Shown piece by piece: positions 1 to 64,000 of a DNA stretch of 64,000 nucleotides. The stretch covers positions 62,001 through 126,000 of the forward strand of contig NW_026852705.1 in NCBI RefSeq assembly GCF_026571515.1, in the 5' to 3' direction. Position 1 is the stretch's first letter. Each line of letters begins with the position of its first letter. The translations under genes and the position numbers were made by a program. The notes beneath the pieces are model-generated. The model was given only the letters and a program-made list of their open reading frames with translations, was not told where the DNA came from and ran no database searches. This stretch comes from Ruditapes philippinarum. Taxonomy: Eukaryota.

Positions 1-3000
1 AATGTACATGTACATTTGTATTTTATTTTATCATTTTTTAAATTATCAATCAATTGAATAATTCATAAAATCTAATTTGTAACTTTGAATTATTCCTCGG
101 CATCTTTACTAAACACGAATAACAAATTAAAAAAATATTTCAAAGTTGATAGTGTCATATTAATACCATAAAATGTACCCTTTTCTCAATTATTGCACAT
201 ATTTATTGTTTTTATCTCATATAGATAAAATGAAACATGCTAGTCTTGTTGTTGTTGGTTTTTTTTCCGAATTGTATGTTTATGTATAATAATAATCAAT
301 AAATTTGAGAGTTGATCTGTATTTATTAATTATTGTAACCAAACTAAGTGACAAACATTCATTTTGGAAAAAAAGCTTATTTATCTGTAAAATATTTGTT
401 CTGTTCTGTAAGTACTAACGATATCAAACATCTACTCTAAAACCGGGAGAGACCGGACAATAAACGTGTGATACTATTCGCCGGTCACTAGTAAATCCCT
501 GTCAAAATAGACAGTACATCCCTCTATAAATAGATTTTCGGAATGTTTAGGTCGTCATTTCATGCATTGCGAAATTCTCCAGTTCGCTATTCATTGTACA
601 TATCGAGACATTTTTTTTAATCAAGCACCCTCATACCGATCGGAATGATCGGCTTTTATTATGACCGACTAAAAGGCTCGAGAAGTTGCTGTCGCCCATT
701 CACAAAATCTGATTTCATTCCATAAGGGCGCCGCGCTCCGGCGCGGCCGCCAATCACAAACATTGCCATGCGCTCTTTTGTTGACAAATATGTTGTATTG
801 TATTCACTAATCTGATAAGGTCATAAAAAATAAAGAAAACAAATCAATTGATTGATATTCTCTAAATTAGGGAACACATTTTTTTGTTTATTTTCCTTAT
901 ACGCTAATTACTTTTTACATGGACACAGCTAAGTCCGGTACAGCTTTATTCTTAAAAATCAAGCACTTAACGGAGATGGTTAAACCCACCAATATATTTT
1001 TGTTAAAAATGTAAGTAGCGTAAGATGATTTTAAACACCCCAAATTGTATGTGCTTCATATAATAAAAACTGAAGAATGTATTATTATATGTGCAAGATA
1101 AATTCATACAGGTTCACATACTTCTCCAAATGCCCCACCCGGCGAGGCGTGCACATCGCGGAGAAGGGGCACGACAGGTCAAGGTCAAGTCATTCTACGC
1201 ATGAGGGATAAGTGGTTGAATATCTGAGGGTTTGTGTAAAACACAAGTGTCTTTAATCAATTTTAAAAAAAGAGGAATGAAGTGTCGGGGTGGTGAAGTG
1301 TTTGTAAATCAAGATAATATATCCGTATATAAGGTGCCCGATGTGTTGTTAACAGGATACAAAAAGGTAAGTTATCTGTGACATCAAAACATTTTCTTGG
1401 ATTTGCTCATTTACATTATTATGAACAGATTGACAAATTTTATGAATATTCCCGAAGCACTTAAAATTGAAACGCAGCGAAAATAAAAAAGGCGAACGTA
1501 TCATTTAAAAATAAATTGAAAATAAAAAACATATATAAAAATACAAAAAATACCTGTAAATGGCAAGTTGTTTGATATAAAAAGCATTGATGCAGCCAGT
1601 ATCGTCAATTTTATAGCATTTCTCTTGCCGCACTTCATTTTAATCACTTTATAAGCCAAGGCACAGTTTACCAAGCATATATCTGAAATTAATAGTATAA
1701 ATATGTTAATTATGAGTGTGCAAATAGTTTATTAAAAAGTTTATATACCGACAAGTAACATGAGTACCTTAATTAAGGCAAGATTCATTAGAGCGACAAG
1801 GAATCTTATTTATTTTATTATCAAACAACTTATACTAATAATTATTGGTTACATGTAACATAATTAAACTTAATTAACTTAAAGATTTTATTAAAATATG
1901 AAAAGACGTCTTTTGTTTATTGAATTAAATTTGAAAGTTAGAAAAAAAGGTGATCGTGTTACGAAACAACTTCGTCCAGTTTTTCAATAGGATGATGTTC
2001 CAAAACTAAGATAATTAAAGTTACAGTATTACCGCACGATGGTTAATTAGGTCGAATATGATTCACCAATAACTAAATGGTAACTAGCAACACTGTTGAT
2101 GTAGGAATGTTACCAAATCATTCTCAAACGACGAACAGGCCGCTCTCATTTAAATGATGATGATGATGCTGATGATGATAGATGTTGGTGGTAAATGTCA
2201 GTTTTACTAGTATGCTAAATGATAAGTGTTCATAATTGTTGTAAAAATACATTAATCGGGCAATAGAGTTTGTTAATAGAAATATACTTATTACAATGTA
2301 CACATACATTGACTTACAAACTTAGAAATTGTCTATTTTACTGACATAAAGTAGTCGTTTTACTTTAGATATGATGATGTTCATGTGCAGCGATTTTAGA
2401 CATTAAACACAATATAGATCCCATGGTTTGTAATTTATCAGTACATATATACATCTGAACGAGATAAAGAAAAAAGTACGAATGGATTTATGGAGTTAAA
2501 ACAATTAATTATGTTTTTCACTTAAAGGGGTGTGTAAAAACGACAGCTGGTGTGTGTACTTTAAATTCTGTATATTTGCATTAGCTATAATTGTTTTAGC
2601 TATATATTGTTAGCACCAACTTTATTCACGTCACATTATTTGCCCGATCAAAGCATTGTTGACCACACCAATTTTTTTTGCACTACCAATATATTGTATT
2701 CAAATTAAACGGTTAGTAATTATAATTACCATCATACAACTATATGTAAATACTTAGAAGTATTTGGTAATAAGGTTTGTAAAATAATCGGGCCTTTCTT
2801 TAAACAAACAATCATAAACTGTTTTACGTCATTTTGTTTGAAAGCGATCAATTCGTACTTTATATCTGCCCAATAACAGCGGTAGGCGCGCAAAATGTAC
2901 ACTTTCATTTAGAAAGGTTTAGCTTGGTTTTATTAAGTTGTAATGAGATTTCTGCAAAACCATAATGACAACTTCTATACAATATCATTTTCTTTTGGTT

Positions 3001-6000
3001 TTAGTTGTCTAACTTTCTGTCCTCTGTTATAACATTTGCTACAATTCTTGTTTATATGAATTTGTATTTGAAGTTCTTGCTTAATCATTTGTTTGTATCA
3101 TAATTTATTCTTAGATAATAAATACGTACGGCTCTGCCAGACATTATCTTTGTATTACCTCAACTGATTACGACACAAATAAAAAAGGAGGAACATATAC
3201 CATGGTAATAGTAAAGCATAAAAATAAAATTATTACTAGCAGAAGCATTACTCAGAAGAACGTTTTAAGCAAAACAATATTCAAGAGAAAAGAAACAACA
3301 CTTTAAGCGTCTTACCAATACAACTGGTCTTGTCAAATAACAGAGACGAGGATTTCAAATCTCTTCATGATTTTAAGACTAGAACACGTATTTCTGTTAA
3401 AAGAGACTATTGTGAAGTGTTTAAGTAAATTGATAATGATTGTGATAATGATCTTTGATACATAAAAACATTCGTTGTTCGTGAAAGATTTTGACAACAA
3501 ATACGTAAAAAATCAGCGAAATTTCTCACCTTGCTTATCACTAAATGTCCAGTGTCGCTAAAATAAAAAATTCCAGATAAATACCAGGTTCTATAACAAT
3601 AAAGGTTACACACTCTTTCATTTACAAAGCCCGATTATGAAACATAGTAAACATTTACAGGTGAACAACAAGGTTGGTCAGTTTAATGAAAATCGTTAAA
3701 ACGTTAAAGCACAGGTCATTTATAAATAAAACGTCCAATATTTGCGTCCACTAGAAAACATATTTGTCCAGGAAATTGAATTATATCTTATCTGTAATTT
3801 TTTTGATAGAAATCACAATTCTAGGTTGGTACATTTGTTGACAAGGCATTACATTACATCATGATTAATTTATTTGACTCATCCATATAGTAAAGTAATT
3901 CCAAACTATTCAATTGCCATATCAAAAGAGATTTTAGCGATTTTATAGCTGGATTTTAATTGAAAAGGCTTGAAAAGAACCGTATCATTATTCACCAAAA
4001 AGCTGAAAATGTGTACGTCAATTTTAAAACAACACGTACCAGTCAGAAATCAATATTGTCAAAATTATCGAGGATTTCACGAAAACAGTTAAATATATGA
4101 AAGTAAATTAATAACATGTATCTTAAAACGGCAGATTATGCCTTAGTTCTTTAGACCTTGCATAAAAATAATCAGTATAAGTTAATGTTTACATGATCTC
4201 CATACTAAATAAATATACTTATTGGTCTTTGAACATGTCTGTCAGTCTATGTGCAAATTATTCATTTAATACGTGGTTCGTGCAAACTATAAAATTGTTC
4301 TTGTAAAACTTATCTCATTTTAAAGAACTCAAAATAGCAATAATTATGGTAAATAACTTTCTTTCATTGACTCATTTCTATTTCATTGTTGTATTTTTCA
4401 ATAATCGTTGTAAAATCTCTGATTTTGAAAGCAATTTTTTTCATATTTTACGAAAAAAAAATTTCATGACTAAATTAATGTTAAGAGATGGCCTATCCAC
4501 GCTTCCGTCACTACTACAATGAGACAAATACATTGGTTGTAGATGTAAATGTTATCAAAATGACTTTATCGGTCTTTGTTTATTCAAACTGTGTAAAACG
4601 CAGATTGTTTCTTAACGTTTTAAGTTTTAACATTTCTATATTAAGAATTAAAAAAAACCTATGTAAAAAAATTTCGGTTAATCAATTTCAGAAAATAGAG
4701 TATAAAATGATAAGCCTATATTTAGAAGTTTGCAGGAGTTAAAATCGTAATACAAATGTCATACAGGCATGATCGAATGATTAAATTCTTAAATGAAAAT
4801 ATACAACAATTCATTTGTTTAACTAATATTGCATTCCCATACAAAAAATAATATGACAATACTTAATCTTGCATTCAAATATATAACAGATTAAAAGGTT
4901 GAAAGAAATTAAATTATACTTATATAAAACATTTCTACATTATGATACTGAACGTTTGTAACTTCGTCTTTCATGGTAAAATCATGACGTTTATATAATC
5001 TATATACACGATTTATAAAGCAATCTCAATTTTTCTTTCTTAATAAAGGAAGTTTGCATGATTTTAAATTCGTTTAAATGATTATTGACAGGTTATATGA
5101 CCATGTATAAACGGTAATGTGCTATATAATTGTTTATATAGGGCAATAATTACAACATGACAAAAATCTATATAACGAATAATATGTAGGTTGTCAAATG
5201 GGTTAACATGTAAGTTTTGATTAGTGCACTGTAAACCTTCTTTAGGCATGAATACTCTGTAGACATCTGTTGTAAATTGGAAGAAAAATTAACCCAAATG
5301 AAAAAAATAGGATGGGAAAAATAAAAATTAAAACTAAAACCCGATGAAATGTTTTAAACCATAATTGTATTTCAGATTTCGTTAGAGGGGGCAGAGACAA
5401 AACCATTTGTTACACAATGTATTTGTGGGTCTGGGAAAAGCTTTGTGATCGATAATTCCTGATGTTATGCACGGGGAGTCATCTGAAATGTAAAATGATG
5501 CTGTGCTTTACCCCCTTCTCTCAATTTCTGCAAAGTTTGGCTATTATTATTTTTTGATTCTTGGGAATATACATGTATGTATTTTATATTATGTGTACGC
5601 CGCTTCGTTGTATATAGTAGCAATATCTTATGAAAAATGAAACAAAATCATGGTTATCTGATCGATATATATGCTTTCATGGATTAATGTTTTAAAATAC
5701 AAGTATATATATTTCAATGATGGGATGAAACACGCAAATGATTCTAAATAATTTCTTATTCAAGATTGAACATACATGTATATAAACAATACGAGTTGAA
5801 ATACGCTGGAACTGTAAATAGGTTTTCTACACTCAGTGAATGTTGATCGTGCAAAACCTGGTCGATATTGAATTTAAGCTGGAAAATAATACATAATTAA
5901 AAGTAACATTCAAAAGACGCATCCATGTTTGCAAATAATATAAGCATACAAATTACAATTAGATGCATAAAAAATGTGAACAAACGATCTGATTACTCAA

Positions 6001-6739
6001 GAAATATCGAGATAATTTTTCAAAACATCTTACATGATTTATCGTAACTTGATACATTCCGAATAAAATATCGCGTTTAACATGTTCAAAACGATTAGCG
6101 TGTATCTGAAATTGATCATAAATGGCAAGATGAATGTTCCAGGTTTTTACTAGCACTGCTATTATGATATAAATACCATATTCGATATAAATATAATTTG
6201 AAAGAAGCCAGCAGTAACAGAAACATCATTTACTTCCTAAAACCCTTTATAAACACCATGGGGATACCGGAACGCGACCGCAGAACGTTTTTATATGAAC
6301 TCTATTAAAGTTTCTTTTGTTTCTAAATGTTTCAAATGTTGGCTCTATGTTTAAATTAGCAGATCATTTTAAATTGAAATCATATTTTTAAGAAACCAGC
6401 CACTCAGAGCATATAAGAAGTTTGGACAAACAAACATTCCCGAGACAGTTAAGTGAATGTAGTCTTTTTAATAATTAGAGATTATCAGATAATTTAATTA
6501 CTATCATAAAGTTTCATATTTGCATCTCACTTAAGTTCAGATCTTCTTAAGTTTACATTTTAAACAAAGGAAGATCTGGGTTTTAGTCAAATTTGTTCGC
6601 GTGAACTTCATTTTTAAAAAATGTAAAGAAACACGCATTAGTTATTTATTATGTATATTTATTAACATGCTATCTTGAGTAACAGTTAAAAATAACAACA
6701 CAGGTAATAATAACAACAGGATTTCCCACCTATGCTGGT

Positions 6740-6911
6740 NNNNNNNNNNNNNNNNNNNNNNNNNNNNNNNNNNNNNNNNNNNNNNNNNNNNNNNNNNNNN
6801 NNNNNNNNNNNNNNNNNNNNNNNNNNNNNNNNNNNNNNNNNNNNNNNNNNNNNNNNNNNNNNNNNNNNNNNNNNNNNNNNNNNNNNNNNNNNNNNNNNNN
6901 NNNNNNNNNNN
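6740..6911. other. Assembly gap (N run)
   Basis: Run of n characters. Confidence 1.
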
Positions 6912-7064
6912 CAATGTTTTTTTAAAAAAATATAATCAATTACCTATAAAGGAAACATACGATTACAGTTTTCGGAAAACCAGCGACATGAATAAAAATA
7001 TTGATTAAGTATCTTGTAACATTCAGACATAATTAATGTGCATGGAACGTTGTAGGATATTAAA

Positions 7065-8516
7065 ATGGATATAAAACCATCTGAAATATACTATTCACAA
7101 GACAGTATCAACAAATATTTTGATAGGAGGTCATCCCACAGGACACAGACAATAGGTCAAACACTAGATCAAGTTATAACTGGTAACTGTTCGATAACTA
7201 GCATACCTAGAATATCTATTTTGAAACTACCAGGAAAGCACAAGTGGTTTTCTGTTGACAATCGGCGTCTTTGGGTATTTAAACAACTTGAACGGTTGGG
7301 TTATTTAGATGCTATTAAAGTTGACTGCACCGAATTCAACTATTATCGGCATGGAAGAAAAATCACAACAAACAATGGAGGTGTTTCAATTCGAATCCGA
7401 GGTGACGGTCAGCCCGGTGGAGCCGCACACACATTGCCAGACAATTGTTACGATCAAATAAAAAGAAAGATTGGAAAATCACGGACAGAAAATGACGATC
7501 AACAGAAAAAGATATCGAGTAAAAGAGAAGTGCACCAACGACCTTCACCATATAGTACTGGCCAACCAACGGTGAGATCATCGTGCGAAGATAGAGAACC
7601 GTTCAAATCTTCAGCACCACAAGAAAAACAATCGGAATATCTATCGAATGCTAGAAAACATTATACATTACAAAGGAATTTGTCACTCTCACAAAACTAC
7701 AAGTATACTACAAATCCTTCATATTCTTTGTCATCTTATGCTGACAGAAAGGCAGAAACTTCTAATGACAAGAGTCTTAGTGAAAGTGACGGAGAAAGTG
7801 CAGGGTTTTCAGACAGGTTTAGGAAAATGCATGTTTCACACCCTGCAAAAGCATCGAGTAATCGTTCAGATTCATTAAACAATGTTGACCCTGGTTCAAA
7901 TGTTGTCACTCGAAGTAATCGGTACCCTTTTAATTTCAAACACGAAAATGATGCCGGTACTGAATACGGAGCAGCAGCATATAAAGGGTCATACAAAGCC
8001 GGAGTTGGTCTGCTGAGCAAAGCTGATACTATTTGTGAATCCAAGCCAACGACAAGACAATTAGAACCATCAAAACACCAACACCATGAAATACTTAAAC
8101 CTGAACGACCCAATCCTTCTTCTTCATATCAGAAAACATTTTCGAACGGAGTGCAAACTGTTCCGTCAAAAACAGTTAGACACATTGCCTCCCACAATAC
8201 TGCTTCTTGTAAGGTGAAATCAATAGAAGAAGCACAACCTCCTCGAGTCCAACCTTCAGTTGCTGTAACTAAGAGTGCCGATGCAGTTAAGGATGCACAC
8301 AGTGTGCCTATAAAAGGTATCTTCACATCAGCGTATGGTTCCAACAACTCCAGATCTGTCCCTATAGAAATAAGTCATAGAACAAAGAGTCGCCAGTCGT
8401 ACATCACGGAAGAACAAGTAGAACGAAACATGACACTATTGTTATATCGCCAATGGTACAGGGAGTTACTATCAGACACTTGGAGTACATATTCTTGCAA
8501 ATCAAGTGACAAGTAA
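7065..8516 (+). CDS. Intronless 483-aa protein: N-terminal ParB/Srx-fold-like domain plus Ser/Lys-rich low-complexity tail (paralog A)
   Basis: Long open ORF with good ATG context (aaaATGg) and a conserved paralog at 14197. Motifs PSEIYYSQDSI...IPRISI...WFSVDNRRLWVFK resemble ParB-like toxin domains (IRFSQ...IPPI...SLDNRRL). The domain call is from pattern memory. Confidence 0.85.
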   Translation: MDIKPSEIYYSQDSINKYFDRRSSHRTQTIGQTLDQVITGNCSITSIPRISILKLPGKHKWFSVDNRRLWVFKQLERLGYLDAIKVDCTEFNYYRHGRKITTNNGGVSIRIRGDGQPGGAAHTLPDNCYDQIKRKIGKSRTENDDQQKKISSKREVHQRPSPYSTGQPTVRSSCEDREPFKSSAPQEKQSEYLSNARKHYTLQRNLSLSQNYKYTTNPSYSLSSYADRKAETSNDKSLSESDGESAGFSDRFRKMHVSHPAKASSNRSDSLNNVDPGSNVVTRSNRYPFNFKHENDAGTEYGAAAYKGSYKAGVGLLSKADTICESKPTTRQLEPSKHQHHEILKPERPNPSSSYQKTFSNGVQTVPSKTVRHIASHNTASCKVKSIEEAQPPRVQPSVAVTKSADAVKDAHSVPIKGIFTSAYGSNNSRSVPIEISHRTKSRQSYITEEQVERNMTLLLYRQWYRELLSDTWSTYSCKSSDK

Positions 8517-9821
8517 AATGGTTTCCTGCGGGGAACATTTTTAATGATACAAAGATATTTCATTGAATTATTTTCAACATTGTTAGTGTGTGTGTGGGGG
8601 GGGGGGGTAAATAAACGTTTTTATCAAGAATATAGTTGACAATAATCGATCAATATAGAAGACTGGTGACCGTTGAAGACCGGAGAGACGAACATAAAAC
8701 AATTATTTCTTTTTAGAAAATGATTAAATAGGCCTACCATTTTAAGAATAATTCCGAGCAAACAAAGAATAAAGTAATCACCAAAGTTTACGCAGAAAAT
8801 ATCTCTATTAATTATGGCAGATGCCACTACGAATATTTTAATTTTGTAAATTTTCAGTATAAACAATTTATTGTTTGTAAAATTCGAGAAACATTGATAA
8901 TTTTCAAAGACATCATTCAAGTTTTTCCACCTTAAACGGTAAAATAATTATAGAAAATTAGAAATATCACGAAATAGTTTTTTGTTCTTAATTAGGTGTA
9001 ATTCGGACTAAATCTCTAGAAATTCTAACTTTAGAATCGTTTAGATAAAGATCAATTGTTTTGCCCTAATAAAAGGGAGAAGGTCTAGATCTGACGTCGA
9101 TTAAGCTCTTGTAATCATGATTTTATATAACCATTTATCTTTTTTTTATCTGATATAGATTAACAGTAAATAAAATTAATATATTTATAAAGGTAATATT
9201 AAATGTGTGCAGATTTTTGTGTGGTACATACACACATAAAATGTTCATGCAGATACATGTATAATGAAAATGTTTATCAAAATAATGAAAAATTTCAACA
9301 AAGGTCGTATACATTTTTAGGCTTCAAGATAGCCGGGTTGAAATTTGAAAAAATGGCCCATGGAGTCAATTTTCCAAGGTGTCAAATTTAATGTTACACT
9401 GGCAGTCAGTTTTATTAAACAAAATACAATGTATGTTTGTTTAAAAGTTGACAAAATTGAGAGAGAAAAACTTTATTATGCACTATAATGTATGTGTTTA
9501 ATTTCTATCAATATGTAAAACCAGAATACTAGTTAACATAAAGTTTTGAATCAATAATTGGTTATGTACAAGGTTTTATTTTGGTTCCATCGTGTACAAT
9601 TATCAAGCATTGAAAAAAATGTGATATTTGCTATCTTCCTGCAAACAAATTCGATGATTTATATCAATGTATAAAAGATAAATCAACATATTGAATAGAC
9701 CACAGACTTATTTACCTTTAGATAATACTTTAAAACTTCTTCAACTATGTCTTAGTTTGAAAAAAGTGGTAGTTACAACTCTAAAAAAAAGTACAAAAAA
9801 GCTTCTTAAGCGTTTTATTTT

Positions 9822-9961
9822 TTAAGAAACCACTACAATTTTCAGTCTATGAAGTCTAGCTTCCACTGCTAAGAGTGGAGCTAATGAGAATCCTGTGTGC
9901 ATCCTCTGGTGAGAAGGGATTGTCTGGATGATTGTAGTTCACAATCAGATTATCGTTACAT
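9822..9961 (-). pseudogene. Orphan, frameshifted duplicate of the last exon of the galectin-like gene
   Basis: Aligns to exon 22293-22433; 5-bp deletion near the exon start (cgttacat vs cgtttaggtacat); no upstream exons in unit A. Confidence 0.8.
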
Positions 9962-10480
9962 CTGTAGATGATTAGAAATAAACTAAATAATTTGTAAAAG
10001 CTATGTAAGCGATATCATTTAGATGTATAAAGATTATGTTTTGTAATATATGTATAAATTTCTACAGGCTTTTTTATCATTGTATATGCATATAGGCATT
10101 AATTGTTATTAAAATTCAATTGTAAAAGTAATTTAGTAAATTACTATTGTCATACTAATATAACATATAATACATATTCATGCCAGTCTTCAGAAGTGTT
10201 CCTTGAAAATTTAGTACAAGTATTGTCCGATATAGTCTGGCGTGTGTACTTTAAATCCTGTATATTTGCATAAGCTATAATTGTTGTAGCTATACATTGT
10301 TAGCACCAACTTTATTCACGTCACATTATTTGCCCGATCAAAGCATTGTTGGCCACACCAATTTTTTTTGCACTACCAATATATTGTATTCAAATTAAAC
10401 GGTTAGTAATTATAATTACCATTATAGAAGAAGAAGAAGAATTTTTATTTCAAAATCCACATGTAAACAACAACAGTATG

Positions 10481-10590
10481 GTTTACAGCTTTACTGGTGG
10501 AGGAAGACCTCAGGTGCCCTTCCGTGCATTATTTCAGGCACGAACGGGCACCTGAGTAGAACCACCGACGTTCCGTAAGCTAGCTGGATA
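10481..10590 (-). mobile_element. SINE fragment (same family as 39513-39775)
   Basis: Shares cagctttactggtggaggaagac..aggtgccc and agctagctggatag with 39560-39670, 18640-18870 and 26641-26710. Confidence 0.7.
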
Positions 10591-13500
10591 GTTCAATACT
10601 AGTAATCATTGTAAAATCTCTGATTTTGAAAGCAAATATTTTCATATTTTTATGAAGGCTTTTTTCATGACTAAATATTGTTATGAGATGGCCTATCCAC
10701 GCTTCCGTAACTACTACAATCAGAGACACATACATTGGTGTACGATTTCCCACTGTAGATATAAATGAAATCAAAATGACTTTATCGGTCTTTGTTTATA
10801 CAAAAAACTGTTGTGTAAAACGCAGTTTTAACATTTCTATATTAAGAATTCACAAAAAAAACCTATGTAAAAACATTTCGGTTTATCAATTTCAAATTTA
10901 GAAGTTGGCAGAAGTTAACATCGTAATACAAATGTCATGTAGGCATGATAATGATTAAATTTGGAAATAAAGATATACCGCAATTTATTTGCTTAACTAA
11001 TATTTCAGTCCCATACAAAACAATTAATGTGACAATAATTTAAATACTTAATCTTGCAACAGCATAATAGATTTCAAATTGATATAACAGGTTGAAGGAC
11101 GCTAATTACACTTATATAATACATTATGATACTGTACATTTGTAACTGTATATTCATGACGTTTGTATCATCTAAATATAAATTCGTTATAAAGATTCTT
11201 GACAGGTTATATGGTCGCATATAAACGGTAATTTGTTATATGATTGTCTATATAGGGCCATATAACATGACAAAAGTATGTAATATTAATAATATATAGG
11301 TTGTCAAATGGGTTAACATGTGAATTTTTATTAGTGCACTGTAAACATTCTTTAGGCATGCTATATTTTTTCAATGAATGTAGACATATGTTTTAAATTT
11401 AAAACGCAATTAAGCCAAAGATAAATGTAAAAGATGATACTTTAACACAAGGGAATGTTAATTTTTAATTGTATTTCAGATTTCGTTAGAGGGGGCGGAG
11501 ACAAAAACATTTGTAAAACATTGTACTTCTGGGTCTGGGCAAAGCTTTGCGGCCGAAAGATTAAAGTCTTCGACAAATTTGATGTACCACTTTTTGTATA
11601 GGAGCTATCCGGCTAACATAAGGGGTAGTTACGAGCCCAGTTATTCCCGAGCTTATGCACAGAGAGTCATCTGAAGTCATCTTTCACTAGTAAAACTGGA
11701 TAGTTGTCAAATGATGGTGTGCTTTACCCACTTCTCTCAATTTCTGCTCAGTTTGGCTATTTTCTTTATTCTTGGAATGTAAGAATATAGATTATACATG
11801 TACGAAATTTATAATTATAATGTGCGCCACTTCATTGTAGTAGCAATTGTAGTACAAAATCATCGTTATCTGATTGATATAAATGTGTATGTTTTTAAAT
11901 AAGATTTTAATGAATAAATGTTTTATAATTCAATTATGTAGATTTTAGTGATGGGATGAGAAACGCAAAGATTCAAAACCATTTCTTTTCACGATTGAAC
12001 ATATATAAACAATTCTAGTTGAAAAAACAATTAAGTATTCTACACTCAGTGAATGTTGATCGTGCAAAACCTGGTCGATATTGAATTAAGCTGGAAAATA
12101 ATACATAATCAAAAGCAACGTGAACAGGCGCACCCTTGCTTGCAAATTATACATGCATACAAATCACAATTAAATGCATAAAAATCTGAACAAACGATCT
12201 GATTACTCAAGAAATATCAAGATTACAAAGTGTTTTCAAGTTATCGCAACTTGATGCATTCCTGATAAAATATCGCTATTATCATGTTCAAAAGGATTAA
12301 CGTGTATCTGAAATTAAGATGTACTCGTATGTTATTGTTTTTTATAAACACTACTATGGTGATAACTAGCTATAAATACGCGTTTCATTTTTTCCGAATC
12401 TATATGGACTATAATTATAAAAATCTCTTTTGTTTCTCAATGTTTCAAATTTTGTCGCTATTTAAATAAAGTTTCCCTTTCAAAGGAAAGGCTTGCTCAG
12501 TTGTGCCATCATCCCTTCCCTTTAAAATTGTTTTTTTTTATGTTTCAATTTATTATCACATTTTTTTTTGAATTACGGTATTTGTATATCATAAAGGGTT
12601 TATTTAGCTGTTTGTTTTTTTTTCTCGCAAAAAAAAGTTTAACTTTTAAAGGGATAGGTAGGGTAAGCCCAAGACTGAACGAGCACCTGTGCCTATTTGT
12701 TTGAGCACCAGTGTTATGCGTGCAAATTTGGACCAAATAGGGACCAGAAGTCCACTGATTATAACTGAACGGAATCATGCTGACGATAACAGTAGCAACT
12801 TTTTTTTGTAAAAACGAATATTATTTGTCAAAAACGATTCGAAATCTATACCCTATTGTATAAAACTAATAGAGAAAATAATCAATCGTAAAAATATTAA
12901 CATTGGCTCTCACGTGGAGATCTATCTATCACACTGAAGGGAAACAAGTGTGCACATTTCATTTCCACTTTTTTCGCAGAGAGATCATTCGTTTTGGCAG
13001 TTGCTAATTTCAATTATATAGCAGCTTTAGAGACAAGTAAATGCACTAAAAGACTTCGTTACGTGGTACCAATTAATAAGCATGTATCAACTATGTTACA
13101 CCTAAAATATCTATGATCACAGATATCCCGACAACACAGGAGATCAGCACGTGGTAAGGTTAAATGATATGCATGTGCTATTTTTAGATTACCTCACCAA
13201 GACGTTTAAATAAACTCTGTCAGTAACTTGATCATGCACTAATATTCTGCGCGATTCGGTCACGATCTTTTGGTAAGCAGGACCGCCCTTTGGAGCTACG
13301 GTAACCATTCTCTATTGTATAAAACTAATAAAGACAAAAACCAATTATAAAAGAAACTAACTTTTGCATCTTGAAAAAGAATTGAAACGGAATCAAGTAA
13401 AAATAGAAATCCTATTTATATAAACAAACTGGGATTACCGAAGTAACTAAAATAGCTTAGATTTCCGTAATATTACTTCGTCTGATTCCGCAGTATGACG

Positions 13501-14196
13501 AATCGCCCGAATTGTCACGATTGCAATCGGAACTAGGTCGGCTATTATCATTTATCCGAAGAGTGACGGAAAGGGTCGAAAAGTTGCGATTGGCACGATT
13601 GCAGCTGGTTTCCCGTTCAATCATGCACTAACAAATGTAAGCAGAAAACCACCTAACCGGAACAACTTTTCCAAAAAAAATCAGATCATATCGAGATTAT
13701 ATTTCTAAAAGAACACTCACTAAAGTCATATGAAAAGGTCTGACAATCAATATGTCAACCTGATACAGTTCATAAACATCTCAAATCAACAAGTGAGTGT
13801 AGTTCTTTTAATAATTAGAAATTTGCGCTCTCAATCATTCAGTGTATCAGATAATTAATTATCATTAATTTTCAAAACATCTTTGCCTGAACTTTATTTT
13901 TGAAAAATGTAAAGATACGCTTTAGACATTTTTTCTGATGTAAATTTAGAAACAAAAGTTAAAAATAACAAAAGGATTTTCCACTTTATTAGGTTTATGT
14001 GTTTTATCAGATGTTATCTACATCTCTGGTTTTATATAATTGTGACACATGTTTTTGAAAAAAAATACAAGTCCACTATAAAGGAAACATACGTAACAGT
14101 TTTCGGAAAAACCAGGGGAATGAATAAAGGCATCGATTAAGTATTTTGTAACATTCAGACATAATTTATGTACATGGAACGTTGTAGGATATTAAA

Positions 14197-15486
14197 ATGG
14201 ATTTAAAACCATCTGAAATATACTATTCACAAGACAGTATAAGCAAATGTTTTCGTAGGAAGTCATCCCACGGGACACAAACAATAGGTCAAACACTAGA
14301 TCAAGTTATTGCTGGTGACTGTTCGATAACTGACATACCTAAAATATCTATTTTGAAACTACCAGGGAACCACAATAAGTGGTTTTCTGATGACAATCGA
14401 CGACTTTGGGTATTTAAACAACTTGAACGGTTGGGTAATATAGATACTGTAAGAGTTAAATGCACTGTCTATAACTATAATCGACATAGTAAAAAAATAA
14501 CAACAAAGAATGGAGGTGTTTCAATTAAAATCCGAGGTGACGGTCAGCCCGGGGGAGCCGCGCACACATTGCCAGACAATTGTTACGATAAAAAAAAGGG
14601 AAACCTTGGAAAAGTAAAAAAAGAAAATGACGATCAACAGAAAATGATATCGGGCAACAGAGAAGTGCAGCAAGGATCATTTCCATCCTATATAAATAGT
14701 ACTAGCCAACCAACCGTGGGGTCATCGTGCGAAGACAAAGAACCATTGAAATCATCTGCACACCAAGAAAGTGCAGGTTTTTCAGAAAGTTTAAAAAAAA
14801 TGCACGTTTCAGACGGGGGAAAAGTATCATGTAAAAGCTCAGGCTCATCAAACAAGGATGACGTTGGTACAAATGTTGTCACTCTAAGTAATCGGTACCC
14901 TTTTAATACAAAATATGAAAATGATGCCGATACTGGATACGCAGTAACAGGAGAATATAAAGGGCCATACAAAGCCAGAGTTGGTCTGCTGACCAAAGTT
15001 GATACTATTTGTGAATCCAAGCCAACGACAAGACAATTAGAACCATCAAAATGCCAACACCATGAAAAACTTCGAGCTGAACGTCCCAATCCTACTTCTT
15101 CTTATCAGAAAACATTTGCGAACGAAGTGCAAACTGTTCCGTCGAAAACAGTTAAACACATCGCCTCCCACTATACTGCTTCTACTAAAGTGAAAACAAT
15201 AGAAGCACAACCACCTCGAATTCAACATACAGTTGCTGTATCTAAGAGTGCCGATGCAGTAAAGGATGAACGCAGTTTGTCCATAAAAGACATCTGTACT
15301 TCAGCGTTTGGTTCCAACAACTCCAGATCTATCCCAGTGGAAATAAGTCATAGAAAAAAGAGTCGTCAGTCGTACATCACGGAAGAACAAGTAGAACGAA
15401 ACATGAAACTATTGTTATTTCGCCAACGGTACAAGGAGTTACTACCAGAAACTTGGACTACATATTCTTGCAAAGCAAGTGATTAA
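14197..15486 (+). CDS. Intronless 429-aa ParB-like domain protein (paralog B)
   Basis: Open ORF colinear with 7065-8516; keeps YYSQDSI and DNRRLWVFK; lacks a 171-nt in-frame segment present in A. Confidence 0.85.
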   Translation: MDLKPSEIYYSQDSISKCFRRKSSHGTQTIGQTLDQVIAGDCSITDIPKISILKLPGNHNKWFSDDNRRLWVFKQLERLGNIDTVRVKCTVYNYNRHSKKITTKNGGVSIKIRGDGQPGGAAHTLPDNCYDKKKGNLGKVKKENDDQQKMISGNREVQQGSFPSYINSTSQPTVGSSCEDKEPLKSSAHQESAGFSESLKKMHVSDGGKVSCKSSGSSNKDDVGTNVVTLSNRYPFNTKYENDADTGYAVTGEYKGPYKARVGLLTKVDTICESKPTTRQLEPSKCQHHEKLRAERPNPTSSYQKTFANEVQTVPSKTVKHIASHYTASTKVKTIEAQPPRIQHTVAVSKSADAVKDERSLSIKDICTSAFGSNNSRSIPVEISHRKKSRQSYITEEQVERNMKLLLFRQRYKELLPETWTTYSCKASD

Positions 15487-17180
15487 ACTTGCCATATTTT
15501 AAGAAAATTATATTTATTCATTTTAGTAAAGAGTATAAAACATTTGAATGGTGTGTAATTTTTATTATTTATTGAATCAAAGATGCTTCTTATCAGTTGA
15601 GATGTCATGGATTTTCAAAGATTTACTACAGGACATATACATATGCTAGATTGCTTCAATGCCATCATTGTCATTGTGATATTTTTACTTAATTCTCATT
15701 TGTTTATATAAAGTTAGTCATAAGTACTAAAATAAAGTGATCTTAAACAATAAAATCGTTCATTGTTGAACATAGAAATGCAAACATAACTTAATATATG
15801 GGACTGGAAAATGTAATGATACATTTTGAGAAACCTTGCATAAAAATTGTGCAGCTGGAATGTACATTTTTGCGTTTTCTTTTTCAAGAAAGGCATGATA
15901 TCAATTCTATATATATAACAGATGACGTAACTTTTGTGACTCATGGCACTTAATTCATGGAAACATAATATATTTAATATTATTGAATCACGCATCGAAT
16001 TTTACCGTGGTAATGAACATCTTTTTACCACCTAAACCTAGACTTACTTTACGGCATCTCAGAAAGGATATATTAGCGTTCCACTCTAAATTTGTTTTAG
16101 TTCCGGCAGACAAGGCGGCCAATAACATAATCATTGTATGACGTATTCATTATATAAATGTTTTACAAAATGAACTTAACAGCACCAATACTTATTCTAA
16201 AACCGTTCTTTCTGAAAGAGATATTGTGAACAGTCATATTTCTAGTATTTCTAACTTTAAAGTACGTGTTGATGAGAAAGAGCTTAAACTTCCTATCATG
16301 TACTGGATTCCAAAATTACATAAACATCCATATAAAGCCCGCTTTATTGCTAATTCTTTATCTTGTACTACCAGTAATCTTTCTATTTTATTGACTTCTT
16401 GTCTTACTGCCATCAAGACACATGTAATTAGATACTGTGAAACTGTTTATGAAAATACGGGCAAAAATCTGTTTTGGTCTATTAAAAATTCAACTGAAAT
16501 TTTAGATAAGTTTAAAGTTAAGAATTATCAAGCTTCATCTGTAAGTACTTACGATTTCTCTACCTTATATACAACATTGCCGCATAATCTTATAAATGAT
16601 AAATTAGTATCTTTAATTCAAAAAACATTTGCAAGAGAACAGGTCACGTTTCTTGCTTGCAATTCAAAGAAGGCTTTCTTTACCAATGTTATCATTAAAC
16701 AATATACAATGTGGACCTGTGACGAAGTTTGTAAAGCACTTTCTTTTTTATTAGATAACATTTTTGTCAGGTTTGGTAATACAGTTTTCAAACAGGTAAT
16801 AGGCATTCCAATGGGAACTAATTGTGCCCCCCTGATAGCTGATTTATTTCTTTATTGCTATGAGAGGGATTTTATGTTAAGTCTTTCCCCTACTTCGCAT
16901 CAGGAAATTATACATGCATTTAACAACACTTCCCGCTACCTAGATGATATTTTTAACATGAATAATCCTTATTTCGATCAATTGGTTTCTAAAATATATC
17001 CCAGTGAACTTAAATTGAATAAAACTAACTCTTCAGACGTTATTACATCTTTTTTAGATTTAAACATTTCTATCATTAACAATACTATAGTAACTAAAAT
17101 CTACGATAAAAGAGATGATTTTGATTTTAATATTGTTAACTATCCACATTTAGATGGAGATGTACCTCATGCTACATCAT

Positions 17181-19912
17181 CACCGTAGGGAACGTGTTAC
17201 AGTATCGCGTTTTTCGGTTACAGTATAGAATTTTCAAGATGGAGGATTATTTGTGGGAAGAGAGGTAGGTGATTTTTATTCAGGTCCATACTACTAGTAG
17301 TGTAGTTTCTAAAAGATGTTTTTGTGCTTTGCTTGTAAGGAACAGAATCCGGTATCTAGTCATATATTTCTTTAGACCCTGCACCGCAGATTTATCTCTT
17401 TATGCTCTCATAAATGTGCGGATTTGACGGTTTAAAAATTTGAATCGAGAGAACAACGCATTTTTCTCCCATTCCGACATTATTTAAGCATGTCTAGATA
17501 AAGTAAATCTACAAAACGTTAGTCCTTTATGTTTAGAAACGTTTATAAACGTGTATAAAACGTTTTACCAGTTGAACCTATTTTCCTGTTGGTAAAATGC
17601 GTTTGAAAAAATAAACAATGTTACAGTATAGAGCGAGGTTAATTTTGAATGGTTACAGCATAGACCTAGCGACTTTGATCCAATTTTGTTACAGTTTATA
17701 CCCAGATTTCGGTTACAGTTTAGATACTTGCCAAATTTCAAACAAAGTTCGTGTATCCATTATTTTTATGAAATAACTCATACCTTTCTATTTAATACAT
17801 TCTTGAAAGGTTGTATTACTTTTTTTCTTCAGCAGAAAAGTGATAGTTTGCTATTTTTCTTACTTTAAGTTTCAGATTGAGACTTTTTGCAGAATAAGTA
17901 ATGTCCTAAGTAAGGACTGTTTTCACGACAACAACAGTAACTTTTATCGAATTGTAATGAGAGAAGAAAGATTATTGCTTGATTTCATTACACATTATAA
18001 TAATGCCTATTAGTAATAAAATAGAGAAAAAAGAATCCTTAACAGAAGTCCAACACGGAAAACATGAAAATGTTGCAGGCTCAGTTTGACTAAACCTGTT
18101 CATGGACGGTAGTGGTAACTGCAAGCTACCATTCACGCCTCCTAGCACCGATTTCAGCAGAATTCACATTATATATGAACTTGTACACTTCAGATTTTTT
18201 AACATCTGTGGATGTGTTCATATGGCGGTTATCATGGAACCTTCAATGTGACACGTTATTGCCATTCTATGAAAAGCGGCATATTACCCCCAGGTTAAAA
18301 ATTGCGTGTGCCATAAACGAGAATACAATGAGTGAAACTAAACAAAATGAAATTTTGAGAGGGGATCGGCGGTTATGAAGCCTGCATACCATAGATAAGC
18401 TGTCAAAAGACACAATTAACAATCAGGCAATACCCTAAGAATGATTAAACAGTATTTAAGTGAGCAATACTGCAACCTTAAATTCTATTTTAAGTTGGAA
18501 TTTCCATCTACCATAATGTATTTTGTAAGTATTTAAAAGGGTTTATGAACATTTTCAATTTTGTTGTGTTGGAATTTCTTTAGGGATTCTGTTTAACTCT
18601 ATTTTGTTACGTTTGGCTTTCTTGGATTTTAAGTTTCAACGACACTGAGGTCATGTGAAAACATTCCTGCTTTAGTGTAAAGAAAGACCCCAGATACCCT
18701 TTGTGAAACATTTCAGACACGAGCGCCTGACTAGAACCACCGACCTTCCGTAAATTAGCTTGATAGATTCCTCACATACAAAGAATCCAAAGTCATGATT
18801 GGATTTCAACTACAGCAGTAAATGAAAGATGATTTGAAGTCGACGGCCTTATCCCGACTCTGCCACTATTATGTACCTCCATCACTAGAGAAGATATTGT
18901 AATTGTCTGACCTTAATTTATACTCTATAACTTTCAATATTATTTTCTTTTTCAGAAACATGAAAACTGCTATACAGGATGTCTGAAATAAAAAAAACGA
19001 CTTTTAATTTTATAATGACAAAATAATCGTAACTTCAACAAAGAAGCATTCGAAATGACGCCATGATCATGATTTGATTTGAATGTTTTTGGTTCGAGAT
19101 GAGAAGGGTCTTTAAACATTGGCTTTTTTCAAAATCTATGTTTTGGGTTTTCGTATCCCCGATTGCAACCGAAACCATTTGAACAACTTAATTGGTAGAA
19201 AGTCATGTAAATTTCATCACATTTAGTCAAGTAGTTATACTGAGCGGATGAGATTGCACACACATGTGTACGACAGACGGCCGAAAAGCCATCGTGCCAA
19301 TAAGCTCACAGAGATTTAAAAGTCTATGTAACATTCATACATTTTACCTAGTATAATTATATAGAAAATATCGAAGTCTAAACTGTAACCGAAATCTGGG
19401 TAGAAACTGTAACAAAATTGGATCAAAGTCGCTAGGTCTATGCTGTAACCCTGCACAAATTATCTCGCTCTATACTGTAACATTGTTTATTTTTTCAAAC
19501 GCATTTTACCAACAGGAAAATAGGTTCAACTGGTCATTTACTTTTATAAACGTTTCCTAACATAAAGGACTAACGTTTTGCAGATTTACTTTTTCTAGGC
19601 ATGCATAAATAATGTCGAAATTGCAGAAAAATGCGTTGGTCTCTCGATTCAAATTTTCAAACTGTCAAATCTGCAAATTTATGAGACAATATAGCGATAA
19701 ATCTGCGGTGCAGGGTCTGAAGAAATATATGACTAGATACCGGATTCTGTTCCTAACAAGCAAAGCACAAAAACATCTTTTAGAAACTAAACTACTTGTA
19801 GTATGGACCGGAATAAAAATCACCTACCTCTCTTCCCAACAAATAATCCTCCATCTTTAAAATTCTATACTGTAACCGAAAAACGCGATACTGTAACACG
19901 TTCCCTACGGTG
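17181..19912. mobile_element. Non-autonomous DNA transposon, ~545-bp TIRs, CAC...GTG ends, 5-bp TSD ATCAT (Transib-like signature)
   Basis: Left end CACCGTAGGGAACGTGTTACAG is the reverse complement of the right end finishing at 19912; the inverted match spans ~17181-17724 and ~19377-19912; ATCAT at 17176-17180 and 19913-19917. Confidence 0.93.
18640..18870 (-). mobile_element. Degenerate SINE nested inside the TIR transposon
   Basis: agaaccaccgaccttccgtaa..agct.gatag..cctcacat matches the SINE at 10481-10590 and 39513-39775. Confidence 0.6.
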
Positions 19913-20342
19913 ATCATATGGGGTGTATATTTCTCAATTAATTAGATTTGCTAGGGCGTGAAGTCATGTTGATGATTTTAATGAACGCAATTTATTTATT
20001 ACTAACAAACTTCTTAAACAAGGTTATCGCTATCATAAATTGCGTAAATATTTTATTAAGATTTACCATCGTAATTCAGACTTAGTTTTAAAATTTAATT
20101 ATAATTTAAAAACTCTTTTACGACAAGGTTTTACCAAGCCTGACTTCTATGGAGATGTGGTTTACAAACTTCGTAGGATCATGGGTCATAGTAATTTTTC
20201 TGCCGTCTTCACTAAAATTATCAAACGGTTTATTAAAAGAGGTTATGACCCAATTATTTTAAGGCATACCGCATGCTTGGTGTTCAACCCTTTTACAGTT
20301 GGATGCTACGCTTTCCTCTTTTGATTACATCTGACGGACCAA

Positions 20343-20413
20343 GTGGGAGACTCTATGATGGACAGTTCTTAAAGCCCTTTGGGGACTGAATTGTCTTAAT
20401 GTTCGTCTTCTGC
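20343..20413 (+). promoter_or_regulatory. SECIS-like element (type II fold) overlapping the RT stop codon; 3' core degenerate
   Basis: ATGA 20355-58, 12 nt, AAA 20371-73. Helix II GACAGTTC/GAATTGTC, apical mini-stem CCC-TTT-GGG, helix I GTGGGAGAC/GTCTTCTGC. The 3' core reads TAAT (20397-400) instead of TGAT. Confidence 0.65.
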
Positions 20414-20626
20414 CTTGCTTCGTCGGGCCCTTGTAGGTAATTTTCTTGTTGCTCTGCCTTCCTTTAAGGCATCGAGTACTTTGGTAATGGTCATTAGGCA
20501 GTAACTTTTTCTACATATTTATATAATTTTGTATGTGTTTTATTTATTTCGTCTAATGTAACCATGACCATTGTTAGAATTTCACTTGGCGGGGATTCAT
20601 TTTATATACATTTTCGTGTGTCATTC

Positions 20627-20736
20627 AGGAACATTTTGGGGCTAAGAGTGAGGTTTGGCGCGCCTAAAACCGGTTTAAACTCCCAAGTGGTTTAACTACC
20701 ACTATCCGTTCCAAGGCGGTACCCCTTTGTGTTCCT
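20627..20736 (+). ncRNA. Twister-ribozyme-like fold (P5-type permutation) in the retroelement 3' region
   Basis: Closing stem AGGAACAT..GGGG/CCCC..GTGTTCCT; P2 GAGT/ACTC; L1 TAA and GAGG; P3 AGTGGT/ACCACT; P4 CCG/CGG with 8-nt loop TTCCAAGG; both pseudoknots can be paired. P1 is weak. Confidence 0.55.
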
Positions 20737-22292
20737 TCACGTGTTTTTCTTGTCTGTATTGTTACTTGTTTTTGGATGTTTACATGTTTTGTTATGTCTG
20801 TCTTGTTGGATTGTCGTTGACGGTAGGTATTTTCTCCCCCCCCCTTCCATTTTTAACCCCTCCCCCACCTTTTCACCCGTACAGTCCTTTTCCCTTTAAT
20901 TCCCTTATGGGCCTGTTTTTGTTTATATTATTTCACATTACATGTCCCGCTCCTTTCGCCCTTGTGTCCACTCCAGGTACTTGTTTGGTGCCTTCTGGGT
21001 GTCCTTCTTGGGTGTGTCCGGGGGCGGCGTCCAGTGAACGTTGCCTTTGCCTTGTTGATCTTTATTCTTGTTATTTCTTATCTATGTACATAAACGGACA
21101 TTTTATTTTTTCCTTGTTAAGATAGCATTTCATAAAGTTTGTGTTATCAAGTGTATGCAATGTAGGCCCTACTTTTTTCATGTTAAGTAATATTTGTGTG
21201 TGTGTGGGGGGGGGGAGATACCAGACTTACTTTTTTCTCTATGCCTCTTCTAAGAATTTTTATATTTATATTTTTAACTATTTTTATTCGTATTGGACAT
21301 TGTTATAATAATTATATGCAACAATGCATTAGAAGGCAGTGTTACAATGTTTGACTTACTCGTACATTCGGATTATTATAGATATTATCTGATTTAGTTT
21401 TAAAATAAGACACAATACTAAGAGGTTTAGATGTCCTAAAATCACCAAAATTTAAACAAATAATTGGTCCAATTTATAATTTCTGTGTATCATACTAATG
21501 ACTCCTTGCTGGAAATTCTAACTTTATAATCGTTTAGATATAGACCAATTTTTTGCCCTAGTAAAAACGAGAAGGTCTAGATCTAACGTTGATTTTAAAA
21601 AAAAAGCTCTTGTAATCGTGATTTTACAGAACCATTTATCATTTTTAATCTGATATTGATTAACAGTAAATAAAATTAATATATTTATAAAAGTAATATT
21701 AAATGTGTGCGGATTTTTGTGTGGTACATACACACATAAAATGTTCATGCAGATACATGTATAATGAAAATGTTTATCAACATAATGAAAAATGTCAACA
21801 AAGGTCGTATACACTTTTAGGCTTCAAGTGAGCCGGGTTGAAATTTGAAAAAATGGCCCATGGAGTCAATTTTCCAAGGTGTCAAATTTAATGTTACACT
21901 GGCAGTCAGTTTTATTAAACAAAATACAATGTATGTTTGTTTAAAAGTTGTCAAAATTGAGAGAGAAAAACTTTATTATGCACTATAATGTATGTGTTTT
22001 ATTTCTAACATAAAGTTTTGAATCAATAATTGGATATGTACAAGGTTTTATTTTGGTTCCATCGTGTACAATTATCAAGCATTGAAAACAATGTGATATT
22101 TGCTATCTTCCTGCAAATAAATTCGATGATTTATATCAATGTATAAAAGATAAATCAACATATTGAATGGACCACAGACTTATTTACCTTTAGATAATAC
22201 TTTAAAACTTCTTCAACTATGTCTTGGTTGAAAAAAGTAGTAGTAACAATTATACATAAAAGTATAAAGTAGCTTCTTGAACGTTTTATTTT

Positions 22293-25200
22293 TTAAGAAA
22301 CCACAACAATTTTTAGTCTATGAAGGTTTCCACTGTTAGGAGTTGTGCTAATGAGAATCCTTTGTGCATCTTCTGGTGTGAAGGGATTGTCTGGATGGTT
22401 GTAGTGCACAATCAGATTATCGTTTAGGTACATCTGAAGATGATTAGAAATAAATTAAATAATTTGTCAAATCTATTTCAGCGATATCATTTAGATGTAC
22501 ATGTATAAAGATTATGTTTTTTATAAAATATATATAAATTTCTACCAGCCTTTTTATCATTATATATACAAATAGACATAAATTGTCATTAAAATTTAAT
22601 TGTAAAAGTTATTGACTATTGTCATACAAATATTACATAAGATTCAAGATTCAAGATTACATTCATGCCAGTCTCAATAGTGTAAATTCAGAAATGATCC
22701 TTGAAAATTAAGTACATATGTACAAGTAAATGTCCATTGTCTGAAAATCTGCTACATGTGAAAAACGCAAGGCTAGCTTCCTTTTCGATAATTAATTGTT
22801 TGCTCCTCTTTTACAAAAGTAATAATATACATGTATGAAAAAAGAAAAGAAAATTTCACACGAGATGGTCATCTTTATCATAGAAAAGCTTTATAATAAA
22901 AAAAGCTTTCGAAATATATTAACTGAAAGCTTTACTGTATTTTCAAATTGTAAAAGTTAACTGTTCATATTCTAAACTTTTGTCTTCTAGAAAAATGTAG
23001 AATAAAGACCAGATATACAGTAATACATTTCGACTTATACAACACACGGTTTGTAAAAAGTGGCTGATAAAGTACAATTTCATATAGTTTAGATGATTCA
23101 TAAGTTTCGTTTCAATATCTTGTACATTAAGACACTGCTGCCGTTTGGAATATCGATATCATATAAAATTATGATATTGACAATTTTCAACATGATAAAA
23201 CAATCAAAATCACATAATGTATGGTTTACATACGTCAGTGCCATTTTCCAGTGGTCTGATGGTCAGCTTGTGAATAGTGTCAACTGACAGCACAATATTA
23301 GCTCTAACAAAGTCCTTCTGCCAGACGCCATCAATCTTATGGTCAAGTTTCAATTCCTGGATACTAATATCTATCATAACTTTAAGGGCAACATTACCAC
23401 CATCCATTGAAAGAAGCACATATATCCTAGAAATTGAAAGACTTTGAAATATTTTGAATATTTTCTTCATATAACCTAATCTTACAATGAGCGTTAATGA
23501 ATTGGTGTTCATAAAAGACTACAGAAATCAGTATCATTTATCTTAAATAAATGGCCTAAACTAAATACTCATAATAACAAGGACAGAAATATTTTCCCAC
23601 TTTTGCGAGAGCAAAAATTTCATAATAAACAATTAAGAAATTTTATTTAAATAGTTATCACAGTGGGCTAATATATATAAAATAGTCGAGTTTTCAAATT
23701 GATGAGCCTACATCAATTTCATTGTAACATTTTAATGGGATATTTTGAACTACAAAGAACGTTCGATTCTTTGGAAACAGTCGTAGCAACTTCGTGTGTC
23801 TTGCAAAAATGCGTCCCTAAAAACAACACTCCGTCAAAATTAACCAATAAACATTCAGTAAGTCATTATTATCATTTCCGTTTGTATTTCAACTTTATAA
23901 TTACAACTGGACATAATCTGATTGTAGGATTACAAATCATTGACATAAAATCAAAATATGATTTTACGAGTGACAAGATAAACCGTCATGCATATATGTC
24001 ATACAGGTCGACTAGTGCATATAGAGACATACTGGCAATGGTATAACGTCATTGTTTTGCAGCACAAAATATCCATACATACTTACTTAATATCTGTACT
24101 AGGAAATGAAAACGATACGTCTACTGAGCTACCAACACCCAACAGCCCAGGTAGTTCCGACTTATATGAACTTGTATTTACCAGCATCTAGAAATGAAAG
24201 TGATATAATTATGGTTTGTGCAGTGGTATTTACGAAACCAATTTAAAGAAAAAGAAAAGGAGCATACATCCGCCTTTGGACTATGCTCATATTCAATAAC
24301 ATTGCAAACGATAACATAGCAATTTTTGTTTATATGCTGTGTTAATGGCGAATAAGAAGTATAGATTTTGTTAAACAGTCTTCAAAATTATTCACATCGT
24401 ATTATCGTTGTTTTAGTGGTGACAAAGATCTTAAATCTTTTATTATTACAGGTAGGTTATAAATTTGGTTGGTATATTTATCAATATGCAAATGCAAATA
24501 AGAACAATTTCCATCTACCGACTGGAGTTACTAATGAGTAATTTTGGACTCTCTTCTCATATAATTTGACCAACCAATTGCATTAAAGTTTAATTAATGA
24601 AATAAACACAAAATAACAAAGTGTTAAAAAACTGACGAAACATTGCCAATTAGTATACGTGTAAGTAAAAACTGCCTAAAACAAAAGTTACGCTAAGAAA
24701 GAACATGAAATAAAGAAATTCACTAAAAACAATACTATCACGAAAAAGTTGATGTAGATCTGTGATATTAACACATTGGTGAGATCAACGCGAGTCGGAT
24801 TTGCAATATGAAAGAGAGAAATAAGTAACCTCAATGTAGTTTAACGTATCTTTATCAATTATTTTTTTATTAGCATGTTAGAATGGAAATAGATATTAAT
24901 TTATCTTGCATTATAGTATAAAAATGCAAGACTTTCGTGATTATATTCTTGCGCATTTGAACTCCAACTGCATTATTCTACAAGTCAACAATACACTCAA
25001 AATTGATATATCTATTTCCTAAACAAAGCACCTTATCGACAAAAATAAAACATCAATTTTAAATTAAAGATACCAGCCTGAATTAATAACATAAGAAAGC
25101 AGATTTTTCGAACAGCATCGTATATAATATCTGAATTGGAAAACTGAAAATCAAATTATTGAAAAAGAAAAAAAAACATAGAAAAAAATAATTCTTACCG

Positions 25201-25483
25201 GAGGCTGAAACTGTAGATCTTTAATTTTTCCTGTTACATATGTAAAGTCGGGGTCAAAACTTCTCGTCTCAAGCCAACTTCTTGACAATGGGATGCATTC
25301 CCCGGCAGTTGATATCTTTGCGCTTTCAATTTGTTCTCTGACTAACTTACGAACACATTGCAATGATTTATCTCCAGCACTCGATTCCGACACCGGTACA
25401 GTGTAGATATTAAGGTATTGTGCAATCAAACTGCCACTGCTTGTCAAAACAATTAGTAAGTTAAGCAACATAATTTCAAACAT
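22293..25483 (-). CDS. Secreted protein: signal peptide + small Cys-containing domain + degenerate galectin-like domain (paralog 1, 4 exons)
   Basis: Exons 25483-25199, 24187-24087, 23426-23234, 22433-22293; all introns GT-AG with phases 0/2/0. Internal exon sizes (101, 193) equal those of the paralog at 43210-46198. Galectin-like pattern LPGLLGVGSSVDV...NVALKV...DGVWQKD...MYLND. Confidence 0.85.
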
Positions 25484-26320
25484 TTCTGAACGAAGATGTT
25501 CTGAAAACTCGTTGCGAGCGATCTAGCAATATGCTATATAAAAATGCAATGTAATCTGTGACATTATCATATTTTTTATTTAATTATCAATTATTGAGAA
25601 AAAAAAACTTAAGTATGTCTCAACTGATAAATCAATAGGTGCTTACAGATGAAACCAATACAATTTTCAATAGATATAATTGCTTATTAAAATCTAATCG
25701 ATGCAAACTTAATTATTTTTAGATATTTGCTTAATATAATCGAAAAAAGTCTTTTCACTTCGTTTGAATTAAAATTTATTTTGTTAATAGTATGGTAGAC
25801 AAGATCAGCAATGAAAGGCGGAGTAACGCAACCCGCAAAATTTCATTATGGGATACTCAGCTAGTGTACATTGCGGGAAATTGTAAATACCAGAAAGTTG
25901 AAAAGCCATACAGAATTAATGTTTTAATAATTATATTAATTCACTTTGCTAATACGACAAGTTAAAGTGACATTATACTTACTTTTTTCACTGTCAAACT
26001 AAGATCAATTAATAAGTTGTTCATTCCAAAAGATAGTCTAAAATAATGGCGATTGGTAGTTAAAAAAATTTTCGGGATAAAATATAAAAACTACCTAAAA
26101 TAAAAAAGGACTGGCCCACTCTTACAAATTAATTAGGATGATAATTAATAACAACAGCAAACTCTTTATTTAATGAATGTAGCTTATAATGACAATACAA
26201 TAGTCATGTTGGCAAACATCAAAGCTTTATAAAAGATAACACATATAATTATAATACTTTATTTTTTTATTTATTTATTTATTTTGTTGGGTTTAATATC
26301 GCACCAACACAGTATATAGA

Positions 26321-26640
26321 AAATACATTGTTGATGTCGGGATGGAGAAGATTTATCCGGTGAGCGAGAAAGTGTATCTTTCACTTAATTTCGCAGCGAA
26401 CCGGATAAACCTTCTCCATACCGACATCAACCATGTATTTGATTTATCCTGCTTTTTATCATGTTTTTAGAATAATTAAATGGTTTCATTCTTACTTTTC
26501 CCCGATAAAATAGCATCTATACGTAGTTTTGTTTTGCTACTAAACACGTGACGTCATCATGTGACGTAATGACTGGAGATAGATAAGTTTATGCGGCAAG
26601 GCTTTATCCAGCTGATGATATAGACAGTAGCAGGATAAAA
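26321..26640. mobile_element. Small foldback element (120-bp hairpin plus second inverted repeat) interrupting a SINE fragment
   Basis: aaatacattgttgatgtcgggatggagaagatttatccggt pairs with accggataaaccttctccataccgacatcaaccatgtattt; tttatcctgct 26443 / agcaggataaa 26629; SINE sequence resumes at 26641. Confidence 0.6.
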
Positions 26641-27187
26641 GTCATATGACGACCTTCCAGTTTTATTGGTGAAAGAAGAGCTCAGGTGTCCCTCCGTACA
26701 TTATTTCAGGTATATATCAATTGATTAATTTGATTTTAACATGTTTCAAATATTCTTCATTTCAAATTAGTGTTGAAATAAACTGTATGTTTTTTCATTC
26801 GTTCATTTATTTGTTCACTATTTATTGTAATGCTTTAAAACACATATATATATATACTGTAAAGCTAAGACTAAAAATGGGGCCGATTTGGTAAAGGGCC
26901 GAAAGGTCCGGGCCGAAATATTTTGGGTAATTAGGACCGAAATGTCTTTGGGGCGAAATAACTCGAAATAGCCGAAGACGTTCCGATTGTTACAGATAGT
27001 AACTCTTCACAAAGAAGATAGGTGAATAGTACTCGGATTATTGGTATATATTTCGGCTACAATACAAATAATGAGTATTCACTACAGAATACATTTTTCT
27101 AAATGGTCAGAAGGATAACGTAGTAATTCCTTTTATGACCCTTTCTTTTATAAAACCGAAAAATCACTGTCTTTTTATAAAGGTATA

Positions 27188-28254
27188 CTGTCATAACTGT
27201 GCTCCTCTTAGTTTGTAAGAATAAGATAAGATAAGATAATCTTTAAAGTTTATTTATAGTCGGTTTCATAAAAACATATAAACATTAGCTATATAAGCTA
27301 TTTTCCGACATAACTGACTATCCTATAACAATTCAAACAAACAATCTGTATAAAAGAAAATATAATATGAAAAAGGCAAAGCCTCAAAGCGAGCTCGATG
27401 TACTTTTAACTGAAAAAGTATGAAATAATCGCTCATTTTTATTTCAAATGCAGTGACGAGTGCGTGTGACGTTACATGTACTGTGTTAAATATGGCTCCG
27501 CCCCTGTCGTTAAATGAATAACGAGTTTTGACAACGTTGATAAAACTTCGTTTATTTTATTTCACTCTATAATTTTTCAAGCGAAATAAAGATTATTAAA
27601 AGTGAAATAAATGTAAAACTTAAAACGTATGCGACATTAAAATAGCGTACTTGACTTGATTGTTTTGCACGTGCTGTTTGGCGCTACATTGTGACGTCAC
27701 GTAAACAATACTTTAAACGTCTGTACAGCGTTAACGACTGAATAAAAGATATTGGTGTTCGGATTCATTTTCTTAGTTAGACCATTTTCTTTCATTCTAG
27801 ATAGTTTTCAAAACAAAAAACGACAAAAAATTGTTTTTCTTTTATCAAATTTTTCAAACAAAATGGCGCCTTCAATTTTCATTTTACATTTCCATTTTAA
27901 AACTGTCATTCGATATTTTATCGACAGCTTCCGTTATTCTGGTTCCCTATCCAATTATTGTTCCCATAGACGTGCGCGGGTGACCAGTCTACACATCCGT
28001 TTTCAGTCAGAATTCCTCAGTTTTTATCGTTATCTTTAAATTCGAAGGTTGCGATGTGTCCAATTCGGTACTTTGGACGAAAGTTTTCAAAACCATCACT
28101 TAGCAGGTACTCGCGTTACCGTAAAGCTCGCTTTGCGAGCAGGCCCTTCGGGCCAGCTCGTCGAGCTCGCTATAAAAGTATTAAGTATTATTGTGGTAAC
28201 GATACTTAAATTAAGTATCGATACCACAAACTAAGAGGAGCACAGTTATGACAG
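27188..28254. mobile_element. Non-autonomous TIR element, 29-bp perfect TIR, flanked by TA
   Basis: ctgtcataactgtgctcctcttagtttgt (27188-27216) and its reverse complement (28226-28254); TA on both sides. Confidence 0.8.
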
Positions 28255-28768
28255 TAAGTCTTATGTTCACTTTGAAACAAGAAGCAAAACAAACAAGAAA
28301 CTTTAAAAACAAGAAATCATTACCGTCGGGGTAACTCGAGGATACAGATTTTGATGATGACATTATTTCGACACCATATCTTAATTGGGTTGATCATCTT
28401 TATAAATCATGTTAGAGCAGGTATCTAACATTCTATGTATTTTTTTTATTTCATGCCAATCACGATTTTTTTATTTAACCTATATTTACAAATAATGGCT
28501 AGCCCAGTATACAGGGACATTACTTTGATACAAGAGGTATAAACTTGAAACTTTGTAGGTAGATAGATATCATTGAGTTGATGTGCAGTGCACAAGAACT
28601 GTAACTCTTTCTTGTCTAATTTTTGAATTATTGCGCCCCTTGTATATTTTTCACTTTGGACTTTGTCCAGGACATAACTCTAAAACTATATGAGACATCA
28701 ACATAAAACTTTTAGTTAGATAGATTTCATTGAAGTGCAGTGCTAAAGAACCATTACTCTGTCTTACC

Positions 28769-29351
28769 CGGCGGCACGAAATACCCAAATATACCCAAAT
28801 ATAGCACTATTTATTTTTGTTTGTATAAAATATAAATTATAATGAGAAATAAATAAGCATTTATAAAATAATATGACTTAGCCTGCTATACTGTAACTTT
28901 TATTTATTCCGTTGAAATGGGCAGTTAAGATGTTGTAAGGAAATAAAGTTGTGGCATTTGCTTATCTACTATATAGGTTCTTTATGAATGTACTTGCAAT
29001 TTTAAATCAAGATATGGATATTGTATTTGTTGTCTTAACTAACATTTTTAAGGTGTAATTTTGTTGAAATTTCATATCATATACAAGTGTCCATGTTATT
29101 TTAAAAAAATAGCTTTAACGGAGTAGTCATATACAGTATTTTGGTTCAAAACACAATGATAGGAAAATGTATATTTGGGTATGTTTGATTATATCTTAGT
29201 GAAAGTGTATATTGTATTCATAATTAAAGCAGCACTTTTTTAGTATAAAACATTTACTTTTAGTATAATTTGGTAATATTTGGGTATATTTAGGCAATAT
29301 TTGGGTATATTTGGGCAATATTTGGGTGTATTTGGGTATTTTGTGCTGCCC
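28769..29351. mobile_element. MITE with 8-bp TSD GTCTTACC
   Basis: TIR ggcggcacgaaatacccaaata / tatttgggtattttgtgctgcc; gtcttacc at 28761-68 and 29352-59; subterminal tacccaaata repeats. Confidence 0.85.
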
Positions 29352-29696
29352 GTCTTACCTTATTTTGGAGTTATTGCCTTTTGTTCAGTTTTACACTTTG
29401 AACTTTGTCTGGGACATAACTCTAAAGCTACAAGAGGTATTGACATGAAACTTAATATGTAGATAGATCTCATTGGGTAGAAGTGCAGTGCAAAAAACCA
29501 TAACTCTGTCTTGTCTAATTTTGGAGTTATTGCCCTTTGTTTATTTTTACACTTTGAACTTTTTCAGGGACATAACTCTAAAACTATAAGAGATATCAAC
29601 ATGAAACTTTGTAGGTAAATAGATCTCATTGGGTAGAAGTGCAGTGCAAAAGAACCATAACTCTGTCTTGCCTAATTTTGGAGTTATTGCCCTTTG

Positions 29697-30818
29697 TTTT
29701 TATGCCACCGCAGCATCTGCCATGCGGTGGCATATAGCGATTCACCTGTGTGTTTGTTTGTGTGTGTGTGTGTGCGTTATATAGATTATATAGTGAACTT
29801 AAAAAATCTTCTTGTGAAAAACCACTAGTCCAATTTCAACTAAACTTGGCAGGATTGATCCTTGGGTGAAGGCCTTCCAAAGTTGTTCAAAGAATTTCAT
29901 TCCATGCAGAATTGTGGTTGCCATGGCAACCAAAAGGAATTATAAGAATAAATTTAAAAAATCTTCTTGTAAAGACCCAAAAGGCCTAGAGCTTAGATAT
30001 TTTGCATAAGGCATTGTCTGGTAGACCTCTACCAAGATTGTTCAAATTAAAACCCTGGGGTCCAAATCGGCCCCGCCCCGGGGGTCATTGATTTTCACTA
30101 TATGTACATATAGTAAAAACTTAAAATACCTTCTTGTCTGAAGGTACCAGGCTTAGAGGTTTGATATTTGGTATGTGTTATTATCTATAGGTACTCTACC
30201 AAAGTTGTTCAAATTTTGCCTCTAGTGTCAAAATTAGCCCTGCCTCGGGGGTCATAGGTTTTCCTCATATGTATATAGTAAAAACTTAAAAAATCATCTT
30301 CTCTAAATTAATTGACAAAGGCTAGAGGTTAGATATTTTGCATGAAACATTGTGTAGTGAACCTCTAGCAAGATAGAACAAATTATAGCCCTAGGGTCAA
30401 AATTGGCCCCACCCCCGGGGGTCATTGATTTTCACTATGTACATATAGTAAAAAATTAAAAAATCTTATTGTCTGAAGGTACAAGGCTTAGAGCTTTGAT
30501 ATTTGGTATATGATATCATCTATAGGTACTCTACCAAAGTTGTTCAAATTTTGCCTCTAGTGTCAAAACTAGCCCTGCCCCGGGGTCATAGGTTTTCCTT
30601 ACATTTATATAGTAAATTTTTACTTTAAAAAATCATCTTCTCGAATTGACAAAGGCTAGAGGTGAGACATTTTGCAGTAAACATTGTGTAGTGAACCTTA
30701 AGCAAGATTATTCAAATTAAAGCCCTGGGGTCAAAACAAAAAAAATGTGTTCCTACATTACTATTTTAGTGCTGTATTTATGCGGTGGCATAGCATTTTT
30801 TACAAATGCAATCTTGTT
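29697..30818 (+). mobile_element. Helentron-type non-autonomous element (HINE-like) with internal ~170-bp repeats
   Basis: Starts ttttatgccaccgca with a palindrome and (tg)n; ends tgcggtggcata + short hairpin + cttgtt; inserted in a T-run. Confidence 0.75.
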
Positions 30819-31809
30819 TCACTTTGAACTGTGTCCGGGACATAACTCTAAAACTATAAGAGATATCAACATGAAACTTTGTAGGCAGATAGATCTCATT
30901 GTGTTGAAGTACAGTGCTAAAGAACCAAGACATAACTCTAAAACAAAAAGAGATATCAACATGAAACTTTGTTAGGGAGATAGATCTCATTATTGAAAGA
31001 GCAGTGTTAAAGAACCATAACTCTACCTTGCCTAATTTTGGAGTTATTGCCCTTTGTTCATTTTTACACTTTGAACTTTGTCAGGGACTTAACTTTAAAA
31101 CTATAAGAGATATCAACATGAAACTTTATAAGCAGATAGATCTCACTTCAAGTTCAAGAGGCATACTTTCCTGTGTCCAAAACCTCCTCGGGGAGCATCA
31201 CACCGGTTCTTGCTTAAATGGGAACAGTAATTTTTTACCTGCAGCCATGGACAAATGCATAAGCTGTCAGAAAATGTATTATTTACTGATTTTGATGTCT
31301 GGTTAATAAGTTTAATTTGCTACAAGATTTAAGAATAGCAAGCACACATGATATCTTAACTGACTAGGAAGTTCCCTATCTCTGTTATCTATGTTTTTGC
31401 TCTTAGGCTCCTGTCTAATTTCTGATTTTATTTCATTTGGCTTTTGTTTTTAAATATTTTTTATGGAAAAAAGATTATGTGACCCAGCAGAAGTGACCTT
31501 TATGACCTTTAAGAAGCTATGCGCCTAAAATATATTTTGTACATGTAATTAACAGTTTAAATTGACTAATTATTCTAAAACCAGTAAGTGTAAGTGTATT
31601 ATACATTGTTGAGTACAGCACTGAATTTCATTGGATGAGAACACAGCTGCCAAACCAATAATGGCTGAGGCACTAACCTGATATACTTTTTTCAGCTGTG
31701 TAATTGAGTCTAATAGAATCAGTATTGTTCTCATAATAGTTTTCTGTATGGATAGCAACTTCTGTGCATATACATGATATAAATATGATGTAACATAATT
31801 TACATGAAT

Positions 31810-32250
31810 TATACCTCCAAAACAAAGTTTGGGGGGGTGTATATAGGAGTCACCAGGTGATCGGTCCAACGGTCCATTCCATTTTACTTGTCTGGTGCAG
31901 TAACTTTAAGACTAATGGTTTGAATTCAATATAACTTCATAAATGATCAAACACATGGAGAGGAAGTGCAGTACACAAGAACCATAACTCCATCTTGACT
32001 AATTACAGAGTTATTGCCCTTTGATACTTTCCTTGTCTGGAGCATAACTTGAAAACTACTGGTTGTAATTCAAAACAACTTCATACAATGGTCAAGCACA
32101 ATAAGAGGAAGTGCATTGCACAAAACCATAACTCTATCTGGACATATTACAGAGTAATTCAATAAAACTTAATCAATGGTTAACCACAGTGAAAGGAAAT
32201 GCAACATACAAGAACCACAACTATCTTTAATTGCCCACAACCATAACTCT
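31810..32250 (+). mobile_element. Truncated HINE-like element
   Basis: ttatacctcc..ggggtgtata palindromic start and repeated gaagtgcagt..caagaaccataactc units. Confidence 0.5.
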
Positions 32251-32882
32251 ATTTCAATTCTTCAACAAGGTATTCTGTTACTAGTAACTTCCAGGTCCTC
32301 ATCTCCAAAGCAGTCTTGCTTATCACATTTAGTGATAGCTCTAGTTAAATTTAATATTATAAAATTTATAATTATTAGATGTAAAAGAAGTTAATAAAAG
32401 TGTTACTTAGAGGGACATTTGCAAGTTTAATAGAATTTTTGTAAACAACCTTAATTTGTGCTTTTCATTTTGAAATGGCAAATAAGTTAAAGTCCATATC
32501 AAAAGAATCATACATATTAGCAAAAAGACCTGTCTATTTGAATTCATGAACAGTCAACAGAAAAAAAATTATTAAACAGGAATAATCTAAAATAAAGAAA
32601 AAATATTAACATATTTATGTTATGCATTCTTATTTATATTGTGGTAATTAAATTCATTCAACCAGTAAAACTTGCAATAAAGTCATCAATTTGACCTTTA
32701 TAACTTAAAAGTTGGTGTAATTTTAGATACAACCAGAATAAAGATTTTTAACAAGTAACAATTAAATTAAATAAAGTTATATTGTAGAGCCCCTCACACG
32801 TTTAATACGGTAGTTTATTGTCTCATCAATGTTAGAATATAAAATATGACAGTATACAAAAGTACATGATACACCAAAATGT

Positions 32883-34680
32883 TATGATATATAAATGCAT
32901 TTGTTTTTTTTCCTACACATGATATATAAATGCATTTTTTTCCCTACACATGATATATAAATGCATTTGTTGTTTTTTTTCCTACACATGATATATAAAT
33001 GCATTTGTTGTTTTTTCCCTACACATGATATATAAATGCATTTGTTGTTGTTTTTTTCCTACACATGATATATAAATGCAGTTGGTTTTTTTTCCCTACA
33101 CATGATATATAAATGCATTTGTTGTTGTTTTTTTCCTACACATGATATATAAATGCATTTGGGGTTTTTCCTACTTATGGTATATAAATGCATTTTATTT
33201 TCTACACATGATATATGAATGCATTTGGTTTTTTTCCTACACATGATATATAAATGCATTTGTTTTTTTCCTGCACATGATATATTAATGCATTTGTTGT
33301 TTTTTTCCTACTCATGATATATAAATGCATTTGTTTTTTTTTCCTACATATGATATATAAATGCATTTGGGTTTTTTCCTACACATGATATATAAATGCA
33401 TTTGTTTTTTTTCTACACATGATATATAAATGCATTTTTTTCCTACACATGATATATAAATGCATTTGTTTTTTTCCTACACATGATATATAAATGCATT
33501 TGTTGTTTTTTTCCTACACATGATATATAAATGCATTTGTTGTGTTTTTTTCCTACACATGATATATAAATGCAGTTGGTTTTTTTCCCTACACATGATG
33601 ATATAAATGCATTTGTTGTTGTTTTTTTCCTACACATGATATATAAATGCATTTGGGGTTTTTCCTACTTATGGTATATAAATGCATTTTTTTTCTACAC
33701 ATGATATATAAATGCATTTGGTTTTTTCCTACACATGATATATAAATGCATTTGTTTTTTTTTCTACACATGATATATAAATGCATTTGGGTTTTTTCCT
33801 ACACATGATATATAAATGCATTTTTTTTTCTACACATGATATATAAATGCATTTTTTTCCTACACATGATATATAAATGCATTTGTTGTTTTTTTCCTAC
33901 ACATGCTATATAAATGCATTTTTTGTTCCTACACATGATATATAAATGCATTTGTTTTTTTCCTACACATGATATATAAATGCATTTGTTGTTTTTTTCC
34001 TACACATGATATATAAATGCATTTGTTGTTTTTTTCCCTACACATGATATATAAATGCATTTGTTGTTGTTTTTTTCCTACACATGATATATAAATGCAG
34101 TTGTTTTTTTTTTCCTACACATGATATATAAATGCATTTGTTGTTGTTTTTTTCCTACACATGATATATAAATGCATTTGGGGTTTTTCCTACTTATGGT
34201 ATATAAATGCATTTTTTTTTTCTACACATGATATATAAATGCATTTGTTTTTTTTCCTACACATGATATATAAATGCATTTGTTTTTTTTCCTACACATG
34301 ATATATTAATGCATTTGTTGTTTTTTTCCTACTCATGATATATAAATGCATTTTTTTTTCCTACATATGATATATAAATGCATTTGGGTTTTTTCCTACA
34401 CATGATATATAAATGCATTTGTTTGTTTTTTTCTACACATGATATATAAATGCATTTTTTTTCCTACACATGATATATAAATGCATTTGGGTTTTTTCAT
34501 ACACATTATATATAAATGCATTTTTGTTCCTACACATGATATATAAATGCATTTGTTTTTTTCCTACACATGATATATAAATGCATTTGTTCTTTTTTTC
34601 CTACACATGCTATATAAATGCATAAGGGTTTTTTCCTACACATGATATATAAATGTATTTGGGTTTTTTTTCTTACACAA
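32883..34680. repeat. Minisatellite, ~33-42 bp unit cctacacatgatatataaatgcatttg(t)n
   Basis: Directly visible; unit length varies in the T-tract. Confidence 0.98.
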
Positions 34681-34714
34681 CCTTGATATTCTTACATTTG
34701 TATTTTTCTTTCAG

Positions 34715-37700
34715 AAATGACTATAGAAGTGAATAAAGACAACTGTGGGGGTAATTTGAACATAGATAATATATGGGTGCTTCACCTGAACTATTATGGT
34801 GCAAAACTAGGAATGGGCACTAGTAGACGAGCAAACTCTTGTCTGTTCAATATATCATCATATAACAGTAATCCTGCATTAGAGATATGTATTTTAAACT
34901 ATGACTACGAGTCATGGGATATAGCTTGTGGAAGTCTGAAGATATATATAGGCACATATCCTTTCTTTGATTTCCCAAGTGTGAGTGTCTTACCAAACTT
35001 ATATGTTTCATTTCTTTTATACATGTAACATGTAAGCAAACTTGCTCAAATAAGTATTTCTTTTATAACATGAAAGTAAACTTTCCTAAATTAATATGTA
35101 AACACTGGGTTATATCTTGGTAATTCTAGGCATGCTATTCCTTAATAATTTAAAAAGTCAATAACATATATACAAATGTACAAAGATAAAGTTCATAAAA
35201 TTCACTGTATTTTTCACATTTTACTTTTATTATATGTTGTAGATAAAATAACTTACACTTAATATCTGCATTGTTTAATCTAGTCCATCATTCATCTACT
35301 GACAGAATCAGTAATATTTTTAGCTCACCTGAGCACAAAGTGCTTAAGGTGAGCTTTTGTGATCACATTTTATTTTAAGCCGCGTCCATCAATGATTGTC
35401 TGTTAATGCGTCCATGCGTCCAGCGTCAACTTTTTTACAAACGACTTCTTCTAAGAAAACAACGGGCCAAATTTGATGAAATATTCCTGGGATGTTCCTT
35501 AGCATGAAGCTCTACTGAAATCGTTCGAATGGTTCTACTCCAGTGAGCATCTGGGTCAGAAGGGCTAAAAATAGTTTTTTAAGATAAAGTCTTTAATGAA
35601 CGCCCGGGGTTCATTGATTTTGATTATGAACATATAGTAAAATCTTTAAACAATCTTCTTTCTGAAGATACAAGGCCATGCGCTTTAATATTTGGTAAAT
35701 GGTATCATCTTTATGTCCTCTCTGACACAGCCCAAATATGGAAAAACCTTGTTAACACTCTAGAGACTATTTGTTTTGTTCCAAATATCCTGGAAATTGG
35801 TCAGAAAGGTTGTTTGTATGATTTCTAGCTCAACTTCAAATATAGTTCATCTGTGGTCAAAAACTAGGTCACACAGTCCAAATATGGGAGAATGTTGCTA
35901 ACACTATTTATGTCAAAATATCCTGGAAATTAGTCAGACAGGTTGATTAGATGGTTTCTAGGTCATGTTTGAATATGGATTATCTGGTGTGAAAAACCAG
36001 GTCACTAAACCCAAAACTATGGAAAAACATTGTTTACATTCTAGAAGTAATATTTTTCTCATACATAACCTGAAAATTTCAGAAAGGTTGTTTTAATGAT
36101 AACTTAAGCTCAACTTTGAACATGTGTCATGGAAAAACTTTATTTCCACTCAAGAGGTTACATTTTTAGCCCAAATATCCTGGAAATTGATCAGAAATGT
36201 TGTTTGTATGATTTCTAGTTCAGGTTTGAATATGGGTCATTTAAGGACAAAAAGGTCACAGCACATAAAAAGGCATACTTATATGGAAACACCTTATTAA
36301 CATTCGCACTACATGAATTTCAGGTATAGGGGATACAGATATGAATGTTATAATATCAATTTAAGTTTATGGCATTTTATTTGCCTTTCATTCATTGCTA
36401 ACAATATTTATTCAGAGCCTCAATAATCAGTTGAGCGATATAAGGGCCATCATGGCTTTCTTGTTAAGTCATTCTTGAACCACATAGTGCCTATTTTTTG
36501 GTTCCACAGGATTAATGATTAAATTTTAAACCATTTCAGATGCACCATTGTACGAGCTTTAGGCCGCTATGTACTAGTGAGAAGAAAGTGTTTTTTCAAT
36601 ACATGTATGACAGAGCTCTTCACATTATGAAAAAGGACATTAATATAAAGTTTGATATCTACTTACGAAAAAAATTAGGTAATGTTTATTAAGCTCGGCA
36701 TGTTTTGCAGAAAGTGTTCACAGAAAATGTAGAACTATTGACATGGCCCGCATGGGGGCGTTGTCTATATTTGGTTTCCAATAAGGTCATTAAAATCAAT
36801 TACTAATAATCTCTTTAGCCTATTACCAGTTTTATTATCCAGCGCTGAGAAAAGTACAGCATGCTGCCCCTTGGATAGCTGTTGTTTTTATTGGTCATAA
36901 AGTGTCCTCATCTAAAAGTTAGTCTTCTTGGAGAAATTACGCCTTGTGTAAGGATCAAACAATTGGTCCCTGGATAATTAGTTTGTTACTTGCCCTATTG
37001 AGCCAAAGGGATGGACTAGTACTATACAGTAAGCAAACAATGATTAGAACATTTGTATCATTTTAAGGACTATATACATAGTCATATTGCTGAATAATAT
37101 AGAAGAAGTTAAAATTTCTAAAAATCATAAAAAAATATATAAAAAATACATAATACATGTTTGTGTTTCAGAAACAACAACAAAATTAGTGTTGACTACT
37201 GGCTCACCATCTGTATCATCTTCTGGCAGAGGGAAGGCAGGTTTTAGTATTATATGGATCATTCTTATAATCATTGGAGGAGTCCTGGCGTTTATATTCT
37301 GTACAGCTTTTTGGTTCTATTGTTGTTGTTATAATGAAAACGAAGGTAAGATAACTATTGATTTTGTTTGTTTTACATGTTTCACACTTTCTCTGTTATT
37401 CTGATGAAGGATGGTGGGGGTACCAGATTATAATAACTCTATATTAAATGTAGCCAGTGAGAATGACCTGTTAATGCCACCTGTACAAGGTGAGGCTAAG
37501 CCTTATATATATTCATGAAGTCTTACTAGAAATCTACACGGTTGAGTTATTGATTTTAAACTTTTTAAATTGAAACCTATTAAGAAGAAAACAAAGGACT
37601 GAACCAATTATAAAGTAGGTAAAGCCCTTGATACAAATAGCTTACCACTTTTCTATAGTATAATTATGTACAGTATATAAAATTTATCTCCTGACCTTCC

Positions 37701-40295
37701 TGATGAATTAATGGTTTTAATTTTTAAACTCACCTGAGCACAAAAGTGAGCTTATATGATGGCAAATTGTACATCTTATGTTGTTCATTGTTATCCACAC
37801 ATTCTTTAAACCATATCTTTTCCAAAACTGCAAAGTGGATTTGGACCAAACTTCACAGGATTGATCCTTAGGTCACCCTCCATAATACTTATATTAGTTG
37901 TTTCAACCTGATGCTTAAGTAGGTAACATAAGCAAAAAGTAGACTGTAAAAATGAAATCTTTGGAAGTCTTTATGCAAATGAACGATTAAGGACCATCAC
38001 TGATCTTTAAATTTGTTTTTTAAGTTTTCATAATGACCTTAGTGATGTATAAATGCTCGATTCTGTTGTAATGATTTATAATTTATTATTTGTGAATTCA
38101 TTAATAGAGGTTTAATGCACCTATTTAGGCATAATCATCTGCAGAAGCATAAGGATTGGAAGTAATTTAATAAGTCTGAGCATTAATGCACAAAAAGGTG
38201 CACTTACACTTATCTGGCATAAAAGTACAGGTCTGACCTGGTTATTCTTCATTTCTTTGTCTGTATTTTGTATTTAGAAACTATTTTTTTCATGCTTTCC
38301 CTGTGCTTGTGCGGTATCATTTGACAGTAATGTTTTGATAATGAAACTACCAGGGCCTTCATTGTATTAAACTGTTTTAACATTGCTCCCTGAATCATGC
38401 ATATTATAAAATATGCAACAAAGATGCATTGTCATGTGAATCTATCTGTTAATGCTTGTTTCTGTTCCATAAATATATACCTGCATGGGTAGTTTTTATA
38501 CAAGAATATTGTGTATACAATTTCTTTATTTGTAGAACAGACTCAGAGTCAGGATAACCAGAATGTTGAAATGAATGAAGGCAGGAGGAGGATGTTGGAA
38601 GGACCGGTTGTTCATGTACCGCCAGAAAACTTAAATTGCACCTCAACTGAGCCACCAGATTATAACACAGTCTGTAGTGGGGATAGTCAGTACCCTGGTG
38701 ATGATAGCAGTATGTACATTACAATACTAAAAGATATGTTTTAACTTATATACTCACAGTAACCACTTGGCCATGCACGCCACCACAAAAACATTATCTC
38801 ACTTTATAATAAGATTAGTATAATATATACTACCCTAAATGGTTTTGTGATGGCGTGGCTGAGTGGTTGATGAATTGGATAAGTAATCTAAGAACTGCTG
38901 GCTGCGTGGGTTAAAACTTCAAACCCTGTCAAGGGCAAGCCATTGTTTCCTTGAGCAAGAAACTTTACACGCATTGCTTGGAACTCAGGTTGGTTATAGG
39001 AACGGATTCAAGAGTGTTTCAAAAAGCTTATAGCTTCCAACACAGACTAAAGTAAGTTAGTATAATCAAAATGGTTTTGTGTCAAACATTGAATAACTTT
39101 CAACATTATATTACTTGTTTCTGTTTTAAGAATTTTGACAAAACTGTTAAGCTTAAGAGGATTTTAGAATCAAAACCATGATAGTGAAAGAGGTACATAT
39201 AACATACAAATATAGATGAATACATAAATTGAAGTAGTATGATGGAATTGTTTTACATATAACTGATATTTTGTATGTACATATTACCTTACATGTCCCA
39301 ATACTCTAGGAAAAGGTTTAAAGTAGGGTCTTATCCCCTCATTCAAAATAGTGTAAAGAAGCATTCAGTATTATATATGATATTGTTTAAAAAAAGGATA
39401 AATATCAGTTTAACATAGGTTGTTAAATTGCTTAGTGTTATATCTTCGGATTGAACAAAAAAGTCTATATAAAATTCTAAGTTTTATTGTTTATTATTAT
39501 TATGATTTTTTTATTGGTTTTTAGTGACCCTGATACTGTCAAGGTCATATGGCAATTTTCCAGCTTTACTGGTGGAGGAAGACTCTAGGTGCCCCTCAAT
39601 GCAAAATTTCAGGCATAAGTGGGTAACTGAGTTGAACAACTTACATTCCATAAGATAGCTAGATAGCTTCCTCACATGAAAGAAACCAAAGTCCCTGGTG
39701 GGAATTGAACCCACGGTGGTGAGGGGCAAGTGGTTTGAAGTCATCCATCTTAAAAACTACTTGAGCGGATGCCCCTGAAATTTAGATCATTTCAGCCATG
39801 TGTAACATTATAGGCTGATATATTAATGCATTTGCTACATTTAAGATAAGGAACCATTGTTATAAATGGAAATGCTACAGCTTAAATATTGTAATATTAA
39901 TCAGTGTCTTTGAAAAACTAGTTTCTTTTCTTTCTTTTTTTTAATTTTTTTTTTTATTTCAAGAAGTCTTTACTACACCTTTTGTCAACTGGAATTATTA
40001 TTATATTTCTTATAACTGTAAATCTATAGTTATGTGAACTTCTTTGATAATGGTATTTTCTTTGACTTTGCTCTAATGTAGCCCAAAGAAAAAGAATTTT
40101 ATAGATTTCATTAAATTACTGTGATTAAAAAATTTTAAGTGTAGTATATCTTTAATGATAATATTTGTTTATATATATTTTATCATTTTAGGTTACAGAG
40201 AAGAGAAAGTTAATCCTAATACACCACTACAACCAAGTGCCCCACCCCCGGACGAGTCACGCGAGTCACCCCCACCATACCCAGGATTCAAGTGA
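34715..40295 (+). CDS. Single-pass membrane protein with Cys-containing (CUB-like?) ectodomain and PPxY/PSAP cytoplasmic motifs; first exon(s) not resolved
   Basis: Exons 34715-34980, 36540-36678, 37172-37345, 38536-38709, 40192-40295 splice in frame with GT-AG. TM IIWIILIIIGGVLAFIFCTAFWFY followed by CCC; tail has PPDY, PSAP and PPPY. Confidence 0.82.
35317..36465 (+). mobile_element. HINE-like element in intron
   Basis: tttttagctcacctgagcac..gtgc..aggtgagc start, gcgtcc microrepeat, ~150-bp internal repeats, end gagcgat..gccatcatggc..cttgtt. Confidence 0.75.
37727..38015 (+). mobile_element. Degenerate short HINE-like element
   Basis: ctcacctgagcacaaaagtgagc start as at 35323. Confidence 0.5.
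38847..39060 (+). mobile_element. tRNA-headed CORE-like SINE
   Basis: A-box-like tggctgagtgg, interrupted B-box, then ccttgagcaagaaacttt core-like motif. Confidence 0.6.
39513..39775 (-). mobile_element. tRNA-derived SINE, near full length
   Basis: Minus-strand B-box gggttcaattccc at ~39700-39712; body shared with other copies in the window; A-rich simple tail. Confidence 0.72.
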
Positions 40296-42186
40296 TAAAG
40301 GAGAGGAATATTAAATCATCACTTGCCTTTCGAAATTGACAATATACTACCATTGTTAGAATAATGTTGAGTTTAGCTGTAGCAGCTACAAGGCTTACCT
40401 TCATGTTTAAGTTAAAGAGATATTTATTTCATAAATAACATAGTTTATCACAGGCATATGCTGCTTTTGGAGTCAGTAAAAATGGAATTGCGAGGCTGTG
40501 CATATAATTATGATGTGACATTATTTGCATAATATGAACATGGTGTAAAGACTTGCTACGGTAACGCTTGTGTAATTTATTACATTGTTGATGTACATAT
40601 CTATTGTAATATACTGTGTAAGATATACATGTACAAAGTACCTGATACTGATTTTTGTGTAGTCGTTTCAAGGGAAACAGTGTTTTTATAGATTTGTAAG
40701 ATTGTGTTCATAGATTTTATAAAACAAGTAAACTTAAGTTTTAATTTTATTATTTTTAGTGGGGGGGGGTGGAGATTTAGGGCTTATGCATTTTTTTACA
40801 TGTACATTGTATATACATATACATGCCCTGTATTTGATATTTCTAGAAGTTTTTCATCAAACTTGTGAATATATAATATGCTTTTGTATTTTGAATATTT
40901 TGCTTTATTGTGAAATTTAAACTATTTGTTTAGTGTTTTTTGTAAGTCCAGCATTTGATATGTCTGGTAAACACTGCTGTTTAACATTAATTGTGTTTAT
41001 TACAATTCAGGGCATTTTTTATTACATAATATTTTATAGCATGTTTTTAACCCACTATGTTGAATGTTATAAATGGACTTGTTTATCTTTTTCTCTGGAC
41101 AAACCGTTTATCATTTTTAGTGAGAATTTGAAAATATTTACTGACTAAATATAGAACAGTTCATTTAATAATCAAACAGTATGGACGTGCCAGCTGATCT
41201 TGGTCAGCACTGGTTGCATGGGTAGAATCTTTTGTCGCCAGAAGGCTGAAGTTAAAAGTCATGTACTTTTATTATGATATAGACAACTATTAATTCAATT
41301 TTATACATACTGATATTGTGTTATTATTATTATTATTATTTCATTGCAGTCTGAAAAGTAAAGGACAACATTCAGAGTTTCAGAACTTGTTCCAATGTAT
41401 ATGAAGCCTAACCATACTAAATTTGTCTGGCTCTAACATGGGATCAATCAATTGTTGATATAAGGGGCTTTATTAATTTAAAATGTTACAATTTAGCAGC
41501 GTTCTTGTAGTATTAGTTCCAATGTGTAGGAAGCTAAAGGCTTATAGACGCTATACCTCCATGCATGAGATATATGTGTTTTGTGTTCTAGTTATACATT
41601 TTTCTTTAATTTCGTTAATTATTTGTTTTACGTTGATATATTTATACGATTGAATTTTTATAGTTATTGTTGTTGAAAGTGCTAAAGGATATACGTATAT
41701 TGTATTTTCCCTGAATAAATGATTTATTCACAAAAAGGTTAGTTTTATGTACTGAGACCTAATATGTGTACTAATGTTTTGAAGTATGTACCATTTTAAC
41801 CTACTGGTAAATATGATATAGGCGTATTTATGCACAAATGGTCCTTCCTCACAAAGTAAAAATTAACTACATTTAAATTCTCGTAAACTATTGTTCCAAA
41901 TGTATTTTATATCCTCCTGTTACGGTTTCAATTTGTTTTAACGAGCTTATATCATCCTAGATACAAGCTCACTGGAAACATGTATGCGTCCTGTTGTGTT
42001 ATAGACAAAATCCATGCTCCATGTAAGTGTTGTAAGTTTTCATTTAACCCAGTAGAATTCTTCTCTTTAATTTTGTACTAGTTTATCTGGTACCACCAAC
42101 GACCGTTACACCTGCACTGCACCAGTTAAGACAAAGGAAAGCAAAATTATGCCATGATTACTGAGTGGTTAGGCAGTAGAATGTAC

Positions 42187-42520
42187 TTTTTTATGCCCCC
42201 CAAGGGCGGCATATAGTAATCACACTGTCCGGCTGTTCGTCCGTATCTTGTCCACGCTTCATCACCAAAACCGATTGGGGAATTTCAATAAAACTTCACA
42301 GGATTTAATTTTTTTGCACAGTTATGGCCCTTACATGGTCAAATTGTTTAGTTAAATAAGCTTGTCCGCGCTTCATCTCCAAAACCGCTGGGAGGATTTC
42401 ATTGTAACTTCACAGGATTGTTTGTCACCATGCCTAGTTGTGCATAGTGTCTTGATTTTACGCTTTTTCTCCCACAGTTCTGGCCCCTTAATGGTCAATT
42501 TTTGAGTGAAATAAGCTTGT
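42187..42520 (+). mobile_element. Truncated HINE-like element
   Basis: ttttatgccccc..ggcggcatatag start and repeated cttgtcc.cgcttcatc units. Confidence 0.55.
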
Positions 42521-42605
42521 GCGCTTCTTTTACATGTACACGCGACTGAACTTTATAATATGGTACGTTTGTATCCGGTTGCTGTCAGTTCATGAAGTAA
42601 TTTCT

Positions 42606-42608
<3 letters not shown>

Positions 42609-42688
<80 letters not shown>
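42609..42688. repeat. (CT)n microsatellite
   Basis: Directly visible. Confidence 0.98.
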
Positions 42689-42691
<3 letters not shown>

Positions 42692-43209
42692 AGAATAAAT
42701 TCATGATAAAGATTCTCGGCAGGTTATATGGCCGTATATAAACTTTATCGCATCTTTCTGATTTCGCCTTTTCATGGCAAAAAAGCAACTACATGTATAC
42801 GACATACGAAATGGCAAAAATTAGCCACCATAATTTGAAATAAATTTGAATTTTTCAAAATTAATAAAATTTAATTAAAGTCTGGTATAATCTGCCGCAC
42901 GATTCAAATTATCCAAACAACAACGTTTATAAAAAGAATCAATATCTGTTTATTGTTCTAATATTGATGATCATAGTTGTTTACAATTTATTAATTAAAT
43001 TTCATGTTAAATGCCTGTAATTTTCTACTCAAACCATTAAGTAAATATTTCTCGTTTCAAATCAATTAAAATGGACTAGCCATCTCACACCCGATTTAGC
43101 AGAATTGCTGTCTGTTCTAATGTTCTTAGGTAAACAATTTCAAAAGCACGATAATCAAATTCGACAGACCATTTGCTATGGAACAAAGTCCGTAAAGTTA
43201 ATTCTGGAC

Positions 43210-46198
43210 ATGATAAATACAATTCCTCAAATGATGATAGCATTAATTATCCTTATTCTTGCTTTAATCGGCGATAACCACGCTGTGACTTTTGTCAGAA
43301 CTGGATACACTTTTAAGTCTAGCGGCTTGCAGTATCCGGCAAACAGATTACTCCAATGCGCACGAGAATTGAGGTGGACACACACAGAAAGTGCGACCAT
43401 TTCTGCATCTGGAACATGTTCATTTCTTGCACGAGAATGGCTCGAGAACAAGACCATGTTAACAGACATGGACTATGTGACAAGTGCAGTGAAGGACCTA
43501 AACTTTCAAATTCCGGTAAGTGAGATTTATGTTTCACAAAATAAGATAATCCTGTTAAGTATGTATTTAAAGAACAAATCTAAATGAGAACAAGAAAATA
43601 ATTTCTCTGTAATAATGAGCATTTTCAGACTTTTTCGGTACACAACTTTGGAAAACAGAAGTTATTTTCATGTACGTTTCTTGTCAAGGAACAGTTCAAT
43701 CTTAATGTTTTGTGTGATGTTGTTGGCCTAAACAGCCAATTGTCTTTATTTAAACAAGGAAAGTTTATTGAAAACCATGAAATAAAAAGGAATTAGCCAT
43801 AAAAGAATTAATACAGTTGCGTTAATTTTTTTTCTTCCCGCGCTACCACATATTTTGTTTACACACGCACACACTAAAAAAATGAAAAAAAAAAGATTTC
43901 AGATATTTACATTCAATTGATAGTACATGTAGTCATTTTTTTCCTTCTCGAAAAAACAAGACTGTAAAAATGCGAAATTGTACTCCGTGAAAAAACTAGA
44001 GTCAACTGTGTTCTTTAAACGATGTCGTTACGGACGGGAATATCCGGCTCCCTGTGATAAAAGCCTCATTACCACCAGTTATCCTTGATCTAGATATTCT
44101 GTATTTTTTTGGTGTGGGGGGGTGGCTGGGGGTATGGCTTCTACAATCACCACATTTTCACAAAGGGTTACAATTGTACATGCTTGCAGCGTCAGTGCTA
44201 TCATTGTGGTAAATAATAAACATCAATTTTCATTTCAGAGGAATGTAACTTCTAGATCAGCCACTATAATGATCCCAGGACTCCTCGGAGCTGGGAGCCA
44301 GGTAGATGTGTTCTTCTCCTCGAACTCTACAGAATGTTTGTAAGCCTCTTTTTAAAGCAGCACGCCTCCAGATTCATGTTAATTTTCATGAAAATTTTGG
44401 AAATGTATTAAAATGAAAAATATTGTGAGATGAACTTGCAAATAAAGCAATTTACATATTGCAATCGGCACTATTAATGCAAGAAAATTTCCAAAATGTG
44501 GTCAGCATATGCAAAAACAGCCCTTAGTGCGTTAACTAGTAACATAGTAGAAATATGGTGGTAAAATACTGCAAAAGCAGTCTCCAACTGCACATAACAT
44601 GTAAAATATAACTTGGATCTTGAGTGTTTTTACCTTCCTTAAAAAGTTTTGTTGTAATTTTTCTAAACATTGATTTTCTTGAAATATTTTGGCTCATCTG
44701 GAGGCGTGCATCTTTAAGCTAGGTACACATATATGTATTTCATATTCCGTAGAAATCCAGGCAAACACACATTTTCAAAATTTAGACGGCGATGGTGACC
44801 AAAAACGGCAATGACGTTATACTGTTTCTAATACAAAACTGACATTATAAAATAAAATATACATTGTAGCTTAAAAATCCAGCAGTGTTTACATGTGTCA
44901 TATCTCAGACAGTTCTTTTGCCAAGTCATTTTTATAAAAATATGTTTAAATATACAATGTTGGATTACCATATTCATACAAGTACTTAACGTACTTTATT
45001 GTCATATGTTTATATCTGCCTGCATTTTTAAAACAAAAGAAAAAATGGAAAAGGAGAGAAAAAGAAGAAACGAATTTCACAATCATATATATCAGATATG
45101 ATATAAGTAGAAAATTCCACCGAGGAGGAGCCGATACGAATTGGTGGGAATGAAATGCATGTTGTAATTTGCATATAAGACATAATAAACAGCTATTTTG
45201 CAGGATGAATGCGGCCTTCCTGGTAAATATGACAGACAAACCTCTTATTGTGAAACTTAATTATAGAAAGCAAAGACTGACACTGAGGTTTAAAGTTTCA
45301 AGTGTTCTAGGCGAGTACTTTCAACACGTAAATGTTACGTTGAGCACAAATATGATTTATAAACTGTCACTGAAGCCGTCCGAAGATTATGTAAAGGTAT
45401 AATAGGCCTACATATAAATTGTATATCAGCCAATCAACTTTATCCCTTTTTCAGTTTTCTTTAAGTAAAATCTTATTTCGATCTATTAATTTCTGCATGA
45501 GATACAAATTAGTCCGTTCAGTATAATATTAAAATGTTACCGGATTTTATCATTTTAATAATAATTTAAAATCTTAAACATACGAAAGCCCATGATAGTT
45601 TCAAATGAAATAAAATGAAATATTGGAAAGGCGTTATAACGCGTAAAATGCGTATAGTAACGCGAAACGAATAGCGTTAATAAAGCTTTTAGGGCTTTTC
45701 TCTCGCGTTATAACGCCTTATGATTTGCGTAATTACGACTTTTGTTTTGCGTCATTACACCTTTTGTTTCGCGTTACTACGTTTTTATTTACGTTATTAC
45801 ACCTTTTTTTTAGCGTTACTTCGCCTTTTGTTTCATTGATTCCCGTTATAACGCCTTTATTCGTGTTACTACGCCTTTACAGTTTTGAATTTACTTTATT
45901 TGATACTATAAGGCTTTCGTATAAACGCTTTGTCATTGTTATTTATTAATTTTTTACAATATTCATCCTAACTCTATTAATGTAAATTCATCACTAATAT
46001 TTATGGGAATATATATTAATTATGTCTTAAATTGAAGAATTGTATTTTAAATAGGTTAGCTTGGATGATGAAACAGTTGCACGGTATTTTTACAGTGTGA
46101 CAGGAAATCCATACACCCTCAACAATGCTGTAAACGTTACTATTGGCGGCTATTCTGGCACTCTTTTCCTTCATAGGATTAGATTCCGCTTTGCCTAA
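43210..46198 (+). CDS. Secreted galectin-like protein (paralog 2, 4 exons)
   Basis: Exons 43210 (or 43231)-43515, 44239-44339, 45204-45396, 46055-46198; GT-AG, phases 0/2/0. Signal peptide MMIALIILILALIG; shared motifs LQC, WLE, KDL.FQ.P, PGLLG.GS.VDV, NP[YF]T, LHR. Confidence 0.85.
44356..44713. mobile_element. MITE with TTAA TSD and AG terminus (Kolobok-like)
   Basis: ttaa|agcagcacgcctccagat ... atctggaggcgtgcatct|ttaa. Confidence 0.8.
45581..45921. mobile_element. Foldback MITE with internal ~22-bp repeats
   Basis: tacgaaagcc..atagtttcaaat / atttgatactat..ggctttcgta; internal gttataacgcc/ttacgccttt repeats. Confidence 0.55.
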
Positions 46199-47305
46199 GA
46201 TATTAGCAATTAAGTACATTTGTATTACAATGGTTTCATACCTTTAACTTGGGAATATTATACTTTTAGTATATATATCTATGTTAACATGGAATGTAAT
46301 TTTCCTGCCATGTATCATAAGAATATTGAACATAATAATGATGGACTAAAACTCTACACTGGCAAATCTCTATAATAACCTTGGAAGACGGACACTTATC
46401 AGTTGTCAAGAATAGAACTTTGTTAGATGAGTGCTTAAAATAACAGATTTCTTTAAAAGCCAAATATGTCTCAATTGCCTGCTGTCAGTTTTATTTCTCA
46501 AAAGCTTTTGATTGTTCAGCTTCTTATTATGTACAGCTTCCAAAATATAGTCGTTATGCTAACTTTCAGAAGACTATTGCATTATAATGTTCACAATCTG
46601 AAATGAACATTTATATGTTTTTAAATCTGAAGCGCAAACGAAGAAACGAAGATACATCTACACGTCGCATATCATGTTCATTCATTAAACAAAGTGTGCG
46701 TGCACATGCGCGCGCGCGTGTGTGTGTGGACCCCGACATGTCTCCATTCATGTCCTTAAAGGTTATTACATTCCAAAAGTTGACCTATAAATTTTGAAGT
46801 CAGTAATTCACTAGATATGTATGCTAGTTTTTTGTAATGCTTACAATTTTGATTTACGGGAGGCCAATGATACCATTATACGCATCGTGGAGACCATTAG
46901 TTCTGCTATTAAAATACCGATGGCTATCTGCAGAATACCGGTAATTTCTATCCAGACGTTAAAGTGGATAAAACAGTTTGAATACTAATCGATTACCGCC
47001 ATATCACAGAGGACAACACTACAAAAGCCGATCCCGTCTACCAACGAAGCCGATGTTTATCTTACATTTTATTTGTTTAAAAAGCAATCAGAATATGTTC
47101 AGATTGTTAAATATATCGTAGTAACAGATACAGGTTTATTTGGATTAAATTTAGGGATGAGACCAATCAAGAGCTTCATTTTGTTTCATATAGAGTCACG
47201 TCTGGTTAGGTCTCTGAGGAGATCTATCTCTGATTTTAATAAAACTCAGTCATTTGCTTCTGCTCTTGTGAAGTTTATTATCACACATGAGTTTGTGCAT
47301 AGAAG

Positions 47306-48241
47306 ATGGCGGACGAAGCATATTATACCGTATGGCACATCGTGTATATTACAATAGCCATCCCGACAGTGTTTGGAAATGGGCTAATTTTGTACAGCGT
47401 TGCGAGGTTTAAAAAGTTAAGAAGTAATATTCGCATTCTCATAGCAAATTTGGCAGTTTCGGATTTAATTGTCGGTGCTATTTTGATACCAACAGACATG
47501 CTGTCGGACTTTTTTGGATGGAAAAGTAACAAATACGTTTGCTTGTCTTGTCTTGGAATGTTTGTTCTTAGTCTAGGTACGTCGTGTTACAATCTATTGT
47601 TAATATCAATAGAACGTTTTATTGCTATCTATTATCCAATGCGAGTGAAAACGATAATAACTAAAGCAAAGATGGTATTCATGGTATCTTTGGGTTGGTT
47701 AATTGTAGGAATCAATAGCTCGGTACCTTTTTATGGTGTGAACAACTTTACAAACTCTACAGAATGTGCTCACAATGTTGTTTGGCCACAAGAGTATCAA
47801 AAAAACTGCGATTGGCAACTTATCAGTGCACTTATAGTAAATTTTCTATTTTACGCAATAGTAGTACGGATAGCTTTAAGAAAAGTTCAAATGGGAGACA
47901 AAATTGAAGGTAATAAAAACTTCTGCATACACTCGAAGGCGACAGTTGATTTGCACCATGTTATAACAATGGTTATCGTGCTTGGGACATTCGTTATATG
48001 TTGGTTACCCTACTTTATCCTCAGTGTCATCGTCACATTTTCGAACACATCTTACTACCAATTCGTGAAGCGATGCACGTTGGTTCCAGGTCTCTGCAAC
48101 TCGGCTGTAAACTGGCTCATCTACGGGTACAGAAATAAAGAATTCAGAAAGGCTTTCAAAACTATATTGAAATGGAATGTTTGTTGTAAGGCTAAAAGCC
48201 GCTCACCACAAAATGTAACGTCAATTTACCGTGCTAATTAA
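47306..48241 (+). CDS. Intronless class A (rhodopsin-like) GPCR, orphan
   Basis: Seven hydrophobic segments; GN (TM1), NLAVSD (TM2), C at TM3 start, ISIERF..I.YP, W (TM4), F.ICWLPY (TM6), NSAVNWLIY (TM7), helix 8 EFRKAF. Confidence 0.95.
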   Translation: MADEAYYTVWHIVYITIAIPTVFGNGLILYSVARFKKLRSNIRILIANLAVSDLIVGAILIPTDMLSDFFGWKSNKYVCLSCLGMFVLSLGTSCYNLLLISIERFIAIYYPMRVKTIITKAKMVFMVSLGWLIVGINSSVPFYGVNNFTNSTECAHNVVWPQEYQKNCDWQLISALIVNFLFYAIVVRIALRKVQMGDKIEGNKNFCIHSKATVDLHHVITMVIVLGTFVICWLPYFILSVIVTFSNTSYYQFVKRCTLVPGLCNSAVNWLIYGYRNKEFRKAFKTILKWNVCCKAKSRSPQNVTSIYRAN

Positions 48242-49106
48242 GAAATAAAAGAAATATACATAGTGTTCTTTAACAGACATTGAGGACATTGCAACGTGTA
48301 TTTGGGGAATTCCTTTTTATCTTGTTTAAATGTTTTATAATGAGCACTTTGTGAATACTTAATTTTAATTACATATAATAAAACGTTTTGATTTTATTAC
48401 TGATGGTTGTATTTGATTTTCAATATAACTGCTGTATGTCTAATCATTGTTTATAATGTTGTAAATAAATAGATATTATTACAGAAAAAAGATTTATTGT
48501 TCTGTATATAAGTAATTGTCTTTTTTTTAAAAATTAATTCGTTAAGCAAGTTGAGAACATTTTGACGCGTATGTATGCTATTATAAGTTATAATGAAGTG
48601 GTAGAGGCACGTAAACACTTGTTGACAGGATATCCCAATTGACTGCTAAGCAATTTCTGCAATAAATTAATGTTTTTAATCAGTTGTATAAAACAACGCA
48701 GTTACATCATTCTTAAGTTTATTGTGTAAAAACAAACCAAATAGTTGGTTAACAGCATAAATTACTTCAAAAGCTTCACTTTATTATTGATAAAGCACAA
48801 TATGATAAAACAATGATAATTTCATATTTGTTCGTGTTTATATTAATTATTATCGGATCAATCAATGTATTCGGACGAAATGTTCAGCGACAAGTCGATA
48901 ATCTTGAGAGAAGGTGAGTAGATTTTAGATTAAACACATTATTATCAAAACAAGCAGACGAAATAACTACTCAATATGTAATCACATAGTTTTAATAAAA
49001 GTTCACGAAGAGTTATGTCATCGTATTCATTGTCGATTTGTTCTTGGTATATTCAGGAAAAATCAATCCTGAATAGTCAATGTAGTTCTTGGAAATCCTC
49101 CTACTC

Positions 49107-49390
49107 TCTGGTGTCAATCAGGGCTCTGTAACTGACCCCTTTCTATTCCTTTCATACATCAATAATCCTACGAAATCCATTAAAATAAGGACCGTTTCAT
49201 ACCTGGTGACACTCTAGGTTACTTGACAATTGCTTCACTGTCAGATGCTCAACATCTACATAATGATCTCCATAAGTTAGGTGTAATGGAAGCATGCATC
49301 AGACTGGGCAATGCACGGAATTTAACCGCGATAAATGCGAGGTTCTTCACATCTTACGAAAGCAGCATCTTGTAATTCCTCATATACCTA
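49107..49390 (+). pseudogene. Degenerate non-LTR retrotransposon RT fragment (CR1/L2-like)
   Basis: SGVNQGSV..PFLFLSYIN, LHNDLHKL and EFNRDKCEVLHI correspond to SGVPQGSVLGPLLF..YIND, LQxDL and FNxxKC motifs; frameshifted. Confidence 0.7.
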
Positions 49391-49561
49391 TAATAATAAA
49401 ACATAAAGAACACCAGAATCATCAAAACTACTTTGGAAAGTTTAAACTAGGCAGCAAACAACTCCCTAGAAATATCAAATTACAAAGAAAAAATATATAC
49501 ATTCGTATGTACATGTTCATGCTTCAGAACACCTCAATTCAATACTTAAGTTCTGTAATTT

Positions 49562-63893: not shown

Positions 63894-63990
63894 AATTGAT
63901 ATGTGAATTAATCTGTGAAATTGATATGTGAAATTGGAATTTGAAATTGATATGTGAAACTGAAAATCGATCTGTGAAATTGATATATGA
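63884..63990. repeat. Short tandem repeat (tgtgaaattgata) starting at the SLC22 stop codon
   Basis: Directly visible. Confidence 0.8.
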
Positions 63991-64000
63991 CATTGTTAAT

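What the first reader, a model, noticed from the sequence alone, without database searches (positions are those of the whole stretch)
16022..20372. Retroelement reverse transcriptase that appears to be a selenoprotein
Seen: after excising the nested transposon, ~540 codons of RT frame contain only TGA interruptions, never TAA or TAG. Two fall where this RT family has Cys (DKAANNIIIV*R at 16139; QLIRFARA*S at 19959), and a third (20322) lies 16 codons before the terminal TAA. The ORF track misses this because it stops at each TGA. Knowledge (from memory): Naiad Penelope-like elements of clams and spiders were reported to encode multiple selenocysteines (Craig et al. 2021), so the phenomenon is rare but not new; its function is unknown. 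Inference: selenium-dependent UGA recoding could gate retrotransposition. This copy is dead (5' truncated, one frameshift, split).
Basis: partly seen in the sequence, partly recalled or inferred. Interest (0 to 1): 0.8.

Follow-up and report, generated by a model that had tools for sequence, protein, structure and literature searches.

The report
Dead copy of selenocysteine-coding Naiad retrotransposon

Summary
The three TGAs differ. TGA 16139, eight residues after the DKA motif, is the family state (13 of 18 sister copies, none TGC/TGT; 23 of 24 in a second family 80% identical). This is the site Craig et al. 2021 reported as Sec in all Sec-Naiads. TGA 19959 is private to this copy (0 of 28 sisters; the 25-mer occurs once in the genome). 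TGA 20322 is family-wide but is most likely the real stop: it lies 5 nt before the SECIS hairpin, and a subfamily of at least 32 copies carries TAA there. Codons after the UGA are under strong purifying selection (dN/dS 0.08), and the genome has tRNA-Sec. So this is a dead copy of a Sec-coding Naiad family, a known kind. Not in the parts of the paper I read: TGA at the CxC-motif cysteines, a Ser/Sec polymorphism (305 against 95 copies), and a SECIS core reading UAAU instead of UGAU in 1003 of 1006 copies. The scan noted the same family on other DNA of this genome (s1-807814, s1-812924).

The parts
15946..17180 (+). 5'-truncated Naiad element, first part: end of the linker and RT fingers/palm, up to the nested insertion
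   Evidence: Similarity to 20 same-family copies starts at 15946. Weak RVT_1 hit, E 0.0042. 80% nt identity to family 2.
16027..16027 (+).
   Evidence: Alignment with L002, L027 and L005 shows one extra base in the window only.
16109..16117 (+). DKA motif, diagnostic for Naiads
   Evidence: Translation. Motif as described in PMC8557442.
16139..16141 (+). Family-fixed TGA, the Sec codon eight residues after DKA
   Evidence: TGA in 13 of 18 sisters with no TGC/TGT, and in 23 of 24 family-2 copies. Relatives P0001, P0053 and P0079 have Cys here. L073 and L074 have TGA plus a SECIS.
17176..17180 (.). Target-site duplication ATCAT, left copy (right copy at 19913-19917)
   Evidence: Read from the sequence.
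17181..19912 (.). Nested non-autonomous DNA transposon with terminal inverted repeats of about 550 bp
   Evidence: Inverted repeats I1-I3. No ORF of 100 aa or more. Left arm repeated in the genome, 1239 first-look candidates, the 40 scored all matching from base 1.
19918..20321 (+). RT thumb / C-terminal part of the ORF
   Evidence: Translation. dN/dS 0.11 against family 2.
19959..19961 (+). Private TGA, a nonsense mutation of a conserved Cys codon
   Evidence: TGC in 24 of 28 sisters and TGA in 0 of 28. TGT in 8 of 9 family-2 copies. The 25-mer with TGA occurs once in 1.4 Gb, in the window itself.
20322..20324 (+). Family-wide TGA, the probable true stop codon
   Evidence: TGA in 17 of 24 sisters, TAA in 4. 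One subfamily has TAA in 32 of 36 exact matches. It lies 5 nt before the base of the hairpin. The paper describes the same arrangement for Naiad-Mmer.
20330..20427 (+). SECIS hairpin: Rfam core 20347-20409, AUGA 20355-20358, apical AAA 20371-20373 overlapping TAA 20370-20372, 3' core UAAU 20397-20400 with the unusual A at 20398
   Evidence: SECIS_1 at 35.6 bits, cut-off 35. MFE -40.3 kcal/mol, z -4.05. Covariation. 96.9% identity between the families against 79-82% in the flanks. UAAU in 1003 of 1006 copies.
20373..21076 (+). 3' tail of the element, the pseudo-LTR segment
   Evidence: Many copies end at 21075-21076. In L061 the same segment also lies upstream of the ORF.

Best explanation
Window 15946-21076 is a dead copy of a Naiad-type Penelope-like retrotransposon of a bivalve. 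It is 5'-truncated, frameshifted at 16027, and split by a nested DNA transposon.

Full-length relatives encode one ORF of about 1,070 codons. It holds an N-terminal GIY-YIG endonuclease with zinc fingers, a CxC linker, and a telomerase-like RT. In the family, UGA replaces conserved cysteine codons:
- before the GIY-YIG motif;
- at the first Cys of the CCHH finger;
- at the first CxC Cys, and in the window's own subfamily at the second too;
- eight residues after DKA, which is 16139 in the window.

These UGAs are read as selenocysteine under the direction of a SECIS hairpin. The hairpin starts 5 nt after the family's terminal UGA (20322), which serves as the stop. The step from UGA to Sec is inferred, not shown.

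The TGA at 19959 arose in this copy after insertion and has no function. Because the element carries its own SECIS, any Cys or Ser codon that mutates to TGA becomes a Sec codon at once. This would explain why Sec sites accumulate in subfamilies.
For: - **Family-level TGA conservation.** See (figures in the summary and parts). No TGC/TGT was seen at the DKA+8 site in 20 family-1 and 24 family-2 copies.
- **Open frame.** A family-2 copy has 941 codons without TAA/TAG and with five in-frame TGA.
- **Selection downstream of the UGA.** Window against family 2: 511 codons, dS 1.21, dN 0.095, dN/dS 0.078. For the 345 codons right after TGA 16139, dN/dS is 0.083.
- **SECIS.** It reaches Rfam's cut-off. 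Across four lineages 94.4% of cells are paired, 11 of 15 pairs change on both sides, and 0 of 500 shuffles reach this. The hairpin is 96.9% identical between the families; the CDS is 81.8% and the tail 78.9%.
- **UGA and SECIS go together in other species.** L073 and L074 have TGA at DKA+8 and a SECIS of 42 bits. L077, L079, L082 and L084 have Cys there, include their 3' ends, and have no SECIS hit.
- **Sec machinery.** tRNA-Sec is present at two loci, 78.8 bits against a cut-off of 47.
- **RT fold.** AF2 model with pLDDT 85.8. The best PDB matches are telomerase RTs, E 5.8e-9.
- **Published precedent.** The paper places UGA at exactly this DKA+8 site and describes the same SECIS/stop arrangement.
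- **Stop function of 20322.** A subfamily of at least 32 copies carries TAA there.
Against: - The SECIS core lacks the A.G pair: the 3' side reads UAAU, not UGAU, in 1003 of 1006 copies.
- SECISearch3 discards candidates with 'no GA-AG in the core' (PMC3753652).
- The tandem G.A/A.G is reported as needed for SBP2 binding (PMC1874613).
- The Rfam score is only 0.6 bit above the cut-off.
- No direct evidence of Sec insertion exists.
- Transcription is not shown. Only 41 reads of 7.37 million read in the RNA run X24 lie on the element, and RNA-library contigs could come from DNA carry-over.
- 0 of 10 sampled family-2 copies has the whole ORF in one frame.
- Pfam does not recognise the GIY-YIG domain in the pieces searched.
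Confidence: 0.82

Rival explanations
1. All three TGAs in this copy are Sec codons of a selenoprotein RT.
For: All three are TGA, and no TAA/TAG interrupts 536 codons. The 19959 site is Cys in the family.
Against: The TGA at 19959 is found in 0 of 28 sisters and nowhere else in the genome. The codon at 20322 is TAA in 32 of 36 copies of one subfamily. It also lies 5 nt from the hairpin, which the paper considers too close for efficient Sec insertion.
Confidence: 0.03
2. The TGAs are plain nonsense mutations of a long-dead family, and the hairpin resembles a SECIS by chance.
For: The window copy is dead. The SECIS score is borderline and its core is non-canonical.
Against: The same TGAs sit at the same Cys sites in two families with dS 1.2 and dN/dS 0.08. 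No other stops occur in 941 codons. Family-2 copies are 96.8-99.7% identical to each other. Covariation and local conservation support the hairpin. Other species pair the same TGA with a canonical SECIS.
Confidence: 0.03
3. The UGAs are read through, but not as Sec or not via this hairpin. Options are near-cognate readthrough, Cys insertion, or mobilisation in trans by another Naiad. On this view the A.A core has disabled the SECIS.
For: The core departs from the published requirement for SBP2 binding.
Against: Four or five successive UGAs make unaided readthrough very inefficient (inference). The hairpin, with its A, is shared by both families and is far more conserved than its flanks. A k-turn with A at this 2n position still folds and binds an L7Ae-family protein (PMC3985660, abstract as listed).
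Confidence: 0.12

Closest known systems
Naiad-Mmer (Mercenaria mercenaria) selenoprotein-coding Naiad, Craig et al. 2021 (PMC8557442; passages read)
   Same: UGA at the Cys before GIY-YIG, at the first CCHH Cys and eight residues after DKA. The SECIS overlaps the first non-UGA stop, with a UGA just upstream that probably acts as the stop. The host is a clam.
   Different: The nearest named protein, from M. mercenaria, sits in a cluster only 78% identical to family 2, so this is another species or family. Here there is a further UGA at the first CxC cysteine, and at the second in the window's subfamily. The SECIS core reads UAAU, whereas the paper reports grade A SECISearch3 elements; that program discards cores without GA-AG.
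Naiad_Scon (Sinonovacula constricta), same paper
   Same: Four UGAs, one of them at a weakly constrained residue in RT6(D). Family 2 here has TGA at a Ser codon in the same region in 305 of 400 exact matches.
   Different: The paper places the Scon SECIS 1-21 bp downstream of a UAA/UAG stop. Here it overlaps the TAA and follows a terminal UGA. No CxC UGA is reported for Scon.
Selenoprotein P, which decodes many UGAs processively
   Same: Several UGA codons in one ORF are decoded with 3' SECIS help. This resemblance is recalled knowledge plus the paper's discussion.
   Different: SelP is a host gene with two SECIS elements. Here a mobile element carries a single hairpin that overlaps the ORF end.
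Kt-23 of Thelohania solenopsae, a k-turn with A at the 2n position (PMC3985660; abstract as listed)
   Same: Adenine replaces the usual guanine of the A.G pair, as at window 20398, and the RNA is still bound by an L7Ae-family protein.
   Different: It is a ribosomal k-turn, not a SECIS. Binding by SBP2 was not tested there or here.

Membership tests
Naiad clade of Penelope-like elements | DKG motif modified to DKA | tested here: met
   DKA at 16109-16117. The criterion comes from PMC8557442.
Naiad clade of Penelope-like elements | CxC motif in the linker between EN and RT | tested here: met
   The motif is lost from the truncated window copy. It is present in full-length relatives as TGA-GAC-TGC (22 of 23 family-2 copies) or TGA-GAC-TGA (8 of 17 family-1 copies).
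Naiad clade of Penelope-like elements | N-terminal GIY-YIG endonuclease with CX2-5CxxC and CCHH fingers | tested here: inconclusive
   The motifs can be read in L062, L066 and L067: C-x4-C-x2-C, then FVY...YVGQT...REH...YQH. Pfam gives no GIY-YIG hit on the pieces between the UGAs.
Naiad clade of Penelope-like elements | RT related to telomerase RT; insertion-in-fingers domain (IFD) | tested here: inconclusive
   The best PDB matches of the AF2 model are telomerase RTs, E 5.8e-9. The IFD itself was not delimited.
Naiad clade of Penelope-like elements | Pseudo-LTR / partial tandem structure and frequent 5' truncation | tested here: met
   The tail segment is repeated upstream of the ORF in L061. 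L066 and L067 each hold two SECIS copies about 4.25 kb apart. Many copies are 5'-truncated.
Naiad clade of Penelope-like elements | No canonical hammerhead ribozyme | tested here: met
   No hammerhead family appears in the Rfam scans of the window (gathering threshold, E up to 10 on 15000-23000).
Eukaryotic selenoprotein gene | In-frame UGA conserved at a site where homologues have Cys | tested here: met
Eukaryotic selenoprotein gene | Coding constraint continues downstream of the UGA | tested here: met
   dN/dS 0.083 over the 345 codons after 16139.
Eukaryotic selenoprotein gene | Sec machinery in the genome | tested here: met
   tRNA-Sec at two loci, 78.8 bits. SBP2 and eEFSec were not searched.
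Eukaryotic selenoprotein gene | Sec actually inserted (75Se labelling, mass spectrometry) | not testable with these tools
   No such data were available.
Eukaryotic SECIS element (Rfam RF00031) | Stem-loop with helix I, internal loop, helix II and apical AAR at the right spacing | tested here: met
   35.6 bits against a cut-off of 35. Apical AAA is present. Covariation.
Eukaryotic SECIS element (Rfam RF00031) | Core quartet with tandem G.A/A.G (UGAN / KGAW) | tested here: not met
   The 5' side is AUGA, but the 3' side is UAAU in 1003 of 1006 copies. Relatives L073-L076 have GA. It works like a SECIS by position and context, but it is not a canonical member.

The most novel reading that the evidence does not exclude
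A SECIS whose kink-turn core has A.A in place of the supposedly indispensable A.G pair works in vivo in this clam. It drives decoding of four to five UGAs in a retrotransposon that has spread to over a thousand copies. Because the element carries its own SECIS, it keeps converting Cys and Ser codons to Sec:
- the first CxC Cys is TGA in both families;
- the second CxC Cys is TGA in the window's subfamily (9 exact copies against 6 with TGC);
- an RT6(D)-region Ser is TGA in 305 copies against 95.

The family would then be a natural mutagenesis series for SECIS core requirements and for the birth of Sec sites. Its thousand scattered hairpins would be raw material for new host selenoproteins.
Probability: 0.5. 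Interest if true: 0.7.

Novelty: new variant of a known kind. Interest (0 to 1): 0.5.

Why it matters
Selenoprotein-coding transposons are known from only four published families. This genome adds at least two more, and they show the process in motion. Sec sites are gained at further cysteines and at a serine, and both the older and the newer forms have amplified. The SECIS also breaks a rule that prediction programs use as a hard filter. If that hairpin works, selenoprotein searches that demand GA-AG would miss real elements. The requirement of SBP2 for the A.G pair would also be less strict in at least one animal lineage. For annotation, ORF callers that stop at TGA cut these elements into fragments. 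Many database 'proteins' of about 480 aa begin just after the DKA+8 UGA.

Tried and rejected
- **Pfam.** Searches on the RT and EN pieces and on three database relatives gave only a weak RVT_1 hit and noise.
- **PDB by sequence.** A profile search gave nothing useful. The fold search did.
- **Genome contigs, first scan.** The scan with a single protein found no relative. The scan with an alignment found 20 loci.
- **Intron idea.** I took a gap of about 64 bp in L007 for a possible spliced intron. Family-2 copies read through that stretch in frame, so it is a deletion of about 64 bp in L007 (exact length not measured).
- **Alternative SECIS register.** I looked by eye for a register that would use the GA of 'CUGAAU' as the 3' core. 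No helix II forms in that register.
- **Subfamily with TGA at 19959.** L005 has GGA there, which suggested one. The exact 25-mer is unique to the window.
- **Expression.**
  - X22 is labelled RNA, but its reads break at GATC sites on both strands equally. It looks like a proximity-ligation DNA library (my inference), so I do not count it.
  - X24 gave 41 reads.
  - X15 and X18 are contigs of RNA libraries and cannot exclude DNA.
- **Organism.** Names were coded, so the species stays unknown to me.
- In one search the locus L006 was filed under family 2 by a short high-identity match. It belongs to family 1, and the counts in this report are corrected for that.
- **First pair count.** One search had helix I one column out of register. 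One search is the corrected count.
Full report
**What is in the window.**

- Codons from 16022 run to 17180 with a single stop, TGA at 16139, in the context DKAANNIIIV*R.
- At 17181 a foreign element begins. It has terminal inverted repeats of about 550 bp (arms 17176-17724 and 19377-19917, 90-96% complementary). It is flanked by a 5-bp duplication, ATCAT at 17176-17180 and 19913-19917.
- With the nested element and one duplicate removed, the frame continues without a shift. It reads ...HATS-Y-GVYISQLIRFARA*SHV..., with TGA at 19959 and 20322 and TAA at 20370.
- In frame there are three TGA and no TAA/TAG in 536 codons. The other two frames of the same DNA hold 26 and 53 stops (first piece) and 7 and 21 (second piece), most of them TAA or TAG. 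So the frame is far more open than chance allows.
It puts the 3' end at 21076, where many copies end.

**What kind of element it is.**

- Pfam gives only a weak RVT_1 match (E 0.0042, below the cut-off).
- A 481-residue piece of a related copy finds 3508 database proteins at E of 0.001 or less among the 8000 candidates scored, at 60-80% identity.
- An AlphaFold model built on 16 sequences (mean pLDDT 85.8) matches telomerase reverse transcriptases best (E 5.8e-9). Next come a defence-associated RT (DRT2) and group II intron RTs.
- Full-length relatives in the same genome carry the following upstream of the RT:
  - a C-x4-C-x2-C finger;
  - a GIY-YIG-like segment (FVY...YVGQT...REH...YQH);
  - a CxC linker;
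  - the DKA motif.
- They also repeat their tail upstream of the ORF.
- These are the diagnostic features of the Naiad clade of Penelope-like elements in Craig et al. 2021 (PMC8557442; passages read).
- Pfam did not recognise the endonuclease in the pieces between the UGAs. That feature therefore rests on motifs only.

**Sister copies and the three TGAs.** The genome (1.41 Gb, 15,874 contigs) holds many copies. The first look gave 1896 candidates for the RT part; 40 were scored and 30 fetched. I tallied codons at aligned positions without building any consensus.

- **Site 16139.** Of 18 sisters that cover it, 13 have TGA, 3 TGG, 1 TTA and 1 AGG. None has TGC or TGT.
- **Site 19959.** Of 28 sisters, 24 have TGC, 1 has TGC with an inserted T, 1 CGC, 1 GGA and 1 a deletion. 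None has TGA. The 25-mer with TGA occurs exactly once in the genome, in the window itself.
- **Site 20322.** Of 24 sisters, 17 have TGA, 4 TAA, 1 TTA, 1 TAT and 1 a gap.
- **The TAA at 20370.** It is TAA in all 25 sisters that cover it.

**A second family gives the decisive test.** A younger, more abundant family is about 80% identical in DNA to the window. Its copies are 96.8-99.7% identical to the reference copy L061. L061 has 941 codons free of TAA/TAG with TGA at five places: before the GIY-YIG motif, at the first Cys of the CCHH finger, at the first Cys of CxC, eight residues after DKA, and 16 codons before the TAA.

The table gives TGA counts in deduplicated loci (with L006 refiled to family 1). 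Family 2 here includes three copies of a group about 87% identical.

| Site | Family 1 | Family 2 |
|---|---|---|
| Cys before GIY-YIG | 7 of 8 | 21 of 22 |
| First CCHH Cys | 9 of 9 | 22 of 22 |
| First CxC Cys | 13 of 17 | 22 of 23 |
| DKA+8 | 13 of 20 | 23 of 24 |
| Terminal TGA | 17 of 24 | 7 of 8 |

At the 19959-equivalent site family 2 has TGT in 8 of 9 copies.

Between the window copy and L061, 511 aligned codons give dS 1.21, dN 0.095 and dN/dS 0.078. The 345 codons directly downstream of TGA 16139 give 0.083. Codons beyond the UGA were therefore translated and selected over a long period in both lineages. None of the ten family-2 copies I fetched has the whole ORF in one frame.

**The SECIS.**

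- Rfam finds one element at its curated threshold in the whole 64-kb window: SECIS_1 at 20347-20409 on the plus strand, 35.6 bits against a cut-off of 35.
- The minimum-energy fold extends helix I to 20330-20427 (-40.3 kcal/mol, z -4.05). The base of the hairpin thus lies 5 nt after the TGA at 20322.
- The TAA at 20370 overlaps the apical AAA.
- The hairpin is 96.9% identical between the two families. The coding sequence before it is 81.8% identical and the tail after it 78.9%. The conservation is local, not a shared 3' module.

**Other species.** A scan of public prokaryote genome contigs returned 20 loci. I take them for misbinned eukaryote DNA, but no call tested that.

- L073 and L074 (53% protein identity) have TGA at DKA+8 and a SECIS of 42 bits 31 nt after the match.
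- L076 has a SECIS of 39 bits. L075 has one of 29 bits, below the cut-off.
- L077, L079, L082 and L084 have Cys at DKA+8, include their 3' ends, and have no SECIS hit.
- 12 of the 20 loci were scanned.
- On an alignment of the window, L061 and L073-L076, the Rfam-type structure has 94.4% of cells paired. 11 of 15 pairs change on both sides, and 0 of 500 shuffles reach the observed values. Slid controls give 44-58% paired (six sequences, so the sample is small).

The genome also has tRNA-Sec at two loci (78.8 bits, cut-off 47).

**The third TGA is probably the stop.**

- The paper describes the same layout for the Mercenaria family: the SECIS overlaps the first non-UGA stop, and a UGA lies 7 bp upstream. 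It argues that a UGA so close is not efficiently recoded.
- Within one subfamily marked by a nearby diagnostic base, 32 of 36 exact matches carry TAA at this codon and 4 carry TGA. A source element with TAA there produced at least 32 copies, so translation beyond this codon is not needed.
- Relatives that lack this UGA end in a conserved tail (...FNCTPVGRxSDSMMxPT). The window's 15 codons after the UGA share only DSMM with it. DSMM is the coding image of the AUGA core.

**What departs from the published picture.**

1. **The SECIS core.**
   - The 3' side reads UAAU (20397-20400) where the relatives L073, L074, L076 and L075 have the canonical GA.
   - Of 1006 exact genomic matches to the 27-mer, 1003 have the A and 3 have G.
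   - SECISearch3 describes the core as UGAN/KGAW and discards candidates with 'no GA-AG in the core' (PMC3753652, passages).
   - The tandem G.A/A.G is stated to be needed for SBP2 binding (PMC1874613, passages).
   - A natural k-turn with adenine at the same position has been solved bound to L7Ae (PMC3985660, abstract as listed).
   - Both families share the A, stayed under selection and amplified afterwards, so I infer that the hairpin works. This is inference, and it is the main weakness of the selenoprotein reading for this genome.
2. **Extra UGAs.**
   - The paper reports three (Mmer) or four (Scon) UGAs and none in the CxC motif.
   - Here the first CxC cysteine is TGA in both families.
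   - In the window's closest relatives the second is TGA too: 8 TGA against 6 TGC among 17 family-1 loci, and 9 against 6 exact genomic matches.
3. **A Ser/Sec polymorphism.**
   - In family 2 a Ser codon in the RT6(D) region is TGA in 305 exact matches and TCA in 95.
   - This recalls the fourth UGA of Naiad_Scon.
   - Both states having many copies suggests that both were carried by active sources.

**Identity of the host.** The nearest named protein is from Mercenaria mercenaria. It sits in a cluster 78% identical to family 2, so the host is another bivalve. Run and organism names were coded.

**Expression.** Six RNA-labelled runs hold 17-43% of the sampled words of a family-2 copy. When reads were laid:

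- X24 gave 41 reads of 7.37 million read.
- X15 and X18 gave contigs over parts of the element, including a 1037-nt contig over the tail, the SECIS and the ORF end.
- X22 gave deep coverage that was equal on both strands, with loose ends at GATC sites. I read that as a DNA ligation library.

Transcription is therefore not shown.

**Verdict.** The window holds a dead, truncated, split copy of a Naiad retrotransposon family that very probably encodes a multi-Sec protein. The phenomenon was published in 2021. Other agents of this scan reached the same reading on other DNA of this genome (s1-807814, s1-812924, seen after my own tests). The family-level departures are the A.A core, the Sec codons in the CxC motif and the Ser/Sec polymorphism. 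They are what is worth following.

Noticed in passing
window 17181-19912: Nested non-autonomous DNA transposon with terminal inverted repeats of about 550 bp, ends reading CACCGTAGG..., and a 5-bp target duplication ATCAT. The family is abundant: 1239 first-look candidates, with the 40 scored at 95-97% identity. A 5-bp duplication with CAC... ends recalls Transib elements; that is from memory and was not tested.
   Followed up: partly
window 20627-20736: Another note of this scan (s1-803720) proposes a permuted twister-like ribozyme here. Between the two Naiad families this stretch is 79.1% identical, no more than its flanks (78.9% and 66.3%), unlike the SECIS hairpin at 96.9%.
   Followed up: partly
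L073-L092 (public 'bacterial' genome and MAG contigs): Twenty contigs filed under bacterial genomes or MAGs encode Naiad-type RTs. They include a 2-kb Paenibacillus contig, SUP05 and Thiodubiliella symbiont bins, and Bacteroidetes and WWE3 MAGs. I take them for host or eukaryote DNA binned with bacteria.
   Followed up: no
proteins P0043 and P0031: These database relatives have W at exactly the two positions where this family has TGA (first CxC Cys and DKA+8). P0037 and P0052 (1725 and 4545 member sequences) begin just after the DKA+8 position. This suggests another abundant Sec-type Naiad whose TGA was translated as W by a gene caller.
   Followed up: no
run X22 laid on L061:613-4300: A run labelled RNA-Seq gives coverage that is equal on both strands, with thousands of reads breaking at GATC sites. 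It behaves like a proximity-ligation DNA library.
   Followed up: no
L066 and L067: Each holds two SECIS copies in the same orientation about 4.25 kb apart, as expected for partial tandem (pseudo-LTR) Naiad insertions. The genome thus holds over a thousand SECIS-like hairpins (1006 exact 27-mers), which could matter for nearby host genes.
   Followed up: partly
window 21196-21216: A short (TG)n(G)n microsatellite lies 120 bp downstream of the element's 3' end. The insertion itself is not flanked by an obvious microsatellite, although Naiads are reported to prefer (TA)n.
   Followed up: no

Follow-up and report, generated by a model that had tools for sequence, protein, structure and literature searches.

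The closest described systems are Naiad-Mmer and Naiad-Scon, two selenoprotein PLEs of clams (PMC8557442). Craig et al. (2021, PMC8557442) place a Sec residue at position DKA+8 in each of the four published Naiads that encode selenoproteins. In the account of Naiad-Mmer, the SECIS overlaps the first stop codon other than UGA, and a UGA 7 nt upstream was taken as the stop on spacing grounds; the published FASTA sequence and Fig. S3B of the same work differ by one G at the stop register (PMC8557442). A eukaryotic-type SECIS placed over C-terminal codons has been described for GPx4 of fowlpox virus (Mix et al. 2007, PMC1802603). This coding-region element was functional but weak in mammalian cells. 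No coding-region SECIS was found in human in that study, and the arrangement appeared to its authors to be unique to viral selenoproteins (PMC1802603). The minimum distance between UGA and SECIS is cited as 51-111 nt (PMC3316567), and the GA pairs that stand in tandem in the SECIS core are held to be invariant and required for SBP2 (PMC2761289, PMC3316567).

The window, i.e. the whole stretch of 64,000 nt that was analysed, contains one broken copy of an element of this type (Table 1). Like Naiad-Mmer and Naiad-Scon, it combines an RT with the DKA motif, a UGA at DKA+8 and a SECIS directly behind the RT (PMC8557442). By eye, the order of the RT motifs is the same as in Naiad-Mmer, and the 3' ends of the two elements match closely. 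The two differ in the 3' arm of the hairpin, which reads UGAU in Naiad-Mmer and UAAU in the window, and in one extra T of the window copy, by which the UGA stop comes three codons sooner. Unlike Naiad-Mmer, the window copy is truncated and interrupted. Kinship with the clam elements makes a marine mollusc the likely host. The locus is a dead member of a published class. With a probability of about 75%, its hairpin is read here as the Naiad SECIS, situated in the 3' UTR behind UGA 20322 as the stop codon, probably weakened by an A.A pair in its core, and translated in sister families.

Table 1. Features of the Naiad copy and of its hairpin (positions in the window)
Feature	Position	Strand	Remarks
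5'-truncated Naiad RT, N-terminal piece (DKA motif, RT core)	15955..17180	+	no endonuclease
In-frame TGA at Cys site, eight residues past DKA	16139..16141	+	known Naiad Sec site
Inverted-repeat element inserted in RT, 2732 bp	17181..19912	.	TIRs of about 550 bp, 92% alike; CAC...GTG ends; TSD ATCAT (5 bp)
RT C-terminal piece	19913..20324	+	ends in YAFLF at TGA 20322-24 (likely true stop)
Copy-specific TGA, family TGC (Cys)	19959..19961	+	not a family Sec site
Extended basal stem bearing the SECIS, about 110 nt	20326..20435	+	z -3.76
SECIS	20347..20409	+	helix I 20347-51/20405-09; helix II 20360-68/20388-96; mini-stem
SECIS core	AUGAU 20355-59 with UAAU 20397-400	+	apical AAAG 20371-74
In-frame TAA across apical adenosines	20370..20372	+	real stop in sister families; probably unreached here
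A replacing G of 3' GA (A.A for A.G)	20398	+	common to most related sequence aligned
3' untranslated tail of element	20410..20750	+	3' boundary approximate; aligns to L002 up to 20655; 3' end of Naiad-Mmer similar by eye

Assignment to Naiad was based on the DKAANN motif and on the RT, which matched the full-length homologue P0292 at 58% and the homologue P0009 at 63%. The Pfam model RVT_1 gave a weak match below the cut-off (E 0.004). Homology to the related Naiad locus L002 covered 15955-17178 (74% by blastn) and 19913-20655, on both sides of the inserted element. In a tblastn alignment with P0292, a Cys-type protein of 974 aa, the copy was covered from residue 454 onwards and is thus 5'-truncated; the N-terminal GIY-YIG endonuclease and the CxC linker region are absent for this reason. 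In the relative L013 the corresponding N-terminal part is retained and carries two TGA at the Sec sites of the endonuclease. A pseudo-LTR or a tandem or inverted arrangement was not found, as the window contained no second 3' or 5' part. This does not exclude membership in Naiad, because truncated insertions that stand alone are frequent in the group. The inserted element is non-coding, with no ORF of at least 100 aa inside. Its long TIRs, its CAC...GTG ends and the 5-bp target duplication presumably recall Transib/RAG-like transposons. Together, the 5' truncation, the 2.7-kb insertion and the private TGA 19959 characterize the copy as broken. In an RT tree calculated without L001 and P0100, the window copy was grouped with L002 (80% identity) with support values of 95/94, nested in a long-tailed clade (100/97). 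Families with a DSMMxPT tail were grouped with 99/98 inside the same clade.

Opposite TGA 16139, 101 of 124 alignment rows of homologues had C and 9 had W, and the site was uncovered in 14. TGA was also present at this site in L002 and L013, both of which carry TGA at conserved Cys sites. The SECIS of intact family members would recruit SBP2, so that an upstream UGA such as that at 16139 would be read as Sec. TGA 19959 was considered as a new Sec site and rejected, since the family has TGC here: C stood in place of A19961 in about 99% of the depth in run X1 and likewise in run X3, and run X21 had C in 157 of 169 reads. The database proteins P0002, P0009, P0020, P0022 and P0278 have W at Naiad Sec sites, which probably stands for TGA translated in a table-4 gene call. 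W at these sites may serve as a cheap marker for selenoprotein elements in protein collections.

A SECIS-like hairpin with helix I, helix II and an apical mini-stem had been proposed in an earlier note on this DNA. All three parts were recovered, and helix II was paired at nine of nine positions. The proposed spacing was found as well: ATGA (20355-58) is followed after 12 nt by AA (20371-72) and, after another 25 nt, by AA instead of GA (20398-99). The segment 20330-20425 folded with -36.7 kcal/mol (z -4.76), and none of 200 shuffled sequences was equally stable. When the hairpin was checked with a covariance model, as the note had advised, Rfam SECIS_1 (RF00031) matched 20347-20409 with 35.6 bits (E 0.0021). 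The gathering score of 35 was narrowly passed, and SECIS_1 was the sole Rfam family to reach its gathering score in the whole 64 kb. Measured against RF00031, the hairpin has the 5' RUGA (as ATGA), 12 nt (10-13 nt are allowed) to the unpaired apical AA, helices I and II, and an in-frame UGA upstream at a conserved Cys position (TGA 16139); the 3' GA of the tandem G.A/A.G pairs is replaced by AA. Judged by its sequence and predicted fold, the hairpin is homologous to SECIS elements but has a non-canonical core, so that it does not qualify as a canonical SECIS.

Related Naiad loci with the hairpin were available from public contigs (L001-L004 and L007, with L010 as a marginal case). SECIS_1 matched at the homologous place in all five with 28-43 bits, in three of them above the gathering score; the SECIS_1 scan of L010 gave no match. 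In an alignment of six hairpins, 96% of the 102 cells were paired, compared to 47-62% in slid controls, and none of 500 shuffles reached this value, a test that is inflated because the six rows represent five families and L004 and L007 are near-copies. Absence of covariation in helix II had been named in advance as evidence against a SECIS; helix covariation was present, with 13 of 17 pairs changed on both sides.

A long basal stem that extends beyond the SECIS consensus is common to all six loci (z -4.3 to -5.0 in the five relatives). Its conservation would also fit a merely SECIS-like hairpin that is kept mainly as a retrotransposition signal for recognition of the 3' end by the RT. This explanation is very improbable, as five of five relatives retain RUGA, its distance of 12 nt to AA, and the 3' GA, and L002 and L013 have TGA at conserved Cys sites. 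Both roles could coexist in one hairpin.

No Naiad relatives were detected in any of five scans of viral contigs, and searches of plasmids and phages gave zero matches. A 2-kb contig filed as a Paenibacillus genome carries the Naiad RT and SECIS of L003 and is likely to be a contamination. L013 (G001:C448) and the other loci of the series L012-L019 form head-to-tail Naiad arrays with six in-frame TGA. The contigs of L012-L019 lie in a bacterial MAG and are likely to be host DNA. Behind the RT of these Naiads, the core UGA of the SECIS is the first stop to be reached, and translation up to this codon would unwind helix I.

The hairpin had been placed by the earlier note inside the end of the RT ORF, with the TAA stop overlapping the apical adenosines and the ATGATG of the core encoding the terminal MM. 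The overlap, the reading frame and the MM codons were confirmed; the TAA as the real end of the ORF was not, because TGA 20322-24, which the note did not mention, precedes it in the RT frame. This TGA is located 16 codons ahead of the TAA and ends 30 nt before the core. As the likely stop it would leave the SECIS in the 3' UTR. The residue opposite TGA 20322 is variable and not Cys. Among 95 newly listed homologues, six close ones, with 77-89% identity over the query, share this LF end; database ends at TGA are set by gene callers and not by ribosomes, so the six shared ends indicate a conserved TGA and not termination. The Cys-type protein P0292 likewise ends at LF.

The position of the first stop varied among relatives. 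Counted on DNA from the A of the core, it was TGA at -33 in the window, TGA at -23 in L002, TAG at -9 in L001, TAA at -9 in L003, and TGA at +1 in L004 and L007. Six of the 95 newly listed homologues ended at LF, 2 ended three, 15 eight and 53 sixteen residues beyond it; 8 had other lengths and 11 had no anchor. Clade-wide, stops were found at -33, -23, -9, +1 (the UGA of the core itself) and +15 nt relative to a fixed hairpin. Because stops vary across relatives and homologue ends, the tail appears to be dispensable, and it is the RNA that is conserved. The SECIS would be fixed just past the LF end of the RT throughout the clade while the stop codon slides along the hairpin. L002 and the window are one T apart, and the stop of L002 is a TGA matching 20332, again ahead of helix I. 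The idea that the register of the window copy is held by compensating indels was weakened, since a single T separates it from L002. The frame from DSMM to the TAA would represent an inherited or chance-restored register in this copy and not a required peptide.

Some observations speak against a position of the SECIS in the 3' UTR. No stop interrupts the frame between TGA 20322 and TAA 20370, and its register is that of the DSMMxPT families, with ULHLTDQVGDSMMDSS as the readthrough peptide; both listed variants of the 5' arm (20363 C>T and 20369 T>G) are synonymous in this frame, a result expected in about 1 of 9 cases by chance and drawn from 40 of 114 variant rows. These findings would be explained by true dual coding, in which Sec is inserted at UGA 20322 and translation proceeds through the 5' arm to the apical TAA; activity of a coding-region SECIS in cells is documented at a low level (PMC1802603). 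Dual coding in this copy is nevertheless unlikely, and its assignment in the earlier note is probably wrong. A UGA merely 30 nt from the core falls short of the cited minimum (PMC3316567), it stands at a variable non-Cys residue, and relatives with TAG or TAA before the hairpin, or with a shifted frame, indicate that the tail is dispensable. Unlike in the fowlpox virus gene, the overlap in the window consists of an open register behind a UGA, and real overlap is proposed for the sister Naiads.

Where sister families have no stop upstream, translation would run through the corresponding hairpin. Tails of the type FNCTPVGRxSDSMMxPT were found in 107 of 228 homologue proteins. The cluster of family A, P0132, has 4545 members. 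Of 67 proteins assigned to this family, 4 had W at DKA+8, 16 started just behind this site and 47 did not cover it; none had C. Because W marks TGA in the one family for which DNA is available, family A is likely to be a selenoprotein family. Cys occupies DKA+8 in family B (18 covering members) and in family D (4 covering members). A coding-region SECIS should have no stop between the Sec codon and the SECIS; TGA 20322 intervenes in the window, and the family A proteins show a frame without a stop ahead of the hairpin. Three proteins that are frameshifted or read through (P0371, P0382 and P0383) represent three frames and jointly yield AUGAU, UAAAG and UGAU without conflict. In the back-solved hairpin of family A, eight of nine pairs of helix II were forced and the ninth was possible, and the mini-stem had 6 bp. 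First back-translation tests, made post hoc, gave modest results: the count was 111 in 5000 shuffles for family A, and 33 in 5000 when families B and C were mixed. We infer from these protein data that the family A hairpin is a canonical SECIS, with the last codons in its 5' arm and the stop in its apical loop. Taken alone, coding overlap in the sister families is highly probable, and it is better supported than a working A.A core. Coding-region SECIS elements were seen by Mix et al. in poxviruses only (PMC1802603); the sister families provide candidates from cellular genomes. Stop codons at five positions on one hairpin make a rule for the distance between UGA and SECIS testable on natural sequences.

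The AA at the 3' side of the core had been attributed to decay after insertion, with the proposal to check whether the consensus has TGAT at 20397-400. Four runs (X1, X3, X21 and X23) were aligned to 19918-20520 at 82% likeness, a filter that favours window-like copies; runs with small shares were left out, and X23 contributed 24 reads only. A change at 20398 was absent among the listed variant rows (40 of 114). Since each listed row has a share of about 54% or higher in one run or more, G at 20398 is likely to be below that share everywhere. In the consensus of loose ends behind 20383, position 20398 was never G: X1 (42 records) and X21 (209 reads) had A there, and X3 (16 records) had T. Depth rose roughly tenfold from the 5' end of the aligned stretch to the hairpin, which means that short copies dominate the tally. 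Transcription of the element is not indicated by X21, because first mates were about equal on both strands and 73% ran on into unlike sequence. The consensus thus looks to be lacking G, one of three points named beforehand as evidence against the proposal, and decay after insertion is not supported, as most of the related sequence aligned is without this G. The core of related sequence is apparently AUGA/AA in the main, i.e. weakened or non-canonical, and the A would predate most copies. GA is kept in five of five related loci.

The A at 20398 is likely to weaken the element. Because the tandem GA pairs are held to be invariant and essential for SBP2 (PMC2761289, PMC3316567), a weak or dead element is favoured. 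The stronger version, that the A.A core has killed recoding and that a minority master with GA amplified these copies in trans, is possible at somewhat less than even odds; a minority of G is compatible with the dominance of short copies in the tally. Helices I and II are still fully paired in the window copy, and this copy carried an RT with TGA 16139 alongside the A, both of which argue against a dead SECIS. We take the 3' G of the SECIS to correspond to position 2n of a k-turn. Kt-23 of Thelohania solenopsae has A for G at 2n like the window hairpin, and this natural k-turn folds and binds L7Ae (Huang and Lilley 2014, PMC3985660). Unlike a SECIS with SBP2, Kt-23 is a ribosomal k-turn studied with archaeal L7Ae, and it is a precedent for a tolerated A.A only. 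It is doubtful that the family spread with a working A.A-core SECIS, within a clade in which the SECIS forms part of the RT gene's end (translated, closed by the UGA of the core, or freed by upstream stops). If true, a natural series of SECIS elements moving between coding sequence and 3' UTR would be available. A family-wide AUGA/AA core would, if true, be missed by SECIS searches that require GA, and would provide a natural test of the strictness of SBP2.

Beyond Craig 2021, a literature search that included few subscription papers gave no report in which the core has AA or a transposon shows coding overlap, and none of translated SECIS arms in Naiads or of a stop sliding along a fixed hairpin.

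The Naiad copy lies in a tandem duplicate with two copies at 6451-10218 and 13791-22716, which are about 86% alike. Each has a long ORF (7056-8516 and 14188-15486) without a Pfam hit. As Naiad is present in the second duplicate only, its insertion postdates the duplication or it was lost from the first. A single long ORF at 47303-48241 encodes a GPCR of the rhodopsin family (Pfam 7tm_1, E 1.6e-37). Tandem arrays are present at 56611-58161 and 32856-34730, with units of 22 nt and about 35 nt, respectively.

Follow-up and report, generated by a model that had tools for sequence, protein, structure and literature searches.

A candidate twister-class ribozyme motif of type P5 conserved in the 3' untranslated regions of Naiad-type Penelope elements

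Naiads are among the most abundant retroelements in marine invertebrates. They have been reported as a Penelope-like clade that proliferates without hammerheads, and this has been read as a hint that the ribozyme is dispensable or parasitic. Does a ribozyme of another class take the place of the hammerhead in these elements? A locus of the clam Ruditapes philippinarum raises this question. We analysed a stretch of 64,000 nucleotides of contig NW_026852705.1 (hereafter the window), in which a first-pass annotation had proposed a twister-like ribozyme at 20627-20736, within the 3' end of a Naiad-type Penelope element. We read this segment as a somewhat degraded copy of a twister-class motif of the circularly permuted type P5 that is conserved in Naiad 3' untranslated regions (3'UTRs) and is predicted to cleave, and give this reading a probability of roughly 0.65. 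The premise that Naiads are without canonical hammerheads is stated by Craig et al. 2021 (PMC8557442), who described Naiads that encode selenocysteine (Sec) and carry SECIS elements in clams and spiders.

The element in the window is a 5'-truncated Naiad-type Penelope copy of 1.16 kb on the plus strand (19913-21076). In 30 near-identical copies (94-98%) from the same 1.4-Gb genome, the alignment begins only at 19913 and ends at about 21076. Genomic copies share 3' ends at 21074-21084, and RNA read depth is close to zero beyond 21083. The copy opens with the C-terminal end of the Naiad reverse transcriptase (RT) reading frame (19914-20324, +), which was delimited by translation and by alignment of 767 homologues and of which the last 136 codons are kept. 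An in-frame TGA occupies 19959-61, the same position at which relatives carry Cys. The frame runs into a TGA at 20322-24; the stop after it, a TAA (20370-72), lies inside a SECIS element (20347-20409, +; Rfam SECIS_1, 35.6 bits, gathering 35). The SECIS overlaps the end of the reading frame (window 20322-20409), and its AUGA core is carried by the codons for DSMM. SECIS_1 matches at the equivalent place in several metagenome Naiad families (L084:910-973, L077:945-1005, L119:860-926 and L094:802-871), which suggests that the SECIS and the twister motif travel together. The complete reading frame of another metagenome locus, L088, whose C-terminus is 64% identical to that of the window, carries the Naiad diagnostics of Craig et al. 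2021, namely an N-terminal GIY-YIG, CxC, DKA and a C-terminal RT. Thus, both the Naiad context and the SECIS upstream of the motif had been recognized correctly in the first-pass annotation. The motif itself lies in the middle of the UTR, 340 nt before the 3' end of the element, and is followed by the rest of the 3'UTR (20737-21076, +), which was delimited by copy ends and read depth.

A second family (B) in the genome yielded more than 1,345 first-look candidates, 97-99% identical to each other, and its motif is about 79% identical to that of the window. When a third family was sought in the genome with an exclusion pattern, only mutated or truncated copies of families A and B were returned. 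Upstream of the element, window 16226-17188 gave a weak RVT_1 match only (E 0.003) and the other copies compared fail to align upstream of 19913, so the long RT selenoprotein reading frame 16022-20372 may join two separate pieces. Twelve RNA reads from two runs join position 21074 head to tail to 20352 across 10 nt of filler; circular forms or partial tandem (pseudo-LTR) arrangements would give such a junction. Four genome copies (L065, L067, L072 and L074) have 5' truncation points no more than a few bases away from TGACCG (window ~20702-04); this may be no true hotspot, because the search pattern selected for such copies.

All parts of the motif named in the first-pass annotation are present at their coordinates within 20627-20736 when the letters are checked one by one (all on the plus strand). 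The 5' strand of P5 (20627-20641) consists of AGGAACAT, a 3-nt internal loop and GGGG, and its 3' strand (20722-20736) of CCCC, TTT and GTGTTCCT; both were assigned from letters and duplex energies. An A-rich junction, CTAA (20642-20645), corresponds to the GUAAA/AUAAA of twisters by comparison with Schistosoma mansoni and Rfam sequences. P2 pairs GAGT (20646-20649) with ACTC (20679-20682) in four Watson-Crick pairs, G-C, A-U, G-C and U-A, and is marked by covariation at 20649:20679. It is followed by the 3' strand of L1, GAGGT (20650-20654), in which letters and comparison make G20650 the putative counterpart of the catalytic G45 and G20652-53 the partners in T1. At the position of P1 stand the perfect palindrome GGCGCGCC (20657-20664), as the core of a hairpin, and a second self-complementary block, AAACCGGTTT (20667-20676), whose last nucleotide is the 5' side of the predicted scissile bond. 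The 5' strand of L1, TAA (20676-20678), with predicted cleavage at T20676/A20677, matches the UAA of Rfam Twister-P5 and of the S. mansoni twisters. L2 reads CC (20683-20684), where the canonical twister has GC, and is complementary to its T2 partner, G20715-16. P3 is a hairpin of AGTGGT, the loop TTAACT and ACCACT (20686-20703, with 20686-91 opposite 20698-703), an optional stem of variable length. P4, CCG/CGG, encloses the 8-nt loop L4, TTCCAAGG (P4 with loop 20706-20719; L4 20709-16); this part is nearly invariant, with compensatory changes. In T1, CC at 20711-12 is complementary to GG at 20652-53, and the first pair is absent (U.U), leaving two Watson-Crick pairs. The window copy departs from the family majority at 20635, 20685, 20704, 20705 and 20727, which includes three core substitutions relative to its own family, and the change at 20705 breaks, in this copy alone, an A-U pair at the base of P4. 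Short blocks flanking P5 (window 20595-20626 and 20737-20790) are also kept between families and occur at the same places in L078-L139; they are of the TTTATTTACACTGT.CGTCT type upstream of P5 and of the TATGT.TGT type downstream.

Taken alone, the window copy is not beyond chance: its minimum free energy fold is a three-hairpin multiloop with z = -1.54. Comparison is decisive. We used natural copies only, with 65 metagenome loci whose encoded proteins are related to the C-terminal piece (36-79% identity). When the window 3'UTR (20325-21076) is set against these distant Naiad-type relatives, 20629-20734 is the sole block that can be aligned in the majority of them, and its conservation extends over relatives of 40-79% protein identity. 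The motif is present, usually about 310 nt past the end of the reading frame, in 29 of the 35 loci with at least 500 nt after that end. A covariance model built from 20 diverse copies found 41 instances, distant ones included.

The helices were then judged from these 20 copies, in which 93.7% of cells are paired and 8 pairs change on both sides; none of 500 shuffles reached the observed values, and slid controls on the same alignment gave 16-47% paired. RNAalifold on a plain MAFFT alignment recovered P4 only, because the variable stems were misaligned. It was replaced by anchored parsing, duplex tests of own strands against those of other families, and the covariance model. P5 varies in sequence by family yet always pairs (own strands average -20.8 and cross-family strands -12.2 kcal/mol; the own partner ranks first in 11 of 17). 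Beside the active site, the P2 pair 20649:20679 is U-A in ten, G-C in four, C-G in one and U.G in three sequences (18 of 20). P3 is always a hairpin, with loops of 4-84 nt and both-sided change in six of its seven pairs; such variability is expected of the optional P3 of twisters. P4 shows compensatory changes from C-G to U-A in L086 and to CTG/CAG in L135. TAA (20676-78) and GAGG (20650-53) are invariant in intact families. Most families outside the clade of the window have an internal P2 mismatch (A.C or U.C), and C.A occurs at the P2 pair adjoining the active site in family B, which is abundant and young. The G.U pairs assign the structure to the plus-strand, that is the sense, RNA. Covariation in P2 (at pair 20649:20679), P3, P4 and P5, which the first-pass annotation had proposed as a check, is therefore seen.

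T1 and T2 are invariant in the main group; the distant loci L135 and L091 settle them. L135 shows the canonical twister core, with P2 GGGG/CCCC, L1 GAGGG, L2 GC and L4 UCCCAAGU; its T1 consists of three C-G pairs. L091 has L1 GAAGA, L4 UUCUAAGU and L2 AC, giving a T1 of U-A, C-G and U-A plus A.A and a T2 of A-U and C-G. Across lineages, the outer T1 pairs are either C-G or U-A, and the first T2 pair is C-G in the main group, G.U in L135, A-U in L091 and G-C in canonical twisters. An automated parse agrees with both readings. These compensatory changes bear out a type-P5 architecture with both pseudoknots, including the earlier proposal that T2 in the window is a compensatory change from canonical GC/GC.

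A search with the Rfam twister models, likewise suggested at the outset, failed for the window and succeeded for the divergent homologue. Scans of the window at gathering threshold, of 801 nt and 134 nt of it at E<=10, of seven main-group loci and of L091 found no twister, twister-sister or hammerhead; the 134-nt scan matched no Rfam family of any kind. Twister-P5 matches L135:1294-1360 over the full model with 23.0 bits (E 0.003), which is below the gathering threshold of 37.6 bits, and its alignment reproduces the parsed P2, GAGGG, UAA, GC and L4; the covariance model of the main group finds the same site with 44 bits. A Twister-P5 search of the genome gave nothing among the 80 of 14,721 candidates that were scored, and a loose L1/P1 pattern scan of viral and genome contigs gave chance matches only, among the matches listed. 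Outside the window, the same genome holds many full-length matches to Rfam twister-P1 (RF03160), up to 64.4 bits (gathering 67.2, E 1.4e-11), for example at C5098:38097-38160, C8926:4222-4285 and C102:237743-238280. Three C102 matches lie 235-239 nt apart and so make up a tandem array, each unit of which holds a single twister of canonical type, in the manner of retrozymes or satellites.

The twister class was reportedly defined by Roth and colleagues in 2014. The Naiad core matches the published S. mansoni twisters segment by segment, with about 28 of 30 core positions in agreement by our own count. Rules derived from three-dimensional structures also hold: a 4-bp P2, an A.G pair, a 3-bp P4 plus a G-C pair, a U.A and two bulged T2 bases. 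P4/L4 is of the UCCCAAGC type, and the window sequence, CCG TTCCAAGG CGG, fits both the Rfam consensus and the structural rules. Other classes were tried and rejected. The sole CTGA is followed by CCG (CTGACCG), and no Rfam hammerhead match exists in the window or the 134-nt scan; twister-sister has no Rfam match either and is without pseudoknots, whereas those of the motif covary. Judged from these comparisons, the fold is very likely that of a twister. A reader seeking a twister might have fitted one by chance to a segment with so modest a single-copy score and no Rfam match of its own. We give this hardly any credence, given the conservation, the covariation, the Rfam match on a divergent homologue and the position-by-position likeness to published twisters.

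The part of the fold that departs most from the earlier proposal is P1. An imperfect P1 of CCGG/TTGG with a U-U bulge had been put forward; its letters are present, and the pairing is contradicted by families with TTGA, TTGT or TTAG, is broken in L080, L100, L077 and L110, and is also disrupted where one or two nucleotides are inserted between CC and GG. What covaries at this place is a palindromic hairpin. After GAGGTT, a perfect palindrome of 8-10 nt follows in 15 of 18 families, with centres of CGCG, TGCA, GCGC, GGCC or GTAC. The second block covaries as AAACC|GGTTT, AAACT|AGTTT (L135) and AAGTC-A-GACTT (L091), and L083 has an 18-nt version, AAATTCCG-GC-CGGAATTT. A further candidate palindrome, GGTTTAAACC (20672-81), was rejected because 20679 covaries with 20649.

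The blocks cannot close on themselves over a loop of 0-2 nt and thus point to pairing between two RNAs. In cofolding, the dimers were modestly more stable than shuffled sequences (mean z = -1.9). In addition, AACC (20668-71) is complementary to GGTT (20652-55), and the resulting helix would engage the guanines needed for T1. According to published structural work, twisters can cleave without P1. In the hammerheads of Penelope elements, the loop of stem III is palindromic and cleavage takes place in dimers (Cervera and de la Pena 2014; Lunse et al. 2017). By analogy, the self-complementary blocks at the P1 position suggest a dimer-dependent action like that of Penelope hammerheads.

Spacerless perfect palindromes, which cannot form intramolecular RNA hairpins across their centres, could alternatively act at the DNA level, as protein-binding or hairpin sites for integration or second-strand synthesis, with the RNA fold being incidental. 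We consider this very improbable: every G.U pair in P2, P3 or P5 would read as an A.C mismatch on the opposite strand, covariation reaches non-palindromic helices and the pseudoknots, and an RNA family model matches the L135 motif.

How, then, would a type-P5 twister motif work in Naiads? Comparison shows a long closing helix P5 that encloses P2, the variable P3 and P4, and T1 (L4 with L1) and T2 (L4 with L2) gather the conserved loops. The sense RNA is predicted to cleave itself between U20676 and A20677, with G20650 and A20677 presumably acting as G45 and A7 of the twister. The two self-complementary blocks would replace the canonical P1, and AACC at 20668-71 could tie up the T1 guanines. 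A monomer of the motif is thus probably inactive, and activity may be switched on in RNA dimers, in tandem transcripts or with the protein of the element. It would then serve Naiads as the hammerhead serves other Penelope-like elements. In a more specific form, the motif would be a dimer-gated permuted twister, in which AACC blocks T1 in a single RNA and the palindromes, pairing in trans, free T1 and build P1. We entertain this version tentatively and lean somewhat against it. If true, it would be the first twister to work as a dimer, in parallel to the dimeric Penelope hammerheads, and would imply that some kind of self-cleaving ribozyme is required by Penelope-like elements; the near-identical core would likewise be a link by descent or transfer to the Schistosoma retrotransposon twisters.

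Traces of cleavage were sought in RNA and in genomic copies. In four RNA-seq runs of the same species, in which most reads come from family B and of which two deep libraries look unstranded, no read starts or ends and no depth dip were found at 20676/77; read depth is flat, about 100+80, over 20642-20743. Within 20404-20610, depth is 10-20x higher where the window matches family B, and about 2,600 reads per run depart from the window sequence at 20610 into family-B letters, from which family B appears far more represented in RNA than the family of the window itself. Genomic copies show no excess starting at 20677: one break was found there and one at each of two control positions, versus 183 intact copies. 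The first-pass annotation had expected transcript and element ends to map to 20676/77; no such accumulation is seen in these data. Its picture of a "Sec-recoded, ribozyme-processed retroelement RNA" holds for the recoding, already published by Craig et al. 2021 (PMC8557442), and is a prediction for the processing.

Several observations count against a cleaving type-P5 motif: the P2 mismatches, a T1 of two Watson-Crick pairs and a competing GGTT/AACC helix that would block it, the lack of a helix adjoining the scissile bond in the monomer, the missing Rfam twister match for the window, seven main-group loci and L091, the flat RNA depth and the unremarkable copy breaks. The absence of a cleavage trace in RNA reads and of copies that begin at the cut site, together with P2 mismatches fixed in successful families, would also follow if a twister-derived fold no longer cleaved and was kept as a handle for the reverse transcriptase or ribonucleoprotein, or as a dimerisation or packaging signal with the two conserved palindromes as dimer linkage. 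A canonical Penelope element offers a precedent, in which hammerhead and RNA-binding region overlap and insertion in vitro survives mutation of the ribozyme (PMC11167929). We regard such a non-cleaving fold as unlikely, though well worth weighing. UAA, GAGG and the L4 loop, from which the active site of a twister is built, are precisely the parts that stay invariant, and compensatory change maintains both pseudoknots. Moreover, Frangieh et al. 2024 (PMC11167929) found that a Penelope hammerhead validated in vitro, which is assisted by protein, likewise shows no RNA-seq ends at its cut site, so the missing read ends are a weak negative. On balance, self-cleavage of the twister-class motif in some form is likely.

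Among the papers searched, none combines twister, Naiad and ribozyme, in line with the earlier impression that a Naiad twister had not been described. In a paper of November 2026, hammerheads are still the sole ribozymes cited for Penelope-like elements, and twister is mentioned for Perere-3 alone. From its sequence, the Naiad motif appears to be a variant form within a known ribozyme class, with Naiads as a new host, and it may explain why these elements miss the hammerhead of their relatives. A conserved twister in the equivalent region would reverse the reading of the hammerhead as dispensable or parasitic. If so, a single class of retroelements would have acquired ribozymes of two unrelated classes at the same site, an argument that either self-cleavage or the fold as such is required. 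The motif would also add a second retrotransposon host to the twister class, whose biology is largely obscure, and would be a natural animal example of type P5, in which the T2 pair is swapped and a dimer switch can be tested. Since the standard Rfam models do not pick it up, animal genomes would now hold thousands of unannotated copies.

In its anatomy, the element resembles the Naiads of Craig et al. 2021 (PMC8557442), with in-frame UGA at conserved Cys positions, a SECIS just past or overlapping the end of the reading frame, and an N-terminal GIY-YIG, CxC and DKA; it differs by the added twister motif, and twister is never named in that paper. The motif shares with the type-P5 twister (Rfam RF02684; structure review PMC5408937) the order P5, A-rich junction, P2, GAGG, an insert at the P1 position, UAA, P2, L2, P3, P4/L4 and P5, as well as a 4-bp P2 (in the clade of the window), seven of eight letters of L4, T1 and T2, and an optional, variable P3. 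Unlike RF02684, it has CC instead of GC in L2, with G instead of C as partner, so that the T2 pair is swapped; a U.U stands in place of the first T1 pair, and most other families have a P2 mismatch. Instead of a P1 hairpin by the cut site it has two self-complementary blocks and the GGTT/AACC helix; the window copy scores below every Rfam threshold, and the activity of the Naiad motif is a predicted one.

The twisters of S. mansoni (PMC8501958) are nearly identical to it in UAA, the 4-nt P2, the ACUG-ended P3, CCG, GU(U/C)CCAAGC, GUAAA and GAGGG-UUGG, and they too are borne by a retrotransposon and have a poor or absent P1. They are of type P1 and lie at the 5' end of a non-LTR element, whereas the Naiad motif is of type P5 and lies in the middle of the 3'UTR of a Penelope-like element; their cut site is the 5' boundary of the element beside the target-site duplication, whereas no boundary falls at the site in Naiads. 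The Penelope hammerheads (PMC11167929) belong to a different ribozyme class, whose core and Rfam matches are absent here. Nevertheless, both are small motifs of self-cleaving ribozymes, in Naiads a predicted one, in a repeated terminal region; RNA-seq ends are missing at the cut site, in Naiads the predicted one, in both, and both carry a palindrome in the hairpin beside that site, which implies dimers.
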